DNA of 56,469 nucleotides from Oscillospiraceae bacterium (lineage in GTDB: Bacteria > Bacillota > Clostridia > Oscillospirales > Oscillospiraceae), in the NCBI GenBank assembly GCA_045642545.1, contig JAZUJB010000096.1, positions 1 to 56,469 of the forward strand. The letters run 5' to 3'. Made by a program: the position numbers and the translations under genes. The notes under the pieces were generated by a model. The model was not told the DNA's origin. It made no database searches and saw only the letters and a program-made list of their open reading frames with translations. This document shows positions 1 to 56,469 of this stretch, piece by piece. Position 1 is the first letter of the stretch. Every line of letters starts with the position of its first letter.

Positions 1-20
1 TTGGTGTGTTCCAAATGCAG

Positions 21-136
<116 letters not shown>

Positions 137-172
137 TCAAAGGGTTTGGCGCAAGTCAAGCCCTTTGCTTTT

Positions 173-248
<76 letters not shown>

Positions 249-295
249 AGATGGTATTGCCGTCACAAGTTAATGTGACGGCAATACTGCCATAA

Positions 296-372
296 GGGCC
301 TTTAGCTCAGTTGGTTAGAGCAACCGGCTCATAACCGGTCGGTCTGGGGTTCGAGTCCCTGAAGGCCCACCA
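296..372 (+). tRNA. tRNA with CAT anticodon, probably tRNA-Ile2 (lysidine-modified) rather than elongator or initiator Met
   Basis: 77-nt cloverleaf: acceptor GGGCCTT/AAGGCCC, anticodon stem ACCGG/CCGGT, loop CTCATAA, encoded CCA. It lacks initiator features (no GGG/CCC anticodon stem, and 1:72 is paired). From memory, the overall sequence resembles ileX-type tRNAs. Confidence 0.85.
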
Positions 373-380
373 CAATATAT

Positions 381-456
381 AGGGGAATAGCTCAGCTGGT
401 AGAGCGGCGGTCTCCAAAACCGTAGGCCGAGGGTTCGAAGCCTTCTTCCCCTGCCA
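381..456 (+). tRNA. tRNA-Trp (anticodon CCA)
   Basis: 76-nt cloverleaf: acceptor AGGGGAA/TTCCCCT, anticodon stem GCGGT/ACCGT, loop CTCCAAA, T loop TTCGAAG, encoded CCA. Confidence 0.92.
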
Positions 457-462
457 AACCTA

Positions 463-502
463 AGAGTATCAATGGCTTTTTGACTGTTGATACTCTTTTT
501 TT
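463..502 (+). terminator. Intrinsic terminator ending the rRNA/tRNA operon
   Basis: 10-bp stem AGAGTATCAA/TTGATACTCT followed by T7. Confidence 0.8.
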
Positions 503-560
503 ACCCAAAAAGTCGTGTAAGGCCTACGGTTTACTAAATTGATATTGTAAAAATTTTTCT

Positions 561-595
561 AAAAAAGCAGTTCATCAAATGATGAACTGCTTTTT
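561..595 (-). terminator. Bidirectional intrinsic terminator (serves the LysR gene on the minus strand)
   Basis: Stem GCAGTTCATC/GATGAACTGC with loop AAAT, flanked by A6 and T5. Confidence 0.8.
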
Positions 596-600
596 ACGCT

Positions 601-1473
601 TTAATACATATTTATAAATCGCTTTTTGGCTTCGGACATATTGCCCGTGTCCATCCAGCAGAGGTCGAGCTCGCGGGTCGGTAGGGGAGCATCAAGCTCA
701 ATTTCAAATATACTGTCATCTATTGTAGTGAACTCTCTTGTTACGCACGATATTCCGAGATTAATCCTTGCAAAGTCTACCATCAGGTCGTGTGAGCCTA
801 ATGCTATTTCGGGATTGAGTATTATACCGGATTTTTTGAAGTCGTCGTCGATTGAGCGCCTTGTGTTAGACAGCTTTTCGAGCATAATCAGAGGGTACTC
901 GCAAAGCTCATGGCGGGTTACTGTCCTGCCCTTGAGCTGAAGGTACGCGCTGCCTGCAATGAATACATCGTGAAGCTCAAGGCATTTCTTAGTTGAGAAT
1001 TTACTGTCTGCCACCGGAGAATTGACAAAAGCTACATCAAGCTTACCGGCAGAAAGCAACGCAAATGCCTCGGTGCTTGTCCGGTTTATTACCTCAAGGC
1101 GAACATTTGGGTATTGCTCATTCCAACGCTTGAGATAGGGGAGCAAATAGTGTCTTGCAACTGTATCGGCAGCACCGACTCGAAGATACCCCTCCTTAAG
1201 CTGCTTCATACGCTCAATTCGGCTTTCAGCCTCGGCGATTGTGCCGATTGCAGGTGCAATCATCGAATACAGCTGCTCTGCTTCTACGGTCGGCACTGCG
1301 GAGCGTTTGCCGCGTACAAACAGCTGCACACCGAGCAAAGCCTCAAGCTGCTTAACCGATTGGCTGACTGCACTTTGTGTAACATATAATTGACGCGCTG
1401 CCTCGGAAAATGAACTATACTCATACACAACTGCGAAAACACGGTATAAATCAAGCGAAAAGCGTTCTTTCAT
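601..1473 (-). CDS. LysR-family transcriptional regulator
   Basis: N-terminal wHTH (FSEAARQLYVTQSAVSQSVKQLE) plus a LysR substrate-binding domain. The ORF track extends to 1485, but the ATG at 1473 (MKERF) has GGTGA 5 nt upstream. Divergent from the 1602 gene. Confidence 0.85.
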   Translation of the reverse strand: MKERFSLDLYRVFAVVYEYSSFSEAARQLYVTQSAVSQSVKQLEALLGVQLFVRGKRSAVPTVEAEQLYSMIAPAIGTIAEAESRIERMKQLKEGYLRVGAADTVARHYLLPYLKRWNEQYPNVRLEVINRTSTEAFALLSAGKLDVAFVNSPVADSKFSTKKCLELHDVFIAGSAYLQLKGRTVTRHELCEYPLIMLEKLSNTRRSIDDDFKKSGIILNPEIALGSHDLMVDFARINLGISCVTREFTTIDDSIFEIELDAPLPTRELDLCWMDTGNMSEAKKRFINMY

Positions 1474-1601
1474 TTTATCACCCATTAGATTTACTTATGA
1501 TAACAGTATAAAAAAGAACTTTTCTTATGTCAAGACTTGTATTATAATATAGAAGCAAAGGCAAAAGTTTTCCCAAAAATATTATTAGCCGACAAGGCGG
1601 A

Positions 1602-2804
1602 ATGGAGAACAAAATGGAAAGAACAATCGGCACGGTAGTACGCGGCGTCAGAGCTCCCATCATTCGTCAGGGCGACGATCTTGCACAGATAGTAACTGAC
1701 AGTGTTGTAAACTGCATCAAGGCAGAGAACATTACAATCGGCCAGAAGGATATCGTAGCAGTAACTGAGTCCATCGTTGCAAGAGCACAGGGCAACTATG
1801 CAGATGTCAACGCAATTGCTGAGGACATAAAGGCAAAATTCCCCTCCGGTCATGTCGGCGTAATCTTCCCCATCCTGAGCAGAAACAGATTTGCAATCTG
1901 CCTGCGCGGTATTGCAAAGGGCTGCAAGAAGATTACCCTTATGCTCAGCTACCCCTCCGACGAAGTCGGCAATCATCTGTTTGACATTGATATGCTCGAT
2001 GAAAAGGGCGTTGACCCCTACACCGATGTCCTGAGCGAGGAAAAGTACCGCGAGCTGTTCGGCTTCATTATGCATCCGTTCACAGGCGTTGACTATGTTG
2101 CATACTACAAGCAGCTTATTACCGACTGCGGCTGCGAGTGCGAAATCGTATTCGCAAACAAGGCAGCAGCAATCCTTGACTACACCAAGGATGTTCTGTG
2201 CTGCGACATTCACACCAGAGCACGCACCAAGCGCCTGCTCAAGAAGAACGGCGCTGAGACCGTCTACGGTCTTGACGACATTATGACCGCACCAGTAAAC
2301 GGCAGCGGCTACAACGATTTCTGCGGCCTTCTCGGCTCCAACAAGGCAACTGAGGATACCGTAAAGCTGTTCCCCATCAACTGCCAGGAGTTCGTTGAGC
2401 GTGTTCAGAAGCTGCTCTACGAAAAGACCGGCAAGAGCATCGAAGTAATGATTTACGGCGACGGCGCATTCAAGGACCCCATCGGCAAAATCTGGGAGCT
2501 GGCTGACCCCGTAGTATCTCCCGGCTACACCGCAGGCCTTGCAGGCACTCCCAACGAGCTCAAGCTCAAGTACCTTGCAGACAATGACTTCGCTGATCTG
2601 TCCGGCGACGAGCTGAAGGCAGCTATCTCCGAGAAGATTAAGGCAAAGGACGCTGACCTTAAGGGCGATATGGCATCCGAGGGTACAACCCCGAGAAAAC
2701 TCACCGACCTTATCGGTTCCCTCTGCGACCTGACCTCAGGCAGCGGCGACAAGGGCACCCCGATTATCTACATCCAGGGCTACTTCGACAACTACACCAA
2801 GTGA
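1602..2804 (+). CDS. Coenzyme F420:L-glutamate ligase-like (CofE/FbiB-family fold) protein of unknown role, 400 aa
   Basis: The N-terminus (GVRAPIIRQGDDLAQIV...DIVAVTESIVARAQGN) matches the CofE-family pattern from memory. The alternative start at 1614 is preceded by GGAG. Confidence 0.5.
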   Translation: MENKMERTIGTVVRGVRAPIIRQGDDLAQIVTDSVVNCIKAENITIGQKDIVAVTESIVARAQGNYADVNAIAEDIKAKFPSGHVGVIFPILSRNRFAICLRGIAKGCKKITLMLSYPSDEVGNHLFDIDMLDEKGVDPYTDVLSEEKYRELFGFIMHPFTGVDYVAYYKQLITDCGCECEIVFANKAAAILDYTKDVLCCDIHTRARTKRLLKKNGAETVYGLDDIMTAPVNGSGYNDFCGLLGSNKATEDTVKLFPINCQEFVERVQKLLYEKTGKSIEVMIYGDGAFKDPIGKIWELADPVVSPGYTAGLAGTPNELKLKYLADNDFADLSGDELKAAISEKIKAKDADLKGDMASEGTTPRKLTDLIGSLCDLTSGSGDKGTPIIYIQGYFDNYTK

Positions 2805-2812
2805 TAATACAG

Positions 2813-2843
2813 ACAGCACCGTCAAATGACGGTGCTGTTTTTT
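2813..2843 (+). terminator. Intrinsic terminator
   Basis: Stem ACAGCACCGTC/GACGGTGCTGT followed by T6. Confidence 0.8.
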
Positions 2844-2852
2844 GTGCTGCGC

Positions 2853-2881
2853 TTGACGGAAGATGACGATTAATCTATAAT
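2853..2881 (+). promoter_or_regulatory. Sigma-A type promoter for the 2910 gene
   Basis: TTGACG, 17 nt, TATAAT. Confidence 0.55.
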
Positions 2882-2909
2882 CAGCGTATAATATCTAAGG
2901 AGCGGTAAA

Positions 2910-3314
2910 ATGAGAAAATGTGAGCATTGCAGAAATATGATACCGGAGGGGATGAAGATATGCCCGCACTGCGGTCTTCTTCCGCCGACGCTATATCCTC
3001 AGTTCTTTCTGTATCTTGCGCTTACACTGATTGCGGCATTCGCGGCATTTTACTACAGACCGTTTCTGAACGGACCTGCACTCGGCGAAGCGGCTGCAGG
3101 AACGCTATGGGTTGCATTCTGCATCTTTGCGGTTTTCGTGCTGATATTCGGCTTCGTAAGCGCAGTGCTGTTCAGGGCATACAAGAACCGCAGCTACAAG
3201 GGCAAGCTTACAAAGGCCGAGCGCGATTATTTCATCCGAATGAAAAAGCATATCGAGGCCGGAAATCATAAGTATGAGGGCAAGTATTGCGCAGTATGCG
3301 GCCATAGAAAATAA
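2910..3314 (+). CDS. Zinc-ribbon membrane protein (hypothetical)
   Basis: N-terminal CxxC-x12-CxxC (CEHC...CPHC), two hydrophobic helices, and a C-terminal CAVCGH. RBS AAGGAG lies upstream. Confidence 0.6.
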   Translation: MRKCEHCRNMIPEGMKICPHCGLLPPTLYPQFFLYLALTLIAAFAAFYYRPFLNGPALGEAAAGTLWVAFCIFAVFVLIFGFVSAVLFRAYKNRSYKGKLTKAERDYFIRMKKHIEAGNHKYEGKYCAVCGHRK

Positions 3315-3320
3315 AGCAAT

Positions 3321-3358
3321 AAAAAAACAGGTATTGGTTTTACCAATACCTGTTTTTG
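3321..3358. terminator. Bidirectional intrinsic terminator between convergent genes
   Basis: Stem ACAGGTATTGG/CCAATACCTGT flanked by A7 and T5. Confidence 0.85.
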
Positions 3359-3369
3359 TTGTCAGTAAA

Positions 3370-4572
3370 TCAAATCTGCGCAAATGCCTGCTCAAAGTCT
3401 GCGATAATGTCATCAACATTTTCCAGACCGACGGACAGACGGATAAGACCTGCGGAGATGCCTGCAGCCTTGAGGTCCTCGGGACCGTAGGTGGAGTGGG
3501 TCATGGATGCGGGATGCTCAACGAGGGTTTCTGCATCGCCGAGAGAAACTGCGATGGTGCACAGGTGCAGGGAGTTGCAGAACTTCATGCCGGCTTCCTT
3601 GCCGCCCTTGATTTCGAAGGAAATCATACCGCCGAAGTCGTTCATCTGGCGTTTTGCAATCTCGTGGCCGGGATGAGAGGGCAGACCGGGGTAGTTTACA
3701 TGCTCGACCTTGTCGTTGTTGTACAGGTACTCAGCAATCTTCTTTGCGCTTGCGGTGTGGCGTGCAACGCGCAGCTCGAGGGTCTTGAGACCGCGGAGAA
3801 TGAGCCATGCCACGAAGGGTCCGAGGGTTGCGCCGGTCATATCCTTAAGACCGAACATCTTTACACGGGAGATAAATTCAGCAGAGCCTACAACAAATCC
3901 CGCGATAACATCGCCGTGGCCGTTGAGGTACTTGGTTGCGGAGTGAACAACTACATCAGCGCCGAGCTTGAGGGGATTCTGGAGTGCGGGGGAAGCAAAG
4001 GTGTTGTCGCAGACAACCTTGATGTCCTTGTTGTACTCGTGAGCGGTCTTTGCAAGCAGCTCAATGTCGGTAATCTTGAGGTTGGGGTTTGCGGGAGTCT
4101 CGAGATATACGGCAACGGTGTTCTCCTTGAGGTTTGCCTTGAGGTTTTCAAGCTTGCTGAGGTCGGTGAAGGTGACTTCAACGCCGTACTCAGTCAGACC
4201 GTGGTTGAGAAGTGCGAAGGTGCAGCCGTAAAGGGTTTCGTCAGCAATGATGTGCTTGCCTGCGCCTGCGATTGACCAGAGGCAGGAGGAGATAGCACCC
4301 ATGCCGGAAGCAGCTGCTGCGCATGCCTCGCCGCCTTCGAGAGCAGCAATCTTGTTCTCAAGAACAGATGTGGTGGGGTTGCCGAGACGGCTGTAGATGT
4401 AACCGCCCTCTTCACCTGCAAAACGACGGCCGCCCTGTTCGCAGTCTTCGAAGTAGAAGGTAGAGGTCTGGTAGATAGGCATAGTCAGGGAACCGTACTG
4501 AGTGTCTCTGATGTTGCCTGCGTGTACTGCGCGAGTACCGAAACCGGCTTTTTCGAGCATTTCTTTGTCCAT
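3370..4572 (-). CDS. Cys/Met-metabolism PLP-dependent enzyme, most like L-methionine gamma-lyase
   Basis: Family motifs are present: TRAVHAG, YSRLGNPT, and SATKYLNGHGDV (PLP lysine). The start at 4572 (MDKEML) has GGAG 8 nt upstream. The ORF track starts at 4590. Confidence 0.8.
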   Translation of the reverse strand: MDKEMLEKAGFGTRAVHAGNIRDTQYGSLTMPIYQTSTFYFEDCEQGGRRFAGEEGGYIYSRLGNPTTSVLENKIAALEGGEACAAAASGMGAISSCLWSIAGAGKHIIADETLYGCTFALLNHGLTEYGVEVTFTDLSKLENLKANLKENTVAVYLETPANPNLKITDIELLAKTAHEYNKDIKVVCDNTFASPALQNPLKLGADVVVHSATKYLNGHGDVIAGFVVGSAEFISRVKMFGLKDMTGATLGPFVAWLILRGLKTLELRVARHTASAKKIAEYLYNNDKVEHVNYPGLPSHPGHEIAKRQMNDFGGMISFEIKGGKEAGMKFCNSLHLCTIAVSLGDAETLVEHPASMTHSTYGPEDLKAAGISAGLIRLSVGLENVDDIIADFEQAFAQI

Positions 4573-4624
4573 TACTTTTTCTCCATTCATATGTATTTTT
4601 TTGGTTTTTAAAGTTCGTAGCTTT

Positions 4625-4653
4625 ATTATAAAATATTACTAATTTATTGTCAA
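4625..4653 (-). promoter_or_regulatory. Consensus sigma-A promoter for the gamma-lyase gene
   Basis: The minus strand reads TTGACA, 17 nt, TATAAT. The leader is only about 45 nt. Confidence 0.65.
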
Positions 4654-4721
4654 TGAGTAGTAGAAAATTTGTGCAATGTTGTGCGATTTAAAGCAGTGCA
4701 GTGCAAAAGTGCTTTGAATGT

Positions 4722-4758
4722 AAAAAACAAAAGACCGCAGCCAATTCGGACTGCGGCC
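4722..4758 (-). terminator. Intrinsic terminator of the htrA-like gene
   Basis: The minus strand has a GGCCGCAG...CTGCGGTC hairpin followed by TTTTGTTTTTT. Confidence 0.75.
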
Positions 4759-4814
4759 TTCTGTTTAGAGAAATAGAGAGGATGTAGGAAAAAATCGGAT
4801 TATCATTTTTAGTG

Positions 4815-6206
4815 TCAGCCGCCAAACTGCGGATGAGTTGACAGACCTGATTCGTCTACGCCGTTTGAGTCTGCATTCGGCTTGGACTCGTCAAAGGTTA
4901 CGGTGAGAGTTACATAGTCGTTGTTGCGATAGACAATAATATCTGCCGTATCGCCTGCCTTGTACTGGCGGATTGCGGAGCTGAGGTCCTCATAGCCTGC
5001 AATGTCGTCATCGCCGAGCTTGGTGATGATGTCGCCGGAGGATAAGCCGCATTTTTCTGCGCAGCTTCCGCTTTCAACATTGAATACATAAGCGCCCTCG
5101 GGCATCTTGTAGTATTCGGCGTAAACGGAGGTGTAGCGGTTGTCGATGTTTGCGCCGAGGTAAGCCTTGCCGGTAACATAGCCCTTGGTGATAAGGTCGT
5201 TTGCGATGTCAACGGCATCGTTGATGGGAATTGCAAAGCCGAGACCTTCAACACCTGTTGAGCTGTACTTTGCGGTAACAACGCCGATAACCTCACCCTT
5301 TGCGTTGTACAGAGGTCCGCCGGAGTTGCCGGAGTTTACTGCCGCGTCAAATTGGAACATGCTGATTGCGGGAGTGTTTGAGCCGGTGGTGATGCTGCGG
5401 TCGAGTGCGCTGACATGACCGGTGGTCATTGTGAATGCAAGCTCACCGAGGGGATTACCGATTGCGTAGACCTCTTCGCCGACCTGAATATTCTCACTGT
5501 CGCCGACATTTACGGGATTAAGACCTGTTGCGTCAATCTTGAGGACGGCAATATCGTTGCCGGCTTCAACGCCGACGATGGTTGCATCGTAAACAGTGCC
5601 GTCGTGAATCATAACGGAAACCTTGTAGTTGTACTTGTATGCGTACTCGATTACATGGTAGTTGGTGATGATGTAGCCGTCTGCGGTTACGATAAAGCCG
5701 GAGCCGGTTACTGCGCTGGAACTGGTCTGTCCGAACCAGTTTGTTGTCGTAACCTCGGTGGTGATACCGACGGCCTGGCTGCAGCCTAAGGAGTAGATGT
5801 TGTTTGTTGCCTTTGCGGAGGAACTTGAGGAGGTACCCTCGAGGCTGCCTGCAATGGGCTTTTCGGTCTCGCTCAACACACCTGTGTTGTTATCGAGAAC
5901 CTTGTATGAAATAAAACCGCCTGCAATACCGCCTATGAGAGCGCAGGCAAGGCAAAGACCTGCGATTTTGTAGAACTTTGCTTTTTTCTCGCATTTGTTT
6001 TTCTTTTCCTTGGGCTTTTTCTCGGTGGGTACATAGTAGTTGGGAACATCGGTATCCTCCGAGCAGGGAACAAACTTTGCGTCCTCGTAGAGATTTTTCT
6101 CAGGTCTGACGAAATGGTATTCGCCGTCCTCAGAATTCTGAGGGGCATTCTCTTCAACCTCGTTTACGGAAGAGTCTTCGTTATTGGTGTAATTATTCTC
6201 GTCCAT
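4815..6206 (-). CDS. htrA: HtrA/DegP-family (S1C) serine protease with PDZ domain, membrane anchored
   Basis: Acidic N-terminal tail, a TM helix (IAGLCLACALIGGIAGGF), the trypsin-like motif GNSGGPL, and a C-terminal PDZ-like region. Confidence 0.88.
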   Translation of the reverse strand: MDENNYTNNEDSSVNEVEENAPQNSEDGEYHFVRPEKNLYEDAKFVPCSEDTDVPNYYVPTEKKPKEKKNKCEKKAKFYKIAGLCLACALIGGIAGGFISYKVLDNNTGVLSETEKPIAGSLEGTSSSSSAKATNNIYSLGCSQAVGITTEVTTTNWFGQTSSSAVTGSGFIVTADGYIITNYHVIEYAYKYNYKVSVMIHDGTVYDATIVGVEAGNDIAVLKIDATGLNPVNVGDSENIQVGEEVYAIGNPLGELAFTMTTGHVSALDRSITTGSNTPAISMFQFDAAVNSGNSGGPLYNAKGEVIGVVTAKYSSTGVEGLGFAIPINDAVDIANDLITKGYVTGKAYLGANIDNRYTSVYAEYYKMPEGAYVFNVESGSCAEKCGLSSGDIITKLGDDDIAGYEDLSSAIRQYKAGDTADIIVYRNNDYVTLTVTFDESKPNADSNGVDESGLSTHPQFGG

Positions 6207-6300
6207 AACAGCCTCCGCTGTACAAAATAATTTTGTGATTATATATTACCCCAACTTTATTACAAAGGCGTGAACAAAAGCTAAAGAATTTTTAAATAAG

Positions 6301-6330
6301 AAAGCCGTTGGAATTACTTCCAACGGCTTT
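6301..6330 (-). terminator. Hairpin terminator after the ABC permease gene
   Basis: 13-bp stem AAAGCCGTTGGAA/TTCCAACGGCTTT with loop TTAC. The U-tract is weak. Confidence 0.5.
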
Positions 6331-6337
6331 CTGGCTG

Positions 6338-8179
6338 TTATTTGAACATCTGTGCAAGGTCGATGTTCAGATTGTCCTTTATCCACTGAATGCAATGCGT
6401 GCATTCGGGGCCGATTGTAATATACATAGAGTCGTAGATTTCTTCGGTTTTACCGTTAGACTGCTTTTCAAGAGCAAGGAAATCAAAGCTTACTTCAGCG
6501 TACACATTTGTGTAAATCTCGGAACCGACAATCCTTTTAGCACCGTCTTTAATGTCGGGAATAAGAGCATTGTGGTAGAAATCAACTGCCTGCTCGGAAG
6601 TCAGCTCAATGTCAAGACAGTCAACATAGTTTTCGTCCCGCACTGAAGCGATGTTTCCGTTTTCATCAAAGAATACATTGTCTGCGGAAAGATGGAAATA
6701 AGCAGAGTAAATGTTCTGCTCTTTTACCTCAATAGAGGGAGTGAATCTTTTGAGAACATTGTCGGGCGAGTTGATTACATCACAGAAAGCCTTGTAGTTT
6801 TCGTCATCGGTTATGGTGTAAGAGCGGGCAATTGTTCTTCCGTCCTTGAGACTATACCTGATGTCAATATATTCTGTTCTTTCAGAGTCGGTTTTATCAA
6901 GGTCAGCATACTTGTCGCGGTCATCGATTATAGCCTTGTTTGCCGCGATAAGCTTTTCAATATCGCTGCTGTCTGTGATGATTAGAGCCTCGTCGGAGTA
7001 GACGATACATTCAACATCGTCTGCATCGGGGAGATTTTTTGCAATGCCGAACACATCAAGGTCGCAGCAGAAAGCAAATACCGCGCAGCAGAAGGCGAGA
7101 ATAATAAATCCAACCCAGTTGCCGCGGAAAACATGGAAGCTCTTCTTGAGCAGCATCTCCGATGCAAAGTAGCCGATGAATGCACCGATAATCATACCGA
7201 CAATGAGAGCAAAGACCTTAAATACGCTGCTGACAAATACTGAGGTGAGGATTACATAGAAAAACAGTCCGAAGCAAATTGCGGCACAAACTGCAACGCC
7301 GTATTTGAAGACGGGGTATATACGGGGAACTGAGACTACATCGCCCGAGGTCTCCATTCTGTGCTTGCGGTAAACAAGCAGAGCGAGAACGGAAAGAGCA
7401 ATGCCGACTGCAAAGTAAATGAGCACATACGAAAGACCGTTAAATGCAACATCGATTACTTCGTCAATGACTCCGTCGATAGTGCCGTATGTTATGCATT
7501 CCATATCTACTCTGCCGAACAAGAAGATAATGGGGGAGAGAAACTCAAGTGTGTGGGCAGAGGTGTCTGCAAAGCCGAACACAAACTGACCGAAGATGAC
7601 GCGGATAATCTGCTCCATACCGAGAAACAGAAAATTGAATATTATATAGAGCACGGGCAGGGCAACAAGATTGCTTGTCATCATTGCAATGAAAACTGCA
7701 ATGCCGTAGAAGATGACGAAGTACATTGTGTTGCCTGCAAGCCACATTAAGTTGGCCTTGAGAATAATTGCGGTGCTTGCGTGCGCACCGAGGGTGAAGA
7801 CAAAATTGAGTGCGGCAATTAAAATATTTGCAGCAACTATCGGCAGAAGACCTGCAAGGTATGCCGAACAGAAAACTGCCTCGCGGCGTACGGGCATTGA
7901 GGCAATCAGACCGGTGCTGCGTGAGCTATACAGGAAACTGAACATTGCCATTGCAACCAGAATTGCCAGGATAAAGGAGGAAATTATTTCACCGTAGAAC
8001 AATTGCTGAAGTGAGCTGAGGTAGTAGGGGGTGGAAACAAGGTCCTGCATCCTCTGCACCAGGGTGACAAGAGGAAAGCTTACAAACCAGCCTGCAAAAT
8101 ACGCTGCCCACAGCGGCCAGAAGCGCTTGAGCATGCTTTTGAAAATACCTGCGTTAAAGAACGATATCTTTGACTTCAT
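6338..8179 (-). CDS. ABC-2-type transporter permease with a large C-terminal non-membrane domain (YtrA-operon type)
   Basis: Multiple TM helices in the N-terminal ~400 aa. The start at 8179 (MKSKISFF) is preceded by GGAGGTG and overlaps the ATPase stop by 26 nt. Confidence 0.75.
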   Translation of the reverse strand: MKSKISFFNAGIFKSMLKRFWPLWAAYFAGWFVSFPLVTLVQRMQDLVSTPYYLSSLQQLFYGEIISSFILAILVAMAMFSFLYSSRSTGLIASMPVRREAVFCSAYLAGLLPIVAANILIAALNFVFTLGAHASTAIILKANLMWLAGNTMYFVIFYGIAVFIAMMTSNLVALPVLYIIFNFLFLGMEQIIRVIFGQFVFGFADTSAHTLEFLSPIIFLFGRVDMECITYGTIDGVIDEVIDVAFNGLSYVLIYFAVGIALSVLALLVYRKHRMETSGDVVSVPRIYPVFKYGVAVCAAICFGLFFYVILTSVFVSSVFKVFALIVGMIIGAFIGYFASEMLLKKSFHVFRGNWVGFIILAFCCAVFAFCCDLDVFGIAKNLPDADDVECIVYSDEALIITDSSDIEKLIAANKAIIDDRDKYADLDKTDSERTEYIDIRYSLKDGRTIARSYTITDDENYKAFCDVINSPDNVLKRFTPSIEVKEQNIYSAYFHLSADNVFFDENGNIASVRDENYVDCLDIELTSEQAVDFYHNALIPDIKDGAKRIVGSEIYTNVYAEVSFDFLALEKQSNGKTEEIYDSMYITIGPECTHCIQWIKDNLNIDLAQMFK

Positions 8180-9047
8180 AGTCTGCACCTCCCAGCTCAT
8201 AAATGAAAATTTCCTCAAGTGTAAGCGGTACTACATCGATAAACAGAGGATTTGCGGTGTTGAGCTTTGCAATAAGCTCATCGCGGTTGCCATGCATGAT
8301 AAGCGACTGAAGTCTGCCCGTGCTTGCGCTGTGCAGAATGTCAAGACCCTCGGGAAGTGCGGCACCGTCGGGCAGGGCAAGCTGAATTTTCACTATGTTC
8401 TCCTGCAGGTCGTTAAGACTGCGCTCAATCATAATTTTGCCCTTGTTCATAATGCCGACATGGTCGCACACATCCTCAAGCTCGCGCAGGTTGTGCGAGG
8501 AAACGAGAACGGTTGTGCCGTTTTCGGCAACATCGGCCATGATAATGCTCCAAATCTGACGGCGCATTACCGGGTCAAGACCGTCAACGGGCTCGTCGAG
8601 GATAAGTATGTCGGGACGGAGAGAAACCGCCATCCAGAAAGCCGCCTGTTTCTGCATACCCTTGCTCAAACGGCGCATCTGACGCTTCGGGTCAAGGTTG
8701 AAAACCTCACCGAGCTTCTTGAAGCGAGCCTTGTCAAAGTTGGGGTAGATGCTGCGGTAGAAATCCATCATTTCTCTGATGTTGGCATTTGAAAAATAGA
8801 AAATATCATCGGGAATATAGGCAATGCGGCTTTTAACTGCGGGATTTTCGAAAATCCTTTCACCGTCAACGGTGATTTCGCCCGAATCCTGAAGATATAT
8901 ACCCGTCAGATGACGGATTATAGTGGACTTGCCTGCGCCGTTCGGACCGACAAGACCGTAAACAGAGCCCTTGGGCACTGTCATTGTCAGGTTGTCGAGT
9001 GCGCGGAAGCCGTCAAACTCTTTTATAACATTTCTGACTTCAATCAT
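8154..9047 (-). CDS. ABC transporter ATP-binding protein
   Basis: Walker A GPNGAGKST, signature LSKGMQ, and Walker B ILILDEP. Confidence 0.9.
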   Translation of the reverse strand: MIEVRNVIKEFDGFRALDNLTMTVPKGSVYGLVGPNGAGKSTIIRHLTGIYLQDSGEITVDGERIFENPAVKSRIAYIPDDIFYFSNANIREMMDFYRSIYPNFDKARFKKLGEVFNLDPKRQMRRLSKGMQKQAAFWMAVSLRPDILILDEPVDGLDPVMRRQIWSIIMADVAENGTTVLVSSHNLRELEDVCDHVGIMNKGKIMIERSLNDLQENIVKIQLALPDGAALPEGLDILHSASTGRLQSLIMHGNRDELIAKLNTANPLFIDVVPLTLEEIFIYELGGADYEVKDIVL

Positions 9048-9051
9048 ACGC

Positions 9052-9405
9052 TTATTCTCCTTTCAGGCGCGAAATAAGAATTTCCTTATCTACGCCGATG
9101 TAGCCGAGCTCCGTGACGAGCTCATCAAATTTTCCGAGCAACTCCTTCTGCCTTGCAAGGTCGGCCTCGTCTTTTGCACAGACAAAGCTGCCCTTACCTG
9201 CAACGGAGCAGATATAACCCTCGGCCTCAAGCTCGCGGTAAGCGCGCTGAATGGTGCTCGGGTTAATGGCAAGCTCAGACGCCATCTCGCGTACTGAGGG
9301 AATTTTGCTGTCAGCAGCAAGAATTCCCGAAACAATCAGTCTGCGGAGATTGTCCTTTATCTGCTCATAAATAGGTCGCGGGTCTCGGAAGTTTATATCA
9401 ATCAT
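9052..9405 (-). CDS. GntR-family (YtrA-subfamily) transcriptional repressor
   Basis: Short GntR wHTH (IYEQIKDNLRRLIVSG...LPSVREMASELAINPSTIQRAYRELE). The start at 9405 (MIDINF) is preceded by GGAGGG. The ORF track's 9504 start is unlikely. Confidence 0.85.
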   Translation of the reverse strand: MIDINFRDPRPIYEQIKDNLRRLIVSGILAADSKIPSVREMASELAINPSTIQRAYRELEAEGYICSVAGKGSFVCAKDEADLARQKELLGKFDELVTELGYIGVDKEILISRLKGE

Positions 9406-9424
9406 AAATATCCCTCCAAGCTGA

Positions 9425-9455
9425 TTAACTGTGTGGATTGTACTCATACAGTTAA
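9425..9455 (-). promoter_or_regulatory. Putative YtrA-type operator (inverted repeat) just downstream of the promoter
   Basis: TTAACTGT-N15-ACAGTTAA encloses TGTA-N4-TACA and overlaps the -10/TSS. Confidence 0.4.
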
Positions 9456-9482
9456 TATACACACTCACACACCGATTGTCAA
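9454..9482 (-). promoter_or_regulatory. Sigma-A promoter of the ytrA-ABC operon
   Basis: The minus strand reads TTGACA, 17 nt, TATATT. Confidence 0.6.
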
Positions 9483-9573
9483 CACCTTTTTTTCGAGGTT
9501 GCAAGTGGGGAATTTTGTGGTATAGTTAGATGTATAGTATAAAATAGGTAAATAGCGTCGAAAGGAATATATA

Positions 9574-10893
9574 ATGGATAATTCCAGAAATTTATTATAT
9601 GCAGAGAGACTTGCTGAGCTTATACGCACGGAGACAATTTCCGCCTACGGCGTGAAGAACGAGGCAAAGTTTGAGGTATTCCACAAGAAAATCTTCGAAA
9701 TGTTCCCCAATCTCTTTGCAGCGGCTGAAACCGAAAACTTTGACGGCAGCCTGCTTATCCGCTGGCGCGGCAAATCTGCCGAGCAGCCGATTATGCTGAT
9801 GAGCCACCACGATGTCGTTGAGGCCTCGGGCGAGTGGACGCACGATGCGTTCTCGGGCGAAATCTCCGATGGCAAGCTCTGGGGACGCGGCACGCTCGAT
9901 ACCAAGGGCAGCCTTTTTGCAATTCTGCAGGCAGCTGATGAGCTTGTTGCCGAGGGCTATGTTCCCGAGCGGGATATTTATATTGAATCAGCCTGCACCG
10001 AGGAGGTCGAGGGCACGGGCGCTGACGAGATAAGCAAGACTCTCGAGCAGCGCGGCATAAAGTTCTTTATGACTCTTGATGAGGGCGGCATGATGATGTA
10101 TGACCCCATCGGCGGTGCAGACGGCACCTTTGCAATGATAGGTGTCGGTGAAAAGGGTTGTGCAGACCTTAAATTCTGCGCACGCTCAGCAGGCGGACAT
10201 GCTTCGACTCCGGGCAAGAACACACCGCTTGTCAGACTCGGCAAGTTTATGGCTGCTGCTGAAAAGGCAAAAATTTTCGATGTTGAGATGTCGCCCGTCG
10301 TGCAGGAGATGCTCGAAAGACTTTCTCCCTATATGAAGGGTGCGCTCAAGCCGCTTCTTAAAAATGCGGGTAAGCTCAAAAAGCTTCTGTGCGCGGCAAT
10401 GCCGTCGGTATCGGCAACTGCGGGAGCAATGCTGAAAACCACACTTGCATTCACAATGGCAGGCGGCTCTGACGGCACGAATGTTCTGCCGCAGGAGGCT
10501 TATGTTGTAGGCAATATGCGCTTTTCCCACCATCAGGGCGGGGAGGACAGCATCAGAAAAATCTCCGAGCTTGCAAAGAAGTTTGACATTGATACCGAGA
10601 TACTCGACCCCGGCTTCGAATCTCCGATAAGCGATTATAACAGCGATGCGTTCAAGCTCGTTGAAAAGGCGGTCAAGGAGTTATTCCCCGATGTTGTGCC
10701 TCTGCCCTATATTATGACCGGCGCAAGCGACAGCCGTTACTTCTCACGCGTTTGCGATAACTGCATCCGCTTTGCTCCGTTTACAATCGATGAGCAGCAG
10801 CTTGAGAGTATTCACGGCATCGATGAAAATGTGGATATCGAGACCCTCGCACCTGCGGTGGATTTCTATAAGTATATAATCAGAGAGGTTTGA
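9574..10893 (+). CDS. M20-family metallopeptidase (carboxypeptidase/dipeptidase-like)
   Basis: M20 motifs: LMSHHDVVEA, GRGTLDTKGS, and the catalytic-Glu region TEEVEG. Confidence 0.8.
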   Translation: MDNSRNLLYAERLAELIRTETISAYGVKNEAKFEVFHKKIFEMFPNLFAAAETENFDGSLLIRWRGKSAEQPIMLMSHHDVVEASGEWTHDAFSGEISDGKLWGRGTLDTKGSLFAILQAADELVAEGYVPERDIYIESACTEEVEGTGADEISKTLEQRGIKFFMTLDEGGMMMYDPIGGADGTFAMIGVGEKGCADLKFCARSAGGHASTPGKNTPLVRLGKFMAAAEKAKIFDVEMSPVVQEMLERLSPYMKGALKPLLKNAGKLKKLLCAAMPSVSATAGAMLKTTLAFTMAGGSDGTNVLPQEAYVVGNMRFSHHQGGEDSIRKISELAKKFDIDTEILDPGFESPISDYNSDAFKLVEKAVKELFPDVVPLPYIMTGASDSRYFSRVCDNCIRFAPFTIDEQQLESIHGIDENVDIETLAPAVDFYKYIIREV

Positions 10894-10894
10894 T

Positions 10895-12307
10895 ATGGAT
10901 AAGACCAAAGAGAGCAAGGGACTGAATATCAGCGCAAAGTCGTTTGTTACTGCGATTATAGTAATATTTGTGCTGATGGTGCTTACCTATGTCCTGACAT
11001 TTGTAATTCCCGGTGGACACTATGACCGCGTTGCCAATGCCAACGGCGATATGATTATCGACACCGAAAGCGGCTTCAGCTATATTGACGGAGGCATACC
11101 GTTCTGGAAATGGATACTGTCCCCGATACTTGTCCTGACTGCGCCCGGCAGCGCAATGCTGCTTGCGGTTATTGCCTTTCTGCTTGTAGTCGGCGGTGTT
11201 TTCAACAGCCTTGAAAAGGGCGGCCTTATGAAGCATATGCTCAACCGCATAGTCTGCCGTTACGGCAATGCGCGCTATAAGCTTATGGCGGTGCTGACGC
11301 TGTTCTTTATGGCGATGGGCTCATTTATCGGCTCATTTGAGGAGTGCGTACCGCTTGTACCCATTGTTGTTGCAATTTCCATAAGCCTCGGCTGGGACGC
11401 AATAACGGGCGTTACGATGAGTATTCTTGCTGCGGGCTGCGGCTTTGCGGCAGGTGTGTGCAACCCGTTCACCATCGGTGTTGCGCAGGGCCTTGCGGGA
11501 CTTCCGATGTTCTCGGGCGCAGGTCTGCGCGCGGTTAACTTCGTGCTTATCTACGCGCTGCTTTTCGCATTTGTAAGAACGCACGCAAAGAAGGTTGAAA
11601 AGCCCGTTGCAATTGCTGATGAAAATCAGTACTGCGATGTAAATAAAAAGATGAGCCGCGGCCTTGCCTGCTTTGCGGCAATTCTCGGAACGGGAATAAT
11701 TCTTGTGTTCAGCTCAAGCGTAATTCCCGCACTGCAGGACTTCACGATGATAATCGTTGCGGTAATGTTCCTCGTTGCAGGCGTTGTATCAACGCTTGTG
11801 TCTGGTATGAGTGTCAAGGAGCTCGGCAAAACCTTCTGGAACGGCCTTGTTAGCATTCTGCCCGCGGTTATCATGATTCTGATGGCATCCTCAATTAAGT
11901 ACACTCTTGAGGAGGCAAGTGTTCTCGACACTCTGCTCCACTCGGCGGTAAACATTGCAAGCACTCTGCCTAAGTGGGTTGTAATTCTGTTTATCTACCT
12001 GCTCGTTTTGGTGCTGAACTTCTTCATAGCCTCGGGTTCTGCAAAGGCATTCCTGCTCATTCCGCTGATTGCCCCCGTTGCTCAGGTGTTCGGAATTCCC
12101 GCACAGCTTTGCATCATGGCATATGCCTTCGGCGACGGCTTCTCAAATGTTTTTTACCCGACAAATCCCGTGCTTCTTATAAGCCTCGGACTTGCGGATG
12201 TCAGCTACGGCGACTGGGCAAAGCGGACATGGAAGTTCCAGCTTACAAACCTTGTGCTTACAAGCGGAATGCTTCTGTTCGGCCTTGCAATCGGCTACGG
12301 CCTATAA
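10895..12307 (+). CDS. YfcC-family (DcuC/C4-dicarboxylate anaerobic carrier superfamily) membrane transporter
   Basis: About 12 TM helices and a YfcC-like N-terminus. It follows the M20 peptidase stop after 1 nt, which suggests co-expression (substrate uptake plus hydrolysis). Confidence 0.7.
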   Translation: MDKTKESKGLNISAKSFVTAIIVIFVLMVLTYVLTFVIPGGHYDRVANANGDMIIDTESGFSYIDGGIPFWKWILSPILVLTAPGSAMLLAVIAFLLVVGGVFNSLEKGGLMKHMLNRIVCRYGNARYKLMAVLTLFFMAMGSFIGSFEECVPLVPIVVAISISLGWDAITGVTMSILAAGCGFAAGVCNPFTIGVAQGLAGLPMFSGAGLRAVNFVLIYALLFAFVRTHAKKVEKPVAIADENQYCDVNKKMSRGLACFAAILGTGIILVFSSSVIPALQDFTMIIVAVMFLVAGVVSTLVSGMSVKELGKTFWNGLVSILPAVIMILMASSIKYTLEEASVLDTLLHSAVNIASTLPKWVVILFIYLLVLVLNFFIASGSAKAFLLIPLIAPVAQVFGIPAQLCIMAYAFGDGFSNVFYPTNPVLLISLGLADVSYGDWAKRTWKFQLTNLVLTSGMLLFGLAIGYGL

Positions 12308-12317
12308 AGCTTCGGAC

Positions 12318-12361
12318 AATACCGATATGTACGCTAAATGTGTGCATATCGGTATTTTTTT
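12318..12361 (+). terminator. Intrinsic terminator
   Basis: Stem AATACCGATATG/CATATCGGTATT followed by T7. Confidence 0.8.
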
Positions 12362-12430
12362 CGTTGCATTATTAATTGAAAAATGATAAAATACAATGTC
12401 TAATTATATATAATAGGATTGGTATATCAT

Positions 12431-13291
12431 ATGTGGCTTTCTGATAAATGGCAGGATTTTGAGCTTCTTGACTGCTCAAAGGGAGAAAAGCTTGAAAGAT
12501 GGGGCAGCTTCTATCTTGTGCGCCCCGACCCTCAGGCAATATGGGACACTCCGCGCGAGGATGAACGCTGGAATTGCCGCGATGCACGCTATCGCCGCAG
12601 CGAAACCGGCGGCGGCTCGTGGGATAAAGGCGGTCTGCCCGCAAGCTGGAAGATAAATTACGGCGAGCTCACCTTTAATGTCAAGCCGATGAACTTCAAG
12701 CACACGGGGCTGTTTCCCGAGCAGGCCTGCAACTGGGACTTTGCAATGGACAAAATCCGCAAGGCAGGCAGACCCATCAATGTGCTCAATCTCTTCGCCT
12801 ACACGGGCGCGGCAACCATTGCCTGCGCAAAGGCAGGCGCAAGCGTGTGCCATGTCGATGCAGCAAAGGGCATGGTATCGTGGGCAAAGGAAAATGCAGC
12901 AGCCTCGGGACTTTCCGATGCGCCCATCCGCTGGATAGTCGATGACTGCGCAAAGTTTGTCGAGCGCGAAATTCGCCGCGGCAGAAAATATGATGCAATT
13001 ATCATGGACCCGCCCTCATACGGCAGAGGTCCCGGCGGCGAGATTTGGAAGCTTGAGCAGAATCTGTGGCCCTTTGTGTCGCTGTGCGCAGGTGTCCTGT
13101 CCGATGACCCGCTGTTTGTCATCATCAATTCATATACAACCGGCTTGTCCCCGTCCGTGCTTTCGTATGTAACCGAGAGCATATTCACCAAAAAGTTCGG
13201 AGGACATTCCGACAGCCGCGAGCTCGGTCTGCCTGTAACTGACAGCGGACTTGTACTGCCTTGCGGAGCAACCTGCCGTTGGGAGAAATAA
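12431..13291 (+). CDS. Class I SAM-dependent methyltransferase (RlmI/PF10672-like)
   Basis: Rossmann SAM motif (VLNLFAYTGAATIA) and DPPSYGRG, typical of this methyltransferase group. The ATG is at 12431. The ORF track starts at TTG 12419. Confidence 0.7.
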   Translation: MWLSDKWQDFELLDCSKGEKLERWGSFYLVRPDPQAIWDTPREDERWNCRDARYRRSETGGGSWDKGGLPASWKINYGELTFNVKPMNFKHTGLFPEQACNWDFAMDKIRKAGRPINVLNLFAYTGAATIACAKAGASVCHVDAAKGMVSWAKENAAASGLSDAPIRWIVDDCAKFVEREIRRGRKYDAIIMDPPSYGRGPGGEIWKLEQNLWPFVSLCAGVLSDDPLFVIINSYTTGLSPSVLSYVTESIFTKKFGGHSDSRELGLPVTDSGLVLPCGATCRWEK

Positions 13292-13296
13292 AACGA

Positions 13297-14130
13297 ATGA
13301 GTTCAGTCATTGAAATAGAAAATCTGCACTACACCTACCCCGGCTATGATTTTGAGAGCCTTTGCGGTGTGAGCCTTGAGATTGAGCGCGGCAGCTTTGT
13401 TGCGGTGCTCGGTCATAACGGCTCGGGCAAGTCAACGCTTGCAAAGCACCTGAATGCAATTCTGCTGCCCACCGAGGGTGCGGTCAGAATAAACGGCATA
13501 GACACTGCCGATGAGGAGAAATTAATAGATATCCGCCGCACTGTCGGTATGGTTTTCCAGAATCCCGACAATCAGATTGTTGCGAATGTTGTTGAGGACG
13601 ATGTTGCGTTTGCACCCGAAAATCTCGGTGTGCCGTCTGCGGAGATACGCGAGAGAGTGGATAATGCGCTCAAGACGGTTGATATGTACGAGTTCCGTAT
13701 GCACGCACCGCATCTGCTTTCGGGCGGACAGAAGCAGCGAGTTGCCATTGCGGGCGTTATCGCAATGCAGCCCGAGGTCATAGTCCTTGACGAGCCTACC
13801 GCAATGCTCGACCCCAAGGGTCGCCGCGAGGTAATCGATACCGTTACGAAGCTTTGCCGCGAAAAGGGCATAACCATCGTGCTCATCACACACCATATGT
13901 CGGAATGCATAGGCGCAGACCGTGTCGTTGTTATGTCTAACGGCCGTGTTGTTGCCGACGGAACGCCGCAGAGCGTGTTCTCTCAGGTTGAGCTTATGCG
14001 CAGCGTGGGACTGACCGTTCCGACAACAACGGAGCTGCTTTATGAGCTTAATAAAAACGGCTATAGCCTCAGACTTGATGCACTGAGCATCGAAGATTGC
14101 GCAAAGGAAATTGCAAAGGAAATAGGATAA
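13297..14130 (+). CDS. ecfA1: Energy-coupling factor transporter ATPase EcfA1
   Basis: Walker A GHNGSGKST, LSGGQKQRVAIAGV, and VLDEPTAMLD. The ecfA1-ecfA2-ecfT-truA order matches Bacillus. The start at 13297 (MSSVIEI) has GGGAGA upstream. Confidence 0.9.
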   Translation: MSSVIEIENLHYTYPGYDFESLCGVSLEIERGSFVAVLGHNGSGKSTLAKHLNAILLPTEGAVRINGIDTADEEKLIDIRRTVGMVFQNPDNQIVANVVEDDVAFAPENLGVPSAEIRERVDNALKTVDMYEFRMHAPHLLSGGQKQRVAIAGVIAMQPEVIVLDEPTAMLDPKGRREVIDTVTKLCREKGITIVLITHHMSECIGADRVVVMSNGRVVADGTPQSVFSQVELMRSVGLTVPTTTELLYELNKNGYSLRLDALSIEDCAKEIAKEIG

Positions 14131-14136
14131 GCTAAT

Positions 14137-14994
14137 ATGTCAGATATAAAAGTGAGCGGTCTGCGCCATGTTTACAGTGCGGACACGCCCTTTGAAAAGG
14201 TCGCAATTGACGACATAAATATAGAGATACCGCACGGTCAGTTCGTGGGACTTATCGGCCACACGGGCTCGGGCAAGTCTACCTTTATTCAGCACCTTAA
14301 CGGACTTCTGAAGCCCTCGGCAGGTACGATTACGGTTGACGGCGAGGATATAAACTCAAGCAAGCTCGCGTCAAAGAATGTAAGACACAAGGTCGGCCTT
14401 GTTTTCCAGTACCCCGAGTATCAGCTGTTCGAGGAAACCGTCTATGCGGATATCGCATTCGGCCCGAAGAATATGAAGCTGACCGAGGAGGAAATTGACG
14501 AGCGCGTGCGCGAGGCGGCAGGCTTCGTAGGTGTGCCCGAGGAGCAGTTTGACAAATCTCCGCTCGAGTTATCCGGCGGTCAGAAACGCAGAGTAGCAAT
14601 CGCGGGCGTAATCGCAATGCGTCCGGGCGTGCTCATTCTCGATGAGCCCACTGCAGGTCTTGACCCCGCAGGCTGCGAGCAGATTTTGCAGAATATCTGC
14701 GATTACCGCGAAAAGACCGGCTCAACCGTCATTATCGTCAGCCACAGCATGGACGATGTTGCGCGAATTGCTGACAGGCTCGTCGTGTTCAACCGCGGCA
14801 GCATTCGCTTTGACGGCACTCCCGAGGATGTATTCTCCAAGCCCGAGGAGCTTAATGCCATCGGACTTGCAGTACCCGCACCCACTCAGCTTGCAATGGA
14901 GCTTAAGCGCTGCGGAGTTGAGCTTTCGGGCTCAATCTACACAAATGAGCAGCTTCTCGATGCCCTTTTGAAGCTCGGAAGGAGGGCAAAGTAA
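14137..14994 (+). CDS. ecfA2: Energy-coupling factor transporter ATPase EcfA2
   Basis: Walker A GHTGSGKST, LSGGQKRRVAIAGV, and ILDEPTAGLD. Confidence 0.9.
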   Translation: MSDIKVSGLRHVYSADTPFEKVAIDDINIEIPHGQFVGLIGHTGSGKSTFIQHLNGLLKPSAGTITVDGEDINSSKLASKNVRHKVGLVFQYPEYQLFEETVYADIAFGPKNMKLTEEEIDERVREAAGFVGVPEEQFDKSPLELSGGQKRRVAIAGVIAMRPGVLILDEPTAGLDPAGCEQILQNICDYREKTGSTVIIVSHSMDDVARIADRLVVFNRGSIRFDGTPEDVFSKPEELNAIGLAVPAPTQLAMELKRCGVELSGSIYTNEQLLDALLKLGRRAK

Positions 14995-15791
14995 TGCTTA
15001 AAGATATTACCTTAGGCCAGTACTTCCCGGGCAACACCGTTGCTCACCGCTTAGACCCCAGAACAAAGCTTCTGCTTGTCATTATGTACATTGTCGGTCT
15101 GTTCAATGCGTATGGCTGGTACAGCTACGCATTCGTGCTCGTGATAACCGCACTGTGTATGTTCATATCTAAAATTAAGCCCGGCACTGCACTCAAGGGA
15201 CTCAAGCCCATTATATTCATCATAGTGCTGACCGCACTGCTGAATATATTCTATACCACGGGTACTCCGATTTTCGAGGGCAGCCGCATAACATGGGAGG
15301 GCATAGCAAAGGCCGTCATGATGTCCGTGAGAATTATTCTCCTTATCATCGGAACCTTCCTGCTGACCTATACCACAAGCCCCATTGCACTCACCGACGG
15401 ACTTGAAAGCCTGCTCAATCCTCTTAAGAAAATCAAGGTACCCGTCCACGAGATGGCAATGATGATGAGCATGGCACTGCGCTTTATTCCCACTCTTATT
15501 GAGGAAACGGACAAGATTATGTCTGCACAGAAGGCAAGAGGCGCAGACTTTGAAACGGGCAGCCTTATGAAGCGGGCAAAGGCACTTCTGCCCATACTTG
15601 TACCTTTGTTCGTGTCATCTTTCCGCCGCGCAGATGAGCTTGCGGTTGCAATGGAAAGCCGCTGCTATCACGGCGGAAACGGCAGAACAAGAATGAAGCA
15701 GCTTAAGATGCAGGGAATTGATGTCTGGGCACTGCTTTTCGGCGCAGCATTCCTTGCCGCAATATTTGTAATGAAAAAATACGGATTGTAA
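14994..15791 (+). CDS. ecfT: Energy-coupling factor transporter transmembrane subunit EcfT
   Basis: CbiQ-family polytopic membrane protein with the conserved ARG (QKARGADF) coupling motif. It overlaps the ecfA2 stop. Confidence 0.88.
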   Translation: MLKDITLGQYFPGNTVAHRLDPRTKLLLVIMYIVGLFNAYGWYSYAFVLVITALCMFISKIKPGTALKGLKPIIFIIVLTALLNIFYTTGTPIFEGSRITWEGIAKAVMMSVRIILLIIGTFLLTYTTSPIALTDGLESLLNPLKKIKVPVHEMAMMMSMALRFIPTLIEETDKIMSAQKARGADFETGSLMKRAKALLPILVPLFVSSFRRADELAVAMESRCYHGGNGRTRMKQLKMQGIDVWALLFGAAFLAAIFVMKKYGL

Positions 15792-15794
15792 GCT

Positions 15795-16568
15795 ATGAGA
15801 AATATCGCACTGAAAATCAGATACGACGGCAGCCGCTATCACGGCTGGCAGGTGCAGAAAACGGATGTTTCCGTGTGTCAGACCGTTCAGGAGGCGCTGA
15901 CGAAAATCTGCGAGCACCCTGTCAAGCTGACGGGCTGCGGACGCACAGATGCGGGAGTACATGCACTCAACTACTGCGCAAATTTCCGCACCGACTGCCG
16001 CATACCCATTGACCGCTTTGCGCTTGCGGCAAATTCGCGCCTGCCCGATGATATTGCGGTGCTTGATGCTGTTGAGGTCGATGATAATTTCAATGCAATA
16101 TCCTCCTGCATAAAAAAAGAATATATCTATAAAATCCATAACAGTAATATCCGCGACCCGTTCCTTGAAAAACGCGCGTGCTTTTATCCGCAGGAGCTGA
16201 ATATGGAGCTTATGCAGCGCGCGGCAAAGGCCTTTGAGGGCACGCACGATTTCGCCGCGGTGCGCTCACTCGGTACCGAAACAAAGACCACCGTGCGAAC
16301 GGTTTACTGGTGCAAGGCCGAAAAAGAGGGCGACCTCATAACAATTTCCATCTGCGCAGACGGTTTTCTCTACAATATGTGCAGGGCAATGGTTGGTACA
16401 ATGGTATACGCATCCTACGGCAAAATTCTGCCCGAGGATATTCCGCAGTTGCTGGAGATAGGTGACCGCAGACTGACGGGACCGACGATGCCTCCGCAGG
16501 GACTGTATCTCAACCGTGTATGGTATGACGGCCCTGCAGGCGAAATGATGATAAGGGATTGCCAATGA
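15795..16568 (+). CDS. truA: tRNA pseudouridine(38-40) synthase TruA
   Basis: Motifs YDGSRYHGWQVQ and GCGRTDAGVHA (catalytic Asp). Confidence 0.92.
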   Translation: MRNIALKIRYDGSRYHGWQVQKTDVSVCQTVQEALTKICEHPVKLTGCGRTDAGVHALNYCANFRTDCRIPIDRFALAANSRLPDDIAVLDAVEVDDNFNAISSCIKKEYIYKIHNSNIRDPFLEKRACFYPQELNMELMQRAAKAFEGTHDFAAVRSLGTETKTTVRTVYWCKAEKEGDLITISICADGFLYNMCRAMVGTMVYASYGKILPEDIPQLLEIGDRRLTGPTMPPQGLYLNRVWYDGPAGEMMIRDCQ

Positions 16569-17581
16569 AGAAAAAACTCTGTTTTATTCTACTTGCGATG
16601 TGCATACTTCTTTCTGCCTGCACATCGGTAAAAAAGGTTGAAAGCTACAAAATCGGAACGGGTGCGCATCAGTGCTTCGCAGTAATAGGGGACAGTCTTA
16701 TGACTGCAAGCGAAACTGCCGAACGCGTTTTTGGCGTAAACGGCGAAGATAAGATTGGAAAATCGCTCGATATGAAATACCCTGCAATCAGCGAAAGTGC
16801 TGATAATGCAGTGGTTTTCGACATCGGAGGAACTTCGCTGAGCTTCTTTGACGGCAGCGCCCTTGAGAGCAAAAATGTAATAATCAATGCCGCCTTAAGC
16901 GACAGCGGCTACCTTGCCGTATGCACCGAGGAGGCAGGGTATAAGGGCAGCGTAACCGTATATTCAGCGGAAAAATCCGAGGTTTATAAGTGGTATTCTG
17001 CCGATAACTGGCTTCTGAAGGCTGAGGTTTCACCTGACGGTAAGACGCTTGCTGTGTTATGTTCGGGCGAAGACGGCGGCAGCGTGCACATATTCGCACT
17101 CAGCGGCACGGAAGAAATCGGCTCATTCACGGCAGGCGGTGCGGTGTTCAGCGATATGCACTGGCTCGGAAACGAAATCTGCTGTGTTGCCGATGATATG
17201 CTGTGCTTCTGCAATGCCGAGGGCAAGGCAGCCGATGAGTATTCCTTTGGCGGTCAGAATCTCGGCAGCTACGCATTCTGCGGCGATGAAATAGTAATTG
17301 AGCTTCGCACTCACAGCTTCGGCGGAGCGGGTACACTGATTGCGGTCGGTGCTGACGCAAAGGAGTGCGGCAGAGCAACACCCGGTGCTGAGGTCGAGAG
17401 CTTTGACTGGTCGGACGGTAAGCTGCTCACAGTATGTCAAGGTAAGCTGCTATGCTATGACGGCAATCTTAAGCTTCTCGGCACCTGCGAGGTAAGCGGC
17501 TGCGAGGCAGCCTTCCTGCGCACAGACGATATTCTTGTCATATCCGCAGGCGAAGCAAAAGTTGCGCAGCTTGACAAGTAA
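16565..17581 (+). CDS. Predicted lipoprotein, beta-propeller-like, unknown function
   Basis: Signal peptide plus lipobox (LLSAC). The start ATG overlaps the truA stop (ATGA). The sequence is repetitive and beta-rich. Confidence 0.6.
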   Translation: MKKKLCFILLAMCILLSACTSVKKVESYKIGTGAHQCFAVIGDSLMTASETAERVFGVNGEDKIGKSLDMKYPAISESADNAVVFDIGGTSLSFFDGSALESKNVIINAALSDSGYLAVCTEEAGYKGSVTVYSAEKSEVYKWYSADNWLLKAEVSPDGKTLAVLCSGEDGGSVHIFALSGTEEIGSFTAGGAVFSDMHWLGNEICCVADDMLCFCNAEGKAADEYSFGGQNLGSYAFCGDEIVIELRTHSFGGAGTLIAVGADAKECGRATPGAEVESFDWSDGKLLTVCQGKLLCYDGNLKLLGTCEVSGCEAAFLRTDDILVISAGEAKVAQLDK

Positions 17582-17674
17582 GAGTAATTGAAAAAGCCTT
17601 TTTGGCAATAATCTTTTAACAGGCATTTGTAACGGCACGGTTATTGCACCGACCGTTTGAAAAGGGGGATAAAC

Positions 17675-20013
<2,339 letters not shown>

Positions 20014-20017
<4 letters not shown>

Positions 20018-21042
20018 TAAGATTTGAAAGCGATTATCTCGAGGGTGCGCTGCCCGTTATAATGCAGCGCCTTACCGAGACTAACTACGAGCAGACAGCA
20101 GGCTACGGCAATGACCCGTACTGCGAGTCGGCGCGCGAAAAGATAAAGACCGAGTGTGCCGCACCCGATGCAGATGTGCATTTTCTCGTAGGCGGCACGC
20201 AGACCAACACAATCGTAATTGCGGCGGCACTTCGTCCCCATCAGGGCGTGCTTGCTGCGGAAACGGCCCACATCGAGGCTCACGAGACGGGTGCAATCGA
20301 AGCTGCCGGCCACAAGGTTATAACCCTTGCAAGCGCTGACGGCAAGATAAACGCCGCGCAGGTCGAGGACTATGTGCTTAAGCACCGTGCAGATGAGTCG
20401 TTTGAGCATATTGTTCAGCCTGCAATGGTATATATCTCTCAGCCCACCGAAACGGGCACGGTGTATTCCATTGACGAAATGCAGGCTATTTCCGATACCT
20501 GCCGCAGACTCGGAATACTGCTGTTTGTAGACGGCGCAAGACTTTCCTGCGCGCTTGCCTGCGAGGGCACACCCGCACTTGCCGACCTTGCAAGACTCAG
20601 CGATGTGTTCTACATCGGCGGCACAAAGCACGGCGCACTCTTCGGCGAGGCAGTTGTAATTACAAACGATGCAATAAAGAAGGACTTCCGCTATATCATC
20701 AAGCAGCGCGGCGGTATGTTCGCAAAGGGCAGACTCCTCGGGCTGCAGTTTGACACCTTCTTCACCGACGGCCTTTACTACAAGGTCGGACGGTACGAGG
20801 TGCTGCTTGCAAAGAAGCTGCGCGAGGCCTTTGAGAAAAAGGGCATCGAATTTGGCTACGCATCACCTACAAATCAGCTGTTTCCGATACTCAGCGATGA
20901 GCAGATTGCAAAGCTGTCGGAGAACTACTCCTTTTCAATCCAGCATAAGGTGGAAAACGGCACGGTAACGCGCTTCTGCACAAGCTGGGCAAGCAGCAAA
21001 GAGGATTTGGACAGGCTTATTGAAGACATTGAGAGGCTGTAA
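20014..21042 (+). CDS. Threonine aldolase-like PLP enzyme (beta-eliminating lyase family)
   Basis: Fold-type I PLP pattern (FLVGGTQTN..., GGTKHG lysine). The ATGA overlaps the clp stop. Confidence 0.6.
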
Positions 21043-21045
21043 GCG

Positions 21046-21561
21046 ATGAAAGAAAGAATAGAAATTATCCGCGGAGATATAACAAAGCAGGCGGTTGATG
21101 CTATCGTAAACGCGGCAAACTGCTCACTTTTGGGCGGCGGCGGAGTTGATGGCGCAATACACAGAGCAGCAGGCCCTGAGCTGCTTGCCGAGTGCCGCAC
21201 CTTAAACGGCTGCAAAACGGGCGAGGCAAAGATAACAAAGGGCTATAAGCTGCCCGCAAAATTCGTTATCCACACCCCCGGTCCCGTATGGCACGGCGGT
21301 GCAAAGAACGAGCCTACACTGCTTAAATCCTGCTACCGCTCCTGCCTTGAGCTTGCAAGCGAAAACGGCTGCAGGACAGTTGACTTCCCCTCAATTTCAA
21401 CGGGCGTGTACCATTTCCCGCTTGAGAAGGCATCTGAAATCGCAATCAAAGCGATTGCCGAGTACCTTTTTGAGCATCCCGAAATTGAGCGCGTGCGTAT
21501 GGTCTGCTTTGATGACCGCACAAAGAAGTACTACGAGGACGCATTGGAGAGCCTGAAATGA
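21046..21561 (+). CDS. ymdB: Macro-domain O-acetyl-ADP-ribose deacetylase (YmdB-like)
   Basis: Motif [34 protein letters not shown]. Confidence 0.88.
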
Positions 21562-22118
21562 AAAGATTATTCCGACTGCAATACAATTCGCCCGTGGTGC
21601 TGACCTTTGCACTTATTTCACTGGGCGCACTGTGGCTGGGCAAGGTGACCGACGGTTGGACAACCACCTATCTGTTCAGCGTATGGCACTCATCACTCGC
21701 GGACATTCTTACATATCCCCGATTTTTCCTGCATGTTCTCGGCCATACCGATTACAGCCATTACATAGCAAATATGATGATGATACTGGTCGTCGGCCCC
21801 GGTCTTGAGGAGAAATACGGCAGCCGCAAGCTGCTCGGCGCAATAGTAATTACCGCGCTTGTGTCGGGACTCGTGCATTGGTTTCTTTTCCCCGGAACAA
21901 TGCTTCTCGGCGCTTCGGGTATTGTGTTTATGATGATTGTCATGGCATCGCTCGCGGGTATGCGCGACGGATATATTCCCATCACGCTTATACTCGTGCT
22001 TGTGCTTTACCTCGGCAACGAGATAGTTGACGGCGTTGTTCTCAGCGACAATGTATCTCAGCTGACTCATATAATCGGCGGCATCTGCGGCGCTGTACTG
22101 GGGCTTAGAAGACGATGA
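21558..22118 (+). CDS. Rhomboid-family intramembrane serine protease
   Basis: Six TM helices, the GASG catalytic-Ser motif (LLGASGIVF), and a His in the last helix (HIIGGICG). Confidence 0.75.
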
Positions 22119-22543
22119 AAAAGAAAGCGATTATTTCAGCCTGCCTTTTGGGCGTGAATTGCAAATATGACGGCGGCAGCAATTGCCTCAGCGAAGAAAA
22201 GCTTGCGAAGCTTAAGAATGAGTATGAGCTCATTCCCGTCTGCCCCGAGGCATACGGCGGACTTACAACCCCGAGAACTCCGTCGGAAAGACAGGGGGAC
22301 ACCGTGGTTTCAAAGCTCGGTGTTGATGTAACTGCAGAGTTTGAACGCGGCGCGCAGGCAGCCTTGTATATTGCACAGCTGTTAGGCGCGGAGCTTGCGA
22401 TTCTTAAGGAAAACAGCCCCTCCTGCGGAAGCGGCACGATATATGACGGCAGCTTCAGCGGCACTCTCACCGAGGGCGACGGCGTAACCGCACAGCTATT
22501 CAAAAAACACGGCATTACCGTTATAGGCGAAAGCAAAATATAA
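22115..22543 (+). CDS. DUF523 (TudS-like 2-thiouracil desulfurase family) protein
   Basis: Motifs SACLLGVNCKYDG and NSPSCG (Cys ligands). Confidence 0.7.
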   Translation: MKKKAIISACLLGVNCKYDGGSNCLSEEKLAKLKNEYELIPVCPEAYGGLTTPRTPSERQGDTVVSKLGVDVTAEFERGAQAALYIAQLLGAELAILKENSPSCGSGTIYDGSFSGTLTEGDGVTAQLFKKHGITVIGESKI

Positions 22544-22544
22544 A

Positions 22545-22577
22545 ATATGCACCACCGTAGGTGGTGCATATTTTTTG
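22545..22577 (+). terminator. Intrinsic terminator
   Basis: Stem ATATGCACCACC/GGTGGTGCATAT followed by T6. Confidence 0.85.
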
Positions 22578-22621
22578 CGTTCGGGCATAGTCTTGTACAA
22601 AAAGCAAAGGAGTAATAGACT

Positions 22622-22906
22622 ATGGCATATGATGAAAAAACAAAGGCGGCAGCAAAGCCTCATTCGCTGAGTATGGACGACAGATGCAGACTGTCGGTAA
22701 CGGGTGTTGACGATGTTGAGAGCTTTGACGAAACGGTGATAGTTATGAACACCTCGCAGGGCAATCTCATTGTACGCGGCAGCGGACTGCACATCGGCAA
22801 GATTAGTCTTGATATCGGTGAGCTCAAGGTCGAGGGCCTGATAACAGACCTGAGCTACGAGGAGAAAACTCAGTCGGGCGGCTTTTGGGCAAGACTATTC
22901 GGCTAA
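22622..22906 (+). CDS. yabP: Sporulation protein YabP
   Basis: YabP pattern (L.V.GV..V.SFD...I...T..G.L.V.G..L.I) and the conserved yabP-yabQ-divIC-yabR order. Confidence 0.85.
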   Translation: MAYDEKTKAAAKPHSLSMDDRCRLSVTGVDDVESFDETVIVMNTSQGNLIVRGSGLHIGKISLDIGELKVEGLITDLSYEEKTQSGGFWARLFG

Positions 22907-23428
22907 ATGGAGCTCAGCGTAAAATATCAGCTGTTTCAGCTTGCGTGCTCGTGTCTTGTCGGGCTTGCGTCAGGCGTAATATACGATTTTTTCAGAGTGT
23001 TAAGGCGCAGGCTTAAGGCCGCTGCGATGCTTGACGGCCTATTCTGGATTGCGATGCTTCTTACGCTTTTTACGCTCGGAATGGATATCGGAGAGGGCTC
23101 GCTGCACATCTTTATGCTTGCCTTCACGGTGCTCGGCTTTGCGAGCTATATGATTTTATTCAGCAGCGCGATTCTGACTTTGTTCAACAAAATTGCGGAG
23201 CTTATTGAGGCCCTGCTTCGGCCAGTCAGAAAACTTTCGGGAAAATTTCTGCAAGTCGTCAAAAATCTCTTTTCAAAAGCAAAATCAAGGTTTAGAATAA
23301 AAACAACAAAAGACAGGAAAGGCAGGCGCAAGACGGTTGAAGAGGTCCCGCGGAATAACGGGGATAATTCTGACAGTGCTGCTTGTGTACGCTACCCTGA
23401 GCCTCGCCGCCGCGCAGAAGGACCTTAA
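22907..23428 (+). CDS. yabQ: Spore cortex biosynthesis protein YabQ
   Basis: Small polytopic membrane protein immediately after yabP. The basic C-terminal tail overlaps divIC by 92 nt in another frame. Confidence 0.7.
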   Translation: MELSVKYQLFQLACSCLVGLASGVIYDFFRVLRRRLKAAAMLDGLFWIAMLLTLFTLGMDIGEGSLHIFMLAFTVLGFASYMILFSSAILTLFNKIAELIEALLRPVRKLSGKFLQVVKNLFSKAKSRFRIKTTKDRKGRRKTVEEVPRNNGDNSDSAACVRYPEPRRRAEGP

Positions 23429-23606
23429 CGCCGCGCTCGATATGACAGCGCAGCTAAGTGATAAGGTCGCGGAGGTAAGCGCCGAAAATGAGAAGCTGCT
23501 CGATGAGCTTGAAAACATTTCAAGCGAAGAGGCGAAGGAAAGCCTTGCGCGCGAGCGGCTCGGTCTGGTTAAGCCCAACGAAATAATATTTGTAGATATA
23601 AACTGA
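23337..23606 (+). CDS. divIC: Septum formation initiator family protein (DivIC/FtsB)
   Basis: N-terminal TM helix plus a coiled coil, ending ...ARERLGLVKPNEIIF. Confidence 0.8.
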   Translation: MKRSRGITGIILTVLLVYATLSLAAAQKDLNAALDMTAQLSDKVAEVSAENEKLLDELENISSEEAKESLARERLGLVKPNEIIFVDIN

Positions 23607-23630
23607 AAACATACGGGGGATAAAGCATTT

Positions 23631-24032
23631 ATGCAGCTTGAAACGGGAGCAGTGCTCGAGGGTAAGGTTACGGGTATAACCAAATTCGGTGCATTCGTAG
23701 GTCTGCCGGGGGATAAAAGCGGACTTGTGCACATTTCGGAAATCGCCAACAGCTATGTAAGCGACATCAATGAGCACCTTAAGGTCGGTCAGACGGTCAA
23801 GGTGAAGGTTATCGGCATCAATGACGGCAAGATTAATCTGTCCATCAAGAAGGCAGAGGAGACTCAGCCTGCACCGAAGCCGAGAAAATCCGCACCGCAG
23901 CGCAGTAATGCGCAGGCTGACGGCGGAGATAACTTTGAGGACAAGCTCAAAAAGTTCATGCAGGAGTCAGACAGCCGCATTGCAGGCAATCCTATGTATG
24001 CTGACAGAGGCAAATCCCGCAGAAGAAGATAA
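23631..24032 (+). CDS. yabR: S1 RNA-binding domain protein (YabR / general stress protein 13-like)
   Basis: S1 motif: GKVTGITKFGAFVGLPGDKSGLVHISEI...VKVKVIGI. Confidence 0.88.
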   Translation: MQLETGAVLEGKVTGITKFGAFVGLPGDKSGLVHISEIANSYVSDINEHLKVGQTVKVKVIGINDGKINLSIKKAEETQPAPKPRKSAPQRSNAQADGGDNFEDKLKKFMQESDSRIAGNPMYADRGKSRRRR

Positions 24033-24034
24033 CA

Positions 24035-24062
24035 AAAAGCAGCCCTTTGGGCTGCTTTTTTG
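24035..24062 (+). terminator. Intrinsic terminator of the yabP operon
   Basis: Stem AAAAAGCAGCCC/GGGCTGCTTTTT. Confidence 0.85.
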
Positions 24063-24096
24063 CTGTTAGGGACTGAAATTTCAGGTATTGCGGATT

Positions 24097-24541
24097 TGCA
24101 GGAGAAAATTGCAGGCAAAAACACCGTGCGATATTTTTGCCTGCTTTTCTGTATGGATTTAACGAAAATTTGCATAGGATGGCTGCACTTGTGAATTTTG
24201 AAGCAAAAAAATGCTTGCAAAACCTCGCAAAATGCAGGAATAATGCATAATATGCCTGCAAAATCTGCATATGAAATTTCAAAAGCATAAATCCTGCAAG
24301 TTGACTTGCATAAGCAAAACTGCAAACTTGCATTTTTCATTCGTATTCTGGCAATCAAAGGCTCAAAATGAATAATGCATAAAATCGCGCGTCAAAATTC
24401 AAAAATTGAATTTGCGTTTTTTGAAAGATTACAAAAAGAAAATGCAAAACAAAATTTACTGTGCAAATTGCACATATACAGATTTGCCGAGATGAAGAAA
24501 GTTGTTGATTTTTCAGATAAAAGCAATATACTGAAACTGCA
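24097..24541. repeat. Non-coding island of degenerate TGCA-core repeats (YTGCAWA)
   Basis: I count 18 TGCA tetramers in about 445 bp. Nine of them lie in 24216-24332 at roughly 8-13 bp spacing. Palindromes CTGAAATTTCAG (24073-84) and TGTGCA-AAT-TGCACA (24460-74) are also present. Confidence 0.7.
24111..24150. terminator. Second terminator-like hairpin
   Basis: Stem GCAGGCAAAAA/TTTTTGCCTGC with a 12-nt loop, then TTTTCT. Confidence 0.45.
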
Positions 24542-24586
24542 AGCAGGAATTAATCCTGAGCAGAAAATGAAAGGGGATCTACAATT

Positions 24587-24667
24587 ATGGTAGCAGGACT
24601 CGGAATTTTTGGTGCAGCATATCTGGCAGGCATGGTCTGGATGACCGTAAAGGGCATGGAAGACTGA
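24587..24667 (+). CDS. Candidate unannotated 26-aa hydrophobic small protein (MVAGLGIFGAAYLAGMVWMTVKGMED)
   Basis: The ATG is preceded by AAGGGGA with a 10-nt spacer. A putative promoter TTGATT-16-TATACT lies at 24505-32, and a dedicated terminator at 24703-27. Confidence 0.4.
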   Translation: MVAGLGIFGAAYLAGMVWMTVKGMED

Positions 24668-24702
24668 TTTAGCTTGATTTAATAAATACAGTTAAAGAAA
24701 AA

Positions 24703-24727
24703 GGCAGTCGTACAGACTGCCTTTTTC
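24703..24727 (+). terminator. Intrinsic terminator after the small ORF
   Basis: Stem GGCAGTC/GACTGCC with loop GTACA, followed by T5. Confidence 0.7.
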
Positions 24728-24756
24728 TTGCGTTAAGACGCAACTGAGTGTATACT
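24728..24756 (+). promoter_or_regulatory. Sigma-A promoter placed so the rluA-family mRNA would be leaderless
   Basis: TTGCGT, 17 nt, TATACT. The -10 ends 7 nt before the ATG at 24764, and no SD is present. Confidence 0.45.
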
Positions 24757-24763
24757 TGCTTGT

Positions 24764-25741
24764 ATGAAAGAGTTAACGATAAAAAAGAATGATGCAGGGC
24801 AGCGCCTTGACCGCTTTGTCGGCAAGGCAGTGCCGCTTTTGCCCGAAGCACTGCTGCAGAAGTATATCCGCATTAAGCGCATAAAGCTAAACGGCAAGGG
24901 CGCAAAGCGCGACACAAGGCTCAATGAGGGCGATGTGCTGCAGCTGTATATAAACGATGAGTTCTTCGAAAAGCCGAGAGAGGAAAACTCCTACCTCAAG
25001 GTCGGAACACCTAAGCTGAATATTGTCTATGAGGACGAGAATATTCTGCTTGCGGATAAAAAGCCGGGTGTTCTCTGCCACAGTGCAGGTCAGTGGGATT
25101 ACAATACCCTCATTGCAAACATTCAGGCATATATGGCGCAGAAGGGCGAGTGGAAGCCCAAGGAGGAAAACTCGTTTGCGCCCGCATTGTGCAACCGCAT
25201 TGACCGCAATACCGGCGGCATTGTAATTGCGGCGAAGAATGCCGAGGCACTGCGAATACTCAATGACAAGATACGCGACCGCGAGATTGAAAAATACTAT
25301 CTGTGCGCGGTGCAGGGCAGACCTAAGCCCGCTCAGGGCAGGTTAGAGAACTATCTGTTCAAGGACGCGGCAAAAAATCAGGTGTATGTCAAAAACCGCT
25401 TCGAGCAGGGCGCAAAGACTGCGATTACCGAGTACAGACTCATAGCCTCAAAGGGTGCGCTTTCGCTCGTTGAGTGCAGACTGCTCACGGGTCGCACGCA
25501 TCAGATAAGAGCGCAGATGGCGCATTTCGGTTGTCCGCTTCTTGGCGACGGCAAATACGGCAGCGAGCGCTTTAACCGTGATTATGGCGAAAAGGGACAG
25601 GCTCTGTATTCCTACAAGCTCGAGTTTGCGTTCCCCACGGATGCGGGCTGCCTGGAGTATCTGCGAGGCAAAAAATTCAGCGTACAGAGTGTCGATTTTG
25701 CCGAAAAGTATTTCGGAATTACGGATTTGAACAGTCTGTGA
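24764..25741 (+). CDS. RluA-family 23S rRNA pseudouridine synthase (RluC/RluD-like) with S4 domain
   Basis: N-terminal S4 domain (GQRLDRFV), the catalytic region NRIDRNTGGIVIAAK, and HQIRAQMAHFGCPLLGDGKYG. Confidence 0.88.
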   Translation: MKELTIKKNDAGQRLDRFVGKAVPLLPEALLQKYIRIKRIKLNGKGAKRDTRLNEGDVLQLYINDEFFEKPREENSYLKVGTPKLNIVYEDENILLADKKPGVLCHSAGQWDYNTLIANIQAYMAQKGEWKPKEENSFAPALCNRIDRNTGGIVIAAKNAEALRILNDKIRDREIEKYYLCAVQGRPKPAQGRLENYLFKDAAKNQVYVKNRFEQGAKTAITEYRLIASKGALSLVECRLLTGRTHQIRAQMAHFGCPLLGDGKYGSERFNRDYGEKGQALYSYKLEFAFPTDAGCLEYLRGKKFSVQSVDFAEKYFGITDLNSL

Positions 25742-25781
25742 GCCGTGCGCAAAAAAATGTGACGAATTTTAGGAATTTTTA

Positions 25782-25810
25782 TTGACTTTCCAATGTATTA
25801 TCTGTATATT
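25782..25810 (+). promoter_or_regulatory. Sigma-A promoter of potABCD
   Basis: TTGACT, 17 nt, TATATT. Confidence 0.55.
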
Positions 25811-25891
25811 GTACTCGTCTGCAAAGGACGCTCCGGAAGCAGTTTCGGAGCGTCCTTTGCACTCTATATAAAGAGAAATGGGGGAGGATAA

Positions 25892-27061
25892 ATGTCCAAA
25901 GAACTCATTCGCCTTGTGAATTGTCAAATGGCGTTTGACGAAGAGATCGTTTTAAACGATATTAACCTTTATTTCAACGATAAGGAATTCCTCACACTGC
26001 TGGGTCCCTCCGGATGCGGCAAGACAACCACGCTCAGAATTATCGGCGGTTTCATCAAGCCCACGAGCGGAGATGTGTTCTTTGACGGTGAGAGGATTAA
26101 TGATGTCCCGCCTCATAAGAGAAAGGTAAACACTGTTTTCCAGAAGTATGCGCTGTTCCCGCACCTTGATGTGTACGAGAATGTCGCCTTCGGTCTGCGT
26201 ATTGCAAAGCTGCCGGAGGACGAGATTGACGAGCGCGTAACGGAAATGCTTGAGATTGTCAGCCTGAAGGGCTTTGAAAATCGCAAGGTATCGCAGCTGT
26301 CGGGTGGACAGCAGCAGCGTGTTGCCATTGCCAGAGCGCTTGTAAACAGACCTAAGGTTCTGCTTCTTGACGAGCCGCTCGGCGCACTTGACCTGCGTCT
26401 GCGTAAGGATATGCAGAACGAGCTCAAGCGCATTCAGCAGGCGATGGGCATTACTTTTATATATGTCACTCATGACCAGGAGGAAGCACTGTCCATGTCC
26501 GACACCGTCGTCGTCATGGATAAGGGTAGAATCCAGCAGATAGGCACACCCGAGGATATTTATAACGAGCCGAAAAACGCCTTCGTTGCGGACTTCATCG
26601 GCGAGAGTAATATTCTTGACGGCGTTATGCTTGAGGACCGCCTTGTGAAGTTCTTCGGACGCAAGTTCAAGTGCGTTGACGCAGGCTTTGAGAAGAACGA
26701 GCCGGTCGATGTTGTCATTCGTCCCGAGGATATCGACATTGTACCCGCCGATAGCGGACATCTGTGCGGCACTGTTACAAGCGTAACCTTCAAGGGCGTG
26801 CATTACGATACGATAGTTGACTTCATGGGCTTCAAGTGGCTCATTCAGACCACCGATTTCCACGAGGTAGGCTCATATATCGGTATTCGCCTTGAGCCCG
26901 AGGATATCCACATCATGCATAAGAGCGAGTACTCGGGTATGTTCGGCGACTACAGCTCCTACTCCGAGGAATACGACGAGATGGACGACCCCGAGCTCTA
27001 TCCTGAGGGCACTGAGGACGAGGCAGAGGAAGCTGCGGAGGACGGCGAAGATGAAGAGTAA
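25892..27061 (+). CDS. potA: Spermidine/putrescine ABC transporter ATP-binding protein PotA
   Basis: Walker [25 protein letters not shown], a TOBE-like C-terminal domain, and an unusual ~45-aa highly acidic tail. Confidence 0.9.
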
Positions 27062-27860
27062 GTCACTTGCCGCACCTTATCTTGTGTGGATGGCGCTGTT
27101 CACCGTAATACCGCTTGCAATAGTGGCTTATTACGCGTTTACGGACTCCCAGACGGGTGAATTTACGCTCGCAAATATTGCCAACCTCGGCAACTATATG
27201 CCCATTCTAATCAAGAGCATCTGGCTTGCGCTCATATCCTCGGCCATATGCCTTGTAATCGGCTACCCCGTTGCGTATTACATAGCAGGCTGCAAGGAAA
27301 CGACACAGCGCTTTCTGTATATGCTCGTTATGCTTCCTATGTGCATAAGCTTCCTTCTGCGCACTCTCGCATGGGTTGCGCTGACGGAGGATACGGGCAT
27401 TATCAACAACTTCATAACCGCGCTCGGCCTTGAGCCGCTGCCGCTTATCCGCAATAACGGCGCGGTTGTGCTCGGCATGGTGTATAACTACCTGCCGTAT
27501 ATGATAATGCCGCTTTACACGGTTATTATGAAGATTGACAAGCGTCTTGTTGAGGCTGCCGAGGACCTCGGCTGCAACAGCGCAAATGTGTTCAAGCGCG
27601 TCATTCTGCCGTTGTCCGCACCCGGAATTATCTCCGGCTTCACAATGGTTTTTGTCCCTGCGGTTTCAACCTTCTACATCTCTCAGAAGCTCGGCTCATC
27701 GGGTACAACACTCATCGGCGATGTAATCGAAAGCCAGTTCAAAACCGCATATAACCCCAATCTCGGTGCAGCACTCAGCCTCATTCTGATGGTTATGATA
27801 TTCATCTGCATCGGCGTTATGAACCGCTTCGGCGATGACGAGGAGGTAGTAACGGTATGA
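27051..27860 (+). CDS. potB: Spermidine/putrescine ABC transporter permease PotB
   Basis: BPD-type permease with an EAA loop (EAAEDLGC). The start at 27051 (MKSKSL) has GGAGGA upstream and overlaps the potA stop. Confidence 0.88.
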
Positions 27861-28690
27861 AAAAATTCAACGGAGCATTCACCGTAATCGTGCTGCTGTT
27901 TCTGTACATACCGATGATAGTTCTCGGTGTTGCATCGTTCAACAGCGGTATGGATATCGCGGTGTTCAAGAGCTTTACCTTCGACAACTATAAGGAGCTT
28001 TTCCGCGACAGCGTGCTTCTTCCGCTGCTGCTCAACTCCGTAATAGTCGCAGTGCTGTCAAGCCTTGTCGCAACGGTTATCGGCACCTGCGCCGCGCTCG
28101 GCATACACTCAATGGGACCGCGCCTTCGCAGATTTACAATGGGCGTTACCAACATTCCGCTTACAAACCCCGAGATTGTAACGGGTGTTTCACTCGCACT
28201 GCTGTTTGCCTTTGTCGGCACGATGATGAAGATAAACAATATTCTCGGCTTTGCAACGCTGCTTATTGCCCATATCACCTTCAATCTGCCGTATGTAATT
28301 CTGTCGGTTATGCCGAAGCTTCAGCAGATGGACCCCAATCTCAGCGAAGCGGCAATGGACCTCGGCTGCACGCCGTTCCAGGCGTTCTACAAGGTTGTCA
28401 TTCACGAGATTACACCGGGCATAATATCCGGCGCACTCATGGCGTTCACAATGAGTCTTGATGACTTCGTAATCAGCTATTTCGTCTACGGCCCGAGATT
28501 CGTAACCCTGCCCGTAGAGATTTACAACTACACCAAAAAGCCGCTCCAGCCCAAGATTTACGCACTGTTCACGCTGCTGTTTGCGGCAATCCTGATTGTC
28601 ATGGTGCTTATGAATCTGCTGCAGGAGAAGGACCTTAAGCGAGCAAATGCAAACCGCCGCGCCTTCCGCAGAAAGCAGGTGGGAGCATGA
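27857..28690 (+). CDS. potC: Spermidine/putrescine ABC transporter permease PotC
   Basis: BPD-type permease with an EAA loop (EAAMDLGC). Start and stop overlap the neighbouring genes. Confidence 0.88.
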   Translation: MKKFNGAFTVIVLLFLYIPMIVLGVASFNSGMDIAVFKSFTFDNYKELFRDSVLLPLLLNSVIVAVLSSLVATVIGTCAALGIHSMGPRLRRFTMGVTNIPLTNPEIVTGVSLALLFAFVGTMMKINNILGFATLLIAHITFNLPYVILSVMPKLQQMDPNLSEAAMDLGCTPFQAFYKVVIHEITPGIISGALMAFTMSLDDFVISYFVYGPRFVTLPVEIYNYTKKPLQPKIYALFTLLFAAILIVMVLMNLLQEKDLKRANANRRAFRRKQVGA

Positions 28691-29877
28691 AAAGACTTTT
28701 GCCTTTAATTCTGTGCATAGTCCTTATGCTCAGCATTCTGCCCGTGTCCGCATCGGCAGAGCCCGTAACGATTAATGTCTACAACTGGGGACAGTATATT
28801 TCCGATGGTACAGACAACTATATAGATGTCAACAAGGCATTTACCGAGGCAACGGGCATCGAGGTCAATTACATGACCTTCGACTCGAACGAAACCATGT
28901 ACACCAAGCTCAAAACGGGCGGCAGCACATACGATGTCATCATTCCCTCGGACTATATGATTGCAAGACTCATAGACGAGGGTATGCTCGAGGAGCTTGA
29001 TTACGACAATATCCCCAACTATGCTCTCGTAGACGAGGCATACAAGAATACGGCATTCGACCCCGAAAACAAGTACACCGTGCCTTACACATGGGGCACT
29101 GTCGGACTTATCTACAACACGAAGTATGTCGACGAAGCGGATATCGGCTCGTGGGATTTGCTGTGGAACAGCAAGTATTCGGGCAAAATTCTGATGTTCG
29201 ACAATCCCCGCGATGCTTTTGCAATCTCCGAGCTGCTGCTTGGTATGAGCATCAACACCGAGGATGAGGACGAGCTTCGAAGCGCAGCCTATAAGCTCAT
29301 CGAGCAGAAGCCTCTGGTGCAGAGCTATGTAATGGACCAGATATTCGACAAGATGGAGCGCGAGGAGGCGTGGATTGCACCCTACTACGCAGGCGACTAT
29401 CTGCTGATGGCAGAGGAGAACGAAAACCTTGCGTTCTATTTCCCCAAGGAGGGCTTCAACCTCTTTATAGACGCAATGTGCATACCCAAGGGCTGTCAGA
29501 ATAAAGCCGCGGCGGAGGCGTATATAAACTTCCTGTGCGCTGCTGATATCTCCGGGCAGAACCTTGATTACCTCGGCTACTCGACTCCTGTTTCCGCAGC
29601 AAAGGAGTATATGGACCCCGACACGGTGGCAAGCGAGATTGCCTATCCCGATGCGGAAACACTCAGCAGAGGCTCGGCGTTTTCATTCCTGCAGACCGAA
29701 ACAAGCCAGCTTATGGACTCTCTGTGGCTTGAGGTAAAAACTCAGGGCAGCGTTGATACCTACGCAATTGTGTGCATGGCGGCTGTCGTGGTCGGCCTTG
29801 CGGCATATTTCGCAATCCACGGAATACGCAAGAAAAAGCGCATCGCAAACCGCTGCAAGAAGTGGAAGCAACAGTAA
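28687..29877 (+). CDS. potD: Spermidine/putrescine-binding protein PotD with a C-terminal TM anchor
   Basis: Cleavable signal peptide (VSASA-EP), PotD-like motifs (NVYNWGQYI, VIIPSDYM), and a C-terminal hydrophobic helix followed by a KKKR tail. Confidence 0.85.
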   Translation: MKRLLPLILCIVLMLSILPVSASAEPVTINVYNWGQYISDGTDNYIDVNKAFTEATGIEVNYMTFDSNETMYTKLKTGGSTYDVIIPSDYMIARLIDEGMLEELDYDNIPNYALVDEAYKNTAFDPENKYTVPYTWGTVGLIYNTKYVDEADIGSWDLLWNSKYSGKILMFDNPRDAFAISELLLGMSINTEDEDELRSAAYKLIEQKPLVQSYVMDQIFDKMEREEAWIAPYYAGDYLLMAEENENLAFYFPKEGFNLFIDAMCIPKGCQNKAAAEAYINFLCAADISGQNLDYLGYSTPVSAAKEYMDPDTVASEIAYPDAETLSRGSAFSFLQTETSQLMDSLWLEVKTQGSVDTYAIVCMAAVVVGLAAYFAIHGIRKKKRIANRCKKWKQQ

Positions 29878-29915
29878 TAAAAAAGCACTCTCAACAAAGT
29901 TGAGAGTGCTTTTTA
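29876..29915. terminator. Bidirectional terminator between potD and sigE
   Basis: 15-bp stem AAAAGCACTCTCAAC/GTTGAGAGTGCTTTT. Confidence 0.85.
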
Positions 29916-30623
29916 CTGCATCTGACGCAGCATTTCGCGCCTTAAGCGGACGATTATTCGCTTTTCGAGTCGGCTTATGTAGCTTTGCGAAATGCCCATC
30001 ATATCGGCAACCTCCTTTTGCGTAAGCTCGTTATGACCGTTGAGCCCGAAGCGGAGGATTATAATATCGCGCTCGCGCTCGTTGAGCGTGGCTATTGCCG
30101 TCATAAGCATCTGCTTGTCGGCATCGTCCTCGAGCGGCCTGCAAACCTCGTCATCGTCAGTGCCGAGAACATCGGAAAGCAGCAGCTCGTTGCCGTCCCA
30201 GTCGGTGTTAAGCGGCTCGTCAAAGCTGACCTCGGTGCGCTGATTGCTGACCTTGCGCAGATACATTAAAATTTCGTTTTCTATGCAGCGTGAGGCGTAT
30301 GTGGCAAGCTTTATGTTCTTTGCCGACTTGAAGGTGTTTATAGCCTTGATAAGCCCTATCGTGCCGATTGAAATGAGGTCCTCAAGATTGAGTCCCGTGT
30401 TTTCAAAGCGTCTTGAGATGTACACAACAAGGCGCAGATTGTGCTCTGTCAGAAGCTGACGGGCCTTTTCGTCGCCTGCCTCCATTGCGGCAATTGCGGC
30501 CTCCTCGTCATCGCGCTCAAGCGGGGGAGGCAGAATGTCGCTGCCGCCTATGTAGAAGATGTCCGCAGGCGCGGGGGACAGATGCCTTTCAAGCCAGTCC
30601 TTAATAAGCTTAACTATGCTCAT
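29913..30623 (-). CDS. sigE: Sporulation sigma factor SigE (pro-sigma-E)
   Basis: Close to B. subtilis SigE: [45 protein letters not shown], and [19 protein letters not shown]. It lies directly downstream of spoIIGA. Confidence 0.92.
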
Positions 30624-30634
30624 ATGTACTCCTT

Positions 30635-31453
30635 TCAGATAATGCAGTCAAAGCCGTCACCGCAAATTGCGGTAGGGGAGATTGCGGCAATGAGGTCATC
30701 GCGCAAGACTCCGTCGACAGTAACGCTGTCGGGCCTGAAGGCCGGCAGAAGCCCCGAGGCCGTCCCGACGGCACAGTAGGGGATTAGTCGTAAGCGACCT
30801 GCAAATTCGGGCACGGTGATAATATCCGCGGCGTTGCCGCTTTTAAGAAGCTCAGTGCGCTCTGCAAAAATCGGCGCAAGACTCTCGGCACTGCAAATTA
30901 TAACCTCGCAGTTAGTCAAGGGGTCATAAAGACTGTTGCCGCTGTCGGAAAGCGCGCGAAGCTGAACGCACCTGCCCATAAACTCAATGCGCACATCGAA
31001 AACTTTTTTGTCCGCACCCTTGAGCGTCCTGCGGAAAACAAGACTAAGCGCACCGTAAATTACCGCAAAGGACAGCACGAGTATGGGCATTGAAACGGGT
31101 ATGTAAACCAAGCTTTTGAGGTTTGAACCGCTTTGAACGGATATTGCCCACACCGCACCGCCGAACAGCGCCGATACCGCGAAGAATACAAGCGTGCAGC
31201 GCAATATCCTTTTCTCTTTTCCGAACGCAATTACCGCCATAGCAATGCCGACTGCAAGCTTGAGCGGGAGCAGCGTCAGAAATACAAGGCTCGGTATAAC
31301 AGACATTGCGGCGTAGGCAGCGCCCAGTAGTGCGCCGAAAAGGTAGCGCCACCTGCGAAGCATAAGCCCGCATACCCTTGCGGTGCCGAGCAGAATGAGA
31401 TAATCAATTATTAGGTTGAGAATGAACAAACGGTCTATGTAGATTGTCTCCAT
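30635..31453 (-). CDS. spoIIGA: Sigma-E processing peptidase SpoIIGA
   Basis: N-terminal polytopic membrane domain ([18 protein letters not shown]) and a C-terminal aspartic-protease-like region (ALSDSGNSL). The start is uncertain (31453 or 31492). Confidence 0.85.
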
Positions 31454-31499
31454 GCGAAAATTATAAGCCTGCCTCGGCGCATAATTTGTCATTTATTAA

Positions 31500-31528
31500 T
31501 TGTCAAATATGCTATGCTGTGGTAAAAT
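31500..31528 (+). promoter_or_regulatory. Sigma-A promoter (extended -10) for the EamA transporter gene
   Basis: TTGTCA, 17 nt (ending TGG), TAAAAT. Confidence 0.5.
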
Positions 31529-31560
31529 ACTTTAGATTATAATGTGTAAGGAATAAAACT

Positions 31561-32469
31561 ATGTGGTTTTGGTTTGCTGTTGCGGCGCTTTTGTGCTGGA
31601 GCGGGTCTGATTTGTTTTCCAAAATCGGCTGCCAGGATGCAGAGGATAAGCATAGCCATCTGAAGATGGTTATGGCTGTCGGCATCGTTATGGGCCTGCA
31701 CGCCGCGTACGAGGTTTTTGTCGGCGGAGTGGAGATTAACGGCCGTATTATACTGACCTATCTGCCCGTATCCGCGCTGTACATACTATCAATGGCAATC
31801 GGCTACCTCGGACTGCGGTATATTGAGCTTTCGATATCCTCGCCAATCTGCAACTCCTCGGGCGCAATCGTTGCAATCTTGATATTTGCAACACGCGGCA
31901 TCGGTGAGCTGCCCCCTGCGGCACTTGCTGCCGTTGCGCTTGTGTGCGTGGGCGTTATCGCGCTCGGCATTACCGAGGCAAACGAGGACGAGGAGCTGCG
32001 CCGTGCGCGTCAGGACTCGGCAAATCACCATTACGCAAAAAGCTGGCTTGCAATTATGCTGCCGATTATCTACTGCCTGCTCGATGCGCTGGGCACATTT
32101 GCAGATGCAAGAGTGCTCGAAACGCTCAATGAGGACTCGGCAAATGTTGCGTATGAGCTGACCTTCCTTGCAGTGGGCATTGTCTGCGCGGTCTATATTC
32201 TCGGCGTTAAGAAGCAAAGACTCGTGCCCAAAATGGAGGTGCCTAAATACGCAGGCGCAATCTGCGAAACGGTGGGACAGTTTGCGTATATATACGCGCT
32301 TGCCGACACGGAGCACGCAGCGCTTGCCGCACCGATTATTTCGTCCTACTGCGTTGCATCGGTGCTGTGGAGCCGCATTTTCCTCAAGGAAAAGCTGTCA
32401 AAGAAGCACTACGCGTCTGTTTTCGTGGTCGTAGTGGGTATAGTTATTATGGGAATACTGGATATCTGA
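31561..32469 (+). CDS. DMT-superfamily (EamA-like) transporter
   Basis: Ten predicted TM helices in a two-EamA-repeat layout. Confidence 0.7.
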   Translation: MWFWFAVAALLCWSGSDLFSKIGCQDAEDKHSHLKMVMAVGIVMGLHAAYEVFVGGVEINGRIILTYLPVSALYILSMAIGYLGLRYIELSISSPICNSSGAIVAILIFATRGIGELPPAALAAVALVCVGVIALGITEANEDEELRRARQDSANHHYAKSWLAIMLPIIYCLLDALGTFADARVLETLNEDSANVAYELTFLAVGIVCAVYILGVKKQRLVPKMEVPKYAGAICETVGQFAYIYALADTEHAALAAPIISSYCVASVLWSRIFLKEKLSKKHYASVFVVVVGIVIMGILDI

Positions 32470-32484
32470 TAAAGGAGCAAAAAT

Positions 32485-33201
32485 ATGGAGAATCCTGTTT
32501 ATAAGAGAGTACTTATCAAAATCAGCGGTGAGGCACTTGCCGGAGAGAAAAAGACCGGCTTTGACTTCGACTTCATTGCCGAGGTCTGCAAGACCGTAAA
32601 ATCCTGCGTGGATATGGGCGTTGAGGTCGGCATCGTTGTCGGCGGCGGCAACTTCTGGCGCGGCGTCAAGGACGGCGCACGTCATGTTGGGCGCGTCAGC
32701 GCAGACCGTATGGGTATGCTTGCAACGGCAATGAACTGTCTTGCGGTTGCAGATGTATTCAAGCAGATAGGCGCAAAGGCAAGCGTACAGACCGCTGTTG
32801 ACATTCAGGGCGTAGGCGAGCGCTACAGCACCGCAAAGGCGATTGAGCATCTTGAAAACGGCGAGGTCGTAATGTTCGCATGCGGCACAGGCAGTCCGTT
32901 CTTCTCAACCGATACCGCGGCAGTGCTTCGCGCAGCCGAAATCGGTGCAGACGCAATCCTGCTTGCAAAGAACATTGACGGTGTTTACAGCGCAGACCCC
33001 AGAACAGATGCAAGTGCGGTTAAGTATGACAGCATCAGCTATGACGATGTTCTTGCACAACATCTGGCGGTTATGGACACCACCGCAACAAGCCTTGCAA
33101 TGGATAACAATATTCCCGTTATCGTATTTGCACTTGCACAGCCCGAAAACATTGTCCGCGTGCTCAAGGGCGAAAAGCTCGGCACACTGGTCACCAAATA
33201 A
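32485..33201 (+). CDS. pyrH: UMP kinase
   Basis: Motifs YKRVLIKISGEAL, VVGGGNFWRG, and GTGSPFFSTDTAA. Confidence 0.95.
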   Translation: MENPVYKRVLIKISGEALAGEKKTGFDFDFIAEVCKTVKSCVDMGVEVGIVVGGGNFWRGVKDGARHVGRVSADRMGMLATAMNCLAVADVFKQIGAKASVQTAVDIQGVGERYSTAKAIEHLENGEVVMFACGTGSPFFSTDTAAVLRAAEIGADAILLAKNIDGVYSADPRTDASAVKYDSISYDDVLAQHLAVMDTTATSLAMDNNIPVIVFALAQPENIVRVLKGEKLGTLVTK

Positions 33202-33235
33202 ACGAAAAATATAATTAACAATAGGAGGTAGCAAC

Positions 33236-33787
33236 ATGTCCGATTATCCTGAATTTGAAAGCAAAATGAAGAAGACCGCAGAGGTGCTCAAGACCCAGCT
33301 CGCATCCGTCCGCGCAGGCCGCGCAAATGCAGCGGTTCTCGACCAGATTACAGTCGATTACTACGGTGTTCCCACCCCCGTTCAGCAGGTCGCATCAATA
33401 TCCGTTCCCGACCCCCGTTCTCTGATGATTCAGCCCTGGGACGCATCTGTACTTAAGGGCATTGTGAAGGCAATCCTGGCATCTGAGCTGGGCATCAATC
33501 CCCAGAACGACGGCAGAGCAATCCGCCTCGTATTCCCTCAGCTTACCGAGGAGCGCCGGAAGGAGCTTGCAAAGCAGGTCAAGAAGTACGGCGAGGAAGC
33601 AAAGGTCGCAGTCCGCAATATCCGCCGCGACGCAATTGACAAGTTCAAGAAGCAGCAGAAGGCATCCGAGATTACCGAAGACGACTACAAGAACATCGAG
33701 AAGGATATTCAGAAGCTTACCGACGACTATATCAAGGAAGTCGAAGGTATAGCCGACAAGAAGGAAAAGGAACTATTCGAAATCTGA
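33236..33787 (+). CDS. frr: Ribosome recycling factor
   Basis: Motifs LASVRAGRANAAVLD and LTEERRKELAKQVKK. Confidence 0.95.
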   Translation: MSDYPEFESKMKKTAEVLKTQLASVRAGRANAAVLDQITVDYYGVPTPVQQVASISVPDPRSLMIQPWDASVLKGIVKAILASELGINPQNDGRAIRLVFPQLTEERRKELAKQVKKYGEEAKVAVRNIRRDAIDKFKKQQKASEITEDDYKNIEKDIQKLTDDYIKEVEGIADKKEKELFEI

Positions 33788-33788
33788 T

Positions 33789-34532
33789 ATGGCAGAGAAT
33801 ATAAAAAACAATGCGGCGGGGGAGCAGGCAAAATGCCTTCCCCGCCATATTGCCATCATATTGGATGGCAACGGCCGTTGGGCCAAAAAGCGCGGTATGC
33901 CGCGCAGCGCAGGCCATCTTGCAGGCGCTGAAAACTTCAGAAAGATTGCGACCTACTGTCAGGAGATAGGCATTGAATACCTGACGGTGTATGCATTTTC
34001 AACAGAAAACTGGAAGCGTCCCGAGGACGAGGTAGGCGGCATTATGAAGCTGCTTGACAAGTATCTGCGCGAGGCCATCAGCGATATGGAGAAAAAGCAT
34101 ATCCGAATGAAGGTGTTCGGCGACACCTCAAGGCTTTCACCCGAGCTGCAGCAGCTTGTTGCCAAGACCGATGAGATTACTCAGCATGTTGAGGGTTTTC
34201 AGGCAAATATCTGCCTCAACTACGGCGGCAGAGCGGAGATAGTGCGAGCAGCACAGCTTTATGCAAATGATGTTGCCGCGGGCAAGGCAGTCGGTGAACT
34301 GACAGAGGAAAAGCTTGCTAAGTATATGTACTCTGCCGATATTCCTGACCCCGAGCTTATTATCCGTCCGGGCGGTGAATACAGACTTTCAAACTTCCTG
34401 CTCTGGCAGTGCGCATATTCCGAATTTTATTATACCGATACGCTGTGGCCGGACTTCTCACCTGATGAGCTTGACAAGGCAATCGAGGTGTTTCGCGGCC
34501 GCGACCGCCGTTTCGGAGGAGTAAAGACATGA
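33789..34532 (+). CDS. uppS: Isoprenyl transferase (undecaprenyl diphosphate synthase)
   Basis: Motifs HIAIILDGNGRWA, YAFSTENWKRP, and RLSNFLLWQ. Confidence 0.95.
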   Translation: MAENIKNNAAGEQAKCLPRHIAIILDGNGRWAKKRGMPRSAGHLAGAENFRKIATYCQEIGIEYLTVYAFSTENWKRPEDEVGGIMKLLDKYLREAISDMEKKHIRMKVFGDTSRLSPELQQLVAKTDEITQHVEGFQANICLNYGGRAEIVRAAQLYANDVAAGKAVGELTEEKLAKYMYSADIPDPELIIRPGGEYRLSNFLLWQCAYSEFYYTDTLWPDFSPDELDKAIEVFRGRDRRFGGVKT

Positions 34533-35674
34533 CAAAGGCAATATCAATTCTCGGCAGCACGGGCTCAATAGGCCGCCAAAGCATTGCGGCGGCAGAGCAC
34601 CTCGGACTGCCTGTTGTTGCGCTTACCGCAAACAGAAAAACGGAGATGCTCGAGGAGCAGGCAAGACGCTTAAAGCCCAAGTTTGTCGCGGTTTACGATG
34701 AAGAGGCTGCAAACAATCTGCGTGTTTCTCTTGCCGATACCGATATCAGGGTCGGCAGCGGTATGGAGGGCCTTATAGAGGCTGCAACGCTTGAGGAGGC
34801 AGACTGCATAGTAACCGCCGTTTCGGGTTCTGTCGGACTCAAGCCGACGCTTGCGGCAATCGACGCTAAAAAGCGCATCGCCCTTGCAAACAAGGAAACC
34901 TTAGTCTGCGCAGGCGAGATTGTAATGCCCCGTGCAGCCGAAAAGGGTGCGGAGATTGTACCTGTTGACTCCGAGCATTCGGCAATTTTCCAGTGCCTTA
35001 TGGGCAGAAAAAAGGGCGAGCTTAAAAAAATTCTGCTCACCGGCTCGGGCGGACCGTTCCGCGGCAAGAGCAGGGAAGAGCTCGTAAATGTAACACCCGA
35101 GCAGGCGGTAAAGCACCCGAATTGGAGTATGGGCGCAAAAATATCCGTCGACTCGGCAACTATGATGAACAAGGGCCTTGAATTTATTGAGGCAATGCAT
35201 CTGTTTGGCGTAACGCCCGACGATATTCAGGTTGTCGTACATCCGCAGAGCATCATTCATTCAATGGTTGAGCTCGTTGACGGCACAGTCATCGCGCAGC
35301 TCGGCGTACCCGATATGGGACTGCCCATTCAGCTTGCAATGACATATCCCGAGCGAGTTGACTCACCGTTCAAGCGCCTCGACTTTGCCGATATGCGCGA
35401 TATGACCTTCGAGGCACCCGACTTTGAAAAAACACCCTGCCTCAAGCTTGCTATGGACTGTGCAAGACAGGGCGGCACCGCACCCTGCATAATGAGTGCG
35501 GCAAACGAGGTCGCGGTTTCGATGTTCTTAAATCACAGGCTCGGCTATAATCAGATTTATGACTGTGCTTTAAGCGCAGTTGAGAGCATAGAAATAGTAA
35601 AAGACCCGAATCTTGAATCCATTCTGGAGGCCGACAAGGCAGCCAGAGAATTTGTCAGGGAGCACTTTTCCTAA
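34529..35674 (+). CDS. dxr: 1-deoxy-D-xylulose 5-phosphate reductoisomerase
   Basis: Motifs ILGSTGSIG, LANKE, DSEHSAIFQC, and HPNWSMG. Confidence 0.95.
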   Translation: MTKAISILGSTGSIGRQSIAAAEHLGLPVVALTANRKTEMLEEQARRLKPKFVAVYDEEAANNLRVSLADTDIRVGSGMEGLIEAATLEEADCIVTAVSGSVGLKPTLAAIDAKKRIALANKETLVCAGEIVMPRAAEKGAEIVPVDSEHSAIFQCLMGRKKGELKKILLTGSGGPFRGKSREELVNVTPEQAVKHPNWSMGAKISVDSATMMNKGLEFIEAMHLFGVTPDDIQVVVHPQSIIHSMVELVDGTVIAQLGVPDMGLPIQLAMTYPERVDSPFKRLDFADMRDMTFEAPDFEKTPCLKLAMDCARQGGTAPCIMSAANEVAVSMFLNHRLGYNQIYDCALSAVESIEIVKDPNLESILEADKAAREFVREHFS

Positions 35675-36729
35675 TGTTTATTATTATCGCAATAATCGTG
35701 TTCGGCATACTCATCGCCATACACGAGTTCGGCCACTTCGTCGCTGCAAAAGCCTGCAAGGTCAGAGTTGAGGAATTTGCAATCGGAATGGGGCCTGCAA
35801 TATGGAAAAAGCAGAAGGGCGAAACCCTTTATGCGCTGAGAATACTGCCAATTGGCGGCTATTGCGCAATGACGGGCGAGGACGAAAAGTCCGATGACCC
35901 GAATGCGTTTACAAATCAGAGCTTCTGGAAAAAACTGATTATCCTCTGCGCAGGCTCGTTTATGAACTTCCTGCTGGGCCTTGTGATGATTGTGCTTATG
36001 TACTCAGGTGCAAAGGCATTCATCGCACCCACCATTGACCATTTCATGCAGGGCTGCCCTTATGAAAGCGCCGAAGCGATGCTGCCGGGCGATACCTTCT
36101 ACAGCATCAACGGTCAGCGTGTGTACCTCGTAACCGATGTATCAAACTTCCTTTCAAGCGGCAGCGGCGTTTACGATATCGTTATGCTGCGCGACGGCGA
36201 AAAGGTTGAGCTAAATAACTTCGAGCTTAAGCCGAGAGTGTACGAGGAGTATGCCGACCAGGGCGAAAAGTTCGGATTTATATTCGGCTATGTCGAGGCA
36301 AACCTCGGCACCAAGCTTCAGTATACCTGGGACACGGCTATGGAGTTTTCGCGCTGGGTATGGCTCGGCCTTAAAGAGCTTGTTTCAGGCTCTGTCGGCA
36401 TTAAGGATATGTCAGGCCCCGTCGGTATAGTCGATATGATGAACGAGGTCGGTCAGCAGGCGGAAACCACGAGAGCCGCTGCGGACAATATGCTCTATAT
36501 CTCGGCGTTTATTGCGATAAACCTTGCAATTATGAATATGCTGCCCATTCCCGCGCTTGACGGCGGCAGGGTATTTCTGATGCTGGTAACTGTCATAATC
36601 GAGAGAATAACACGCCGCAAGCTCGACCCCAAGTACGAGGGCTACATTCACCTCACGGGTATGATTCTTCTGCTCGGACTTATGGCGCTTGTTATGTACA
36701 ACGATATTTCAAAGCTGATTGTGGGATAA
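35674..36729 (+). CDS. rseP: RIP metalloprotease RseP/RasP (site-2 protease, M50)
   Basis: Motif HEFGHF, a PDZ insert, and the C-terminal motif NLLPIPALDGG. Confidence 0.92.
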   Translation: MFIIIAIIVFGILIAIHEFGHFVAAKACKVRVEEFAIGMGPAIWKKQKGETLYALRILPIGGYCAMTGEDEKSDDPNAFTNQSFWKKLIILCAGSFMNFLLGLVMIVLMYSGAKAFIAPTIDHFMQGCPYESAEAMLPGDTFYSINGQRVYLVTDVSNFLSSGSGVYDIVMLRDGEKVELNNFELKPRVYEEYADQGEKFGFIFGYVEANLGTKLQYTWDTAMEFSRWVWLGLKELVSGSVGIKDMSGPVGIVDMMNEVGQQAETTRAAADNMLYISAFIAINLAIMNMLPIPALDGGRVFLMLVTVIIERITRRKLDPKYEGYIHLTGMILLLGLMALVMYNDISKLIVG

Positions 36730-36732
36730 AAG

Positions 36733-37791
36733 ATGGAAAAGAGAAACAGCACAAAGAAGATAACCGTTGGCGGCATTGCCGTCGGCGGAGATGCCGAGGT
36801 TACCGTGCAGTCAATGTGCAACACAAAGACTCACGATGTTGAGGCAACTGTAAATCAGATAAAGCAGTTCAAGGCCGCAGGCTGCGATATTGTCCGTATC
36901 GCAATTCCCGATATGGCTGCCGCCGAGGCGGTATCCGCAATCAAGGAACGCGTGGATATTCCGCTCGTCGCGGATATTCACTTTGACCACCGCCTTGCGC
37001 TTGAGGCGGCTTCCCGCGGCATTGACAAGATAAGAATTAACCCCGGCAACATCGGCGGCGATGAGAATGTCCGCGCGGTTGCCGAGGCCTGCAAAAAGCG
37101 CAATATCCCCATTCGCATCGGCGTGAATGCGGGAAGCCTTGAAAAGCGCCTGCTTGAGAAGTACGGCCACCCCACCCCCGAGGCAATGGTGGAAAGCGCA
37201 AGAGGCCATATAGAGCTTCTCAACAGATATGATTTTGACGATATCTGCCTTTCGATGAAGGCATCGAGAGTGCCGCTTACCGTAGCGGCATACCGCCTTG
37301 CAGCGGAGGAGTTTAACTACCCCCTGCACCTCGGAGTAACCGAAACCGGCACTGCGTGGAACGGAACAATCCAGTCCGCAGTCGGCATCGGCACACTGCT
37401 TTGCGAGGGCATAGGCAATACAATCCGCGTATCGCTGACCGCCGACCCCGTTGAGGAAGTAAAAACGGGAATTGCGATACTCAAGGCTGCGGGACTCAGA
37501 CAGGGCATAAGACTTGTATCCTGCCCGACCTGCGGCAGAACACAGATAGACCTAATCGGTCTTGCCCACGAGGTTGAAAAGCGCATACAGGGCATTGAGC
37601 GCAACATCACCGTTGCGGTAATGGGCTGCGTCGTAAACGGACCGGGTGAGGCGAGAGAGGCCGATTACGGCATTGCAGGCGGCAAGGACTGCGGCCTGCT
37701 AATTAAGCACGGCGAGGTTCTGGGCACATATCCCTACGACAGCCTCTGCGATGCACTTATTGATTTGATTGAAAACGATACTGAGGTTTAA
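36733..37791 (+). CDS. ispG: 4-hydroxy-3-methylbut-2-enyl diphosphate synthase (flavodoxin)
   Basis: Motifs VQSMCNT, IRINPGNIG, and the cluster ligands SCPTCGR...GCVVNGPGE. Confidence 0.95.
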   Translation: MEKRNSTKKITVGGIAVGGDAEVTVQSMCNTKTHDVEATVNQIKQFKAAGCDIVRIAIPDMAAAEAVSAIKERVDIPLVADIHFDHRLALEAASRGIDKIRINPGNIGGDENVRAVAEACKKRNIPIRIGVNAGSLEKRLLEKYGHPTPEAMVESARGHIELLNRYDFDDICLSMKASRVPLTVAAYRLAAEEFNYPLHLGVTETGTAWNGTIQSAVGIGTLLCEGIGNTIRVSLTADPVEEVKTGIAILKAAGLRQGIRLVSCPTCGRTQIDLIGLAHEVEKRIQGIERNITVAVMGCVVNGPGEAREADYGIAGGKDCGLLIKHGEVLGTYPYDSLCDALIDLIENDTEV

Positions 37792-37793
37792 CA

Positions 37794-40700
37794 GTGAGCG
37801 AACACACATCTTTTCTTGAAATATTTCCGAGCACGGCGGGCCTTAAGGCAAGCTGCGGCGGACTTGAAAAAGCATATGTAACCGATGTTGCGGTCAGCAC
37901 GGCAGAGCAGACGATGAGCATTGCCGCTTATTTCGTGCGCATTCCCGCACCTGCAGAGCTTGAGGCTCTGTGCAACAGGCTTCGCTGCGATTACGGCCTC
38001 AGAAATGTTGAGATAAAGGCCGATTACCCCAAGCCGAAGGCGGCATACACTCCGCCCAAGCAGGAGGGAGCAGCCCCTGCAAAGCCCACGGGCGAGGTGC
38101 TTATGGGCAGAAGCATCAAGAAAGCACCCGTTCCGATGTCTAGCCTTACTCTCGACTCGGGCAATGTTGTAATCGAGGGCGATGTTTTCGATGTTACAAG
38201 CCGCAAGCTTCAAAAGCGCGACGGCGCTGTGCTGTGCTTTGATATGACCGACCTCACGGGCTCAATCCGCGTGTCGCGCTATCTGCGCTCCGAGGACGAC
38301 CAGTCGGTAATCAACAAAATCTCAAACGGCGACCATATCATAGTTTCGGGCGTTGTAAACTATAGCCGCTACGATGAGGATATGGTAATCGAGCCGCGCC
38401 ACATAATGAAGGGCAAAAAGCGAATTCGCACCGACGATGCGGAGGAAAAGCGCGTTGAGCTTCATATGCATACAAGATTTTCTACCCTCGATGCTCTTAC
38501 CGAGCCCAAGGAAATCGTAAAGCGCGCGGCATATTGGGGCCACCCCGCAATTGCGGTAACTGACCACGGCGTTCTTCAGGCCTTCCCCGATATGTGGCAG
38601 GCAGGTAAGAAGCACGGAGTCAAGATTATCTACGGCCTCGAGTGCTACTTTGTAAATGACCTTGACGGCAGCCTTGCCGTTCACGGCAGCAGCGACCTGC
38701 CGATAAACACCGAAATGGTCGCATTTGATATTGAAACAACGGGCCTTAATGCAGGCTCTGACCGCATGACTGAAATCGGCGCTGTAATCTTCGCAGGCGG
38801 CGAGGTCAAGGAAAGCTTCAACACCTTTGTAGACCCGGGAATGCACATTCCCGCAGAGGTTACGCAGCTGACGGGCATCACCGATAAAGATGTCAAGGGC
38901 GCACCGAGCGAGGGTGAGGCAATGAAGGCCTTCCTCGAGTTTGTCGGCGGCAGACCGATTGTTGCGCATAATGCTGATTTCGATACGGGCTTTATGGCAT
39001 CTGCGGCAGCACGCTGCGGCATTGAGTTTGAGCCTGTATACCTTGATACGCTTGCGCTTTCCCATGCGCTTTTGCCCGATTTGAAGCGCCATAAGCTCGA
39101 CATTGTTTCAAACCGTCTGAGCCTGCCCGACTTTAACCATCACAGAGCATCGGACGATGCGCTTGTCGTTGCGCGCATAATGGGAAGATTTTTGCCTATG
39201 CTCGCTGAAAAGGGCGCGGAAACGGTAAACGATATTCAGCGCATCTACCGCGAAATCAAGCCTGCCGACCACAGCAAATCGCGCCATATGATTTTGCTTG
39301 TAAAGAACAAGGTAGGACTTAAAAATCTCTACGAGATGGTTTCGCAGTCATACCTCAAGTACTTCTACAAGACACCCACAATACCCAAGAGCCTGCTGAT
39401 TAAGCACCGCGAGGGAATATTTGTCGGCTCCTCCTGCGGAATGGGTGAGCTATACGGCGCGGTTATGCACGGCGCATCTGACGCGGAACTCAAGCGCATA
39501 GCCTCGTTCTACGACTATCTCGAAATCCAGCCTATCGGCAATAACCGCTTCCTCATCGATAACGGCGTTGTCAGCGATGAAACTGTGCTGCAGGACTATA
39601 ACCGCCGCATACTCAATATCGGCAGACAGCTCGGCAAGCCCGTAGTTGCCGCAAGCGATGTCCACTTCCTCGACAGTGAGGACGAGCAGTACCGCAAGAT
39701 ACTGCAGGCTGCAAAGAAATTCAGCGATGCCGACCGCGGCTGCCCGATATTCTTCCGCACCACAAACCAGATGCTCGACGAGTTTGCATATCTCGGAGAC
39801 GAGGTTGCAAAGGAGGTCGTCATCACAAACCCGAACGCAATTGCTGCGCAGGTTGATGAAATCGAGCTGCTGCCCAAGGAACTGTTCCCGCCGAAGATTG
39901 AAAACTCCGCGCAGGAGCTCAAGGACCTTGTCTACGGCAAAATGCAGTCAATTTACGGCGAAAACCCGCCTGCAATTGTCAAGGACCGCGTTGATACCGA
40001 GCTGAACACGATTCTCGACCACAGCTACGATGTTATTTATATGAGCGCACAGAAGCTCGTTCAGAATTCACTTGAGCACGGCTACCTTGTCGGCTCGCGA
40101 GGCAGTGTAGGCTCATCGATTGTTGCGTATATGTCGGGCATCACCGAGGTTAACTCGCTGCCTCCGCACTATGTCTGCCCGAAGTGTAAGCACTCGGAAT
40201 TCATAACCGACGGCTCTTTCGGCTGCGGCGCGGATATGCCTCCGAAAAACTGCCCCGACTGCGGCGAGCTTATGCGTCAGGACGGCTTTGACATCCCGTT
40301 TGAAACCTTCCTCGGCTTCCCCGGAAACGAAAAAACACCCGATATCGACCTTAACTTCTCGGGCGAATATCAGGCGCAGGCACATAAATATACTGAAGAA
40401 CTCTTCGGCTCTGACCATGTTTTCAGAGCCGGCACAATCGGCACGCTTGCGGAAAAGACCGCTTACGGCTATGTTAAAAAGTACCTCGAGGAGCGACAAC
40501 TCAAGGTCACAAAGGCGGAGGAAAACCGACTTGCAAAGGGCCTTGTAGGCGTAAAGCGCACCACGGGTCAGCACCCCGGCGGACTTGTTGTCGTTCCGCA
40601 GGATATGGATGTTACGGACTTCTGCCCCGTTCAGCATCCCGCCGATGACCCCAAGAGCGGCATTATCACCACACATTTTGAGTATCACTGTATGGAGGCA

Positions 40701-41798
40701 AACCTCCTTAAGCTTGACGAGCTCGGTCACGATGACCCGACTATGATTCGTATGCTTGAGGACGCAACGGGCGTTGATGCAAAGAAAATTCTGCTGTCAG
40801 ACCCCGAAACTATGCAGATATTCACAACCCCGACTGTGCTGAAGCTTCCCGATGATGACCCCATTATCGGAAAAACGGGCACAATCGGCATACCCGAATT
40901 CGGCACACCCTTCACCCGTCAGATGCTTGTTGAAACCCAGCCCACGCAGTTTGATACACTTGTCAGACTGTCAGGCTTCTCACACGGCACCGATGTATGG
41001 GCGGGCAATATCCGCGACCTGATCGTAAACGGCATTGCAACGGTTAACGAAACCGTCGGCTGTCGAGACGATATTATGATTTACCTCATTCAGAAAGGTA
41101 TGGAACCCAAGCGCGCCTTCAAGTTCATGGAGGCTGTCCGTAAGGGCGCAATACATAAGGGTAAGTCGTGGCCCGACGGTATCGTTGAAGAGATGCAGTC
41201 GCTCGGCGTTCCCGAGTGGTACATTGAATCCTGCCGCAAGATACAGTACCTTTTCCCGAAGGCACACGCCGTTGCATATGTTATGATGGCGTTCCGCATT
41301 GCATGGTTCAAGGTGCATGAGCCGCTCGCGTTCTACAGCGCATATTTCTACCGCCGCAGTCAGAAGGACGGCTTTGACGCTGAAATGATGATGGGCGGTG
41401 CTGATGCGGTAAGGCGCAAGATAAACGAGCTTAAGAAAAAGCCCGATATCACCGCCAAGGAAGACGACCTTATGACCACTCTTGAGGCGGTCTACGAGTT
41501 CAATATGCGCGGATTCGAGTTTGCGCCTATCGACCTGTATAAATCCGATGCGGTCAAATTCATCATCACCGATGACGGCAAGCTTCTGCCGCCGTTTGTG
41601 GCAATATCGGGCCTCGGTGAAACCGCGGCACGCGATTTGCAGAAATGCACAGCCGACGGACAGACCTACATTTCAGTTGAAGAGGTCAGCGCAGCCTGCC
41701 CCAAGGTCAGCCAGAGCCACCTTGATACGCTCAAGCGCCTCGGCGCACTCGGCGAAATGCCTGATGAGTCGCAGATAAACCTGTTTGACGCATTTTAA
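37794..41798 (+). CDS. polC: DNA polymerase III PolC-type alpha subunit
   Basis: PHP domain (ELHMHTRFS), an inserted DEDD exonuclease (FDIETTG), a zinc finger (CPKCKH...CPDCG), and the polymerase core. GTG start. Confidence 0.95.
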   Translation: MSEHTSFLEIFPSTAGLKASCGGLEKAYVTDVAVSTAEQTMSIAAYFVRIPAPAELEALCNRLRCDYGLRNVEIKADYPKPKAAYTPPKQEGAAPAKPTGEVLMGRSIKKAPVPMSSLTLDSGNVVIEGDVFDVTSRKLQKRDGAVLCFDMTDLTGSIRVSRYLRSEDDQSVINKISNGDHIIVSGVVNYSRYDEDMVIEPRHIMKGKKRIRTDDAEEKRVELHMHTRFSTLDALTEPKEIVKRAAYWGHPAIAVTDHGVLQAFPDMWQAGKKHGVKIIYGLECYFVNDLDGSLAVHGSSDLPINTEMVAFDIETTGLNAGSDRMTEIGAVIFAGGEVKESFNTFVDPGMHIPAEVTQLTGITDKDVKGAPSEGEAMKAFLEFVGGRPIVAHNADFDTGFMASAAARCGIEFEPVYLDTLALSHALLPDLKRHKLDIVSNRLSLPDFNHHRASDDALVVARIMGRFLPMLAEKGAETVNDIQRIYREIKPADHSKSRHMILLVKNKVGLKNLYEMVSQSYLKYFYKTPTIPKSLLIKHREGIFVGSSCGMGELYGAVMHGASDAELKRIASFYDYLEIQPIGNNRFLIDNGVVSDETVLQDYNRRILNIGRQLGKPVVAASDVHFLDSEDEQYRKILQAAKKFSDADRGCPIFFRTTNQMLDEFAYLGDEVAKEVVITNPNAIAAQVDEIELLPKELFPPKIENSAQELKDLVYGKMQSIYGENPPAIVKDRVDTELNTILDHSYDVIYMSAQKLVQNSLEHGYLVGSRGSVGSSIVAYMSGITEVNSLPPHYVCPKCKHSEFITDGSFGCGADMPPKNCPDCGELMRQDGFDIPFETFLGFPGNEKTPDIDLNFSGEYQAQAHKYTEELFGSDHVFRAGTIGTLAEKTAYGYVKKYLEERQLKVTKAEENRLAKGLVGVKRTTGQHPGGLVVVPQDMDVTDFCPVQHPADDPKSGIITTHFEYHCMEANLLKLDELGHDDPTMIRMLEDATGVDAKKILLSDPETMQIFTTPTVLKLPDDDPIIGKTGTIGIPEFGTPFTRQMLVETQPTQFDTLVRLSGFSHGTDVWAGNIRDLIVNGIATVNETVGCRDDIMIYLIQKGMEPKRAFKFMEAVRKGAIHKGKSWPDGIVEEMQSLGVPEWYIESCRKIQYLFPKAHAVAYVMMAFRIAWFKVHEPLAFYSAYFYRRSQKDGFDAEMMMGGADAVRRKINELKKKPDITAKEDDLMTTLEAVYEFNMRGFEFAPIDLYKSDAVKFIITDDGKLLPPFVAISGLGETAARDLQKCTADGQTYISVEEVSAACPKVSQSHLDTLKRLGALGEMPDESQINLFDAF

Positions 41799-41802
41799 GA
41801 CA

Positions 41803-41838
41803 AAATAATCCCCACTGCTTTTGCAGTGGGGATTTTGT
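41803..41838. terminator. Bidirectional terminator between polC and the convergent gene
   Basis: Stem AATCCCCACTGC/GCAGTGGGGATT with loop TTTT. Confidence 0.85.
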
Positions 41839-41846
41839 CGTTTGTA

Positions 41847-43250
41847 TTAGCCGTGCTGGCAGATGTATGCGATTTTGCCGCTGTAGTATCTTGCGTAGTC
41901 AGCCATGGGGTCCATGCGGTTGTCGTTGTAAAGCCAACTGCCATCGGACTGACGGACGAGCATCAGATAGTCCTCGTTTGCACCGTCGTATTTGTCTACA
42001 ACGGAAGGCTCGCCGGATGCCCACTTGTAGAAGTCGGTCTCAGCGCCGCTTGTCCAGGTGAGAATATCCGCATTGTTGCGGTAGCAGCCAATCCAAACAT
42101 ACTTGACATTTGCGCCCTTGAGCAAATCACAGACGGCTGCGTACTCATCGGCGTTGCTGATGGTTGCGAGGTGGCCGCCCATTTCCATACACTTCTGCTC
42201 GGCCTTATCCCAGCTTATGTCCTCAACAATCAGCTCATAAACGGGAACTTCGGGAGTGGGCTCGGGAGTAGGCTCAGGAGTCGGTTCGGGAGTGGGCTCA
42301 GGAGTCGGTTCAGGAGTAGGCTCGGGAGTCGGCTCGGGCTTGGGAGCCGGGAGAATATCGCTGAAGCTGAAGTGTGACAGGGCGATGGGGTCAATATGCT
42401 CACTTGCATAAGCCGTGCCGCAGAGCAGGAGTGCAATGACAAGCAGGGTAACGAACTTGACTCTGCGAGTCTTGACCTGATATGCCGTAACAATGGGGTG
42501 CTTCTGCCTTTTCTTGGCAGGCTCCTCTTCCGCAGCCTTCTCGACTGTGGGCTTTTCCTGCTTGGGCTCGACCTTCGCCTTGGGAGCTTCCTCCTTGACG
42601 GGGGAGAGCTTGACCTCGGGCTTAGCCTCCTGAGCGGGCTTTTCGGGAGCTGCCTTTACTACGGGAGCAGCCTCGCGCTTGATTTCCTTTATGGGCTCTT
42701 CGCCGCAGTATGCTCTGAGTGCGTTTAAGAACTCCAAAGCATCAGCGTATCTTTCGCTTACCTCAAATGCGATTGCCTTTTCGACAATCTCGGCAAGGGG
42801 AGACTCAACTGCATTATGTACATCGATTTTTTCGCCGTTCATTCGGGTGCGCAGAGCGTTTGCTCTGACCTCGGGCGTCGGCTTGTAGTCTGCCATGGGA
42901 ACAAACGGAACATTGCCGCAGTTTAATCCGACAAACAGGATAAGACCGATTGAATATACATCAGCGCGGGAGGTTTTTGCTCCGTTCCAGAAAATCTCAG
43001 GAGCCATATATTCAAGCTCGTCCTTTGTCCAACCGTCCGCGCCTGCCTTGTCTGCAGGGCCGACAATAACACCGGATTCGGTAATGGCAATGTTGCCGGG
43101 GCGGAAGCCGCCGCGGAAGCCGTTTTCATCGCACTGGCTTGCGGAAATCTCACAGAGTCTTTTGACAAGTCCGAGGAGCTCATCCTTGGTCAGCTTGCCA
43201 AGACTGCTGCCCAATGCGCTTTTGGGGTCAAATACAGGGGTATCAACCAT
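41847..43250 (-). CDS. Membrane receptor-like protein: truncated Hanks-type pseudokinase, K/E/P-rich linker, TM helix, (PEPT)n stalk, and a C-type lectin-like ectodomain
   Basis: The kinase C-lobe motifs YMAPEIF and DVYSIGLILF are present. There is no Gly-loop or VAIK, HRD is replaced by GGF.RPGN, and there is no DFG. The TM helix is FVTLLVIALLLCGTAYA. CTLD pattern: W..AEQKC...GGHLATI...WIG...W..GEPS...W.D..C-like. A strong RBS (GGAGG) fixes the short N-terminus. Confidence 0.7.
   Translation of the reverse strand: MVDTPVFDPKSALGSSLGKLTKDELLGLVKRLCEISASQCDENGFRGGFRPGNIAITESGVIVGPADKAGADGWTKDELEYMAPEIFWNGAKTSRADVYSIGLILFVGLNCGNVPFVPMADYKPTPEVRANALRTRMNGEKIDVHNAVESPLAEIVEKAIAFEVSERYADALEFLNALRAYCGEEPIKEIKREAAPVVKAAPEKPAQEAKPEVKLSPVKEEAPKAKVEPKQEKPTVEKAAEEEPAKKRQKHPIVTAYQVKTRRVKFVTLLVIALLLCGTAYASEHIDPIALSHFSFSDILPAPKPEPTPEPTPEPTPEPTPEPTPEPTPEPTPEVPVYELIVEDISWDKAEQKCMEMGGHLATISNADEYAAVCDLLKGANVKYVWIGCYRNNADILTWTSGAETDFYKWASGEPSVVDKYDGANEDYLMLVRQSDGSWLYNDNRMDPMADYARYYSGKIAYICQHG
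42252..42335 (-). repeat. Seven imperfect 12-bp tandem repeats encoding (PEPT)n inside the 41847-43250 CDS
   Basis: Units on the plus strand: GGGAGTGGGCTC / GGGAGTAGGCTC / AGGAGTCGGTTC and so on. The variants differ only at synonymous positions. Confidence 0.9.
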
Positions 43251-43377
43251 GATTTACCTCCATACAGATTTATGTTAACATAATACCACGATGAATCGGT
43301 TAAGTCAAATATGAATATATCTTTTATTTTTGCTTGTTTTGTGGTATTATTTCAGCAAACGACTCAGGAGGCAAAGG

Positions 43378-44010
43378 ATGAACGGACACGAGTGTTATAT
43401 TATCGGAGCAGGCGACTTTTTCGGTCTGCGTGAGATTCCCGACGACAGCGATTATGTCATTGCTGCCGATGCTGGCTATAAATATTGCCGCGAGAACAAC
43501 ATAATACCCGACCTCGTTATCGGAGATTTTGACTCCCTGGGTGTTGCACCCGAGCATCCGAATGTGATGCAGCTTCCCGTTGAGAAGGACGATACCGATA
43601 CGGTGTTTGCCATTAAGACGGGGCTTGAGAAGGGCTACCGCCATTTTTTCATCTACGGCGGACTCGGCGGAAAGAGAAGCGACCACACGATTGCAAACCT
43701 GCAATCGCTGCAGTATCTTGCAAACCGCGGCGCACGCGGCTGGCTTTTCGGTGAAAACTGCGTTTGGACTGCAATCAAAAACAGCTCAATTCGCATTGAG
43801 GGAGAGGGCAATGTTGCCGTGTTCTGCCTTGACGGTAAAGCCGAGGGCGTATCCCTCAAGGGACTAAAATATGAGCTTGACGATGCCGTTATCACCTCCG
43901 ATTTTCCGCTTGGTGTCAGCAACAGTATGGACTGCAGCGAAGCGGCAATTGAGGTCAAAAACGGAACTCTGTTTGTAATGTACGATATAAATATAGGTGA
44001 GAAGAATTGA
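43378..44010 (+). CDS. thiN: Thiamine diphosphokinase
   Basis: Motifs IIGAGDF and [10 protein letters not shown], plus a C-terminal B1-binding domain. The start at 43378 has GGAGG upstream. Confidence 0.8.
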
Positions 44011-45878
44011 TTAAATACAACGCAGGAAAATGTGATATAGCCGTAATCGGCGCGGGACACGCGGGCATTGAGGCCGCGCTTGCCGCTGCGCGCCTCGGTC
44101 TTGATACAATATGCTTCACCGTTAATCTTGACAGTGTTGGCAATATGCCCTGCAACCCCGCAATAGGCGGTACGGGCAAGGGACATCTTGTGCGCGAGCT
44201 TGATGCGCTCGGCGGCGAGATGGCAAAGGCAGCGGATAAGGCCTGCATTCAGTACAGAATGCTCAACCGCGGCAAGGGCCCTGCAGTGCATTCGCTGCGC
44301 GCTCAGGCCGACCGCAGACGCTATCAAGAGGTAATGAAGCTTACCCTCGAGCAGCAGGAAAATCTGCGCACAAAGCAGGCGGAGGTTGTTGAGATAGGCA
44401 CCGAAAACGGCGCGGTCTGCTCGGTTACAACGCATACGGGCGCTGTCTACGAGTGCAAAGCAGCAATCATTGCAAGCGGCACTTATCTTGACGGCAGAAC
44501 AATAGTCGGCGAGGTCATTCGCTCCGAGGGTCCCGACGGTCTTGCAGCAGCACGCTCGCTGACTGCCTGCCTTGTTGATATGGGTCTTAATATTCGCCGC
44601 TTCAAGACGGGAACTCCGCCGCGTGTAAATGCGCGCAGCGTTGACTTTTCAAAGATGGAGCTGCAGGAGGGCGATGCCGAGCCCGAGGGCTTCTCCTTTG
44701 AAACGCTGCAGCCGCCCGAGAATAAGGCTGTTTGCTACCTGACATACACCAACGAGAAAACCCATAAGATTATTCTCGATAACATTAACCGCAGCCCCAT
44801 ATACTCAGGCGTAATCGAGGGCGTAGGCCCGAGATACTGCCCGAGCATTGAAACCAAGATAATGACCTTTAAGGACAAGCCCCGCCATCAGCTCTTTGTC
44901 GAGCCTATGGGAATGAATACGCAGGAGCTGTATATTCAGGGCTTTTCCTCATCGCTGCCCGAGGAGGTGCAGCTTGAAATGCTGCACACCATCGCAGGAC
45001 TTGAGAACGCGGAGATGACGCGCTGCGCCTACGCGATTGAATATGACTGCGTTGACCCGACGGAGCTTTATCCCACGCTTGAAACCAAGAAAATTTCGGG
45101 ACTTTACGGAGCGGGACAGTTTAACGGCTCATCGGGATACGAGGAGGCTGCCGTTCAGGGCTTTGTTGCGGGTGTTAATGCCGCGCTGAAGCTCAAGGGT
45201 GAGGAGCCTATGGTGCTCAAGCGCAGCGACGGCTATATCGGAACGCTGATTGACGACCTCGTTACCAAGGGCACAAACGAGCCTTACCGAATGATGACCT
45301 CGCGCAGTGAGTACAGACTCCTGCACCGTCAGGATAATGCCGACCTTCGCCTCAGCGGCATAGGTCTGCGCATAGGTCTTGTGTCCGAGGAACGCTATCA
45401 GGCGGTGCTCGATAAGTATGAGCAGGTAAAGCTTGAGATAAAGCGCCTTGAGCATACGCACATAGGTCCGACAGATGAGCTTAATGCACTGTTAAGAGAG
45501 AAGAATACCGCAGAGGTAACAAGCGGTGTTTCCCTTGCTGATTTAATCCGCCGTCCGCAGCTTGATTACGCAATGCTCGCGCAGTTTGACAAGGACCGTC
45601 CCGAGCTTCCCAAGGCTGTGTGGTATCAGGCGGAGATAAGCCTCAAGTACGAGGGCTATATCAAGCGCCAGCTCAAGCAGGTTGAGGAGTTTACACGAAT
45701 GGAAAAGCGCCTCCTGCCCGATGATATCGATTATGATGAGGTAACGGGCTTAAGACTTGAGGCGCGTGAGAAGCTCAAGAAGATAAGACCGCACAGCTTC
45801 GGTCAGGCAAGCCGCATTTCAGGCGTTTCGCCTGCAGATGTTTCCGTGCTTATGGTGTGGCTGGAGGGCAGAAAATGA
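44007..45878 (+). CDS. mnmG: tRNA uridine-5-carboxymethylaminomethyl(34) synthesis enzyme MnmG (GidA)
   Basis: FAD motif [26 protein letters not shown], and the C-terminal [20 protein letters not shown] start. Confidence 0.95.
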
Positions 45879-46870
45879 GCAAGATTGTACTCGGCTTTTC
45901 CGGCGGAGTCGATTCCGCGGTATGCGCCTCACTACTTAAAAAGGCAGGCCACGAGGTCATCGGAATGTACCTTGACAATGCAGGCGAGGATGCCCGAAAC
46001 GACGCAATCAATACTGCGGAGTTTATAGGCATACCACTTGAGATAAAGGATGTGCACGCAGACCTCGACAGACTGGTGTGCAGCCGCTTTATGCAGGCAT
46101 ATCTTGACGGCGAAACCCCGAACCCCTGCATAATCTGCAACCCTGCGCTGAAGTTTGCATCGCTTTTGAGCTTTGCAGACGAAATCGGCGCCGATAACAT
46201 CGCAACCGGACATTACGCAAGAGCGGAAAACGGGGTGCTGTACAAGGGAATGCCGTCAAACGACCAGAGCTATATGCTCTGCCGCATTAAGCGAGAGCAG
46301 CTTGAAAGACTCGTTCTGCCGCTCGGCGAATATGAAAAGACCGCCGTGCGAGAGCTTGCGGCAGGACTTAATCTGCCCGTTGCGCACAAGCCGGACAGTA
46401 TGGAAATCTGCTTCATTCCCGATAAGGACTATATAGGCTGGCTCGGCAGACGCACCGAGCTTCCGCCCGAGGGCAATTTTGTATTCCACGGCGAGGTAAT
46501 CGGACAGCACGAGGGCATTTACCGCTACACGGTAGGTCAGCGCAGAGCGGGACTTCATAACGGCAGAAAGCTCTACATTTCGGGCATCAATGCCGAGAAA
46601 AACGAGATAGAGCTTGCGCTTTGGGAAGAACTGTTCAAAACCGAGGTCAATGCGCGCGAGTTCAATTGGCTGTGCGAAAAGCCGACTGAGCCTATACGCG
46701 CAAGCGTAAGAGTAAGGCATACAAAGTGGGAAAATCCGCCCTGCACGGTATATATCGAGGGCGACACCGTGAGGATTATCTGCGATGAGCCCGTGCGTGC
46801 TCCCGCAAGGGGACAGTCGGCCGTTTTGTATGACGGCGACAAAGTACTCGGCGGCGGATTTATTTTTTAA
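45875..46870 (+). CDS. mnmA: tRNA 2-thiouridine(34) synthase MnmA
   Basis: PP-loop [15 protein letters not shown], and ATGHYAR. The start at 45875 has GGAGGG upstream. Confidence 0.93.
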
Positions 46871-46946
46871 AAATTGTCGAATTTGGTGTTGACTCAGCAC
46901 GCAATTTGTGAGAAGATACTGAACAATAACATTCAGGAGGAACATC

Positions 46947-48452
46947 ATGGCAACATACTTTAACGAACCGTCAAGAACATTCAGCGAGTACCTGCTTATC
47001 CCGGGTTATACAAGTGAAGAATGCACCCCCGCAAATGTAAGTCTTAAGACTCCGCTGGTAAAATTCAAGAAGGGCGAAGAGCCCGCAATAAGCCTGAATG
47101 TGCCTTTTACCTCAGCAATCATGCAGTCGGTATCGAATGACACCATGGCAATTGCCCTTGCAAAAGAGGGCGGCATATCCTTTATCTACGGCTCTCAGTC
47201 TATCGAGGACGAGGCTGCAATGGTAGCAAGAGTAAAAAGCTACAAGGCAGGCTTTGTAACCTCCGCATCAAATGTCAAGCCTGAGCAGACTCTGGCAGAC
47301 ATTCTCGACCTTAAAGAGAAGAACGGCTTCTCCACCGTTGCGGTTACCGAGGACGGCACTGCAAACGGCAAGCTCCTCGGCATCGTTTCCAGCCGCGACT
47401 ACCGCGTAAGCCGTATGAGCACCGACACCAAGGTCAAGGAGTTCATGACTCCGCTTGAGAAGCTTGTAACCGCTCCTGAGGGCACCTCCCTTAAGGAAGC
47501 AAACGATATCATCTGGGACCATAAGCTGAACTCTCTGCCCATTATTGATGCAAAGGGCAATCTTCAGTACTTTGTCTTCCGCAAGGACTATTCAGAGCAC
47601 AAGGCAAACCCCAATGAAATTCTCGACAGTCAGAAGCGCTATATCGTCGGTGCAGGTATCAACACCCGCGACTATGAGCAGCGCGTTCCCGCACTCGTTG
47701 AAGCAGGCGTGGATGTTGTCTGCCTCGACTCCTCTGACGGCTACTCCCACAGACAGAAGACCGCAATTGAGTTTATCCGCGCAAAGTACGGCGACTCTGT
47801 AAAGGTCGGCGCAGGCAATGTTGTTGACCGTGACGGCTTTATGTTCCTCGCAGAAGCAGGCGCAGACTTTGTTAAGGTCGGTATCGGCGGCGGCAGTATC
47901 TGCATCACTCGTGAGACCAAGGGCATCGGCCGCGGTCAGGCAACCGCACTCATCGAAGTTACCGCTGCAAGAGATGAATACTTTGAAAAGACCGGTATCT
48001 ATGTTCCCGTATGCTCCGACGGCGGTCTTGTACACGATTACCACATGACTCTCGCACTTGCAATGGGTGCAGACTTCCTCATGATGGGCCGCTACTTTGC
48101 CCGTTTTGACGAAAGCCCCACAGAGAAGCTCATGATTAACGGCGTATTCGTCAAGGAATACTGGGGCGAGGGCTCCAACCGAGCACGCAACTGGCAGCGC
48201 TACGATATGGGCGGCCGCGGCGGCAAGCTCTCCTTTGAGGAAGGCGTTGACTCCTATGTAACCTACGCAGGTCCTCTGCATGACAACCTCGAGAAGAGCG
48301 TTTACAAGATTAAGTCCACCATGTGCAACTGCGGTGTAACCAATCTTGCGGACCTCAAGCGCGATGCAAAGCTGACTCTGGTATCCTCCGTCAGCATCGT
48401 CGAGGGCGGCAGCCACGATGTCATCCTCAAGTCCTCACGCGGAAACAACTGA
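46947..48452 (+). CDS. guaB: IMP dehydrogenase family protein (with CBS pair)
   Basis: TIM barrel with an active-site loop [12 protein letters not shown] and an inserted CBS pair. Length is 501 aa. Confidence 0.8.
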
Positions 48453-48464
48453 TAAATAATACAA

Positions 48465-48497
48465 AACTCCTCAACCTTCGGTTGGGGAGTTTTTTTA
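48465..48497 (+). terminator. Intrinsic terminator of guaB
   Basis: Stem ACTCCTCAACC/GGTTGGGGAGT with loop TTCG, followed by T7. Confidence 0.85.
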
Positions 48498-48532
48498 TCT
48501 GAAATTAATTCACACAAATTTTGTAGGAATTG

Positions 48533-48561
48533 TTGACAAATCCGTTTTTGTGGCGTATTAT
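48533..48561 (+). promoter_or_regulatory. Sigma-A promoter of the cys leader-cysK-cysE transcription unit
   Basis: TTGACA, 17 nt, TATTAT. Confidence 0.65.
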
Positions 48562-48614
48562 ACACAAGGAAACAAAACCTATGTAATTTGTAGGAATTAA
48601 AAGGAGCGATGACA

Positions 48615-48689
48615 ATGACCAAAATGACCGCTAACAATATCTGTTGCAACATCTGTAGCTGTCGATGTTGTTGTCGTCGCATGCCATGA
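48615..48689 (+). CDS. Candidate Cys-rich leader peptide (MTKMTANNICCNICSCRCCCRRMP; 26 aa if started at ATG 48609)
   Basis: AAGGAG lies 8 nt upstream of the ATG at 48615. Seven of 24 codons are Cys (6 TGT, 1 TGC). The ORF sits between a consensus promoter and an intrinsic terminator upstream of cysK. Confidence 0.6.
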   Translation: MTKMTANNICCNICSCRCCCRRMP

Positions 48690-48715
48690 TTTTGTAACAC
48701 ACACTACATTATTAT

Positions 48716-48745
48716 GCGACGGCTGTATTATGCCGTCGCTTTTTT
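48716..48745 (+). terminator. Attenuator terminator in the cysK leader
   Basis: Stem GCGACGGC/GCCGTCGC with loop TGTATTAT, followed by T6. It ends 23 nt before the cysK ATG. Confidence 0.75.
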
Positions 48746-48768
48746 GTTGAAATGAAAGGAAAATTAAA

Positions 48769-49701
48769 ATGAAAATATATAAGTCCGTTGATGAATTAGT
48801 AGGTAATACCCCTCTTGTTGAGCTGAGAAATATTGAAAAGTCCGAAAATCTCGCAGCAAGACTGCTTGTCAAGCTTGAAAAGGCAAATCCCGCAGGCTCT
48901 GCAAAGGACAGAGTCGCAAAGGCGATGCTCGACGATGCCGAGGCAAAGGGCATAATAGGCGAGGGCAGCGTAATCATTGAGCCCACAAGCGGCAACACGG
49001 GTATAGGCCTTGCGGCAATCGGTGCAGCAAGAGGCTACCGTGTTATCATCGTAATGCCCGACAGTATGTCAAGGGAGCGTCAGCTGCTTATGACAGCCTA
49101 CGGTGCAGAGCTTGTACTGACTGAGGGCAAGCTTGGTATGGTAGGTGCAATCGCAAAGGCCGAGGAGCTTAAAAAGGAGATACCCGGCAGCATCATTGCA
49201 GGCCAGTTTGAAAACCCCGCAAACCCCGCCGCACACCGAGTTACAACCGGCCCCGAAATCTGGAACGACACCGACGGCAAGGTCGATATTTTCGTAGCAG
49301 GCATCGGCACGGGCGGCACGGTAAGCGGCACGGGTGAATATCTCAAGCACCGCAACAAAAACATAAAGGTAGTCGGCGTTGAGCCCGCAGGCTCACCTCT
49401 GCTCACAAAGGGCAGCGCAGGCGCGCACGGAATTCAGGGTATCGGCGCAAACTTCGTGCCCGATAACCTCGACAGAGATATCCTTGATGAGATTATGACC
49501 GTAACCGACGAGGACGCATATGCAGCCGGCAGAGCAATTGCACGCAGGGAGGGCCTGCTTGTCGGCATAAGCTCGGGCGCGGCACTTCACGCGGCAATCG
49601 AGCTTGCAAAGCGCAGCGAAAACTACGGCAAGACCGTTGTTGCGCTTCTCCCCGATACGGGCGAGAGATATCTCAGCACTAAGATGTTTATGGAGGACTG
49701 A
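48769..49701 (+). CDS. cysK: Cysteine synthase A (O-acetylserine sulfhydrylase)
   Basis: PLP lysine region NPAGSAKDR, TSGNTGIGLA, and GIGTGGT. Confidence 0.93.
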   Translation: MKIYKSVDELVGNTPLVELRNIEKSENLAARLLVKLEKANPAGSAKDRVAKAMLDDAEAKGIIGEGSVIIEPTSGNTGIGLAAIGAARGYRVIIVMPDSMSRERQLLMTAYGAELVLTEGKLGMVGAIAKAEELKKEIPGSIIAGQFENPANPAAHRVTTGPEIWNDTDGKVDIFVAGIGTGGTVSGTGEYLKHRNKNIKVVGVEPAGSPLLTKGSAGAHGIQGIGANFVPDNLDRDILDEIMTVTDEDAYAAGRAIARREGLLVGISSGAALHAAIELAKRSENYGKTVVALLPDTGERYLSTKMFMED

Positions 49702-49704
49702 CCG

Positions 49705-50334
49705 TTGTTCCGCGATTTGTTTGAAACAGTAAATGCATATATGGAAAGAGACCCTGCAGCGAGAAATCCGCTTGAGATTCTGCTGCTTTATCCCGGTGTA
49801 AAGGCAGTGCGCTATCACCGCAAGGCACATTGGTGCTATGAGCACGATTTCAAGTTCCTTGCACGAGCAATTTCGCAGCTGTCGCGCCATCGTACGGGCA
49901 TTGAAATTCATCCCGGCGCAAAAATCGGCAGACGCCTTGTGATTGACCACGGTATGGGCATCGTGATAGGCGAAACTGCGGAGATTGGCGATGACTGCCT
50001 TATCTACCACGGAGTAACCCTCGGTGGTACGGGCAAGGACAGCGGTAAGCGCCACCCCACAATAGGTAATAATGTCCTTATCGGAACGGGCGCAAAGGTG
50101 CTCGGACCGTTCAAGGTAGGCGATAACAGCCGTATTGCGGCAAATTCCGTAGTGCTCAGCGAAATTCCGTCTGACAGCACTGCTGTCGGTGTACCCGCAA
50201 GAGTTGTAAAGCGCAAGGGCGTCAAGACAAACTACGCAGGCGAGGTCGACCAGGTCAGCGTATCCGACCCCATTGCAGAGGAGCTTGCGGCAATCCGCCG
50301 CGCTCTGTGCGAGCTGAATACACGCCTGCAGTAA
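49705..50334 (+). CDS. cysE: Serine O-acetyltransferase
   Basis: SATase N-domain (DPAARNPLEILLLYPG), IHPGAKIG, and hexapeptide repeats. TTG start with GGAGGA 7 nt upstream. Confidence 0.9.
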   Translation: MFRDLFETVNAYMERDPAARNPLEILLLYPGVKAVRYHRKAHWCYEHDFKFLARAISQLSRHRTGIEIHPGAKIGRRLVIDHGMGIVIGETAEIGDDCLIYHGVTLGGTGKDSGKRHPTIGNNVLIGTGAKVLGPFKVGDNSRIAANSVVLSEIPSDSTAVGVPARVVKRKGVKTNYAGEVDQVSVSDPIAEELAAIRRALCELNTRLQ

Positions 50335-50337
50335 TAA

Positions 50338-50379
50338 TAAAGCTCCCAAAGGCATTGCCTTCGGGAGCTTTTGCTTTTT
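50338..50379. terminator. Bidirectional terminator between cysE and the convergent ABC gene
   Basis: Stem AAAGCTCCCAAAGGC/GCCTTCGGGAGCTTT followed by TTTTGCTTTTTT. Confidence 0.8.
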
Positions 50380-53336
50380 TATTCTGTTCTGAGTGCTACA
50401 ACGGGGTCCTTGTTTGCGGCAACGCGAGAGGGGATAAGTCCTGCGACCACAGTAAGCATCATGCTGATTGCAACGAGTGCAACTGCTGCAAGCGGCGGAA
50501 GCACTGCATTGATGGAGTAGATGTTCGTCAGGTGGTGTACGATTGCGTTAATCGGTATGCACAGCAGAATTGTAACGAGTATACCGATAAGACCTGCGCC
50601 GAAGCCGACGATAACGGTTTCAGCATTGAACACGCTGGAGATATCGCGCTTTGATGCGCCGATTGCACGCAGAATACCGATTTCCTTGTTGCGTTCAAGA
50701 ACACTGATGTAGGTGATGATGCCAATCATTATGCTCGATACGATAAGGCTGATTGCAACGAAGGCAATGAGAACATAGAAAATGAGATCGATTATCTTTG
50801 TGAAGGAGCTCATAATCAATCCGACATAGTCGGTGTAGCTGATTTTGTCCGCTTTTTCAACACTGTCATTGTAGCCCTCGATGATTTCGTTGACTGCGTC
50901 CTTGTCTGCAAAGGTGGAAACGAAGATATTTATTGCGGCAGGGGAGTCGAGGTCAACATAGCCGAGAATGCGGAGATTGTCCTTGTAGCTTGAGTCCGAG
51001 AAGGTTTCGGGCATATAGCTGTCGTATATCAGCTTGTAGCCCTCATCGGTGAAATAGCAGTTGTCGAATGCTTCGGCAAGGCTTGCGGTGGGCAGAGAAC
51101 TCATTGAGGATTTGACGCTTTCTGCATATTTCTCCGCAATCTGCGCGGACATCATCTCACGCATATAAGCAAACAGCGTATCGTCGTCCATTGCCTCAAG
51201 GATGTCCTTGTACTCGGGATAGTTTTCAACAACGGTCTTTTCGATGTCCTCGCGGCTTACGCCGTCAAGCTGCTCATCGATTATGGAGTCAATGTAGGAC
51301 TGCGGAGCAACGGACATATAGCCTACATAGATTTCGGCCTTTTTCTCATCGCTTATGTCCTTGCAGTACTCAATAACGGTGTTCTTGATTTCCTCATCGG
51401 AGGGAGTGGTGTCCTCCTCCTTGAACGGCAGGCCTGTGAAAATGTCATTTTTGGGGTCTGCAAGCTGGTCCTTGACGAGCGGCTTTTCTGCAGTTTCCTC
51501 AACAATCTTCTTTGTCAGCGCGTTGGTATAGCCGATTGAGCCGGATTCCATCATTCCGCTGACAGACTCGGCACTCTGACGGACAACACCGACAATCTTA
51601 AGCTCCATTGCATTGTTGTACAGTGTCTTCAGACCGAGGTCATCGCTGCTGATGTTAATGTACTTGCCGGTTACGGGGTCGAGCTGGTAGCAGTCGGCAG
51701 GGAGAATAAGACGGAAGGTCTGATTGCAGATGTCAGAGTAGCTCCAGCTTTCGACTTTGCTGTTTTCAACCTCTTCGCCCGTCATATACTGAGTCATTGC
51801 GCTCATCATTTCGTTGGCGGATTTAAGGCCGAGCGCGTACAGAACAAGGTCGGATACCTCGTTGTTCTGGTCAACGATGAGAACAACCTCGTCGTAGTTT
51901 TCGGGCCATGCGCCGTAAAGCACATCGTACTGCTGACGCATCAGACTGCTTACAAGCTCATCTCCGTCGCCGGGCAGCATCTCCTGCCATACATTGAACT
52001 GGCTTGAGGTAGCGGAAACGCCGGATGCACTGAACATATCGTTCATGGAAGCGTTAACCGACTGCTCGGCATCCTCGCCGATTACGCCTGCTCGCATAGA
52101 ACTGAACAGAGCCATAACATCGGACTGAATAATCTTGCCGTCTGCGTCCTTGGTGTAGAGATTCATCGGCAGATTGTAGCTGTACTGAATATTGGAAACA
52201 TGCTGACTCATCGGAGTGTCGCCGCTCATCTGTTCATCGATGTAATCCTTAAACGCGCGCAGATTATTGGTCTGCACCTCGGTGTTGGACATGGCACTCA
52301 TCATATCGTACATGATGGTGTTTGCGTATACCGCATCGTCATCGTGCGTGTTTTCCGCGTCCTCGGAATTAAGGCCCATAAGAGTGGTCATAAGCTCGGA
52401 CATATCAACGGTTTCCGCCATAATGGTAAGCGGGTAGGTGGAGAGAGTGTCCTCCTGCACCTTGTCGATGTAGTTGTTTACGCCCGTTGAGATTGAGAGT
52501 ATAAGCGCGATGCCGATGATGCCTATACTGCCAGCAAATGAGGTAAGCAGGGTGCGGCCCTTCTTGGTCATAAGGTTGTTCAGCGACAGCGACAGCGCGG
52601 TGATGTAGCTCATTGCGGTCTTTTTAAGACTCATACCCGAGTCGGTGTCAGCCTCAGCGGTGTACGGTTCGGTGTCATCGGTGATAAGACCGTCCTTGAG
52701 GCGGATAATGCGCGAGGCGTAGTCCTCGGCAAGCTCGGGGTTGTGGGTAACCATTATGATGAGCTTATCCTTGGAGATGTTCTTGAGAATCTCCATAATC
52801 TGAACGCTCGTGTCTGAGTCGAGAGCACCCGTGGGCTCGTCGGCAAGCAGAATGTCGGGGTCGTTTACAAGCGCTCGCGCAATTGCCACTCGCTGCATCT
52901 GTCCGCCGGACATCTGATTGGGCTTCTTGTTCAGCTGGTCGCCCAGACCAACCTGCTCAAGCGCGTGAATAGCACGCTCGCGGCGTTCAGCCTTTGAAAC
53001 ACCCGACAGAGTGAGCGCAAGCTCAACATTGGAAAGAACCGTCTGATGCGGAATGAGATTGTATGACTGGAAAACGAAGCCGATTGAGTGATTGCGGTAG
53101 CTGTCCCAGTCTCTGTCAGAGTAGTCCTTTGTTGAGCGGCCGTTAATAATGAGGTCACCGTCGGTGTAGGTATCAAGACCGCCGATGATGTTCAGCAGTG
53201 TTGTCTTGCCGCAGCCCGAGTGACCGAGAATGGCGACAAACTCGCTCTCGCGGAATTCAAGGTCAATGCCCTTGAGCGCGTGAACGGTATCCTCGCCTAT
53301 GGAATAATCCTTTGTAATGCCTTTAAGTTTCAGCAT
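50379..53336 (-). CDS. Fused ABC transporter ATPase plus FtsX-type permease (MacB architecture) with a ~550-aa extracytoplasmic domain
   Basis: N-terminal NBD ([35 protein letters not shown]), TM1, a long soluble insert, then three C-terminal FtsX helices. The start at 53336 (MLKLKG) is chosen over the ORF-track start at 53381. Confidence 0.85.
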
Positions 53337-53373
53337 GGCAAACCTTCCCAAACTAATTAAAGTATAATAAAGT

Positions 53374-53402
53374 ATTATCACCTTTTTTGAGCCTTAAGTC
53401 AA
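53374..53402 (-). promoter_or_regulatory. Sigma-A promoter for the MacB-like gene
   Basis: The minus strand reads TTGACT, 17 nt, GATAAT. Confidence 0.5.
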
Positions 53403-53435
53403 TAGATATAACAAAAAGTTCGGAATTGAGTTGTG

Positions 53436-53464
53436 TTGACAATTGATGCTCACTGGGTTAAAAT
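53436..53464 (+). promoter_or_regulatory. Sigma-A promoter for tRNA-Arg
   Basis: TTGACA, 17 nt, TAAAAT. The -10 ends 11 nt before the mature tRNA 5' end. Confidence 0.65.
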
Positions 53465-53475
53465 GAATCCACTGT

Positions 53476-53552
53476 GCCTCCGTAGCTCACCGGGATAGAG
53501 CGTGCGCCTCCTAAGCGCAAGGTAGTGAGTTCGAGTCTCGCCGGGGGTGCCA
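53476..53552 (+). tRNA. tRNA-Arg (anticodon CCT)
   Basis: 77-nt cloverleaf: acceptor GCCTCCG/CGGGGGT, D stem GCTC/GAGC, anticodon stem TGCGC/GCGCA, loop CTCCTAA, T arm GTGAG-TTCGAGT-CTCGC, encoded CCA. Confidence 0.9.
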
Positions 53553-53556
53553 TAGT

Positions 53557-53585
53557 AAAAAAGCACCGCTTTTGCGGTGCTTTTT
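53557..53585 (+). terminator. Intrinsic terminator after tRNA-Arg
   Basis: Stem AAAAAGCACCGC/GCGGTGCTTTTT. Confidence 0.8.
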
Positions 53586-53682
53586 AGTTTAGAAATCACT
53601 ACCGTGTCATCCCCGAGCGGTTGCCCGTGCCTGCACGGGCGAGCGAGTGGGGACATAGCGTCCGCACTGCGGCCGAAGGCGC

Positions 53683-53713
53683 AGTGAGTTCGAGTCTCGC
53701 CGGGGGTGCCATA
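53683..53713 (+). repeat. Second copy of the tRNA-Arg 3' end (31-bp direct repeat of 53524-53554), a tRNA fragment or att-like site
   Basis: The exact repeat AGTGAGTTCGAGTCTCGCCGGGGGTGCCATA covers the T arm, acceptor 3' strand and CCA. No intact cloverleaf lies upstream of it. Confidence 0.85.
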
Positions 53714-53746
53714 AAAAAGGAAGTCCGTTTCGGACTTCCTTTTTTA
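53713..53746. terminator. Bidirectional terminator
   Basis: Stem AAAAAGGAAGTCCG/CGGACTTCCTTTTT. Confidence 0.8.
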
Positions 53747-53753
53747 TTTTCAG

Positions 53754-54794
53754 TTACATATTTTCGTAGAAGATAGCTCTTGCGATGGAGAAGCAGGTCA
53801 TAAATACCATGTCAAGGTCGGAATTACTGCACTCTACGCGGAACAGACCGTTTACGGGTATCCTGGAGAGCGGGTTCCCGGAATTGCCGTTGAGAATCTC
53901 GGTGCCTGCGGTTTCGATGTATGCGACCTTAACTCCGTAGTGGAGAACATCGAAGCAGGGCTTTATGCCATTCATTCTGAAATCAAAGCCGAAGCCTTTT
54001 GCTGCGAGATACTCCCAGTTGCTTACACCGTCAATGGTGAATGATGAGCTGATGGGAACTTCGTAGCTGAAGTGGCCTTGACCCAGACCCACAGACTTTG
54101 AAATGGTGTGTCCGATTTCCATTGTCTTGACGCTATATGAAATGTGATTGATGAACTCAAATTCAAAGGGCTTTGCTACGGAGAACCTGGTCATATTTGC
54201 TTCGTAAATCTTACGATGCTCGGCATCTTCAAGCTGATAACCCTGCTTAATGTTTTTGTCAAAGTGGAATACATAGCTGTTTGTCGGCTCAGCGCTGTTT
54301 CTGATTTCTTCAATCTCTTCCTCGGAAACATTGCTCATATCTACGCGATTGTACTCGTTCATATCGGAAGAACGCTGCTTAATGCTCTTGACTGTAGAGA
54401 TGATGCCGGCGACAAATGCGATGACACCCACCGCAAGAACGATGTAGACAATAAATCCGGAGCCGGGAGCCTGTATGTGAGAGGGATCGGCGGGATCGTA
54501 TTCAATGTCCACAGTGTCGCCGACAGCCATAGATGAGTTGTAGCTGCCGTATTCAATGTTTTTGTAGTCTACACCGTCGACTGTGTAGTCAACGAGAACG
54601 GTATATACATCAGTCTCCTGAGCAAGATCATATTCGGACTGAATGTCAACAATCGTTGCGGTTGCGGGGACATATTCAACCTTCGGGCCACGCATCATAA
54701 AAATGCTGATTACTACAAACAGAAGACCTATAATCATCAGACCGATGGCAGCTCTTGTTCTTGCTGCTTTTCTGAATTTGTTGAGAATTTCCAT
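53754..54794 (-). CDS. DUF3592-type membrane protein with an uncharacterised ~200-aa cytoplasmic C-terminal domain
   Basis: TM helix, a beta-rich loop (VDYTVDGVDY...GDTVDIEYDPADP), and a second TM helix form the DUF3592 pattern. The C-terminal half has no motif I recognise. Confidence 0.6.
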   Translation of the reverse strand: MEILNKFRKAARTRAAIGLMIIGLLFVVISIFMMRGPKVEYVPATATIVDIQSEYDLAQETDVYTVLVDYTVDGVDYKNIEYGSYNSSMAVGDTVDIEYDPADPSHIQAPGSGFIVYIVLAVGVIAFVAGIISTVKSIKQRSSDMNEYNRVDMSNVSEEEIEEIRNSAEPTNSYVFHFDKNIKQGYQLEDAEHRKIYEANMTRFSVAKPFEFEFINHISYSVKTMEIGHTISKSVGLGQGHFSYEVPISSSFTIDGVSNWEYLAAKGFGFDFRMNGIKPCFDVLHYGVKVAYIETAGTEILNGNSGNPLSRIPVNGLFRVECSNSDLDMVFMTCFSIARAIFYENM

Positions 54795-54849
54795 ACTGAC
54801 TGTCCTTTCGTATTATATTCAAAAATTTTAGACTTCTTCCAAATGACTG

Positions 54850-55143
54850 TCAACCGAGCCAGCGGCACTTTTCCATATCAACTCTGCCGTCGGGCAGGAA
54901 GGGAATACCCTCAGCCTCAAGCCGCGCTCTGCGAAGCTCGGCGTATTCGCCGCCCGTAATCTCACCGTCAGCCTTGACGACTCTCTGCCACGGTAGCTCA
55001 TCGGGGCAGCAACGCATTGCCCATCCGACCTGCCTTGCTGCTCTCGGAGAACCGAGCATCCAGGCGAGCTGACCGTATGATACTACCTTGCCGTACGGTA
55101 TTTTTTCAACAATGCCATATACCTGCTCAAAAAACGGTTTCAT
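54850..55143 (-). CDS. Alkyltransferase-like (ATL) protein: MGMT-family DNA-binding domain lacking the acceptor cysteine
   Basis: The motif YGQLA...ARQVGWA...LPWQRVV has Trp where MGMT has PCHRV Cys. The start at 55143 is preceded by GGAG. Confidence 0.75.
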   Translation of the reverse strand: MKPFFEQVYGIVEKIPYGKVVSYGQLAWMLGSPRAARQVGWAMRCCPDELPWQRVVKADGEITGGEYAELRRARLEAEGIPFLPDGRVDMEKCRWLG

Positions 55144-55197
55144 AAAAATCTCCTGAAATATCAATGTGCAAATTATAGCACATAGTGGATATCTAGT

Positions 55198-55233
55198 CAA
55201 AAAACAGCGCTCAGAGAATAACTCTGAGCGCTG
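55198..55233 (-). terminator. Intrinsic terminator after hypA
   Basis: Stem CAGCGCTCAGAG/CTCTGAGCGCTG, with a T-run on the minus strand. Confidence 0.75.
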
Positions 55234-55239
55234 AGTTTG

Positions 55240-55581
55240 TTAATACGCTTCAATTTCTTTTATAGTCAGGTCGCGGCCGGTCAGCGGATTGAGCTTATTG
55301 CCGCCGCACTCGGGACAGACAAGCTTTTCGAGGTCTGCTTCAAATACGGCTCCGCAGTCAAGACATTCCGCAGTGCCGGGTACAGACTCGACAACAAACT
55401 CGGTGTCGGCGTATGCCGTGCCGTCGGAAACAGCCACCCAGCAATCGCTGAGAAATGCGGGCATTACGCCCGAAAGCATACCGACCTCAACAGTGATTTT
55501 GTTAACGCCCTCAAGCTGTTCGTCCTTTACAATGCCGTCGACCATCTTAAGCAGTGCGTCGCATATACCAAGCTCGTGCAT
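55240..55581 (-). CDS. hypA: Hydrogenase/metalloenzyme nickel insertion protein HypA family
   Basis: N-terminal MHE nickel motif and zinc site CLDCG...CPECG. Length is 113 aa. The start overlaps the upstream stop (TAATG). Confidence 0.8.
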   Translation of the reverse strand: MHELGICDALLKMVDGIVKDEQLEGVNKITVEVGMLSGVMPAFLSDCWVAVSDGTAYADTEFVVESVPGTAECLDCGAVFEADLEKLVCPECGGNKLNPLTGRDLTIKEIEAY

Positions 55582-56469
55582 TACTTCTTAACAGCCTTCT
55601 TGATGATGTTGCCGCTGCGCTTTACAAGACCCTCGGCCATCTTGATGGGCAAGGTCTCGAAGGTGCCTGCATGCCAGTTGCGAACCTTCTTGAGCTTGAT
55701 TGCATCAAACTTGCACTTTGTGGTGCAAAGACCGCAGCCGATGCACAGGTAATCATCAACCTTGGTTGCGCCGCAGCCGAGGCAGCGCGCGGTTTCCTTG
55801 CGTACCTGCTCCTCGGTGAAGGTAACACGCGTATCGGAGAAGGTGTTAGCCTTTGCCTCGTTGTAGCCGTGAATCTGACGCTTGCCGTGGTCAAAGCCGC
55901 CTACGCCGACAAGTGCGTGCTCTTTATCGAGCTCGCGGTAAATTCTGCGGTCGCGGCCTGCAGTGAGAGTCTGACCGGGATGTACATAGCGGTGCAGGGA
56001 GATAGCTGCTTCTTTGCCTGCTGCGATTGCATCGATTGCAAACTTAGGACCGGTGTAGACATCGCCGCCGACGAAGATGTCGGGCTGTGCGGTCTGATAG
56101 GTGAGCTCGTCAGCAATTGCGGTGCCCTTTTCGGTGGTCTTGAGCTCACCGATATCGAGCTTGCCCCAATCGACCTTCTGACCGATTGCGCAGATGACTG
56201 AGTCAGCCTTGACCTCGCCTGCATCGCACTTGAGTGCGCTGACCTTGCCGGCCTTGCCGATAATCTCAACGGGCTTGTGCTCGAATACGAACTTTACGCC
56301 CTCTGCCTTTGCCTCTGCAACCTCTTCAGGGTCAGCGGGCATATTCTCTTCTTTTCTGCGGTAAACGACGGTTACATCTGCACCGAGACGGATAGCAGCT
56401 CTTGCAACATCCATTGCAACATTGCCGCCGCCGATAACTGCAACCTTCTTGCCGAGCTCGACCTTGTTG
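55581..56469 (-). CDS. Partial (N-terminus outside the window) GltD-like NAD(P)H/FAD oxidoreductase with a C-terminal 4Fe-4S ferredoxin motif
   Basis: NAD(P)-binding Rossmann GKKVAVIGGGNVAMDVARAA, FVGGDV, and the C-terminal CLGCG...CIGCGLCTTKC. The reading frame is open to the window edge. Confidence 0.7.
   Translation of the reverse strand, partial: NKVELGKKVAVIGGGNVAMDVARAAIRLGADVTVVYRRKEENMPADPEEVAEAKAEGVKFVFEHKPVEIIGKAGKVSALKCDAGEVKADSVICAIGQKVDWGKLDIGELKTTEKGTAIADELTYQTAQPDIFVGGDVYTGPKFAIDAIAAGKEAAISLHRYVHPGQTLTAGRDRRIYRELDKEHALVGVGGFDHGKRQIHGYNEAKANTFSDTRVTFTEEQVRKETARCLGCGATKVDDYLCIGCGLCTTKCKFDAIKLKKVRNWHAGTFETLPIKMAEGLVKRSGNIIKKAVKK

Follow-up and report, generated by a model that had tools for sequence, protein, structure and literature searches.

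How the genes for cysteine synthesis are regulated in Clostridia is only partly understood, and the present locus, from the abundant and mostly uncultured gut Oscillospiraceae, raises the question of whether a short Cys-rich open reading frame (ORF) upstream of cysK-cysE serves as their cysteine sensor. A Cys T-box precedes cysK-cysE in Clostridium perfringens, C. botulinum, and C. kluyveri; the cysK genes of several clostridia have no T-box, and "other mechanisms may exist" (Andre et al. 2010, PMC2940859). According to a 2005 comparative study, no aminoacyl-tRNA synthetase gene of Firmicutes is under classical attenuation, and T-boxes are found instead (PMC1262725). Polycysteine leaders were predicted in Actinobacteria (Seliverstov et al. 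2005, PMC1262725), and polycysteine leader ORFs have been established experimentally in mycobacteria as the 'Cys ribulon' (Canestrari et al. 2020, bioRxiv 10.1101/834739). For cysS of Rhodobacterales, a leader consisting of a Cys-Cys upstream ORF and a terminator has been predicted (Brewer et al. 2021, PMC8632094).

The original prediction for this locus proposed a trpL/hisL-type attenuator that reads Cys codons and presented it as a candidate for an undescribed kind of device. The novelty has to be narrowed in view of the mycobacterial and predicted Rhodobacterales leaders, but it holds in that we found no Cys-codon leader attenuator in Firmicutes or upstream of cysK-cysE in the searched literature. 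In this study, we analyzed the whole 56,469-nt stretch of DNA (hereafter, the window) together with related loci. The element is likely to be a cysteine-responsive, ribosome-mediated, four-segment transcription attenuator that controls cysK-cysE. Classical attenuation is a textbook mechanism; what is new is its predicted use for cysK-cysE in Clostridia, which would add cysteine synthesis in Firmicutes to the pathways under leader-peptide attenuation and supplies a concrete, testable mechanism.

Architecture of the cysK-cysE leader

The two downstream genes, on the + strand like all leader features described below, are those that had been named from the sequence: cysK (O-acetylserine sulfhydrylase, 48769-49701) matches the TIGR01139 equivalog with 427.6 bits (cut-off, 350.95), and cysE (serine O-acetyltransferase, 49705-50334) matches TIGR01172 with 239.6 bits (cut-off, 210.65), the EpsC model NF041874 scoring slightly higher on the latter (242.2 bits). 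Upstream of them lies a sigma-70-type promoter (TTGACA, 48533-38; 17-nt spacer; TATTAT, 48556-61), which matches the consensus at 11 of 12 positions and is the top scorer of the seven promoter-like patterns in a 2-kb scan. Between this promoter and the structural genes is a short ORF with its own Shine-Dalgarno (SD) sequence and start codon. It encodes MTKMTANNICCNICSCRCCCRRMP, runs from the ATG at 48615 to the TGA at 48687-89, and comprises 24 codons, seven of which are Cys; the SD, AAGGAG (48601-06), is located 8 nt upstream of the start. A second in-frame ATG at 48609 lies just 2 nt from the SD and is absent from relative L162, and we therefore place the start at 48615. On re-examination of the sequence, the predicted coordinates of the promoter, SD, ORF, terminator, and segments were all correct, as was the count of six TGT among the seven Cys codons. 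No other SD-preceded short ORF on either strand of the 56-kb window contains as many Cys codons; the runners-up, counted without regard to coding context, have 4-5. Two minus-strand ORFs (48302-48700 and 48597-48998), which overlap guaB and cysK in antisense, were judged spurious. The leader ORF is unannotated and exemplifies the small regulatory ORFs that are lost to genome annotation.

The codon composition of the ORF fits the pathway downstream, with a Cys-rich ORF preceding cysK and cysE. Cys accounts for 7 of 24 codons in the leader versus 1.7% in the window genes. TGT is used for six of these seven codons, whereas the window genes use TGC and TGT 214 and 27 times, respectively; given the expected TGT share of 11% from these counts, the binomial probability is ~1e-5. 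The same bias was found across 22 leaders (TGT:TGC, 83:28) relative to neighboring genes (182:644). In addition, the codon directly before the last Cys run is CGA, which accounts for 30 of the 645 Arg codons of the window genes. The choice of rare codons (UGU and CGA) in the sensor ORF appears to be selected and provides a natural example of such a choice. A rare regulatory codon is also a property of trpL/hisL-type leaders; the Salmonella leu leader contains rare CUA codons.

An intrinsic terminator, with arms GCGACGGC/GCCGTCGC (48716-39) and T6 (48740-45), has an 8-bp stem with seven G-C pairs and an 8-nt loop. It is distinct from the guaB terminator at 48463-93, and 23 nt separate its T6 from the cysK ATG (48769). 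The four RNA segments proposed for the switch have the sequences and complementarities originally claimed. Segment 1 (GCGATGAC, 48606-13) is the 5' arm of helix P1 and pairs with 48673-80. Segment 2 (GTCGTCGCAT, 48673-82), which comprises the Arg-Arg-Met codons, can pair with segment 1 or with segment 3 (ATGCGACGGC, 48714-23); segment 3 forms the antiterminator with segment 2 or the terminator with segment 4 (48732-39), the 3' arm of the latter. The proposed 8-bp 1:2 helix stands as a conserved core, although the helix reaches 14 bp in a single-sequence fold. We rejected the 14-bp form, since the first 8 bp alone are conserved and an inner hairpin better accounts for the rest. This hairpin, P_in (GCAACATC/GATGTTGT; 48646-53 paired with 48664-71; 10-nt loop), lies inside the ORF at 48646-48671, is conserved, and is an addition to the four-segment scheme; it is possibly a pause or timing hairpin.

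The antiterminator is a longer hairpin than the 10-bp pairing first described and includes an inner stem at 48688-48713. This stem is a variable middle hairpin that closes the antiterminator loop and was obtained both by folding and by RNAalifold. The calculated energies of the P1 region, antiterminator, and terminator (-27.5, -18.4, and -17.3 kcal/mol, respectively) are comparable. The leader RNA fold has a z-score of -4.9 against dinucleotide shuffles.

The leader belongs to no curated RNA family. No Rfam family matched the leader region, and no T-box was detected even at E <= 10 in 48400-48850 or at the gathering score in the window. More broadly, no regulatory RNA family was found by Rfam anywhere in the window or upstream of cysK in 20 relatives. 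The best cis-regulatory match reached 20 bits against a cut-off of 100, and the leader is not an S-box/SAM riboswitch or another curated cis-regulatory RNA. The clostridial Cys T-box, also from Clostridia, acts on the same genes, responds to tRNA-Cys charging, and has the same output of termination versus read-through. However, it binds uncharged tRNA directly via a UGC specifier and does not need translation, and no T-box occurs at the window locus or in the 20 relatives. We made a covariance model of this leader family, which is missing from Rfam; the model could be used to annotate metagenomes.

Conservation and covariation in relatives

The leader set comprised 10 close relatives (CysK 80-97% identical) plus six loci at 74-76%, three from genomes and three from metagenomes; carriers of the leader among the relatives include GCA_045643645.1 and GCA_029099765.1. 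An exact look-up of the CysK protein encoded in the window gave no record. The leader was found at every close locus fetched (CysK identity of 97, 95, 92, 87, 83, 82-83, and 80%) and at all six loci at 74-76%. The comparison rested on 16 distinct sequences, all of which keep the Cys-rich upstream ORF and the terminator. The promoter (48533-48561) is kept in all relatives; the SD, the start, the frame, and five Cys positions are retained across the 16 sequences. Within the SD, GGAGCG is unchanged in 16 of 16 leaders, and the initial A of AGGAGCG is present in 15. The stop codon keeps an invariant position, two codons downstream of segment 2. The N-terminal residues vary while the five Cys positions hold. 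The sole internal gap block, which separates the window group from the L001 group, spans nine columns, and the reading frame is therefore kept.

The helices are conserved to a similar extent: the terminator stem is 91% paired, the antiterminator core 89%, the P1 core 92%, and P_in 95%. The terminator contains two compensatory pairs, at each of which a G-C to A-U or C-G to U-A swap is seen in 7 of 16 sequences, and its covariation score was matched by no shuffle. P_in has two pairs with compensatory changes; for example, in the near-identical leaders L001 and L083, TGT>TGC is accompanied by CAG>CGG. Covariation was found in the terminator and P_in; in the antiterminator helix (2:3), changes affect one side of a pair and remain compatible through wobble, with no double compensatory pair. 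Changes in segment 3 are tolerated by segment 2 through G/U wobble, and segment 4 covaries. Three L168-type sequences have two C.A mismatches in the antiterminator helix. An independent RNAalifold prediction recovered the middle hairpin along with P1, P_in, and the terminator and contained seven compensatory pairs. The compensatory changes stem from few lineage splits (effective sequence number, 1.9). The middle hairpin occurs in each relative with a different sequence and has compensatory pairs according to RNAalifold. In the relatives, the antiterminator is calculated at -18 to -29 kcal/mol and the terminator at -11 to -19 kcal/mol.

These comparisons bear on two other readings of the locus. 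The promoter-like site, small ORF, and terminator-like hairpin could have come together by chance, given that terminator-like patterns (3 versus 2.0 in shuffled sequence) and promoter-like patterns (7 versus 2.3) are barely above expectation in the 2-kb region. This reading is effectively refuted by the comparative data: the conservation of 16 distinct sequences with covariation and the roughly 20-fold enrichment of Cys-rich ORFs upstream of cysK described below. The fold z-score also speaks against it.

The ORF could also encode a functional Cys-rich micropeptide, either metal- or redox-binding or a RiPP precursor, whose location upstream of cysK is incidental. The five conserved Cys positions and the C-terminal RRMP motif kept in many relatives would fit such a peptide, but non-Cys residues drift freely, and the analogous ORFs of other lineages have in common just Cys codons and an R-C-C core. 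Furthermore, the conserved C-terminal codons are those of segment 2, and the Gln>Arg change mentioned above follows an RNA base pair. No modification enzyme was found among the neighbors examined (guaB upstream, cysK-cysE, and an ABC transporter). A search of the leader-peptide profile against 5.8 billion proteins yielded no credible homolog and one marginal match (E = 0.5), peptides so short being absent from gene calls. We accordingly regard a micropeptide function as highly improbable, and the attenuator remains the preferred reading.

Ribosome position and the predicted switch

We modeled the ribosome as a mask in a co-transcriptional snapshot, in which segment 4 has yet to be synthesized. 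The snapshot was adopted because equilibrium folding cannot discriminate between ribosome positions: masked-ribosome folding at equilibrium with the full terminator was dropped, as the terminator won at any position (P of at least 0.84). Since equilibrium always favors the terminator, the switch must be kinetic, as in trp, which we assume here. For the window leader without a ribosome, the antiterminator probability was 0.07. With the A site at Cys 10, 11, 14, or 16, it rose to 0.5-0.96 when pairing across the ribosome was excluded; when pairing around the stalled ribosome was allowed (A sites 48642-51), P1 re-formed and the probability was 0.01-0.16. With the A site anywhere from Cys 18 to the stop codon, it was 0.00. 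The same contrast between early Cys codons and the stop was obtained in 11 of the 16 relatives; the three L168-type leaders reached only 0.5, and two L165-type rows are uninformative in this model since they were scored at the wrong Cys codon.

The model thus agrees with the proposal that a ribosome at the stop codon favors the terminator and one at the early Cys codons the antiterminator. It supports sensing for part of the Cys codons: by the model, the first four alone (48642, 48645, 48654, and 48660; region 48642-48662) are productive sensors, whereas a stall on the CCC run formed by the last three would cover segment 2 and favor termination. In terms of mechanism, transcription would start at ~48568, as judged from the consensus promoter, and a ribosome would load at the SD (48601-06) and ATG (48615) and translate the 24-codon leader behind RNA polymerase. 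When Cys-tRNA(Cys) is plentiful, the ribosome would reach the TGA at 48687 and cover segment 2 (48673-82); segment 3 (48714-23) would then be free to form a hairpin with segment 4 (48732-39), which together with U6 would terminate transcription 23 nt before cysK. When Cys-tRNA(Cys) is scarce, the ribosome would stall at the first Cys codons (48642-62), for which the rare, wobble-read UGU is used, and expose segment 2. Segment 2 would then capture segment 3 in an antiterminator of -18 kcal/mol, allowing read-through into cysK-cysE. In the absence of translation, segment 1 (48606-13) would sequester segment 2, again leading to termination.

The anatomy and the retention of the same switch in the relatives make it very probable that the element senses cysteine supply by ribosome stalling. 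The trpL/hisL-type mechanism first put forward survives every computational test available, given the conserved ORF, the fixed stop codon, the compensatory changes in the terminator, and the dual pairing of segment 2. As in trpL, hisL, leuL, thrL, and pheL of Proteobacteria, a promoter is followed by an SD-led short ORF rich in end-product codons. Moreover, the 1:2, 2:3, and 3:4 helices are mutually exclusive, an intrinsic terminator lies just before the biosynthetic genes, and the position of the stop codon lets a ribosome that finishes translation cover segment 2. Unlike these leaders, the window leader senses cysteine, resides in an Oscillospiraceae-like member of Clostridia, has an additional conserved hairpin within the ORF, and shows no sequence or Rfam relationship to them. 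Its segment 1 lies at the SD/start and not within the coding sequence, and a ribosome stalled at the regulatory codons, including the first Cys pair, therefore leaves segment 1 uncovered.

Among the Cys-reading systems, the predicted Rhodobacterales cysS leader, uORFC-8-2, is also a predicted ribosome-mediated attenuator with tandem Cys codons, two stems, and a terminal U run. It differs in its host (Alphaproteobacteria) and in its target, cysteinyl-tRNA synthetase rather than cysteine synthesis. Its Cys codons number two and are mostly UGC, compared with seven, mostly UGU, in the window leader, and no Rfam family matches the window region. The mycobacterial polycysteine ORFs are likewise short upstream ORFs with Cys runs, in which ribosome pausing reports Cys-tRNA supply; they control cysteine-metabolism operons and arose independently at several loci. 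However, they belong to another phylum, lack sequence similarity to the window leader, and are leaderless, and the one that has been dissected, Ms5788A, unmasks the SD of the following gene and has no terminator. The window leader is not leaderless: the -10 hexamer ends at 48561 and the ORF starts at 48615, giving a 5' UTR of ~47 nt with a consensus SD, and an intrinsic terminator follows.

The mycobacterial precedent suggests another reading, in which the short ORF senses cysteine but controls cysK translation through exposure of the ribosome-binding site. The validated mycobacterial Cys-sensing ORFs act in this way (10.1101/834739). Moreover, several clostridial cysK leaders (L140, L012, and L041) have no terminator, and their minimum-energy folds pair their 3' ends with the cysK SD region. 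At the present locus, by contrast, the window leader and 15 relatives have a canonical G+C-rich hairpin followed at once by at least five U residues, and the full-leader fold leaves the cysK SD region (about 48755-60) unpaired. We consider translational control here very unlikely in comparison with transcription attenuation.

CymR-like boxes and Cys-rich ORFs upstream of other cysK genes

Two CymR-like boxes, overlooked in the original prediction, flank the promoter. Box 1 (TAATTCACACAAATTTTGTAGGAATTG, 48506-48532) abuts the -35 hexamer, and box 2 (CAAAACCTATGTAATTTGTAGGAATTA, 48573-48599) lies downstream of the predicted transcription start, ahead of the SD. They are termed CymR-like with reference to the 27-bp CymR box of B. 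subtilis, which we take to be TAAWNCN2ANTWNAN3ATMGGAATTW; box 2 matches 16 and box 1 matches 15 of the 19 specified positions of this consensus. A block of box 1, TTTT[GA]TAGGAATTGTTGACA, is kept in L161-L167 and L170-172. The sequence of box 2 is conserved but does not covary, as expected of a DNA operator. An [AG]TAGGAA core, usually in the form AAAAC[AC]TA-N9-[AG]TAGGAA[AT]T, is 6.5-fold enriched sense-upstream of cysK and was found in 45 of 153 loci, most of which have no Cys-rich ORF.

Since the two boxes flank the promoter, a CymR-type repressor probably acts on it as a second, putative control layer. In Bacillales, cysK is known to be under the master regulator CymR (PMC2940859, PMC3828012), and cysteine control at the present locus might even depend mainly or only on such a repressor of the Rrf2 family, the ORF and terminator being constitutive or vestigial. 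The resemblance to the CymR consensus and the enrichment of the core, mostly at loci without a Cys-rich ORF, would favor this view. It leaves unexplained, however, the seven Cys codons, the rare-codon bias, the fixed stop codon, the covarying terminator, and the exclusive helices, and a repressor layer is compatible with an attenuator layer rather than exclusive of it. Furthermore, the window ORFs that were tested included no CymR/Rrf2 gene; the only match, weak and below threshold, was to Rrf2 in a GntR-family protein. Control mainly or only by the repressor is improbable, and we favor an attenuator with a putative repressor layer. With the CymR/CysK repressor system known from Bacillus and Staphylococcus, the window and many relatives have in common box-like sequences around the cysK promoter that end in TAGGAATT. 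In that system, control is exerted by protein-DNA binding at initiation in response to O-acetylserine; at the present locus, it would be an added layer.

Beyond this family, Cys-rich ORFs recur upstream of cysK throughout Clostridia. SD-preceded, Cys-rich short ORFs were found sense-upstream of cysK at 20 loci (0.29/kb), compared with none in antisense and 0.014/kb elsewhere, corresponding to ~20-fold over background. These ORFs are unrelated to the window leader in sequence; nearly all contain a CGA-UGU-UGY core, the codons of which are rare in the genomes concerned. Eight other CGATGTTGY sites in the window were rejected as leaders because they lie in long frames, one base off R-C-C, and read Asp-Val-Ala/Val. 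We tentatively suggest, as a possibility that is less probable than not, that the leader is a branch of a large, unrecognized superfamily of cysteine-sensing ORFs upstream of cysK in gut Clostridia, with an Arg-Cys-Cys core, two outputs, and CGA as a sensitizer. The outputs may be transcription termination (the window, L001-3, and L016) and SD sequestration (L140, L012, and L041), and members may usually be layered on a putative CymR-type operator. CGA is decoded through an inefficient I:A wobble, and the fixed CGA could slow decoding of the next Cys codon and act as a built-in sensitizer; if true, this would be a previously undescribed way to tune attenuator gain.

The recurring leaders also differ in what follows the ORF. 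In family C (L111 and relatives), which has the pattern MNT.CC..C.C..RCCC and lies ~300 nt from cysK, the pattern scan found no canonical terminator, and the covariance model of family A did not detect the family. Family B (L090 and relatives) has no terminator and contains a second promoter after the ORF. Some other leaders, such as L013 and L016, have their own terminators, and L016 was picked up by the family-A covariance model (30 bits, E = 5e-5).

Leader region and promoter of cysK-cysE

Sequence inspection and pattern scanning confirmed the layout given in the original prediction. On the forward strand, a promoter (TTGACA at 48533-38, a 17-nt spacer and TATTAT at 48556-61; 11 of 12 positions, the top promoter match in the 2 kb scanned) precedes an SD sequence (AAGGAG, 48601-06) and a leader ORF that runs from the ATG at 48615 to the TGA at 48687-89 and encodes MTKMTANNICCNICSCRCCCRRMP. 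Seven of its codons are Cys codons, six of them TGT, and its Cys content is the highest among SD-preceded short ORFs on both strands of the whole window. Further downstream come a terminator hairpin, GCGACGGC-N8-GCCGTCGC (48716-39), and a T6 run whose end lies 23 nt upstream of the cysK ATG. The downstream genes are, as had been proposed, cysK (48769-49701, forward strand; TIGR01139, 427.6 bits against a cut-off of 350.95) and, directly after it on the same strand, cysE (TIGR01172, 239.6 bits against 210.65). Because guaB, the upstream gene, has a separate terminator at 48463-93 and the promoter lies between the two hairpins, the hairpin at 48716 occupies the position of an attenuator, 3' of the promoter and 5' of cysK-cysE. 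The leader RNA folds with a z-score of -4.9, and none of 200 shuffled sequences was equally stable. Segments 1 (48606-13), 2 (48673-82), 3 (48714-23) and 4 (48732-39) have the claimed sequences and complementarities, with pairings 1:2 (P1), 2:3 (antiterminator) and 3:4 (terminator). All four sequence-level characteristics of a classical leader-peptide attenuator were found, and functionally the element would be one.

The promoter is flanked on the forward strand by two 27-bp boxes ending in TAGGAATT (48506-32 and 48573-99), which appear to resemble the B. subtilis box for CymR, an Rrf2-type repressor of cysteine genes. The core [AG]TAGGAA occurs upstream of cysK in 45 of 153 related loci (6.5-fold enrichment), usually in the context AAAAC[AC]TA-N9-[AG]TAGGAA[AT]T, and is conserved in sequence without covariation, a pattern that would be expected for a protein operator. 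A CymR-type (Rrf2) repressor probably uses the boxes as operators, which would add a second layer of control; no Rrf2 gene was found among the window ORFs tested. At its start, the window carries a 5S rRNA gene and, after it, three tRNA genes (20-453); a lone tRNA gene lies at 53476-53549.

Conservation and covariation of the leader

CysK scans returned 80 genomic and 80 metagenomic loci, and a protein search found closer CysK relatives at 80-97% identity, for eight of which the surrounding DNA was retrieved; the conservation set comprised 16 distinct leader sequences. A homologous leader with promoter, SD and terminator is present in three genome loci (L001-L003, CysK 74-76% identical) and three metagenome loci (L081-L083, 75-76%), where the peptide follows the pattern ..MNTCC(C)GICACRCQRRR[MV]P, and a leader was found at every locus retrieved for the 80-97% relatives. 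The comparative scan proposed for the element showed it to be conserved across a clade of gut Oscillospiraceae-like bacteria. The exact window CysK sequence was not found in a large assembly index; its nearest relatives are 97% (ENA ERZ27247179) and 95% (NCBI GCA_045643645.1) identical, and those at 83% identity carry the label Oscillospiraceae bacterium. The leader accompanies cysK-cysE despite differing upstream neighbours (L161-L167 and L170-L172 versus L168, L169 and L173-L175): most loci have guaB there, and the L168 group has a gene for a YitT-family membrane protein in divergent orientation.

Across the 16 leaders, GGAGCG of the SD and the TGA stop two codons past segment 2 are invariant, and the start-codon spacing and Cys at five positions are kept. 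An alternative ATG at 48609 is absent in L162, so 48615 is the leader start, and the window group and the L001 group are separated internally by a single gap block of 9 columns, so the frame is kept. The N-termini drift (MTKMTANNI, MKTMSVNSI, MRTTAAKTY, MHIANVIVMNT). Such a pattern of sequence conservation points to a translated sensor, not to a peptide that has its own function.

We mapped the window helices onto the 16-sequence alignment, in which base changes stem from few lineage splits and the effective sequence number is 1.9; within this limit, the terminator and a further hairpin covary. For the terminator, pairing holds in 91% of cells, switches occur at two pairs (G-C to or from A-U, and C-G to or from U-A, in 7 of 16 sequences each), and no shuffle matched the covariation score. 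The further hairpin, P_in, was absent from the original prediction and lies inside the leader ORF (arms GCAACATC/GATGTTGT, 48646-53 with 48664-71, forward strand; 95% paired, two compensatory pairs). One of these pairs separates the near-identical L001 and L083 by a synonymous TGT>TGC change plus CAG>CGG (Gln>Arg); the amino acid change follows the base pair, so selection keeps the RNA pair, not the peptide. P1 (48606-13/48673-80) is 92% paired; six extra P1 pairs of the single-sequence fold were rejected as unconserved in the alignment. The antiterminator core (48673-82/48714-23) is 89% paired, with five invariant pairs, four pairs with one-sided changes and no double compensatory change among the 16 sequences; three L168-type leaders have two C.A mismatches in it. 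In segment 2, G and U lie opposite the two segment-3 positions that covary with segment 4; these two bases tolerate both versions, as would be expected of a strand constrained by two partners. Without hints, RNAalifold recovered P1, P_in, a variable middle hairpin and the terminator, with seven compensatory pairs.

Switch model and relation to known systems

The calculated energies of the P1 region, antiterminator hairpin and terminator (-27.5, -18.4 and -17.3 kcal/mol) suggest three states of comparable energy, and in the relatives the antiterminator (-18 to -29 kcal/mol) is predicted to equal or exceed the terminator (-11 to -19 kcal/mol) in stability. Once segment 4 is present, the terminator prevails at equilibrium in every case, so the choice has to be kinetic, as in trp. 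We modelled a snapshot taken after transcription of segment 3 but before that of segment 4, with a 30-nt ribosome footprint masked codon by codon. When no ribosome is present, segment 2 is held in P1 and the antiterminator forms with a probability of 0.07. This value rises to 0.5-0.96 for an A site at Cys 10, 11, 14 or 16, pairing around the ribosome being excluded, and is 0.00 from Cys 18 through the stop codon. The same contrast (about 1.0 versus about 0) was seen in 11 of 16 relatives; three L168-type leaders reached only 0.5, and two L165-type rows, scored at the wrong Cys codon, are uninformative.

The ribosome-masking model thus upholds the predicted logic, in which early stalling permits read-through and arrival at the stop codon causes termination, and three points refine it. 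Productive sensing would be limited to the first four Cys codons. A stall at the CCC run, in the 3' arm of P_in adjoining segment 2, would favour termination. A stalled ribosome would leave segment 1 uncovered, and read-through would require that P1 cannot re-form around it; a block to re-formation, steric or by a queued second ribosome, is plausible. From its placement, P_in may be a pause or timing hairpin.

The window element does not belong to the mycobacterial polycysteine class, whose members are leaderless and, at the single locus dissected, translational (10.1101/834739), and it is neither the Rhodobacterales cysS uORFC-8-2 motif (PMC8632094) nor a T-box (PMC2940859). No Rfam family matches the leader region, and full-text searches for a Cys leader peptide with cysK, Clostridia or Firmicutes returned nothing relevant. 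The claim of an undescribed device holds for Firmicutes or cysK-cysE in the literature searched, but such attenuation is a textbook mechanism, and sensing through cysteine codons has precedents in other phyla. The observation is real and the attenuator interpretation is supported; cysteine attenuation is quite likely the mechanism.

Cys-rich ORFs upstream of other cysK genes

Sense-upstream of cysK, 20 loci carry SD-preceded short ORFs with at least three Cys codons and one CC pair (0.29/kb, against 0.014/kb elsewhere in the same loci), and none was found antisense upstream of cysK in these loci; the nominal P of 8e-20 overstates the evidence, which comes from roughly seven independent families. 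The window leader seems to belong to a wider, unannotated set of Cys-sensing leaders. L013 and L016 have leaders with their own terminators, and L016 is matched by the covariance model R1, built from the window-type leaders of family A (30 bits, E 5e-5); its region 2636-2762, about 230 nt upstream of cysK, is a diverged homologue of the window attenuator. An apparent separate promoter lies between this homologue and cysK.

Family C ORFs (..WMNTMCCSNVCTCMDRCCCRICVRENQKAGLR; L111, L114, L116, L120 and L123, about 1075-1205, 300 nt upstream of cysK) have 39-42 codons, share the pattern MNT.CC..C.C..RCCC with the window leader and precede a long, complex 5' region, in which pattern scanning gave no canonical terminator. 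The Cys-rich family B ORF (MTKEKRMWGRMRCCCACAHEK; L090, L091, L152 and L160) comes with a promoter and a CymR-like box of its own; before cysK there follow another promoter and additional boxes, with no terminator in between.

The 9-mer CGATGTTGY is 47-fold enriched upstream of cysK and reveals still smaller ORFs (MKITTKRCCG, MQIHRKERCCR, MLSFFMLRCCR and others), which have no terminators and pair with the ribosome-binding region of cysK in minimum-energy folds. Leaders as short as 11-19 codons, one or two of them for Cys (L140 1204-1313, also in L135, L144, L154 and L158; L012 2910-3001; L041 2892-3001) lack a terminator, and pairing of the 3' end with the cysK SD region was seen by eye or in such folds; in L140, for example, CGGTAAAC pairs with GTTTACCG. 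These small leaders may be translational attenuators of the mycobacterial kind.

The motif CGA-TGT-TG[TC] (Arg-Cys-Cys) recurs in nearly every cysK leader ORF, even where the ORFs are otherwise unrelated (window 48663-48671; L011, L012, L016, L041, L054, L057, L086, L090, L111 and L140); shared ancestry, RNA pairing or help with stalling at the codon level could each account for it. CGA, which immediately precedes the last Cys run of the window leader, makes up 30 of 645 Arg codons in 34 long window ORFs, where Cys is encoded by TGC 214 times and by TGT 27 times. Classical attenuators are known to use rare regulatory codons, as in the Salmonella leu leader; tRNA-Cys(GCA) reads UGU by G:U wobble, and CGA is decoded by an inefficient I:A wobble. 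Part of the codon bias may instead reflect the needs of RNA pairing, because U pairs with both A and G. Among 22 distinct leaders from all lineages, the TGT:TGC ratio is 83:28, against 182:644 in neighbouring genes, and CGA stands just before a Cys run in 21.
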